Shown here: positions 1 through 32,000 of the stretch, in pieces
Layout: every line of letters starts with the position of its first letter
How positions within the stretch are numbered: the first letter of the stretch is position 1
NCBI GenBank assembly: GCA_964648855.1
Contig: CAZYLT010000002.1
Location: forward strand, 180,001-212,000
Source: an uncultured archaeon
GTDB lineage: Archaea > Asgardarchaeota > Thorarchaeia > Thorarchaeales > Thorarchaeaceae
Length of the DNA: 32,000 nt
Direction: 5' to 3'
Notes under the pieces: generated by a model
Databases searched by the model: none
Told to the model about the DNA's origin: nothing
Seen by the model: the letters and a program-made list of their open reading frames with translations, nothing else
Made by a program: the position numbers and the translations under genes

Positions 1-121
1 GAGATAGTTTCGTAATCGTCCACTGATAGTATCTTGAGAATCTACCACTTGGACTTCGAAAGCTAGTTAGATCCGTAATATACTCCTTCCTCCCCTTTCT
101 TGTAATCCATAGCCAAACCAT
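1..121 (-). CDS. N-terminal part of a hypothetical protein running off the window start
   Basis: ATG at 121-119 (minus) opens a stop-free frame to position 1: MVWLWITRKGRKEYITDLTSFRSPSGRFSRYYQWTITKLS. No family recognised. Confidence 0.4.
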   Translation of the reverse strand, partial: MVWLWITRKGRKEYITDLTSFRSPSGRFSRYYQWTITKLS

Positions 122-184
122 CTGAATAAAGAGGGCTGTCATTATTATCAAGAAGGAAGTCATGCCAAACACTGATTGCATATT

Positions 185-400
185 CTATTCAAGCCCGGCT
201 CCCTGTTTTAAGCTTGTGGAACACAACATTAACCAAGTTCCGTTTACTTTCGGGAATCCCCCCTCTTCATAGTTATCCTCTCCAGAACACTCTGTGCATA
301 CGAAATGCTGAACCCATGTCGTGCAGTAGCCCACATAGAGTTTTTCAGATGCGTGGGTCTGGGCCTGACCCTCCCGGAATGCTCCTGGGCTCACGCCAAC
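185..400 (-). ncRNA. Candidate structured RNA (unassigned)
   Basis: On the minus strand the ends pair (GAGCCCAGG with CCGGGCUU, using a G-U pair) and enclose hairpins CCCAC/GUGGG, UGCA..CGA/UCG..UGCA and GGAAC/GUUCC. No convincing protein ORF. Confidence 0.25.
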
Positions 401-422
401 ACTTCTTCTCTTTACTGACAGA

Positions 423-1385
423 ATGACTTATCATGGTCTAGAGATGGCAAGGTCTGTGGTGAACGAATTGGACCGAGTTATTCACATAGACAGTAATCAA
501 GTCAAAAGTCCTCGGGATTTGGTTGACGCAATGAACTCTGTCGGTGTTCTTGGTGCAGGGCGGCTAGGTCGAGCTGCAGCAATAACCCGTGCTATGCTTA
601 CTGACAGCGACTGTTTTACCTTTTTATCTCTCTCAGGTCCGATGGTTCCGGGAGGTCTCCGTCGAGTCATCAAAGCCCTGGTGGAAAAAAGGCTAGTTAA
701 TGCAGTCATAACTAGCGGTGCAAATATCGTTCATGACTTAATTGAGGCATATGGTGGAGCTCATTATCGAGCTCCTTCCGGTAAGAATGATGTTGATTTT
801 CGACGTTCTGGATTAGGAAGAATTGCTGACATCTTTGTGAAGGAAAAGGACTTCGAAACTTTCGAGAAGGAAACATATAGCTTCTTAGACAACTTGGATG
901 AAGAATCGAGAATCACACTCTCCCCAAGTGAATTTCTTCACAGACTTGGCAAATCTATTGAAGACCCGGATTCAATATTGTTTCAAGCTGCAAGAAAGGA
1001 GACTCCAATTTTCTCTCCTGGCTTAATGGACTCTATGTTAGGTTTTCACCTCTATACGTATAGCACAATGAGAGCCCTCTCACTGGACTTTGTCAAGGAC
1101 CTGCGAATACTAGGAGCCATGGTCAAAGAGGCCAAGCGGACGGGAGCAATGATTCTGGGCGGAGGTCTCACCAAGCACTTCACAATGGGGAGCAACATCT
1201 TGCGTGGTGGTCTAGACTTGGCAATTCAGATAACACTTGATAGACCCGAAGGCGGCAGCCTCAGTGGAGCTCCCCTTAAGGAGGGCGTGTCTTGGCAGAA
1301 GGTGCAGGAGAATGCCCGGTTTGAAACGGTCATAGGCGATGCAACCATCATTTTTCCCCTGATTGTGATGGCAGCAACCAATTGA
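423..1385 (+). CDS. dys: Deoxyhypusine synthase
   Basis: Motifs LSGPMVPGG, TSGANIVHDLIEA, LGGG.TKH and GGSLSGA..KEGVSWQK (catalytic Lys position). Start may be the ATG at 444. Confidence 0.92.
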   Translation: MTYHGLEMARSVVNELDRVIHIDSNQVKSPRDLVDAMNSVGVLGAGRLGRAAAITRAMLTDSDCFTFLSLSGPMVPGGLRRVIKALVEKRLVNAVITSGANIVHDLIEAYGGAHYRAPSGKNDVDFRRSGLGRIADIFVKEKDFETFEKETYSFLDNLDEESRITLSPSEFLHRLGKSIEDPDSILFQAARKETPIFSPGLMDSMLGFHLYTYSTMRALSLDFVKDLRILGAMVKEAKRTGAMILGGGLTKHFTMGSNILRGGLDLAIQITLDRPEGGSLSGAPLKEGVSWQKVQENARFETVIGDATIIFPLIVMAATN

Positions 1386-1477
1386 TTCGGTCTACCTTAT
1401 ATGGCATTTTTCAGCTGGAATGTACCAACCGCCTATATTAAATATGGTTAATTACATAGTGTTAGAGCGGTGGTCAG

Positions 1478-1867
1478 ATGACCGATATAGCGTACAGAAA
1501 AAATACTATCTACTTTCAATACTATGTCAACAACTTCAATCGCGCCAAGAAGTTTTACGAGGACATCCTAGGACTGGAGAAATGTTGGGATGGTGGCGAA
1601 GAGATTGGATGGGCCGAATTTGAATTACCACTTGAGGGCGCTAGGTTAGGTTTCAACCTTCGAAAAGACCAAGATATCGAAAAAGGTTCAGGCGTTCTTA
1701 CGTTCCAAGTAGAAGACATTGAAATGACAAAAGAAAACCTTGAGAAAAAGGGAATTGAAACGAGCGACATCGTGGATATGCCCGACATGGTCACATACTT
1801 CAATATTCACGACACAGAGGGAAATCCGATTCAGTTTGTGGCTGATCCCCGAATCAAGAGCGAGTAA
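1478..1867 (+). CDS. VOC/glyoxalase family protein
   Basis: V.NF.RAK.FY.DILGL, W.EF, F.V.DIE and F.I.DTEGN.IQF pattern; 129 aa. Confidence 0.85.
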   Translation: MTDIAYRKNTIYFQYYVNNFNRAKKFYEDILGLEKCWDGGEEIGWAEFELPLEGARLGFNLRKDQDIEKGSGVLTFQVEDIEMTKENLEKKGIETSDIVDMPDMVTYFNIHDTEGNPIQFVADPRIKSE

Positions 1868-1952
1868 AGCAATCTTATCCACAATCACAGAATGTTGTGC
1901 AATACGAGAACCTTTTCTATCTGTTTGCCTTGCGTTTTCCTGTGAAGAATTC

Positions 1953-3380
1953 ATGCCAGGGGCCTCAACGCTAAAATCTCAACTAGTTGAGATTGTAGGT
2001 ACAAAATATGTAACAGATGAGCTATGTGATAGACTAGTGTATGCAAAAGACTACTCCATAGAAGGGGTGTCAAGTGACTATGCTCCGGACATAGTCGTCA
2101 AGCCCGGAAGCACAGATGAGATAGTACGTATCGTGAAGCTAGCGAATGATACTGACACACCAATCTATACTTGGGGTGCTGGTACAAGCATGTCCGGTAA
2201 TCCTCTAGCTGTTGAACACGGCATAGTATTGGACATGAAGCGAATGAACCGAATTCCAGAGATTGACACAGCAAATCTCTCTATTTCATTGGAGGCCGGA
2301 GTGACCATGGATGAGGCGTATCATGCCGCACGTAAGAAGGGCGTATTTTTTACTCATCATCCCGAGAGTAGCCTCTCATCCACCATTGGAGGCGCTCTGA
2401 GTTGTATGGGCATCAGCATCTATGGGGCGAAATATGGTTACGCCTTTGATCAGGTACTTGGACTTGAAGTTGTGCTTGGAACAGGAGAGATCATCACTCT
2501 TGGTGGAGAAGCCTACCTCTCAATTGCAAGCCATAACCTGATGAACCTCTTTCTAGGTGCGGAGGGCACCTTAGGAATCATCACCAAAGCTGTATTGAAA
2601 GTATACCCAATGCCTACAACGAGAAAGCATGTGAGCATTGGCTTCCCAGATATCGAACATGCCATGGCCGCCTGCAAACGTATTCATTCAGCGGGATGCT
2701 GGCCAGAAACTGTCTATGGGTTTGATAGGAAATCACTGATTCAGTACATGGAACGAGAATCCACACCTGTCCCAGAGGATGTGAATTTCGCCTTTCTATT
2801 TGGTTACTCTGGAGACCAAGAGATTGTTGAAACCGGATTACATGTTATCATGCGTTGTGGACGCGAATATGAGGGCCAGAAGCTTCCTACGGCTCTCACC
2901 GACATGTGGTGGGGGTCCGTAAACATCACAAGAGAAACCTTCGACAAGAGCAACTTCGCTTTATCACACACAGAATATGAACCAGACCTCATTGATGCTT
3001 GCGTTCCTCTAAGCAAATTCCAGGAGTTTACCGATTATTATGAGCAGCTCAAGGTAGAATTCGGATGGGATGACCGTAATTTCGGTACATTCATTGTCGC
3101 TGCTCCTCGTGGTCCCATCCCATTTGCCATTTATTTCAGCGTTCCCATTGATACTCGAGTAGATGAGGAAGTCGACAAATGGTTTGAATTCAAGGAAAGA
3201 ATGTATCAGAAATCCATCGAGATTGGTGGAGGGCTTTCAGAGGCTAATGGTATGGGTCTTCGATCTGGACCTTGGGCAAAGGAATACCTAGGAAGTGCTT
3301 GGGCCCTGCTGAAGGGAATCAAAGACGTTGTTGACCCAAATAGTATTCTGAACCGCAATAATAGGGGGTTTGACCAATGA
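1953..3380 (+). CDS. FAD-binding oxidoreductase, GlcD/VAO-type (FAD_binding_4 plus FAD-oxidase C-terminal domain)
   Basis: PDIVVKP.S.DEI, GAGTSMSG, LDMKRMNRI, STIGG, LEVVLGTGEI, LFLGAEGTLGIITKA, DPNSILN. Start moved to ATG 1953 because the track extension from 1740 overlaps the VOC gene. Confidence 0.88.
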   Translation: MPGASTLKSQLVEIVGTKYVTDELCDRLVYAKDYSIEGVSSDYAPDIVVKPGSTDEIVRIVKLANDTDTPIYTWGAGTSMSGNPLAVEHGIVLDMKRMNRIPEIDTANLSISLEAGVTMDEAYHAARKKGVFFTHHPESSLSSTIGGALSCMGISIYGAKYGYAFDQVLGLEVVLGTGEIITLGGEAYLSIASHNLMNLFLGAEGTLGIITKAVLKVYPMPTTRKHVSIGFPDIEHAMAACKRIHSAGCWPETVYGFDRKSLIQYMERESTPVPEDVNFAFLFGYSGDQEIVETGLHVIMRCGREYEGQKLPTALTDMWWGSVNITRETFDKSNFALSHTEYEPDLIDACVPLSKFQEFTDYYEQLKVEFGWDDRNFGTFIVAAPRGPIPFAIYFSVPIDTRVDEEVDKWFEFKERMYQKSIEIGGGLSEANGMGLRSGPWAKEYLGSAWALLKGIKDVVDPNSILNRNNRGFDQ

Positions 3381-4528
3381 CCAATCCGTTGCGAGAGTAC
3401 GAGGATTGGGCCAGGGCATGTATGCATGTACGCTGTGGTCTTTGCAGAGAGAATTGTGCTGCATATAGGCAATTCGAGATGGACAGCTACTCTCCCAAGG
3501 GGAGAATCACAATGCTTCATCATTGGCTAGAAGGCAGCTTACAGCCAAGTCAGGAGATGTCTGAGAGAGTACATGCATGCACGGGCTGTGGTCTCTGTGA
3601 CTTAGCTTGTGGGTATCCTCAAAGTGAGGCGATACAGAGCATGAAGAACCAGCTCTTTGAGGCGGGGTACGGGCCTCCTCCATCATATGCCAAAATCATT
3701 GAGAACGCTCGTCAGACCGGCAACCCATATGGAGAATCTAATCGATCAGGAGCTAAGTTCCTGTCAGCACAACCGGAGTCGCAATATACCGATATGGAGC
3801 TTGTGTACTTCATTGGATGCACCGAACTGTATCGTGAGAGAGAACAAGTCGAGAATGTCCTTGCAATTCTACGAAAAGCAAATGTTTCATTTGGGCTTCT
3901 ATCAGAAAATTTCTGTTGTGGTTCTCCTATCTATCGTGTGGGCGATGCAGGTCAAGCAAAGCATCATGCAAGTCAATTGGTTGAGCAATTAGTAGAGAGA
4001 GGCACAAAGGAACTCATCGTTTCTTGTTCAGGATGCTACAGCATGTTCTCCAATATCTATGTAGACCTCGTCAAGGTGCCTCAATCGCTGCGGTTTATTC
4101 ACATTACAAAGGTTCTCGATGAATTAGTGAGGAGCGGCGAATTGAATCTGGGAAAAATAGAGAGCATTGTTACCTATCATGATCCCTGTCACCTGGGCAG
4201 ACATTCAGGTATTTATGAAGAACCCAGAAACGTAATCGAAACAATTCCTGGTACAACTCTTGTTGAAATGGAGTGGAACGGAAAATTCTCCCATTGTTGT
4301 GGTGCTGGAGGCGGTCTGAAGGCTGGACGAGTGGACGACGCTGTTGCATTAGGCGCCATGAGAGTAGGGGAGGCAGAGGAAACCGGTGCACAGATTCTAG
4401 TGACATCTTGCCCATTTTGCCTACGAAATCTACGCGAGGGAGCAGAATCCATTAACTCTGATATTGAGATTACTTCAGTAGTTTCTCTGTTGATGCGTTC
4501 CATGAACATCTACGATGATGGACTATAG
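3377..4528 (+). CDS. (Fe-S)-binding protein, GlcF/HdrD-like, with two 4Fe-4S motifs and CCG domains
   Basis: CGLCRENC, CTGCGLCDLAC, YFIGC, CCGSP, SCSGCY, TYHDPCHLGR, CCGAGGG, TSCPFC. ATGA overlap with the upstream oxidoreductase. Confidence 0.9.
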   Translation: MTNPLREYEDWARACMHVRCGLCRENCAAYRQFEMDSYSPKGRITMLHHWLEGSLQPSQEMSERVHACTGCGLCDLACGYPQSEAIQSMKNQLFEAGYGPPPSYAKIIENARQTGNPYGESNRSGAKFLSAQPESQYTDMELVYFIGCTELYREREQVENVLAILRKANVSFGLLSENFCCGSPIYRVGDAGQAKHHASQLVEQLVERGTKELIVSCSGCYSMFSNIYVDLVKVPQSLRFIHITKVLDELVRSGELNLGKIESIVTYHDPCHLGRHSGIYEEPRNVIETIPGTTLVEMEWNGKFSHCCGAGGGLKAGRVDDAVALGAMRVGEAEETGAQILVTSCPFCLRNLREGAESINSDIEITSVVSLLMRSMNIYDDGL

Positions 4529-4539
4529 GCAGTTACTCA

Positions 4540-4780
4540 TTGCTCCTCTGAATTCTCAGAAACAACGAGAATAGAGTATTGGCAGTCATCTCGGTACCCA
4601 TGTCTTGTTTTGGTGATAGACATGGGTCAAGTTACAGTAGAACCCGCTAACCCTGAGGATGTAGATATTCAACGTCTTTGTCGAAGATGCCGTTTATCGC
4701 GTCCTGCCCACTCACATAGGAAACGCTCTGAATGCCAGCCCCTCTTGGGCCGACACTCCCAAGAATAGTCGGGGCAGCTC
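4540..4780. ncRNA. Stem-loop-rich intergenic element (candidate ncRNA or cis-regulatory RNA)
   Basis: Perfect 10-bp stem 4596-4605/4618-4627; stem 4546-4557/4567-4576; interlocked pairings 4743-49/4758-64 and 4750-54/4768-72. Confidence 0.3.
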
Positions 4781-4903
4781 GTTTTAACCTCCTATAATCA
4801 ACGATTTCTATTCTGGCTACTCCATAATCCTTTTATTCACTCTCAAGTGCGTCACGTTGACTCAAGTCTTAGTAGACTGTAGACCAATTCAAGGTGATTA
4901 AAA

Positions 4904-5458
4904 ATGGGAAAACGTCCAGGTCACTGTTATCGAGAGGCAGATCGTCCTGCTTTCACTCGTAAGAAATATATTCATCGTCAGCCAGCCAGCCGGATTACGA
5001 ACTACGATATGGGCAACCCTGGCGGGGATTTTGAGATTCAGATATCGATGATTGGTCTTGAGAGATGCCAAATCAGGCACCAGGCGCTTGAGTCAGCACG
5101 TGTTGCCGTCAACCGTCACTTACTACGACGTGTTGGCAGAAAGAACTTTCATTTTCGTGTGAGAGTCAAGCCATACCACAGACTTCGAGAGAACAAGATG
5201 ATCTCTGGAGCCGGTGCAGACCGTGTCCAAGATGGTATGAGAAAAGCCTTTGGTAAGGTCATCGGGTTAGCCGCAAGGGTCAAGCCATATCAAGCTCTCT
5301 TCACCGTCAGGATGAACAGGCAGCACTTTGATGCAGCTCGAGTTGCTCTCAAAAAGGCAGCACCAAAGCTTCCGACACCGTGCAAGATTCGCGTTGATGA
5401 GATGCCTCCTGAGCTTGAGAGGAAGCTTGGAATGAGCACTAAACTTGGTCTTGCTTAG
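4904..5458 (+). CDS. rpl10e: 50S ribosomal protein uL16 (L10e)
   Basis: RPGHCYR, QIRHQALESARVA.NR, LRENKM..GAGADR.QDGMRKAFGK..G.AARV, KLPTPC. Confidence 0.97.
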   Translation: MGKRPGHCYREADRPAFTRKKYIHRQPASRITNYDMGNPGGDFEIQISMIGLERCQIRHQALESARVAVNRHLLRRVGRKNFHFRVRVKPYHRLRENKMISGAGADRVQDGMRKAFGKVIGLAARVKPYQALFTVRMNRQHFDAARVALKKAAPKLPTPCKIRVDEMPPELERKLGMSTKLGLA

Positions 5459-6206
5459 AGTTTCTATCAATAAGTTGGCGTATCTTTCTCACCGTTCCAG
5501 TGAGTGTTGTAATTTCTCGCCCAGTCATGTAAGCTCTTCCAAGTAGATTACGGAAGACCTGCTTTGCGATGGGCTTTCTGAAGTTTTTGATAGTAGTCTT
5601 GTCTACAATCTCATCAAAGAAGTCAGCAACCAGCATTCGTTCTTTTCTTGTGGCTGCACGGGGATTTGTTGGGCGGCGTGGTGGGACTTCAGCGTAGTTG
5701 CTATACAATTCATAGAGAACAACGGCGATAGCATGGCTGAGATTCATACTATTGTAGTCTTCTGAAGTTGGTATAGTGAATGCTAAGTCACAGAGGAGGA
5801 CTTCTTCATTTGTCAAGCCATTGGACTCTCTCCCAAAGACCAATGCTACATCTCCATCTCTTGTCCCTGGGTCGGGCAAATCTCTGATGGGCACACAGGC
5901 CCTTGTCACACTATGATTACTTCCAGTTCTTGCAGTAGCTGCCCATGACGCCTCCATGTCGCTCAAAGCTGACTGAAGATTATCATAGATTTCTGCATTC
6001 TCAAGAATATCCACTGCATTGACAGAAAATATCTGCGCTTGCGGATACTCCCTTGGGTCCGTACCCACTATTCTGAGCTTTCTTATTCCAAAATTCGCCA
6101 TAACTCTACAGGCGAAACCAACATTCCCGGGGGTTTCTGGCTCAACCAAGATTACAGCAACATTAGGAAGACCGAGTTCGTCTACTTCTTCACCTATTTC
6201 GAACAC
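5439..6206 (-). CDS. trmJ: tRNA (C32/U32)-2'-O-methyltransferase, TrmJ/LasT SPOUT family
   Basis: ILVEPETPGNVG..CRVMANFG, ALVFGRESNGLTNEE, IPTS.DY.SMNLSHA.AVVLYE. Confidence 0.88.
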   Translation of the reverse strand: MFEIGEEVDELGLPNVAVILVEPETPGNVGFACRVMANFGIRKLRIVGTDPREYPQAQIFSVNAVDILENAEIYDNLQSALSDMEASWAATARTGSNHSVTRACVPIRDLPDPGTRDGDVALVFGRESNGLTNEEVLLCDLAFTIPTSEDYNSMNLSHAIAVVLYELYSNYAEVPPRRPTNPRAATRKERMLVADFFDEIVDKTTIKNFRKPIAKQVFRNLLGRAYMTGREITTLTGTVRKIRQLIDRNSKQDQV

Positions 6207-6222
6207 CCCAGAATTTTGCTCA

Positions 6223-7395
6223 CTAGCGGTGAGCTAACTGTAAAACATCTCCCTCTTGTAGCGGGTAACTCAATCCCACCTGGCGTCTCTTAATCTTGTC
6301 ATTCTCTCTAATAATGGTAGCAGAGCGAAAGCGCTCAACAAACAGCTCTACATGGACTTTTCTTGCTGCATCCTCAACCACTGATCCTGCGGGTAGCACA
6401 ATAGGTTTGTCTTCTCGTTTCTTTCCGGGGATTTTCGTGTAGATTCTTACGATATCCAAATGATCGTAGAATGCCCAACTCATCTTGTCTAGGTTCTCTT
6501 CCTCTTCAACTGATGTGGGAACAATCTCGAATCTCTCGCCATAGTTCTCCTTTAGTTCTTCAAATCTTTCTCTTGACCCACTAGCATCTCCTTTTGTTGC
6601 AACTATCAGTGCCCTGACATATGCCACACTTGAATCAAGAGCGTCTACAAGGTGCTGATATGTCGCAGGCCTTTGAAATCGGACGATTATGTTGTTGATT
6701 TTCCTTTTGCGAAGAAAGTCAATGACTTCTTCTTTGTCGCCCTCGAAGTTCTGAATACCAAAGACTTGGAGCCCTCCAGAACCCACCCGCTCTATTCTAA
6801 CAGTTGTCTTCTCCCTATTAAGACGAATTCGCGCCCTGTCAAGTTCTCCCATGATAATACCCATTTGGCGTTCGATATCTTGTGACAAATCAACAATTAG
6901 TGCAATACAATCCGTATTTCGTGCCACCGAAAGGGACTGTCTGCCTACGCTGGAATCGTAACTACCCTCAAATAAACCGGGAAGCTCCACGAGTTGTATG
7001 TTGATATCTTCTAACTTCAACATAGCTGGAGTTGGAATTGGGGTGGTCATGGGATAATCCGCAACATCAAGTTCTGCATTTGTAACCATATTAATCAACG
7101 AAGATTTCCCAGAGTTCGCTACACCTATCATGCAAATCTGGCCTGCTCCCTCCTTGCGAACGACTCCCTCCTCAGCACCACTTCGTCTTGCCCGTTCCCT
7201 CTCTCGCTCTTTCTCTAAATCCGATTTTAGCTGAGCGAGTTTCTTGCGATAGTAACCTACCATCCGCTCCGCTCCTTTGTGGCGGGGAGCTAATGAGAGC
7301 AGTTTTTCTAATTCCTGGATTTTTCGAGGCAAACCCTCTGCGTTCTCATATACCTCTCGTTGTGCGTCAAATTCTGGAGTAACGTTTGTAGGCAC
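6223..7395 (-). CDS. DRG/OBG-family GTPase with C-terminal TGS domain
   Basis: MPTN start, P.HKGAE, GAGQI..IG.ANSGKSS, VADYP.TT, RIYTK.PG, G..V.D.A.KVH, VGL.Y.L..GDV. Confidence 0.92.
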   Translation of the reverse strand: MPTNVTPEFDAQREVYENAEGLPRKIQELEKLLSLAPRHKGAERMVGYYRKKLAQLKSDLEKERERERARRSGAEEGVVRKEGAGQICMIGVANSGKSSLINMVTNAELDVADYPMTTPIPTPAMLKLEDINIQLVELPGLFEGSYDSSVGRQSLSVARNTDCIALIVDLSQDIERQMGIIMGELDRARIRLNREKTTVRIERVGSGGLQVFGIQNFEGDKEEVIDFLRKRKINNIIVRFQRPATYQHLVDALDSSVAYVRALIVATKGDASGSRERFEELKENYGERFEIVPTSVEEEENLDKMSWAFYDHLDIVRIYTKIPGKKREDKPIVLPAGSVVEDAARKVHVELFVERFRSATIIRENDKIKRRQVGLSYPLQEGDVLQLAHR

Positions 7396-7464
7396 AAGGG
7401 TTCACCTCTTTCTAGTTTCTGAATGTAGTTTTGCAGGTCAGATTATCAAGCTTTCTTCATGTAA

Positions 7465-8028
7465 CTATTCTCTATGGTCAAAGTATGTATTTACTTCCAG
7501 AATATGTCGTTCAGGAGTTGATGGTCGTGGGATCTGCTCGAAATCGATTCCGTCCGGCTCAAGATCGTCATTGAGTGCATACACAAATAATCCCTCTTTT
7601 TCCAAGTCGTAACAATCCCTCGGGTCAAATGGGATCCTTGTTGCGAGATATACATTGACGGGGTTCCATCTATTAATCAGACGACTAATGGAATGCCTTC
7701 CAACAATGATGCCATTATCCATTGTTCTTTCCGTATGGAAGACTAAATTCTTTGCAACTTCGCTTGCTTTTAGCAAGAAAAACGAAATAGAACGCTCATC
7801 AGGAGAAACCCGTCTAAGAGATTCGCCAGGAAAGGATATGACACGTAAATCATCAGACTGTCCGTAGGCTACACTAACAACCACATTTCTTCTAAGATCA
7901 TGAGAGAGGAACAGCCCTATGTTGACACATCTTGCTGCAGTAACGACTTCTCGGGGATTGTTTCCTGCCTTTACTGAATCTTTGTTGATTGGAAGAAGAG
8001 GTAGGATTGCGAGAAAATGCCTCACCAT
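7465..8028 (-). CDS. trmY: TrmY-like tRNA pseudouridine-54 N1-methyltransferase family protein (divergent C-terminus)
   Basis: RCV...LFLSHDLRRNV and G..LR.VSPDERSI...L.KA are TrmY (DUF358) signatures. The C-terminal knot motifs are not recognisable. Confidence 0.7.
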   Translation of the reverse strand: MVRHFLAILPLLPINKDSVKAGNNPREVVTAARCVNIGLFLSHDLRRNVVVSVAYGQSDDLRVISFPGESLRRVSPDERSISFFLLKASEVAKNLVFHTERTMDNGIIVGRHSISRLINRWNPVNVYLATRIPFDPRDCYDLEKEGLFVYALNDDLEPDGIDFEQIPRPSTPERHILEVNTYFDHRE

Positions 8029-8062
8029 CGTGTTTTCTCTCCATGGACATGAATGAGCCGGA

Positions 8063-9406
8063 CTACATGCCAGGGAATCCAGGCATACCAGGAATACCGC
8101 CCCGGCGTCCCCTGCGTGATTTGCTCATTTGTTTCATCATTTTCTTCATGGCATCATACTGCTTGAGCAGCTCTCTTACATCTCTATCCGATGTTCCAGA
8201 GCCCATAGCGATGCGCTTTATTCGGGAAGATTTGAGCAATTTTGGCTCATCAAGCTCCTCTTTGGTCATGGACTTCATAATAACTTCAAACTTCTTGAGA
8301 TTCTCTTCCTGCATCTCGGCTACATCATCAGGTAGCTTGTATTGCAGGCCCAGCATCTCCATGACTTTTCCAAGAGGTCCCATCTTCTTCAGCTGCTTCA
8401 TTTGTGCCATCATATCGTTTAGGGTGAATTTACCCTTCATGATACGCATCGCAGCGTCTTCATCAACCTCGATTTGAGCCTCACGCACTTTCTCAATGAG
8501 TCCCTTAATGTCGGACATTCCGAGAAGACGTCCTGCAAACTTAGTTGGGCTAAATGGCTCAATTGCATCCATACCTTCTCCTGTGCCGATATACTTGATG
8601 GGAGCACCTGTTGCTGCTACCGCGGATAATGCACCGCCTCCTTTGGCACTGCCGTCTAGCTTTGTGACAATAATGGATCCTATATCAGTGGCTTCTCTGA
8701 ACGCACTCGCCTGAGCCCCTGCTTGCTGTCCGAGAGTGCCATCAATGACAAGAATGATTTCTTGTGGTTTGATAGCTTTTGAGATGTCCTGCATCTCTTT
8801 AATGAGTCCTTTCTCTTCTCGATGACGTCCAGATGTATCAACCAGAATGAGTTCAATCCCATTTTCTTTCATGTATTTGACGCCGTTCTTGGCAAGTTTG
8901 ACGGCGCTTTCTTCATCCTGATCTCCCCAGAATGGGATATTGGATTTTTCGGCCAGCTGATTCAGTTGACTATAAGCCCCGGGACGGAAATTATCTGCAC
9001 AGATTACTCCGCTTCTGATTCCCCTCTTTTGATAATAACGAGCAAGTTTTCCAACAGTGGTGGTCTTCCCTGAGCCTTGAATTCCAATCAGCATTAACAC
9101 ATTAGATTGCCCTGGATGAATAGTCAGTGGAACAGCCTTCTCTCCCAGAAAATGTGCCAGCGTATCCCACACTGCCTTGATGATATGCTCTCTTCTAGAG
9201 ATTCCCCGGGGTAAGGATTCATCTAATGCTTGCTCTTCAACGCGTTCTGTAATGGCCATTACAAGATTGACATCTACGTCAGCCATCAATAGCGCACGCT
9301 GAATGTCTTTCACAAGCTCCTTGATGAGCTCTTCATCGATGACACTCGCTCCAAAGAGTCTCTTGAGTGCCGAATTTAGAGATTTTCCTAGTCCTTCAAG
9401 AACCAA
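8063..9406 (-). CDS. srp54: Signal recognition particle protein SRP54
   Basis: DIQRALL.ADV, GIQGSGKTTT, DTSGRH, TKLDGSAKGGGALSA, Met-rich M domain with SRIKRIA.GSG. TTG start preceded by GGTGA. Confidence 0.97.
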   Translation of the reverse strand: MVLEGLGKSLNSALKRLFGASVIDEELIKELVKDIQRALLMADVDVNLVMAITERVEEQALDESLPRGISRREHIIKAVWDTLAHFLGEKAVPLTIHPGQSNVLMLIGIQGSGKTTTVGKLARYYQKRGIRSGVICADNFRPGAYSQLNQLAEKSNIPFWGDQDEESAVKLAKNGVKYMKENGIELILVDTSGRHREEKGLIKEMQDISKAIKPQEIILVIDGTLGQQAGAQASAFREATDIGSIIVTKLDGSAKGGGALSAVAATGAPIKYIGTGEGMDAIEPFSPTKFAGRLLGMSDIKGLIEKVREAQIEVDEDAAMRIMKGKFTLNDMMAQMKQLKKMGPLGKVMEMLGLQYKLPDDVAEMQEENLKKFEVIMKSMTKEELDEPKLLKSSRIKRIAMGSGTSDRDVRELLKQYDAMKKMMKQMSKSRRGRRGGIPGMPGFPGM

Positions 9407-9537
9407 GTCGCTTCACCGTGTTGTCCTGTTTCAGTCCATTTTTTATACATATCAAGCTTCGCCTCTCTGTCTTTCTCTCGACATGGGAAGGTTGAAAACC
9501 GCGTTATGCCGTAACAAATCAGTATAGGTGATAATTC

Positions 9538-10023
9538 TTGGCTGCAAGCGAGAAAGTTGAAGGCATCAGGATTGTGAAAATTAAGGAAGGCACAGTCATT
9601 GACCACATCCAAGCTGGACATGCATTGGATGTTTTGCAAATTCTGGGGATAACCGGTGCGGAAGGTAGTGTTGTGTCCTTGGCTATGAACATTTCAAGTT
9701 CTAGAATTGGAAAAAAAGACATTGTAAAACTTGAAGACCGTTATTTACAGGACTCAGAAGTCGCAAAGATAGCTCTTGTGGCCCCTGATGCAACCATCAA
9801 CACCATTCGTAGATCCGAAGTAGAAAAGAAGAATCGTGTAGAGCTGCCGGATGAAATAACAAATGTTATCGTCTGTCCGAACAAGCGTTGTGTGACGAAC
9901 AAAGAACGCGAGCCAGTTTCAGCAAAGTATAAGGTTTTGTCACGCGACCCAGTTAAATTGAAATGTCTATACTGCTGGACTCACGTCACGGAAGAAGACA
10001 TTATTTCTCAGTTTAAGGACTAG
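9538..10023 (+). CDS. pyrI: Aspartate carbamoyltransferase regulatory subunit
   Basis: IKEGTVIDHI.AG, GKKDIVKLE, AP.ATIN.I and Zn ligands CPN.RCVTN / CLYC. TTG start after GGTGA. Confidence 0.96.
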   Translation: MAASEKVEGIRIVKIKEGTVIDHIQAGHALDVLQILGITGAEGSVVSLAMNISSSRIGKKDIVKLEDRYLQDSEVAKIALVAPDATINTIRRSEVEKKNRVELPDEITNVIVCPNKRCVTNKEREPVSAKYKVLSRDPVKLKCLYCWTHVTEEDIISQFKD

Positions 10024-10347
10024 CCCTCAAGAAATTCCTCAGACGATTCGCATATGCTTTTCAACCCACTGCGGAGTTTCATGATTTGTGGGTAAAACGG
10101 TCAGTGACAAAATCGCAATCACATGCGATAGTGACTCCCTCACCGGATTCAAAATTGTTGGTGTTAACGAGCTTTCTGATTCCAAAAATCCTCCGAAGCA
10201 CGACTGGATACGACTTACAGAATGCTCTGAATAATCATCGAGTTTTCAAGAAGAATGGCACAGGCTGTTTCTCCTACCTAGGAATTCACGCGGATATAAG
10301 GGACAACATGTGCCTTTTTATCTCATTAGGCGGAAGTAGGGGATATC

Positions 10348-10905
10348 ATGACTGCCGCTGAAGAACTTGAACTGCTTTACGAGAAAATTAGAAGATGTAC
10401 GAAATGCCCTCTGTATAAAACCAGAGAGAACGCAGTGCCGGGAGAAGGCCCGATAGATGCGGAAGTAATGCTTGTTGGTGAGGCACCGGGCGCAAAAGAA
10501 GATGAAACCGGTAGGCCATTTGTGGGAAGGTCAGGTCAGCTTCTAACAGAAATGCTTGAAGAGATTAGTCTTCCTAGAGAAGAGGTGTATATCACATCTG
10601 TACTCAAGTCGCGTCCTCCTAACAACAGGCAACCGAGGCAAAATGAAATCAGTGCCTGTCTTCCATATCTACATCGTCAAATCGAATTGATAAATCCACG
10701 ATTTATTGTCCTATTGGGTGGTGTTGCAGTATCAAGTGTCATCGGGCACCGGAAGCTATTGGACTATCACGGGTCCTTCCACAAGACTGATGATAGAGAA
10801 TTCTTCATTACCTACCATCCTGCTGCTGCTCTACGATTTCCAGAGTATAAGCAGCGTTTTAGGCAGGATCTCAGAAAACTAAAACACCAGCTTGGTGGAG
10901 GTTAA
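10348..10905 (+). CDS. udg: Uracil-DNA glycosylase, family 4 (Fe-S)
   Basis: C.KC.L...R.NAVPGEG, VGEAPG..ED.TGRPFVGRSG, RPPNNR.P...EI.AC.PYL, TYHPAAAL. Confidence 0.93.
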   Translation: MTAAEELELLYEKIRRCTKCPLYKTRENAVPGEGPIDAEVMLVGEAPGAKEDETGRPFVGRSGQLLTEMLEEISLPREEVYITSVLKSRPPNNRQPRQNEISACLPYLHRQIELINPRFIVLLGGVAVSSVIGHRKLLDYHGSFHKTDDREFFITYHPAAALRFPEYKQRFRQDLRKLKHQLGGG

Positions 10906-10929
10906 AACAGCCGGTAGAAATTTACTTAT

Positions 10930-11445
10930 ATGAGAGCCCAAATTGGCGCAGCAATTCTAATTATGCAGACTCCTTTCGAAGAGATAGTTCTGCCATCATA
11001 TCTAGAGATGCTCGATAAGGCACTACACGGCCTCTACGCTCTCTCTGTTAGAGGATACATAGTATTCATTCTTGCTGGGATGATTATTTATGCCACATCA
11101 TTAGGAGATGGAACTGCCAAGGGCTTAGTAATTGCTGGCGTTGTTCTGTATTTTCTAGGTCCCTTTGTTGTCACCTACATGATGAATGTCGCAGGTCTTG
11201 GGCCTATTGATTCAGACAAGGCAGAAGTAGTATGGCGAGGTTTGTTTGGCATTGGAGACCTAGACATGCTTAGTCTGTCCCTCATGGTGGGAGATGCCCT
11301 TGTTGCTGTCTTATTGCTTGCAGGAACTATACTGTATTTCACGCCATCATCCAAGGAACTGAAGAGCAAGGGACAGTCTCTCGTAACACGCAGTCTAATT
11401 CTCTCTCCCGTTCTTATGTTCTTTCATTTTTCAAGTATAATTTAG
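10930..11445 (+). CDS. Hypothetical membrane protein with an internal two-hairpin repeat
   Basis: About 4 hydrophobic segments; repeat LAGMIIYAT..AKGLV / LAGTILYFT..GQSLV. Confidence 0.7.
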   Translation: MRAQIGAAILIMQTPFEEIVLPSYLEMLDKALHGLYALSVRGYIVFILAGMIIYATSLGDGTAKGLVIAGVVLYFLGPFVVTYMMNVAGLGPIDSDKAEVVWRGLFGIGDLDMLSLSLMVGDALVAVLLLAGTILYFTPSSKELKSKGQSLVTRSLILSPVLMFFHFSSII

Positions 11446-11535
11446 GAATCATGGATGTCGCTTGGCAAGTCCTAAGACTGCTTCACAATCTACAGGCCAC
11501 GCGGGTTCAATCTGGACCCTAAGGCGGTTTTTGCC

Positions 11536-11850
11536 ATGACAAAGGAAACCTAGATAGTATATCGTACAATGTCTGATGTCAGCGGACCTCTTCCTATCGT
11601 AGAAAGTACTCACGATGTTGCTTACAATGAAGTGGTGAAAATCAAAATCTCTAATGGAAACCTTCTGACGGATACTGTACTAGAAATAGGTGGGGGCTAA
11701 GCTGTAGTCCACGTATTCGAAGATACTAGCGGGTTGGATACCGGAGTTACTTCTGTGCGTTTTACACGCAGTACTATGAAGTTGCCCGTGTCAACCCAAG
11801 TTCTAGGAAGAGTATTGAGGGAATCTACTGATACCTGTATAATTATGTAA
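11536..11850 (+). pseudogene. atpB: Truncated pseudogene of A/V-type ATP synthase subunit B (N-terminal ~95 codons)
   Basis: Translation [92 protein letters not shown]... matches the AtpB N-terminus. In-frame stops at 11551 (TAG) and 11698 (TAA). Confidence 0.88.
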
Positions 11851-11919
11851 AGTGGCTAGTCTAAGCCAATACAAAAAAAGAAGCTAGAATTGAGTATAAG
11901 ACCATTCAACAGAAGACGC

Positions 11920-12309
11920 CTAAATCTCTGAATGGTGGTCCTCTTCTTCCTCTTCGTCCTCTTCCTCCAGGCCATGTTTTAGGTAGTAATCTTTCTCTTT
12001 CTTTGTGCCAAAGCTTCGTAGCCCCTCAGACTTCAGTTGTCTCTTAATCGTACGAGCTTCTCCAGTCGTAATCTCACCCTGACTGTTCAGATAGTCTACT
12101 ATTTCTTCTGCTTGTGAAACAGTATCGCATCTTCTAATATAATCAACAACGTTCGGAACAAAAGTTTCTTTCTTTACTGGTCTTTTTGGTGGATTTGACA
12201 CATCACGAACCCCGTCAATTTTGAATTCCTTCGCATCGCCTGTTTCCAGCTCTTCTGTAATAGCGGGATACAATTGCCTGAAGTTTTCATCTATATCCAT
12301 AAATTTCAC
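11920..12309 (-). CDS. DUF2095 family protein
   Basis: P.VVDYIRRC.T..QA.EIVDYL...GEIT and GLRSFG.KKE.DYY; acidic tail. Start may be ATG 12300. Confidence 0.8.
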   Translation of the reverse strand: MKFMDIDENFRQLYPAITEELETGDAKEFKIDGVRDVSNPPKRPVKKETFVPNVVDYIRRCDTVSQAEEIVDYLNSQGEITTGEARTIKRQLKSEGLRSFGTKKEKDYYLKHGLEEEDEEEEEDHHSEI

Positions 12310-12396
12310 CCGACTGCATGAAGCAATTTCAGTCGTGGCGTTTCTGTAAGTGAATTCTTCGTTAGCTCTTATAATCCATTTGATGGTGTCCTTTCT

Positions 12397-13923
12397 TTAG
12401 ACCTTAATGAAGGCCCATGGGAGTTCACCCTTAAGCCGTTCTGCATCATTTGCAATAGAAAAGAATTCAGTACCTGTTTCCTTCTCTGCTCGTCGCCATC
12501 CACCTAATCCTCCATATTCACTGGCTCGTACAATCACTGCACCCAAGGATTGATCTCCAAGTGAAAGTGCCGCCTGAATACGCGCCTTTCGCGGATCAAG
12601 CGTTTCCAGAGTTACCTTTGGAATATTATGGAAATCTTGTTCAAGCATCTTGATTTTATTGCGCAAAGAAGGAAGCGGAGGTTGTGGGTACCTCTGCCAC
12701 TTCGTATGTGCTTTTGGAACAAATGGATTGACGCTGGCAGTCAATTTTAGGTTGGAAGATTTAGCAAGGCTCCTCATCATATTCCCAATTTCACTCACGT
12801 CCCCGTCAGACTCTCCTGGGAGCCCAATAATGAAGTATGCTTTTACTGCGTGCAAACCTACCTTGTCTGCTAACAAGACAGCTCTATTGATTTCTTCATC
12901 ACTCAATCCTTTTCCCATCTCTTTACGAAGTCTGCTTGACCCTGCTTCAGGAGCAATTGTTAGAGTACGTTGCCCTCCCTTTTTCAGCGTGCGTAGAGTA
13001 TCTTCCGTAACTGCATCAGCACGCATTGATGGCACGGATAAGCTCAATCCCTGATTGATTATCCACTCGGCGAGGTCTGCGAGATCATCCGCTTCTCCTA
13101 GTGATGATGCAATAAGTGCAACCTTGTCTATCGGTGTTCTTTGCATGCCTTCTGCTATGATTTCTTTCAGTCGATTTGTTGAACGTACTCGCCTTGGCCT
13201 GCATACATGTCCAACAAGACAGAACTTGCAACTATGCCCGCATCCACGACTAACTTCAACAAGAAGTGAGCGTCCAAATACGGGTGCATGTATCGAGTCT
13301 TCTGGAACATCCGGTACTAGTTGTGCTGTGGGGTGAAATGAGTCTTCTAAGTTTGCAACTATCAGCCTAGAAACAGAACCTTCTGTGATGCTGGGAACAT
13401 ATATCCCCTCTAGCTCAGCAAGACTCTCTATGACCTCTTCTCGTGAGTTCGAGTTCAATGCAACATCTAGAATGTCATTGATGACATATTCTCCCTCTCC
13501 GATGGCAAACGCATCAACAAACTTGGTATACGGCTCTGGGTTTGCACTAACTGCGGGGCCGCCTGCTATGATTATTGGGTCCTGGTTTTCACGACTATCT
13601 CTGTCTAGTGGGATTTTTCCCATTCTCAACATTTGAACGATATTGAGAATGTCCTCTTCGTATGTCAATGAGAATCCTATGATATGATTATCAAACAGAG
13701 GTCTGCCTGACTCCACTGATTTTACAGGTGAAGGCGTATGAAAGCGGAAGTACCTCTCACAAGAAGTATCAGGTCTCGAATTGATTAAAGCGTAGAAGAG
13801 ATGTGTCGCGAGACTAGTCATTCCTGCTCTGTATGTTGATGGATACGCGAAGCCAAATAATATTTCAACATCACTTCTATCCTTGATTATTACATTATAC
13901 TCGCGAACTAAACCGGGTACCAG
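12397..13923 (-). CDS. Radical SAM protein with B12-binding-like N-terminal domain (COG1032-type)
   Basis: EVSRGCGHSCKFC (CxxxCxxC), GGP.VSANPEP, IGEGE, LTIAPEAGS.RLR, YFIIGLPGE, PFVPKAHT. Start extended to CTG 13923 to include the conserved YPSTYRAGMTSL. Confidence 0.88.
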   Translation of the reverse strand: MVPGLVREYNVIIKDRSDVEILFGFAYPSTYRAGMTSLATHLFYALINSRPDTSCERYFRFHTPSPVKSVESGRPLFDNHIIGFSLTYEEDILNIVQMLRMGKIPLDRDSRENQDPIIIAGGPAVSANPEPYTKFVDAFAIGEGEYVINDILDVALNSNSREEVIESLAELEGIYVPSITEGSVSRLIVANLEDSFHPTAQLVPDVPEDSIHAPVFGRSLLVEVSRGCGHSCKFCLVGHVCRPRRVRSTNRLKEIIAEGMQRTPIDKVALIASSLGEADDLADLAEWIINQGLSLSVPSMRADAVTEDTLRTLKKGGQRTLTIAPEAGSSRLRKEMGKGLSDEEINRAVLLADKVGLHAVKAYFIIGLPGESDGDVSEIGNMMRSLAKSSNLKLTASVNPFVPKAHTKWQRYPQPPLPSLRNKIKMLEQDFHNIPKVTLETLDPRKARIQAALSLGDQSLGAVIVRASEYGGLGGWRRAEKETGTEFFSIANDAERLKGELPWAFIKV

Positions 13924-13933
13924 TGTCGCCTCC

Positions 13934-15223
13934 TCAATCCTCTGGGTTCAAATGAATAGATTCGGTTTCTTGTCTTGGTCTGACAAGAACATTCTCACCA
14001 ATATCCTTCTCGACTATGGTTCCTACTCCAGTCCTTGCACCTGTAGCAATGACAACTCCAGGGGAGATTGAAGTACCTATACCAGTCTTCACATTATCCG
14101 CAATAATTGCTCCGAGTTTCCGTCTGCCCGAATCCACTCTTCGTTCTTTAACGGTCACTTTTACAGACTCATCATCATGACGGAGGTTTGCAGTGATAGT
14201 TCCAGCTCCAAAATTTGAATATCTGCCGATTATAGAATCACCCACATAAGAGAGATGCCCTACGTTGGTATCCTCCATTATTATCGAATTCTTGATTTCT
14301 ACAGCACTGCCTATCTTGACTCGTGCAACCAACACAGTATGCGCCCGAATATAGCAATTTGGACCCACAACACACTCCGGACCAACATAAACAGGCCCTT
14401 CGATGTATGCGCCACTCTTGATATGGGCACTGGGATCAATCACCACACTGCCCTTTACGGTGGCTCCATCTTCAATCTTACCAGCAATCTGACGAACTGC
14501 TCCCTTCATAATCAGCTCATTAGCCTCAAGAAGGTCCCAGGGTTTCCCCACATCAATCCACCAATTCTCAATGGTGAAGGCTCCTACTTCACCCATGTGA
14601 ACGAGCATCATAATTGAATCCGTTATCTCATACTCCCCGCGGTCAGACTTCTTGGTCTTTGCTATTGCATCCCACAATTCTGGGCCAGCAGCATAGACAC
14701 CTGCATTAACCAGATTACTAACCATCTGGTCTTCTCTCGGTTTCTCTATCAAGTCCTTGACCATGTTATCCTCGACAGAAACCACTCCATAGGCAGAGGG
14801 GTCTTCTACGGGAAAGACCGAGAGAGTGAAGCTTGCTTCGCCCTTCTTATGTTGTTTTATCAGCTTCTCAAAGGTTTCAGGCCCCACCAGAACATCTCCG
14901 TACATTAGAAGGATGTCATCTTTTCCGGCGAACTTTTGGGCATAGCCGGCCGCATGGGCTGTCCCCATTCTCTTGTCCTGATGGATATATGAAATCTCCA
15001 TTTTTCCCCAGTCATGAGCATCAATGGCTTGTTTTAGGGCTTGACCCTGGTATCCAAATACGATCAGGACCTCCTCTATGCGGGCGTTTCTCAAGGCATC
15101 CAATGTATGGAAAATCAGTGGTTTCCCTGCAATTGGTAATAGATGTTTAGGGCGATTATCTGAAAGAGGTCGCATTCTAGTTGAATCGCCTGCCGCAAGG
15201 ATTGCTGCCTTCTTCATGGTCAT
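13934..15223 (-). CDS. glmU: Archaeal bifunctional sugar-1-phosphate nucleotidylyltransferase/acetyltransferase (GlmU-type)
   Basis: ILAAG.STRMRPL...RPK.LLPIAGKP, GTAHA, YGD, EKP, RGEYEITD, hexapeptide repeats, HLSYVGDS, GRRKLGA. Confidence 0.92.
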   Translation of the reverse strand: MTMKKAAILAAGDSTRMRPLSDNRPKHLLPIAGKPLIFHTLDALRNARIEEVLIVFGYQGQALKQAIDAHDWGKMEISYIHQDKRMGTAHAAGYAQKFAGKDDILLMYGDVLVGPETFEKLIKQHKKGEASFTLSVFPVEDPSAYGVVSVEDNMVKDLIEKPREDQMVSNLVNAGVYAAGPELWDAIAKTKKSDRGEYEITDSIMMLVHMGEVGAFTIENWWIDVGKPWDLLEANELIMKGAVRQIAGKIEDGATVKGSVVIDPSAHIKSGAYIEGPVYVGPECVVGPNCYIRAHTVLVARVKIGSAVEIKNSIIMEDTNVGHLSYVGDSIIGRYSNFGAGTITANLRHDDESVKVTVKERRVDSGRRKLGAIIADNVKTGIGTSISPGVVIATGARTGVGTIVEKDIGENVLVRPRQETESIHLNPED

Positions 15224-15380
15224 TCAAGTCCTCTGAGGGACGCCACAATATAGAGTTTGTTGACTGCTGTTGTTGCTGTGACAGAAACATTAAATTGCCT
15301 AAATCTAACGAACGCCGATTAAATCCAATGCCCCTTTTAATGCGCAGTATAAGACCGCGATAAAGCCGTCCCATCCTGCG

Positions 15381-15454
15381 ATAAGTTAATAAGGGTTGTC
15401 GTAGCGTTAATCATGTGTTGGTTAAGATATCTCGGGGAGAGAATCATCAACCAA
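15381..15454 (+). promoter_or_regulatory. Putative BRE/TATA promoter and 5' leader hairpin of the winged-helix cluster
   Basis: TTAATAA at 15386-15392; about 25 nt downstream a stem begins (TTGGTT 15418-23 / AACCAA 15449-54), followed by an A-rich leader. Confidence 0.45.
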
Positions 15455-15488
15455 GCAAAAATTACACAAAAATCAAGGTAGAAACGCG

Positions 15489-15734
15489 ATGATGAGCGAA
15501 AAGGAACTCATTCAAGAATTGAAGAATCTTAAGCTGACCAAGAGTCAGAAGATTGTTCTTGATATTCTACGCACTAGTGGAAAGAATGGAGTCACTCCTA
15601 AAGAGCTACTTGATGAGGTATCCTTTGCCCCGCGAACCGTTAGGTACGCACTCAGGAAACTTCTGAAGAAGAGATTAATCAAACGAGTACCATGCCTTCA
15701 AGACATGCGGCAGTACATCTATCTGCCTGCCTGA
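15489..15734 (+). CDS. Small basic winged-helix DNA-binding protein, paralog 1
   Basis: 81 aa; LTKSQK.VL.IL...G..GVT.KEL...VSFAPRTVRYALRKL...LIKR; 18 K/R versus 8 D/E. Confidence 0.88.
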   Translation: MMSEKELIQELKNLKLTKSQKIVLDILRTSGKNGVTPKELLDEVSFAPRTVRYALRKLLKKRLIKRVPCLQDMRQYIYLPA

Positions 15735-15755
15735 TAGAAAGGGGTTGAAACAAAT

Positions 15756-15974
15756 TTGGAAGACCAATTAACCAGAAGTCAGAGAGAGATCGTCAATATC
15801 CTGAGGACACGCGGCCGAAATGGCATGACCCCTAATGAGCTAATGGAACGTGTTTCCTTTGCTCCGAGAACGGTACGGCATGCCCTCCGAAAACTATTGC
15901 GGAAAGGGCTGGCTGAGAGAATACCTAATCTCTCCGATATGAGACAACACATCTACCTACCAGCAGAAAGGTGA
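15756..15974 (+). CDS. Small basic winged-helix DNA-binding protein, paralog 2
   Basis: 72 aa, TTG start; VSFAPRTVRHALRKLL and DMRQ.IYLPA shared with its neighbours. Confidence 0.85.
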   Translation: MEDQLTRSQREIVNILRTRGRNGMTPNELMERVSFAPRTVRHALRKLLRKGLAERIPNLSDMRQHIYLPAER

Positions 15975-15981
15975 TAATATT

Positions 15982-16227
15982 ATGTTAAGCAAAGAAGAAC
16001 TAGAAAATGAATTAGAAGGAAAGAAACTGACCAAGAGTCAGAGAGTTGTCCTGGACATCCTCCGTACAGACGGTAAGGATGGTATTACCCCAAAGCAACT
16101 ACTTGATGAGGTCTCTTTTGCTCCACGAACTGTCAGATACGCCCTGAGAAAGCTTCTCAAAATGAAGCTCGTCAAGAGGGTCCCATGTCTGCAAGATATG
16201 AGACAGTTCATCTATGTACCGGCATAG
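15982..16227 (+). CDS. Small winged-helix DNA-binding protein, paralog 3
   Basis: 81 aa; 62/81 identical to paralog 1 without gaps; GGTGA SD upstream. Confidence 0.88.
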   Translation: MLSKEELENELEGKKLTKSQRVVLDILRTDGKDGITPKQLLDEVSFAPRTVRYALRKLLKMKLVKRVPCLQDMRQFIYVPA

Positions 16228-16282
16228 TAGGGGCAGGCACAATGCTAGTGTCCTTACCCTCATCCCATAGGAGGTAAGACTC

Positions 16283-16966
16283 TTGCAAGAAATGAAACAA
16301 CTAGACACACTCAAGATTCTCACCGGTCAGGATGCAATCGATGCTGTGAGAGCACTAAATGACGAGAATCGTAGACAAATTCTTCATGCTCTAAGAGCTA
16401 GGAGGATGTCTACCTCAGACCTATGCGATTTTCTGTCACATCGAGATCCAGATAGGGAGTTGAAGCCACAGACAGTGCGCTATCATATTAAAGAACTGGA
16501 AAAATGCGGTTTAGTGGAGCAGGACGGTTATGAGCCTGCTGGAAATGGCGACACTCATATCATGAAAAAACTCTGGCGCGCCACAGCTGAAAGCATCTTC
16601 ATAGCTACTGGTGATATGGATAGTCTTCCTGCTAGAGAAACCTATGACTTAGACAAGACTCTTGATATCATAGGAACCATGAGGGAGTTAGGGTTAGAGC
16701 TGAATGAAGAAGAAATGAAGGCAATTGCAGACGCCTTTGTTGAGCGGGAAAAAATCTACATTAAGGGACGAACGAAAGTACAAGAATCTCTTGAAGAAGT
16801 CTGCTCGCTTGACCCAATGTTATACCTGGTCTTTCGTAAATTCCTAAGTTTAGTGCAACTAAATAACCAAGATTACGAGCAATATTGGAAAATCAGTAGA
16901 TATATCGCAGATAAACTAAGAAAAGGATATCGCCACGGAAAAGGCGACAATCCCAACGTCTACTAA
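16283..16966 (+). CDS. ArsR-like winged-helix transcriptional regulator with C-terminal helical domain
   Basis: AL.DENRRQIL..L....MS.S.L, PQTVRYHIKELEK.GLVE, K.WRATA; GGAGGT SD before TTG. Confidence 0.85.
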   Translation: MQEMKQLDTLKILTGQDAIDAVRALNDENRRQILHALRARRMSTSDLCDFLSHRDPDRELKPQTVRYHIKELEKCGLVEQDGYEPAGNGDTHIMKKLWRATAESIFIATGDMDSLPARETYDLDKTLDIIGTMRELGLELNEEEMKAIADAFVEREKIYIKGRTKVQESLEEVCSLDPMLYLVFRKFLSLVQLNNQDYEQYWKISRYIADKLRKGYRHGKGDNPNVY

Positions 16967-16970
16967 CATC

Positions 16971-19304
16971 CTAGTCCTCATTTTGATGTGGGTCATAATC
17001 GGGATACTCGGTTGTTAGTAGGCGTCGTATTCTTCCGGCTATCTTAGGTCCTACGCCCCTTACTTTCTGCAGGTCTTCCTTACTGGCAGAGAAGATTTTA
17101 TCTAGTGTTCCGAATTCTGCGAGAATATTGCGCGAGGTTACTGTATCCACGCCTGGGAATCCTGATAAGATATACTCCAACGCCTCTGCATCAGTTCCTT
17201 TGGTTTCCCCACTTCGTGTTCGCAGGGGCCGCTGGGACTTGATTTGCTCAAGATACGCAATTCTGTATAAGATATGGGCAGTTTCTTCTGCGTTACGTGC
17301 CCAAATAATGGGGACTTGGATTCTTACAGCAATAGATGCTAATGCACCGTAGAGTGACGCTGGGCTAACAGCTCGTAGACCGGTCAACTGTTCTCCTTCA
17401 ATCAAAAGAACGGGTCGACGGTAAGCAGTCCTTAGAGTTGTCAACTGGGCAAATAACCTCCCATCGATGAGGGATTGGATGAAGTCATTCGACTCCTTTC
17501 GTTCTATCGCCACTTCATCAGACGCAATATAGTCTCCAATATCCAGAGTTTCTCCTGAGATTTTTACCCCCAGCCTAGTCAATTCTCGCGCTACGGAAGT
17601 TGAGAGTTCTCTACTATCTACTATGAGCCTGATAGATTCTTCATCCACCCTAGGTTTGACTTTTTCTTTTTCCGATGCTTCTTCAATATCAGAGGCCTCG
17701 TCTTCCTCTGCTGTATCAAACTCCTCAAGACTCATTTGTGCCTCATCTTGTTCTGCTTCTTCCAGAGCTGTGGGCATTTTCTTGAGTTTCTTGAGAACAC
17801 TCCAGTGATAGAACTCATCATGAGTTCCGCGGGCAACGAAAATGACTACTTTACCCGGTGATTGTCGACCTGTTCGACCTCTTCTTTGGATGTAAGGGAC
17901 AACTGACGGCACACAGTCATAGAATATCACTAGATTGCATTCGGGGATATCGAGCCCCTCCTCGCCAACTTGTGTTGCGACAAGGACATTATATTCGTTA
18001 TTTCGGAAGCCATCAAGCACTTCTATCTGTTTTTTCTGCGTGAATCCCTTGTCCGATCCTCTTGAACTCTGTCCCACGAATCTGCTGATTCTTACTTCAT
18101 CCAATTCCTCTAGTGTTTCTGCAACTTCTGCAGCGGTATCTCGAAACCTAGTGAAGACTAGAATTCGAGAATCCAAATCAAACGAAAGCTGTTCGCTGAC
18201 AATCTCCAATAGTGTATCTGCTTTCGGATGACGATAGCCTTTCGCTATCAGGGCCTGCAAAAGATTCTCAAATTGATGGAACTCAGCTTTGGAAATCAGG
18301 TTTTGAACCCCCTTCGAGCTCTTCTTGTTTCTCACTTCCTCATGCATTCCTTGTACATATCTGAAGGTAGGTGCTAGCCCCTGAGTCCCGACAAACTCAA
18401 TGAGATGTACAATCCTAATGCATGCTGTAAGATTCCGAATGAGGAGGAATAATTTCGGGTTTGGATCTGTCTGTGAGCCGATTTCTCGCCTGACTTCGCC
18501 CTGTGCTCTGAGAATGTCCTTCTTAGACATTCTGCGACCATTTGGAAGAGAGTATCCGTAATCCCTTATTGGAGACGCATAGTCATCGAGGAGAGCATAC
18601 AAAATATCTCGCAATACCTCTATCTCTGATGGAAGTGTTATGTATCTGACATCAGACTCCACGGAAACCACATAGTCACGCACATCTGGGCTGCGCACGG
18701 TTCTAACCTCCACATGTGGCAATCGCAGATTTTCACAGACAATTTTGATTTGCTCACTCTCATGCCCTGGTGATGCTGTCAGACCAAGACTGAGTGGCTG
18801 CTCTCTTTGTTTCTCATACATCTCGGCAATGAACGTATACGCATAATCACCGACACCGCGATGTGCCTCATCATATACAATCAGTGCTACACCACTGAGG
18901 TCGTAGCTTCCTTGTATTATGTCGTTTTGAAGCGACTGTGGAGTCATGGCAATAACTCTAAGATCATCCCAAGCATCGGCTCTCGCCTCAGGGCCGTCCT
19001 GTCCTGTGAGGCATGCGATATGGTCATTGTCGATATCCAGTGTTCTCTTCAGAAACCTTGCCTGTTGGTCTGCAAGAGGCCTCGATGGAGCCAAGAATAA
19101 CACCTTGGCATTGGCATCCTCGACAAGTACCTTTGCAGCTACGAGCACTGCAATTATTGTCTTCCCCAGCCCAGTGCTCAATACAACTAATGTACTCTGC
19201 TTTAAGGCAATTTCCGCTAAGTTGAACTGATACTCTCTGTATTCTATCGCTCCCTTTTTGATGAGAGGCCATTCGACAGCAGGTTGTATTTTCGACAACA
19301 TCAA
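16971..19304 (-). CDS. hef: Hef (FANCM/XPF-like) SF2 helicase-ERCC4 nuclease with HhH domain
   Basis: REYQ, STGLGKT, DEAH, GLTASPG, GEEGLDIP, QRRGRTGR; nuclease VDSRE, GDY, ERK...DF..S..DGRL; HhH V.GVGPK.A. Confidence 0.95.
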   Translation of the reverse strand: MMLSKIQPAVEWPLIKKGAIEYREYQFNLAEIALKQSTLVVLSTGLGKTIIAVLVAAKVLVEDANAKVLFLAPSRPLADQQARFLKRTLDIDNDHIACLTGQDGPEARADAWDDLRVIAMTPQSLQNDIIQGSYDLSGVALIVYDEAHRGVGDYAYTFIAEMYEKQREQPLSLGLTASPGHESEQIKIVCENLRLPHVEVRTVRSPDVRDYVVSVESDVRYITLPSEIEVLRDILYALLDDYASPIRDYGYSLPNGRRMSKKDILRAQGEVRREIGSQTDPNPKLFLLIRNLTACIRIVHLIEFVGTQGLAPTFRYVQGMHEEVRNKKSSKGVQNLISKAEFHQFENLLQALIAKGYRHPKADTLLEIVSEQLSFDLDSRILVFTRFRDTAAEVAETLEELDEVRISRFVGQSSRGSDKGFTQKKQIEVLDGFRNNEYNVLVATQVGEEGLDIPECNLVIFYDCVPSVVPYIQRRGRTGRQSPGKVVIFVARGTHDEFYHWSVLKKLKKMPTALEEAEQDEAQMSLEEFDTAEEDEASDIEEASEKEKVKPRVDEESIRLIVDSRELSTSVARELTRLGVKISGETLDIGDYIASDEVAIERKESNDFIQSLIDGRLFAQLTTLRTAYRRPVLLIEGEQLTGLRAVSPASLYGALASIAVRIQVPIIWARNAEETAHILYRIAYLEQIKSQRPLRTRSGETKGTDAEALEYILSGFPGVDTVTSRNILAEFGTLDKIFSASKEDLQKVRGVGPKIAGRIRRLLTTEYPDYDPHQNED

Positions 19305-19401
19305 ACACGCACGCTTGTATTGATTGCTTCCATTAATCCTGATAATACTCAGTCTAAAAAGACTCCTACATACTCATCAAAGTATAAGGAGCCAACAATA
19401 T

Positions 19402-19737
19402 ATGACAACTAAGGAGGCCATGCCAAGTATTGAAGCAGAGCTCTATGAGCTCAGTATGCCCGGGCGTATTCTTGGGAAAGAAGTTTTAGATAATAATGCT
19501 CGCAGGATTGGTATTGTCAGAAGTATCAGAATTGCTCTTCATCCCACTAGGTCTGAACTTATTGTGAAAGGAGCAGAAGTTGAGTTCCCTGTTGATTTTG
19601 CCAAAGTCGAAGCGGTTGGAACCGTTGTACAACTAAATTCTGTAGTGAAGGATGCAGAAGAAATCGAGGTACATGATGTAATACGGCTCCAGAAAGAAGT
19701 GCTCGATGATATTCGCAGTTATCTTGGCGGAAGATAG
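19402..19737 (+). CDS. PRC-barrel-like domain protein
   Basis: ILGKEVLD.NARRIGIV..IRI, L.V and F..V.AVG.VV.L pattern. ATG 19402 preferred over the track start. Confidence 0.65.
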   Translation: MTTKEAMPSIEAELYELSMPGRILGKEVLDNNARRIGIVRSIRIALHPTRSELIVKGAEVEFPVDFAKVEAVGTVVQLNSVVKDAEEIEVHDVIRLQKEVLDDIRSYLGGR

Positions 19738-19805
19738 CAAGAAATTGTGCTTTCGAAGGGATTAATAGCCTTCCACACCCTGCTTCATTTTCGGAGCTGG
19801 TATGA

Positions 19806-20471
19806 TTGGAACTTTCAGCAAAGAAACTAGCCAAAATGATTGACCATACAGAATTGAAGCCAATTGCCACTGAGGACCGCATTCGGAAGCTTTGTCATGA
19901 AGCCGTTGAAAATGGATTCGGGGCAGTATGTGTGAACAGCTGTTATGTTGAAACCGCCGTTGAAGAACTCAAGGGCAATGACGTTGAGGTCTGCAGTGTA
20001 GTAGGGTTTCCTCTCGGATCTATGGTGACAGATGCCAAGGCCTTTGAGGCACAATCCGCCATTGACAAGGGCGCCACAGAGATTGACATGGTGATGAACC
20101 TTGGCATGTTCAAATCTGGGAACTTGAAAGCCGTTGAAAATGACATAGCTGCCGTTGTTAAAGCCGCAGAAGGCAATACAGTCAAGGTGATTCTTGAAAC
20201 TGGGCACCTTACAGAGAATGAGATTGTTACAGCTTGTAAAACAGTGAAAAAGGCCGGGGCTCACTTTGTAAAGACATCAACGGGATTTGGTCCAAGAGGT
20301 GCCTCCGTTGAGGATGTAAGAATCATGCATGACACTGTCGGTGATGACCTTGGCATCAAAGCTGCTGGTGGAATCGGCGACTATGCTGACGCGATTTCGA
20401 TGGTCGAGGCCGGTGCCACTAGAATTGGTGCAAGCAGAGGCATTGACATCATCAAAGGCTCAAAGAAATAG
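19806..20471 (+). CDS. deoC: Deoxyribose-phosphate aldolase
   Basis: IDHT.LKP, AVCVN, VVGFPLG, GATEIDMV.N, KVILETG.L, FVKTSTGF, IKAAGGI, RIGAS. Confidence 0.96.
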   Translation: MELSAKKLAKMIDHTELKPIATEDRIRKLCHEAVENGFGAVCVNSCYVETAVEELKGNDVEVCSVVGFPLGSMVTDAKAFEAQSAIDKGATEIDMVMNLGMFKSGNLKAVENDIAAVVKAAEGNTVKVILETGHLTENEIVTACKTVKKAGAHFVKTSTGFGPRGASVEDVRIMHDTVGDDLGIKAAGGIGDYADAISMVEAGATRIGASRGIDIIKGSKK

Positions 20472-20482
20472 ATCAGTGAGGC

Positions 20483-22441
20483 TTGATTTGGCTGGCTAGG
20501 AGATCCGGAGGTAGTAAGCATAGGGGAGGTCATGCTCCATTCCTGGCTGAGATAAGGTTGTTCTGGTGTGATGACTGCAATGTACCAAGGATATCTCAAA
20601 CCAAATGCTCCTTGTGTGGGAAGGAATCCAGACGCGTTCAAATCTCTCCTCCGGGCGACCCCTTTCCAGCAATGGAAGGGCATCTCAAACGAGCCAAGCG
20701 TGTAATCGATGGACAATTTGGCGAGGGCGTGGCTGATGAATTACTTCCTCCAGACAAGACGGTAGTTATGAGCAAGATTTCAGCCCTTGATTCAATGTAC
20801 GAAATCATCGTAGATGGTTTTGTCATTGCTCGGCTTCGTTTTGATATACCTGACCTAGACTATTCTCTCCTTTTGACTCTAGAAGGGGCACGACGATTAA
20901 CTCCTGTGAGCAAACAGAAATGGGTTTCAAGTCACGATGGGATACTAAAATTTCTCAAGGATGGCGCGAACTTGCTGATGCCCGGAATTGGGGGCTGTGA
21001 CTCAGAAATAGAAGTTGGGGACGAAGTTTGGGTTCTCAATCCAGATGGAGAAGTCATTGCAGTCGGTACCGCTAGAATGTCAGGTGATGAGATGGCTAAG
21101 GCCGAGAAAGGCTATGCAATTAAGATAAGAGAGGCTGCAGACCCAGAACCACCGAAAACAAATACCGTTTCGGCATCTTGGGATACGGCTGTTATAGCGA
21201 ATCAGAACGACCTAGACTCCATTGAAGATGAAGCCATCTCTTTTATCAAACGCACTGTCCAACGGACAGAGGCAACTCCAGTTGTCGGCTTCAGCGGAGG
21301 CAAGGACTCACTTGCAACATATCTTGTCGTAGAAAAGGCTCTTGAGTATAGTCCCCCATTGTTCTTTGTAGACACAGGTATCGAATTCCCTGAAACTGTA
21401 CAATATGTGAGAGAATTTGCGGAAGACCGAGAGGTCGAAGTTATTGGTACCAAGGCTGGTAATCACTTTTGGGAATCAGTAGAGGTCTTTGGGCCTCCTG
21501 CTAGGGACTTTCGTTGGTGCTGCAAAATCCTGAAACTTGGACCAGCAGCAACTGCCATTTCTGAAGAGCTCGACGGGGAGAGCCTCTCATTCATGGGACA
21601 GAGGAAACTGGAGTCCTTTCAAAGATCCAAAGAGCCACGAATCACCTCAAATCCCTGGGTACCCGGACAGATTGGTGCAAACCCAATACAGAACTGGAAT
21701 GCCCTAGAAGTTTGGCTCTACATCTTTCAAGAGAAAGCGCCATTCAACTCACTGTATAATATGGGATATCATAGGATTGGTTGCTATCTTTGTCCCTCCT
21801 CACCACTAGAGGAGTTACGCAGTTTGGAAGAAACGCACCCACAAGAATTCGAACGCTTATCGGAAACGCTTCATGACTGGGCAAACAGGCTAGATTATCC
21901 GAAAGAATGGATAACCTATGGATTTTGGCGCTGGAAGAGCTTGCCCAGTGGGCAGAGAAAGCTAGTAAAGCGAATGGATCTCTCAATCAAATCCGAGCGT
22001 CCTTCTCCGTCCGATACTCTGGACCTCAGCATCACTAAGGGGATTTCTCCTTGTGTTACCGCTCCATACAGCCTTGAGGGGCAGTTTTCTGGAGGACTTG
22101 ACCTAACTCGCGTTTCCAATTTGTTACCTATTTTTGGACCTACCAAAATCAGTGAAGAAATAGGCGCATTACGGACAAAGGCCAAAAATGGCTCAATCAA
22201 CCTATTCACCTCTGGGTCTGTCGTTATACGTGGAGAAGATGAAGATAGTATCAGCAAGCTAACGGAAATGATGAATAGGGCGGTAAAGCGAGCGATGTTC
22301 TGTCAAGCATGTGGAACCTGTGTGGCGCAATGTGAACATGAGGCATTGATTTTGAAAGATGACGGAATTGCTGTCGATGAAGACAAGTGTGTCAATTGCC
22401 TACAATGTGATAATTGGCCCTGTCCCACCTACTTAGCCTAA
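20483..22441 (+). CDS. PAPS-reductase-family (PP-loop) protein with N-terminal Zn-finger, PUA domain and C-terminal ferredoxin
   Basis: WCDDCNVP..C.LCG; PUA DGANLLMPGI..I.VGDEV; FSGGKDS, DTGIEFPET, RWCC..LKL.P, RIGC.LCP; CQACGTC..QC / CVNC.QC. Confidence 0.88.
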   Translation: MIWLARRSGGSKHRGGHAPFLAEIRLFWCDDCNVPRISQTKCSLCGKESRRVQISPPGDPFPAMEGHLKRAKRVIDGQFGEGVADELLPPDKTVVMSKISALDSMYEIIVDGFVIARLRFDIPDLDYSLLLTLEGARRLTPVSKQKWVSSHDGILKFLKDGANLLMPGIGGCDSEIEVGDEVWVLNPDGEVIAVGTARMSGDEMAKAEKGYAIKIREAADPEPPKTNTVSASWDTAVIANQNDLDSIEDEAISFIKRTVQRTEATPVVGFSGGKDSLATYLVVEKALEYSPPLFFVDTGIEFPETVQYVREFAEDREVEVIGTKAGNHFWESVEVFGPPARDFRWCCKILKLGPAATAISEELDGESLSFMGQRKLESFQRSKEPRITSNPWVPGQIGANPIQNWNALEVWLYIFQEKAPFNSLYNMGYHRIGCYLCPSSPLEELRSLEETHPQEFERLSETLHDWANRLDYPKEWITYGFWRWKSLPSGQRKLVKRMDLSIKSERPSPSDTLDLSITKGISPCVTAPYSLEGQFSGGLDLTRVSNLLPIFGPTKISEEIGALRTKAKNGSINLFTSGSVVIRGEDEDSISKLTEMMNRAVKRAMFCQACGTCVAQCEHEALILKDDGIAVDEDKCVNCLQCDNWPCPTYLA

Positions 22442-22556
22442 TTCTCTCATTGAAATAGAAAGCTCGGCGGTCAAAGACCCTTACAGCTTTGCAAAAGAGT
22501 TAATTGACAGGGCAGGACCCCAATGCAAGAGCCTAACTCCATTATAATACAACAGG

Positions 22557-23912
22557 ATGGTTGACATCGAAGTGCTAAGTGCAGTCTCATTCAAGATTTA
22601 CGAGATGCGCAAGTATCTGGTTTTGAGTCTTGCAATCTCATTGATTGCAATTCCCATTGCCAATACATTAGTTATTCAAAGAGACAGAAATAGAAACGAG
22701 ATGTATGGAGAAGCATTCTGGGTGTTTGGATTTGGCGTATATGATATGACAGATACCGAAGTCGCAGAGGCTTTGGGGCCTCCATTCACTGATGGTTACC
22801 ATACTCTTCCATCTTATTTGGGCAATATCACCTATGAGTATCCTGTCTTCGGGCTCATCTTCTTTGCAATTGCCACCTGGTTATACCCAGGAGTAGGCAT
22901 GATGCAACATCTCTGGTTGAATTTTCTATTGGTGTTAGTTTTCAACCTCAACTTGGTTCTTATCGCCTGTTTGTTGAAGGAGAAGATTTACGAGGTACAG
23001 TGGGCGAGGTTATTCTTTGCCGGTTACTTCGTTTACGGCCTTATCATGTCTGCAGGTGGTGGAAAGCTCGAGCCCATTGTTGACTGTTTGCTTTTTATGG
23101 CAATTCTTCTACGACAAGAGGAGCAGTACGGGAAAGCAATGCTCACTTTAGGGCTCTCAGTTCAGACGAAGATATACTCTGCAGTAGCCCTTCCCCTATT
23201 ATTCATCTCTGCTCCTACCAGCATTATCTGGTTCTTTGTATCATCTTTGCTCACAGTCATACCCTTCGTATTTCTAGGAGCAAGTTTTGACTCATTAATC
23301 TCCCACTTCTTGAACACATCAAACTATAGTGAGGTCATAGTCAATCCTATGTATCCCGGGCTCTCTTGGGCGACTCCCGATCTATTCTCCTCAAACGGTG
23401 GCACGTACGTATGGCCGCCCGCCATAATTCCCCTCATTATATACATCGGATTCATGCTATATACCCTACCTCAGTATCTTCCAAAATCATCAGAGATGAA
23501 GGAAGGTACTTTGATGGAGAGATTGAGCGCGTTGGTACCTTTGTATGTATATCTACTACCTGCCATTCTATTTGTCTTCAGATGGGTCATGCCCTGGTAT
23601 CTTTTCTGGTTGGGTGGGATGATCTTCTTCTTTGACGAGGATCGTCATGCAGTGGGGTACCTCAAGGTGCTAACCATTGTTGGATTTCTTTATGCATTTG
23701 GCTCCCTACTCAATGCTCCCTACTTCCTATCTGGCCCCCTCGTTGATTTTAGTGGACATTTTCCCTTTGGGTGGTGGACTCTTCTCGGTTTGGCTGGGAT
23801 GTTTGTCGGCTCAGGAGCGGCATTTTTGGTTTGGAAATGGACGTTCAATAGAAGGGAAAAAAGAGAAAGGGATGTAAGAGATGCCAAGGCAAGAGGCGAA
23901 ATAGTGATTTAG
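22557..23912 (+). CDS. Polytopic membrane protein, probable GT-C (GT87/DUF2029-like) glycosyltransferase
   Basis: Many TM segments; YEYP motif after the first external loop, GLS..TKIY and MPWYL.W resemble GT87-like motifs. Confidence 0.6.
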   Translation: MVDIEVLSAVSFKIYEMRKYLVLSLAISLIAIPIANTLVIQRDRNRNEMYGEAFWVFGFGVYDMTDTEVAEALGPPFTDGYHTLPSYLGNITYEYPVFGLIFFAIATWLYPGVGMMQHLWLNFLLVLVFNLNLVLIACLLKEKIYEVQWARLFFAGYFVYGLIMSAGGGKLEPIVDCLLFMAILLRQEEQYGKAMLTLGLSVQTKIYSAVALPLLFISAPTSIIWFFVSSLLTVIPFVFLGASFDSLISHFLNTSNYSEVIVNPMYPGLSWATPDLFSSNGGTYVWPPAIIPLIIYIGFMLYTLPQYLPKSSEMKEGTLMERLSALVPLYVYLLPAILFVFRWVMPWYLFWLGGMIFFFDEDRHAVGYLKVLTIVGFLYAFGSLLNAPYFLSGPLVDFSGHFPFGWWTLLGLAGMFVGSGAAFLVWKWTFNRREKRERDVRDAKARGEIVI

Positions 23913-23916
23913 GATT

Positions 23917-24378
23917 TCAGCGTACTCGACCATTTTCCCGATAGTAGTCGAGTATCCGTTTTCGTATCTGGGTTGAGGAACATAAGCCATCTGCTTCCCT
24001 TTTCTCAAGCCGAATAATCCTTGTTTTCATATTATTCTCCTTGAAACACCTCTCCAATGAATCAGTATCTGCTTCTTGGTCATATCCCAACGCCAGGATA
24101 TTTGGGTTCACATCAGCAACAATCCTGCAATGATCTCTTGTCTTGTAACCAATTAGTGCTTCATCAACCATCTCGAGAGCTTGTACAATTGCTCTACGTT
24201 GTTCCTGGGGGAACACAGGAGGAGCACCTCGCTCCTTTTCGATTGTGTCATCCCTTGCAATAATCACCACTAGCTCTCCTTTCTCCCCCACTAACTCCTT
24301 TGCTTGTCTTAGATATGCAATATGACCTAAATGTAGTATGTCGAATTTTCCCGCAGCTAATACTCTTTGCTTACTCAT
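23917..24378 (-). CDS. ribL: FAD synthase (cytidylyltransferase-fold)
   Basis: G.FDILHLGH..YL..AK, LVVIIARD, R..IV.AL..VD.A..G, P.I.ALGYDQ, SSTQIR. Confidence 0.85.
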   Translation of the reverse strand: MSKQRVLAAGKFDILHLGHIAYLRQAKELVGEKGELVVIIARDDTIEKERGAPPVFPQEQRRAIVQALEMVDEALIGYKTRDHCRIVADVNPNILALGYDQEADTDSLERCFKENNMKTRIIRLEKREADGLCSSTQIRKRILDYYRENGRVR

Positions 24379-24408
24379 TGTTCATCATCCTCACTATTGA
24401 GGAGTGAA

Positions 24409-24669
24409 TCAATCCTCGTCCACTGCTAGGAATTCAGTGCCTTCAGCTGCAACTTCAATGTGCCGTTTTGTCTTTGTAATCTGATTGACGTGAATCAGGC
24501 CATTTATTTCTAGTTGCATAAGAGCCTGATTAAGCTCTGCCTCGCTGGGCTCGCTTCCCCTCTCTTTCTTCAGAGCACGTTCTAATTCGTCATCTAAAAT
24601 GACGCCTTTTCGCTTGTCTAGGATGTTCATGATTAGATTCCGTAGCGGAATAGCATTCCATGGTGCCAA
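24409..24669 (-). CDS. Small hypothetical protein, probable winged-helix fold
   Basis: 86 aa; S..ELNQALM.LEI.GLIHV pattern; same strand and tight spacing between cdc48 and ribL. Confidence 0.75.
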   Translation of the reverse strand: MAPWNAIPLRNLIMNILDKRKGVILDDELERALKKERGSEPSEAELNQALMQLEINGLIHVNQITKTKRHIEVAAEGTEFLAVDED

Positions 24670-24686
24670 CTCAACTCACTGCTCCT

Positions 24687-26882
<2,196 letters not shown>

Positions 26883-27006
26883 TTAACGACATCCTCCAGA
26901 ATATTGATTCACAACCCAGAAATATGGTCGGTATTAATTTGGAAATTACCGCCCGTTAGTGGATCTGTTGAACTGTTAATGAGTATTCATTCAGTGCATT
27001 TAACCA

Positions 27007-27024
27007 ACTACCAAACTTGGTAGT
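27007..27024. promoter_or_regulatory. 8-2-8 inverted repeat, putative operator upstream of cdc48
   Basis: ACTACCAA-AC-TTGGTAGT, about 25 nt downstream of a minus-strand TTTAAAT box (~27048-27054). Confidence 0.4.
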
Positions 27025-27115
27025 CTTGAAACGCGAGGAAACTGCTAATTTAAACTATGAGTTTGCAGATGTTATTAGCGCCAGATGATGATTTCTTACC
27101 ATAAGGGTTCCTTTT

Positions 27116-27382
27116 CTACATTCTAGAAACCATTTCTACTTCTACCTGTGAAACCCCCTCTTGAGCAAGAATGGCCTCTTCTATATCATCAGTGCCACCC
27201 ATTGACTCATCCCGAGCGACATTCATCCTCAGTGCCTTAAGGCCAAATGCAATGGGGACAACCTCTGTTGCCCGCACATCAGTCCCCTCGGGTATGACCT
27301 TCTTTATCCTATCGAGTAGGTCGTCTAAATCGACGTCTACATCCTCTGGCATCACTCTAAGAGTTATAATTACTCGCGCCAT
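27116..27382 (-). CDS. ef1b: Translation elongation factor aEF-1beta
   Basis: V.ITLRVMPEDVDVDL, PIAFGLKAL, GGTD.IEE, V..VEV..VSR. Confidence 0.95.
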   Translation of the reverse strand: MARVIITLRVMPEDVDVDLDDLLDRIKKVIPEGTDVRATEVVPIAFGLKALRMNVARDESMGGTDDIEEAILAQEGVSQVEVEMVSRM

Positions 27383-27404
27383 TTCTCATCCGCCTCCCAA
27401 TGGA

Positions 27405-27581
27405 CTATGGCCCCTCAAAGCCACAATTTGGGCAGGTGTATCGATTTGAGAATCTTCTACAGTCCTCACAGCGCCATATGGTGAACTCACCACAAGATGG
27501 ACACTGAAACTTTACACTATCCTCTTTGGGTGACACGGAACCGTGACATGAAGTGCATCGAATGACCTTAATTTTTGACAA
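27405..27581 (-). CDS. Zn-ribbon protein, DUF1610/HVO_2753 family
   Basis: CTSC, F.CPSCG..I.RC.DCR, Y.CPNCGFEGP; usual position upstream of ef1b. TTG 27581 after GGTGA preferred as start. Confidence 0.9.
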   Translation of the reverse strand: MSKIKVIRCTSCHGSVSPKEDSVKFQCPSCGEFTIWRCEDCRRFSNRYTCPNCGFEGP

Positions 27582-27750
27582 GATATCACCAAGTTGAACT
27601 GATTTAGTTCGAGTTCGAGGGGCCAATTTTTGAACAGATTATAAACCTACCGAAGAGCTCGTTGCTGATGCCCTCTCTGGACTATCTAAAAACTCAACTG
27701 ATATATTGCTATACCACCTTCAGATGGAATATCTTCAGAGGCTACACACC

Positions 27751-28788
27751 ATGGGAACGAATATTGGGGATATCATTCGGGCTGAAGAGAGCTCACTGGA
27801 AGCTCTCTCGGGGAGAAGGATTGCGATCGATGCATTCAACACATTGTATCAATTCCTTTCAATAATCCGTCAGCCAGATGGAACTCCTTTGAAAGATAGA
27901 CAAGGGCGAATCACCAGTCACCTTAGTGGGCTGTTTTATCGCAATGTACGCCTTCTTGAACATGGCATTTTGCCGGCATATGTATACGATGGCGAAGCGC
28001 CTTCGTTGAAATCTGAAGAAGTGGAACGAAGACGCGAGATAAGGAAGGATGCTGAGAAGGAATGGAAAAAAGCGAAAGCAGAGGGACGTATCGAAGATGC
28101 TAGAAAGGCGGCACAAGCAAGCTCGCGTCTTACTACCGATATGATTGAAGGGAGTAAATCACTTCTCCGAGCCCTTGGCATACCTGTCATTCAGGCCCCA
28201 TCAGAAGGAGAGGCACTGGCCGCGCAAATTGCAAGAGAAAACATTGTTTGGGCAAGTGCAAGTCAGGACTATGACTCACTGTTGTACAATTGTCCACTCA
28301 TGGTTCGAAACCTATCTATCACTGGAAGAAGAAGAGTAGCAAGATCTAAGCGATATAAGACTGTATACCCCGAGATAATCAATCTTGATATGAATTTGAA
28401 ACTTCTTGGAATAACTAGGTCAGGGCTTATTGATATTGGCATCATGGTTGGTACGGACTATAACGACAATATTCCTGGTATTGGTGCAAAAACTGCTTTG
28501 AAACTAATCCAAAAACATGGTGACTTTGAAACTGCAGTCGAAGCTGAGGACTTGGAGGTGGATTTTCCCTACAGAGAAATCAGAGAAATCTTTCTCCATC
28601 CTCCTGAAGTAAGCGTTGAAAAATTGGAATGGACTGATCCTGACCCTGAAGCTGTAAGGGGGTTGCTCTGCAATCTCCATGACTTCAGCAGGAACCGAGT
28701 AAATAGTACACTGAGTCGATTAGAGAAAGCATTACAGGAGATGGATGAGAGCGGTCAACAGAGCTCACTAACTGAATTCTTCTCGTAG
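27751..28788 (+). CDS. fen: Flap endonuclease 1
   Basis: IAIDAFN.LYQFLSIIRQPDGTPL.D..G.ITSHLSGLFYR, QAPSEGEA.AA, SQDYD.LL, GTDYN; C-terminal PIP box QSSLTEFF. Start ATG 27751. Confidence 0.97.
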   Translation: MGTNIGDIIRAEESSLEALSGRRIAIDAFNTLYQFLSIIRQPDGTPLKDRQGRITSHLSGLFYRNVRLLEHGILPAYVYDGEAPSLKSEEVERRREIRKDAEKEWKKAKAEGRIEDARKAAQASSRLTTDMIEGSKSLLRALGIPVIQAPSEGEALAAQIARENIVWASASQDYDSLLYNCPLMVRNLSITGRRRVARSKRYKTVYPEIINLDMNLKLLGITRSGLIDIGIMVGTDYNDNIPGIGAKTALKLIQKHGDFETAVEAEDLEVDFPYREIREIFLHPPEVSVEKLEWTDPDPEAVRGLLCNLHDFSRNRVNSTLSRLEKALQEMDESGQQSSLTEFFS

Positions 28789-28889
28789 ACATTCAACATA
28801 GCATCGTGAAGAGATATAATCAAAAGCGGTTCCGCGAACCCTAAATATGGACAACTTGAATGAGTAATGAAGCAAGGTGATTTTGTCAG

Positions 28890-29579
28890 ATGAGAGAAAG
28901 GTTAACTGCCATCCGCGCATGGATTTCGGATATTGCAAATGGGAAATATGGCGATGAAGATGGCCCAAAGGTCATATCACCACAAGGTGTTGAGTTACGA
29001 AGAGTGAAGATTCAGGGCCAAATCGTGGATAAAATATCCGGAAAGGACAATTTCGCCAGTATCACTGTCGATGATGGGACTGAAACTATTCGTGCAAAAG
29101 CATGGGGAGCTGAAGCAGAAGCTCTTGAACAGGTGAGTCAGGATATTTGGGCAATGGTCATAGGAAAGGTTAGAAACTATAATGATGAGATTTACATAGT
29201 TCCAGAGATTATCAAAGAAATCGATGACCCTAATCTCATGACCTTACATCATTTGGAACGCTACAGGTCAATTCTTCTCATGGGAGATGATTCAAGCAAG
29301 AAGTCAATTGACATGGAGGAGATTGAACAGGGGCCTCAGAAACAGAAGGCATCAAAACCCGCTCAACAGACGATTACACCACGAGGTCTCAAGGGAGAAA
29401 TTCTTGATTTTATCCGGGAGAACGATTCTCCTGAGGGAGTTCCGATACAGAAAATTGCCGACCACTTCCAAGAACAAGGTGTGAGTAAGACTTCGGTCAA
29501 TCGTGAGATTATTGAGCTGGGCGCAAACGGGACAATAGCTGAGCAAAGCGTGGGAGTCTATCGAGCCGCGGATAGATGA
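28890..29579 (+). CDS. RPA32/RPA2-like OB-fold ssDNA-binding protein with C-terminal winged-helix
   Basis: RV.I.G.IVDK, .VDDGTETIR.KAW, V.GKVR.Y..EIYIVPE; linker followed by a ~60-aa WH-like domain. Confidence 0.8.
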   Translation: MRERLTAIRAWISDIANGKYGDEDGPKVISPQGVELRRVKIQGQIVDKISGKDNFASITVDDGTETIRAKAWGAEAEALEQVSQDIWAMVIGKVRNYNDEIYIVPEIIKEIDDPNLMTLHHLERYRSILLMGDDSSKKSIDMEEIEQGPQKQKASKPAQQTITPRGLKGEILDFIRENDSPEGVPIQKIADHFQEQGVSKTSVNREIIELGANGTIAEQSVGVYRAADR

Positions 29580-29630
29580 GTTGAGTACTTAATCAGAAGC
29601 TTCAAGTAGCAACAAGGAGTCAGAGAGAAT

Positions 29631-30047
29631 ATGGACGACGACTATGAGAACCTATTAGAACGAGCCCGGTCAAACGTGCCGCAAGACGCTTTCAAGAAAT
29701 CCGGTGAACGCTTTCAAGTACCGGAAATTCAAGCGATTATACAGGGCAATCGGACGATCTGGCAAAACTTTCAGGAGATTCTAACAGTACTCAATAGGCC
29801 TGGAAAAGAGGTTCTGAAATATGTGTCTGGTCAACTAGCTACGGCGGGGAACATTGAGGGCGGTGGAGCAGTTTTCCAAGGCAAATTCAACTCAGAGCTA
29901 ATTGAAGATGTTCTGAACGGCTATATTGCAGCATATGTCATTTGTCCAGTTTGCGGTCGTCCTGATACCCACATGGAAAAAGAAGGCAATGCATATTATC
30001 TCAAGTGTACTGCATGTGGAGCATCAACATCAATCAGACCCGTATGA
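29631..30047 (+). CDS. eif2b: Translation initiation factor aIF-2 beta subunit
   Basis: YE.LLERA, ERF.VP, GNRTI..NF, LNR, YVICPVCGRPDT, L.C.ACGA. Confidence 0.95.
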   Translation: MDDDYENLLERARSNVPQDAFKKSGERFQVPEIQAIIQGNRTIWQNFQEILTVLNRPGKEVLKYVSGQLATAGNIEGGGAVFQGKFNSELIEDVLNGYIAAYVICPVCGRPDTHMEKEGNAYYLKCTACGASTSIRPV

Positions 30048-30050
30048 GAG

Positions 30051-30362
30051 GTGAAAGAGCCAATGCCGTCTGTCTATATCCGAGTTAGAGAGCGCCAGGA
30101 CCACGTTGTGGTTGCTGTTTGTGATGAGAAACTCTTGGGAAAAACCCTCTCCGAGGGCAACATAAAATTTGATGTGAACAAGGAATTCTATGGCGGTGAC
30201 CTCGTAGATGTTGACACCTGCCTACAGCATCTGGGGAATGCAACCATTGCCAATATGGTGGGTACGGATAGCGTTGGAGCTGCAATTGACGCTGGTTATG
30301 TTCATAAGAAGGCGGTTATATATATTGAAGGCCACCCACACGCTCAATGGGTCAAACTATGA
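30051..30362 (+). CDS. DUF424 family protein
   Basis: VAVCD..LLGK.L.EG, V..EFYGG, ATI.N.VG...V..AI..G.V, I.G.PHAQ. Start may be ATG 30063. Confidence 0.88.
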   Translation: MKEPMPSVYIRVRERQDHVVVAVCDEKLLGKTLSEGNIKFDVNKEFYGGDLVDVDTCLQHLGNATIANMVGTDSVGAAIDAGYVHKKAVIYIEGHPHAQWVKL

Positions 30363-30803
30363 TACAGCTTCTTTCCCCTTATTGTTATCTTTTGGTTTCA
30401 TTCGACGCCATCTTAATTTTGAGGAACCACATTCAGGACAATTTCTTGCCCTCTCCAAATTACTAGAAATAGTAGCACCACACTCTAAACATTTCAGGAA
30501 TCCTGTACCATCTGCCAAGATGTAATTTCCTCCTTCAATCCGAAGTACATTTCCTTCCACTAACCCCCGTGCGACTTTTGTGCGTGCTGAAGACAGGATT
30601 CTATTGAAAGTAGGCTGGCTTACATGCATTTTTTGGGATGCTTGTCGTTGACTAATGCCCTCCAAATCTGCAAGGCGAATCGCCTCAAATTCATCTACGG
30701 ATAGAAGTATCTCTTCCAACTCATTTGCAGGTATTCCAGCTGGTTTATACACTGAAATGATTGGTTCCTTGGAAACCCGTCTTCTTGTCTTTCTTCGAGG
30801 CAT
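30357..30803 (-). CDS. DUF134 (UPF0251) HTH protein with C-terminal Zn ribbon
   Basis: MPR....R.V, YKP.G, L..DE.EAIRL.D.EG.SQ..A..KM.VSQPTF.RIL.SAR.KVA..LV.G..LRIEGG; CLECG/CPECGS. Confidence 0.9.
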   Translation of the reverse strand: MPRRKTRRRVSKEPIISVYKPAGIPANELEEILLSVDEFEAIRLADLEGISQRQASQKMHVSQPTFNRILSSARTKVARGLVEGNVLRIEGGNYILADGTGFLKCLECGATISSNLERARNCPECGSSKLRWRRMKPKDNNKGKEAVS

Positions 30804-30934
30804 GAGTCTTACTAGCTACTAAATCATAAATAATGTCCGTTATCAATGCCCTTATCTCTTTTACAAGTAGCTTCCAAGGTGCTTATTGAATCAATTTCAT
30901 AAGTCCTCCTAAAATTCAAGGATATGTGTCTACT

Positions 30935-32000
30935 TTGCCAGCGCCATGTTACCTCTGCGGAGCACCTTCAGTAGTTGATGGTCTATGCGCTGATTGTTAC
31001 GATAAAGAGCATCCGCTCATGAAAATAGACCCACTTGTCAGGCTAGTTGTATGCAAAAGGTGTGGAGCAGTCAAAATACCCGGTGGCTGGCATACCATAG
31101 AATCATCACCAGAAGATGAGGAAATAGCAAGAGAAGAACATGTATCGATTGTTCTTAATAGAGAAGTAAAGACACTTGGAGAGGACCTTGAAGTCACCAT
31201 TGTCGAAACGAGCAAACTGGATAGGGTTCTCCACATAAATCTGATAGCACGAGGCAAATCCCACCCTGACCTTCTCCCCCACATGGAGGAATATCCTGTT
31301 GAAATTCGGTTCGATTATGGTACGTGTGACACCTGTGGAATGATGAGTGGTGGCTATCATGAAGCAATCATTCAAATTCGAGCAGATGAACGACTCGTTT
31401 CCGAAAGCGAACAAGAGGACATTGCTGATCTCGCAACAGACCTTACAGTATCCGAATATGGTAAGGATGAAAGAGCCTTCATAATAGAAATAGATGAGAC
31501 CAAATTTGGCTTGGACTTCTATATTGGTTCGGAACATCTTGCTCGTCGTATTGCAGATGAGGTCGAGATAAGATACTTAGCTGAACGGAAAGAGAATTAC
31601 AAACTGATTGGACAGGAGAAAGGCGGCAAAGAAAAATTCAGGATTACCATCTTGCTACGCCTTCCTCGTTTCTCAATAGATGACTTCATCCAAGTATCCG
31701 GAAACTTATGTCAAGTCTTAGACATGGGGCGAGGCGGACTAGCCTGCTATGACTTGGTCACGCGCGAACATTTTACCATTAATCCAAAGAGCTCTCGCTG
31801 GGAGTCAATCCAATTTGTCACCTCCAATTCATCCACAAGAGAGTTCATGGTGGTTGCTAATGCCTATGACCAACCAATCCAGTTGATGGATCAAGAATCC
31901 TATGAGATTCTGGAAGTTGAATCTGAAGGTATTAGGCCAGAAGACATCGAACCGGGCAACGTAGTCGAAGGAATCGAATATGAGGGCGATATCCATATTT
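30935..32000 (+). CDS. nmd3: NMD3 family ribosome-biogenesis protein (3' truncated by window end)
   Basis: Not in the ORF track. TTG 30935 (or GTG 30926) gives MPAPCYLCG....GLCADCY...VCKRCGA..., later TCDTC....GGYHEAIIQIRA, GLDFYIGS and KLIG.....K..FRITILLR. Confidence 0.9.
   Translation, partial: MPAPCYLCGAPSVVDGLCADCYDKEHPLMKIDPLVRLVVCKRCGAVKIPGGWHTIESSPEDEEIAREEHVSIVLNREVKTLGEDLEVTIVETSKLDRVLHINLIARGKSHPDLLPHMEEYPVEIRFDYGTCDTCGMMSGGYHEAIIQIRADERLVSESEQEDIADLATDLTVSEYGKDERAFIIEIDETKFGLDFYIGSEHLARRIADEVEIRYLAERKENYKLIGQEKGGKEKFRITILLRLPRFSIDDFIQVSGNLCQVLDMGRGGLACYDLVTREHFTINPKSSRWESIQFVTSNSSTREFMVVANAYDQPIQLMDQESYEILEVESEGIRPEDIEPGNVVEGIEYEGDIHI

Follow-up and report, generated by a model that had tools for sequence, protein, structure and literature searches.

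MarR-type regulators are proteins of about 140 aa, in which helices 5 and 6 build the dimer interface and the ligand pocket. The three small proteins described here, encoded side by side in the window (the whole stretch of 32,000 nt of a Thorarchaeia genome that was analysed), have the same winged helix-turn-helix topology as members of this family (MepR, ZitR, and E. coli MarR; PF01047/PF12802), which are also their best matches at the sequence level and in Foldseek. They share with them an Asp-x-Arg wing motif, and the last part of MarR helix 1 has its equivalent in their short N-terminal helix. However, they comprise only 72–81 aa and lack helices 5 and 6, and thus have neither a MarR dimer interface nor a ligand pocket.

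Archaea commonly encode small winged-helix proteins that stand alone. The OxsR-type TrmB regulators, described for Haloferax volcanii (PMC9426492), likewise consist of a stand-alone winged helix that carries one conserved cysteine and lacks a ligand domain; such single winged-helix TrmB regulators act as thiol switches and are widespread in archaea (PMC9426492). While the cysteine of OxsR is located in helix 1 at the dimer interface, that of the small proteins (Cys69) is placed at the wing base. The TrmB model PF01978 did not match copies 1 and 3 and reached 17 bits with copy 2 (cut-off 25.6). Small, basic, effector-less winged helices with several paralogs per genome are also known from the Sulfolobales (Lrs14, Sul12a, and Sul10a) and Thermococcales (TrmBL2), where they are regulators and nucleoid proteins both (PMC11841832). 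In contrast to the proteins of this study, these representatives of other archaeal lineages dimerise via a long C-terminal helix. Finally, Phr and PH1932 of the Thermococcales combine an ArsR-type winged helix with a helical C-terminal domain, as does a 227-aa protein encoded downstream of the three small ones, although the latter superposes poorly with them overall (TM 0.32–0.37) and shows a sequence identity of 16–21%. Knowledge of how Asgard archaea regulate their genes, and of their chromatin apart from histones, is very scant. A literature search found no paper describing the small winged-helix family, whose members are labelled in public sources as MarR family transcriptional regulator or as SarA/Rot family, Candidatus Thorarchaeota.

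The locus and its three paralogs

The locus was identified in a genome of 3.1 Mb (G000, 94.6% complete), for which a sister genome of the same genus (G076) was available for comparison. Its genes are organised as follows:

15489..15734, + strand: copy 1 (A1 type), 81 aa, ATG start; class-wide core ortholog
15756..15974, + strand: copy 2, 72 aa, TTG start; without the N-terminal helix, Asn for Cys69 and His for Tyr53
15982..16227, + strand: copy 3 (A2 type), 81 aa, ATG start
16283..16966, + strand: Phr/PH1932-like ArsR-type regulator, 227 aa; winged helix plus helical C-terminal domain

All three copies point in the same direction, separated by 21 nt (copies 1 and 2) and 7 nt (copies 2 and 3), and a single promoter region precedes the whole triplet. 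A preliminary description of this DNA had recognised three adjacent paralogs of 72–81 aa, in agreement with the ORFs of 81, 72, and 81 aa found here. Its further observations could be reproduced as well, namely an identity of 62 out of 81 residues (77%) between the proteins of copies 1 and 3, the common stretches SFAPRTVR.ALRKLL and DMRQ.IY.PA, which are among 41 columns invariant in the three copies, two quoted DNA strings (located at 15618-15650 and 16111-16143), and a net charge of about +10 for the strongly basic copy 1. Copies 2 and 3 revealed net charges of +7 and +6, respectively. Copy 2 starts about 11 residues later than copy 1 and shares 64% identity with it over the common core.

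Synonymous differences between copies 1 and 3 amounted to a proportion of 0.90, which means saturation, and non-synonymous ones to 0.146. Comparison with the sister genome resulted in dN/dS values of 0.17 (copy 1), 0.08 (copy 2), and 0.02 (copy 3), indicating that all three are kept by selection; the copy 3 protein was 100% identical to its counterpart at a dS of 0.26. Saturation and low dN/dS also speak for the old duplication under purifying selection that had been claimed. In a principal component analysis of codon usage, which proved uninformative as a proxy for expression, axis 1 explained 7% of the variance, ribosomal genes stood only loosely apart, and copies 1, 2, and 3 reached percentiles 91, 60, and 22. 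A scan of positions 15100-16400 against Rfam gave only a sub-threshold chance match to a snoRNA, and nothing relevant was found in a scan for sigma-70 promoters and terminators.

Distribution and conservation in Thorarchaeia

Matches to the family at E ≤ 1e-10 were present in 87 out of 87 genomes of the class. A copy of A or B type with 69–100% identity was detected in 83 of them, the remaining four genomes being 52–86% complete. The A1 gene, i.e., the ortholog of copy 1, occurred in all 17 genera of the class within a constant neighbourhood (18 of 18 loci), in which genes for a DUF2095 protein, a radical SAM protein, and an NTP-transferase/hexapeptide protein on the minus strand are followed by A1 and an ArsR-type gene product of c. 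225 aa on the plus strand and by the helicase-nuclease Hef on the minus strand. Copy 1 shared 79–85% identity with the syntenic gene in other genera of family f1 and about 70% in the second family (G001). Between genera, the median identity of A1 was 82.7%, compared to 42–70% for most flanking genes, including 70% for Hef and 56% for the ArsR-type gene. In regard to copy number, extra tandem copies at the A locus were restricted to G000 and G076 (two each) and to G007, G010, and G086 (one each), and in at least six genera A1 was the sole copy. Genes of the B type, which displayed 66–80% identity to copy 1, were identified in six genera and away from the A locus. Neither a B copy nor an ortholog of the TrmB-MEDS regulator that neighbours many B genes was found in the G000 genome.

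Outside the class, the best matches within the phylum reached about 50% identity only, and these relatives correspond to another paralog, which has a C-terminal extension and a length of about 90 aa. A copy of it is also encoded in G000, on contig C5 (C5:144933), and has a neighbour gene in common with the relatives in other classes. Since the best matches elsewhere in the phylum are thus to this longer paralog, the 81-aa subfamily is a branch specific to Thorarchaeia within a broader set of small winged-helix proteins. A full profile search of 1.84 billion cluster representatives revealed 650 relatives with E ≤ 1e-3, of which 80 reached E ≤ 1e-10; almost all were 60–120 aa in length.

The preliminary description had proposed a survey of copy number and synteny for its candidate system, and the outcome was divided: the family is class-wide and A1 syntenic throughout, but the triplet as such was present in 2 of the 87 class genomes only, namely G000 and G076 of one genus, with single-copy genera besides. 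Such near-uniqueness weakens the suggestion of an undescribed system. As judged from the sequence comparisons, the triplet is most likely a lineage-specific gene-number variant of a class-wide gene and not a separate system.

Fold, family assignment, and conserved surfaces

The AF2 model of copy 1 (pLDDT 87) displayed a short helix (residues 4–13), three further helices (18–29, 37–43, and 48–60), and two wing strands (64–68 and 76–80), and stops after the second wing strand at residue 81 with no helix beyond the wing. Using this model, Foldseek found the DNA-binding lobes of MepR, MarR, and ZitR as best matches (TM 0.72–0.78). A profile of 57 family members, compared with the PDB, led to the same proteins (MepR, ZitR, and MarR at E values of 1e-5 to 1e-2 over residues 5–75). 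Searches against Pfam and NCBIfam resulted in generic winged-helix matches near or under the cut-offs, i.e., MarR, MarR_2, SarA/Rot, LexA_DNA_bind, and the second winged helix of RNA_pol_Rpc34. With PF01047 (cut-off 24.6), copy 2 scored over the threshold (26.3), while copies 1 (23.2) and 3 (23.3) were slightly under it. The sequence QDMRQ of the small proteins aligns with QDTRR of MepR and thereby with the Asp-x-Arg motif of the MarR wing, and D72-M-R74 was invariant in every A, B, and extra copy. Structural comparison with VIA-align gave similar Z scores of 9–11 for MarR, Fur, RPC62, TFE-alpha, Sto12a, TrmBL2, RPA32C, and Z-alpha, so the fold alone cannot choose between functions. Based on the model and these matches, each protein can be regarded as a MarR-type winged helix that is cut down to its DNA-binding lobe.

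The earlier statement that no effector domain is present agrees with the model, which ends at the wing, and with a search of longer database proteins for extended forms or fusions; the latter, which is weak evidence, gave two matches only, of 145 and 152 aa and without any added domain, which are probably due to mis-called starts. Two other assignments were tried and rejected. For the ribosomal protein eS25 (PF03297), the genome has its own match of 42.7 bits on contig C5, while copies 1–3 scored 12–14 bits. In the case of Z-alpha domains, the sequence matches in the PDB were weak (E 0.02–0.03), the Z scores of 9.1–9.6 were level with those of dozens of winged helices, and the defining Asn and Pro-Pro residues are missing from the small proteins when their sequences are read by eye.

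Alignments bore out that all three copies have the same recognition helix, as noticed before. This helix (residues 48–60) was 100% invariant in 19 A loci, in A1 across 17 genera, with a conservation of 95% in 16 B loci. For the wing, conservation was 84–93%, and the most variable part was the N-terminal helix (50–69% conserved), which neither copy 2 nor the extra copy of G010 possesses. Cys69, the sole cysteine of copy 1, was present in 95–100% of the A and B copies and replaced by Asn in copy 2 and in distant paralogs. Thus, the alignments suggest that the paralogs have a DNA-reading surface in common and differ elsewhere.

History of the copies

In a first tree, copy 3 clustered weakly with copy 1 (88/74). 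Copy 3 and the tandem second copies of G007, G010, and G086 share the derived residues I35, M/L61, V64, and F/H76, and were grouped as A2; this group was named only after its common residues had been seen. When the G086 pair was added and the tree was forced to a single A2 clade, the log-likelihood was 2.18 above that of the free search (p-AU 0.58), in an alignment of 84 columns that is too short to settle the history of A2. Judged by these sequences, an old tandem duplication followed by losses explains A2 at least as well as repeated duplications, and a recent duplication at the genus level behind copy 3 is not favoured. Copy 2, found in G000 and G076 only, formed a long branch within the A/B clade. 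A1 would then be the source of the triplet, with an old tandem duplication having produced A2 (copy 3) and a genus-specific third copy having been added.

Promoter elements and neighbouring regulators

Upstream of copy 1, the following elements were identified:

15343..15359, + strand: imperfect inverted repeat CGCAGT-N5-ACCGCG, candidate site of a dimeric regulator (class consensus CGCGGT-N5-ACCGCG)
15356..15383, + strand: two direct YGCGAYA half-sites at a distance of 21 nt (roughly two turns of the helix), the proximal one adjoining the TATA-like box
15378..15391, + strand: GCGATAAGTTAATA, third half-site (BRE position) and then the TATA-like box, 111 nt before the ATG of copy 1

Both the sequence and the position of the A1 element were conserved in 19 out of 19 loci of family f1 (16 genera), with a consensus of CGCGGT-N5-ACCGCGAYA, a spacer of 12–13 nt, and then CTGCGATAnnTTAATA. 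It is located 88–118 nt before the A1 start in 18 aligned loci (94 nt in G086). The arms of the inverted repeat vary without compensatory changes, so that the sequence itself appears to be conserved, which argues for a protein site rather than an RNA stem. In the single genome of the second family, another palindrome was found upstream of A1. Within the 3.1-Mb genome, GCGATAnnTTAATA occurs once, and the arrangement YGCGAYA-N10-16-YGCGAYA matched one site, at the A1 promoter; this arrangement recurs in other genera. The search for a regulon in this genome did not exceed chance: the palindrome with one degenerate position per arm gave three sites, about the number expected by chance, pairs of half-sites were about as frequent as by chance, and the 9-nt half-site, with 52 matches, was not enriched.

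In the B genes, the BRE position directly upstream of a TATA-like box is occupied by another palindrome, GTGACTGT-N6-ACAGTCAC. Among 13 B loci with a TrmB-MEDS neighbour, it was clear in nine and degenerate (GTAAC-type) in four; it was not found in the three B loci (3/3) lacking this neighbour, nor in the G000 genome. This association of the B palindrome with TrmB-MEDS, which comes from related loci, is only a hint. Proteins of the A and B types have the same helix and stand behind different palindromes, so at least one of the two sites is probably bound by a neighbouring regulator, and by this comparison of sequences at most one of the types could be simply self-binding. The operator-like element of A1 may be the site of the Phr-like regulator instead of the small proteins.

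The gene for this regulator was located downstream of A1 in 18 of 18 A loci. Its product revealed the Pfam domain HTH_20 (E 4.5e-10) and an invariant KPQTVRYH helix, and its AF2 model (pLDDT 85) was most similar in Foldseek to PH1932 (1uly/2cwe, E 4e-10) and also matched Phr (2p4w), the heat-shock regulator of Pyrococcus; nothing at the locus connected it with heat-shock genes. At this locus, the gene starts 55 nt after copy 3, with GGAGG 8 nt before its start. A1 and the Phr-like gene lie 60–190 nt apart in other genera, often with a stem-loop or T-run in between, so co-transcription seems likely here but is not general. The TrmB-MEDS regulator (about 480 aa) is convergent with the B gene in most B loci.

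Proposed role of the small proteins

On balance, the three genes probably encode minimal MarR-derived winged-helix transcription regulators that have one DNA specificity in common and work in circuits with sensor-type regulators. By analogy with MarR proteins, the recognition helix would read the DNA in the major groove, and Arg74 in the wing would do so in the minor groove. Control of the operon at its conserved operator may lie with its own products, with the Phr-like regulator, or with the two together. The paralogs would keep one DNA specificity, and the differences in the N-terminal helix and helix 1 might provide them with another oligomeric state or partner, homo- or hetero-oligomers possibly being formed through the N-terminal helix. 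Cys69 of the wing, nearly invariant and missing in copy 2, could act as a thiol switch. That the A and B types each stand behind a palindrome of their own and beside a sensor-type regulator looks, in terms of gene arrangement, like the anatomy of specific regulatory circuits. Against this reading, a conservation of 83% between genera with saturated synonymous sites, above that of Hef, is unusual for a local regulator; furthermore, there is no ligand domain, and no further operator sites in the genome were found above chance, hence no regulon is defined. If the proteins are ordinary small regulators, the outcome would be the definition of a mini-MarR family present throughout the class, whose A1, A2, and B types come with conserved operators and regulators as partners, and a false lead to a "system" would be removed. 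A1 stands out by being conserved beyond the adjoining repair helicase, by its recognition helix being invariant over 17 genera, and by its promoter element being kept in 16.

The preliminary description had favoured a role in chromatin, in the manner of histone variants, over three transcription factors. In this alternative, which is possible but rather unlikely, abundant small basic proteins would coat or bend DNA with little sequence preference, their dose being set by the number of copies and the promoter. Their small size, charge of +6 to +10, and missing ligand domain would suit such a role, as would the DNA-contact surface identical in all paralogs, a class-wide A1 conserved beyond most of its neighbours, and a copy number varying from one to three between genera. 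Each paralog type is, in addition, found under a sensor-type regulator, as though its level were the output. Winged-helix nucleoid proteins have precedents (PMC11841832), and Sto12a and TrmBL2 are structural neighbours of the small proteins (Z 9.4–9.7). However, the C-terminal coiled-coil helix typical of Lrs14, Sul12a, and Sul10a is missing (in the G000 genome, a C-terminal extension occurs only in distant paralogs of about 92 aa), and the corresponding NCBIfam models scored far under their cut-offs, with 13–17 bits for Lrs14 (NF040939, cut-off 90) and 14 bits for Sul12a (NF053609, cut-off 150). The genes lie here in a string of three to four genes and not in a single-gene unit, and the genome encodes a histone. 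According to a 2026 preprint, histones are the abundant chromatin proteins in the Asgard species measured, Thorarchaeota not being among them. With a palindrome and a sensor-type regulator for each type, a histone in the genome, and the MarR naming of the family, the earlier preference for chromatin was not supported. A more specific version appears slightly more doubtful still, in which A1 and its paralogs would form a Thorarchaeia-specific, dose-controlled architectural family beside histones, with a single invariant surface for reading DNA, the variants A1, A2, copy 2 (without its helix), and B altering oligomerisation, and a dedicated sensor-type regulator (Phr-like or TrmB-MEDS) setting the level of each. 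If this reading were true, a close relative of the eukaryotes would possess a winged-helix analogue of histone variants.

It is improbable, by comparison with the regulators favoured above, that the small proteins act mainly through protein contacts with the neighbouring regulator, i.e., Phr-like for A and TrmB-MEDS for B, in mixed operator complexes or by titration. The constant linkage of A1 to the Phr-like gene (18/18 loci) and of B to TrmB-MEDS in most B loci would fit this case, the operator consists of an inverted pair plus a third half-site, the motif P.TVRY is common to the recognition helix of the Phr-like protein and the small proteins, and the surfaces of the paralogs facing away from DNA differ. 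Yet the B gene and TrmB-MEDS are convergent and not co-transcribed, and in many genera A1 and the Phr-like gene are separated by the 60–190 nt with stem-loops or T-runs mentioned above.

Very improbable is a role of A1 as a basal factor working with RNA polymerase, namely as a reduced winged helix of the RPC34/TFE-beta/TFE-alpha type, because the match to RNA_pol_Rpc34 (PF05158) is borderline and covers one of three winged helices (model positions 78–145), the C-terminal [4Fe-4S] or equivalent dimerisation domain, which pairs with TFE-alpha and defines TFE-beta (PMC7289017), is not present, MarR models score equally well and are far ahead in the profile comparison with the PDB (E 1e-5 versus 0.08–0.4 for RPC39), and the A/B subfamily occurs in one class only, with relatives of about 50% identity elsewhere in the phylum. 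What speaks for it is that PF05158 was the best Pfam match of copy 1 (29.6 bits in hmmscan versus a cut-off of 28.4; 26.2 bits in the genome search), that A1 has RPC62, TFE-alpha, and a TFIIE chain among its structural neighbours (Z 10–11), and that conservation is high and class-wide. Matches to this model in the G000 genome were limited to copies 1 and 3, and 36 of the 37 genomes of family f1 searched contained one, almost all on A1 or B-type copies.

A fusion and putative arrays of the winged helix

Apart from the tandem mini-MarR paralogs of 72–81 aa, the winged helix of this family was found in longer proteins, among them an NAD kinase encoded elsewhere in the same genome:

L007 (G000:C3:151313-154534), about 1504-2295, minus strand: NAD kinase (kinase match E 5e-32) with a C-terminal winged helix.

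This C-terminal domain belongs to the mini-MarR family (PPRTVRYAL...RDSRQGLY; 39% identity to copy 1) and the gene is a fusion of a DNA-binding lobe of the family onto a metabolic enzyme. Furthermore, the profile search of database proteins revealed six separate stretches matching the family profile in P0228 (541 aa) and four in P0249 (642 aa), both of which look like single polypeptides with fused tandem arrays of the winged helix.

Three loci from a different Asgard family gave hits to PF05158 (Rpc34):

L066 (G113:C70:15228-15575): PF05158 match
G103:C217: PF05158 match
G215:C91: PF05158 match

The matches cover model positions 9–135, corresponding to two winged helices, and lie in frames of 228–761 aa, which may be genuine RPC34/TFE-beta-like proteins.

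Palindromes and stem-loops

For the B-type gene, the dispersed paralog of other Thorarchaeia genomes (L045–L060), a palindrome GTGACTGT-N6-ACAGTCAC was identified immediately 5' of its TATA-like box. The palindrome occurs where the convergent neighbour is the TrmB-MEDS regulator, in some loci only in a degenerate version, and represents a candidate operator for this regulator. In G001, from the second family of the order (L043), the class-typical operator is absent from the genome; a perfect palindrome with 11-bp arms (ATCACACAAAT-N4-ATTTGTGTGAT) takes its place upstream of 6099, about 25–50 nt 5' of the start of the sole family copy.

In several genera (L036, L037, L028, L039, L042), stem-loops follow the stop codon of A1, the copy-1 type, before the ArsR-type gene, e.g., CCGACACTA.TAGCC...GGCTATTAGTTGTC; these could be terminators or attenuators dividing A1 from the downstream regulator.

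A conserved gene adjoining Hef

The helicase-nuclease gene Hef is adjoined by a further reading frame:

19324-19737, plus strand: ORF of 137 aa.

Searches against Pfam and NCBIfam resulted in no match for this ORF. Across 12 genera its position beside Hef is constant and its identity amounts to 74–95% (median 87%), the highest conservation among the neighbourhood genes.
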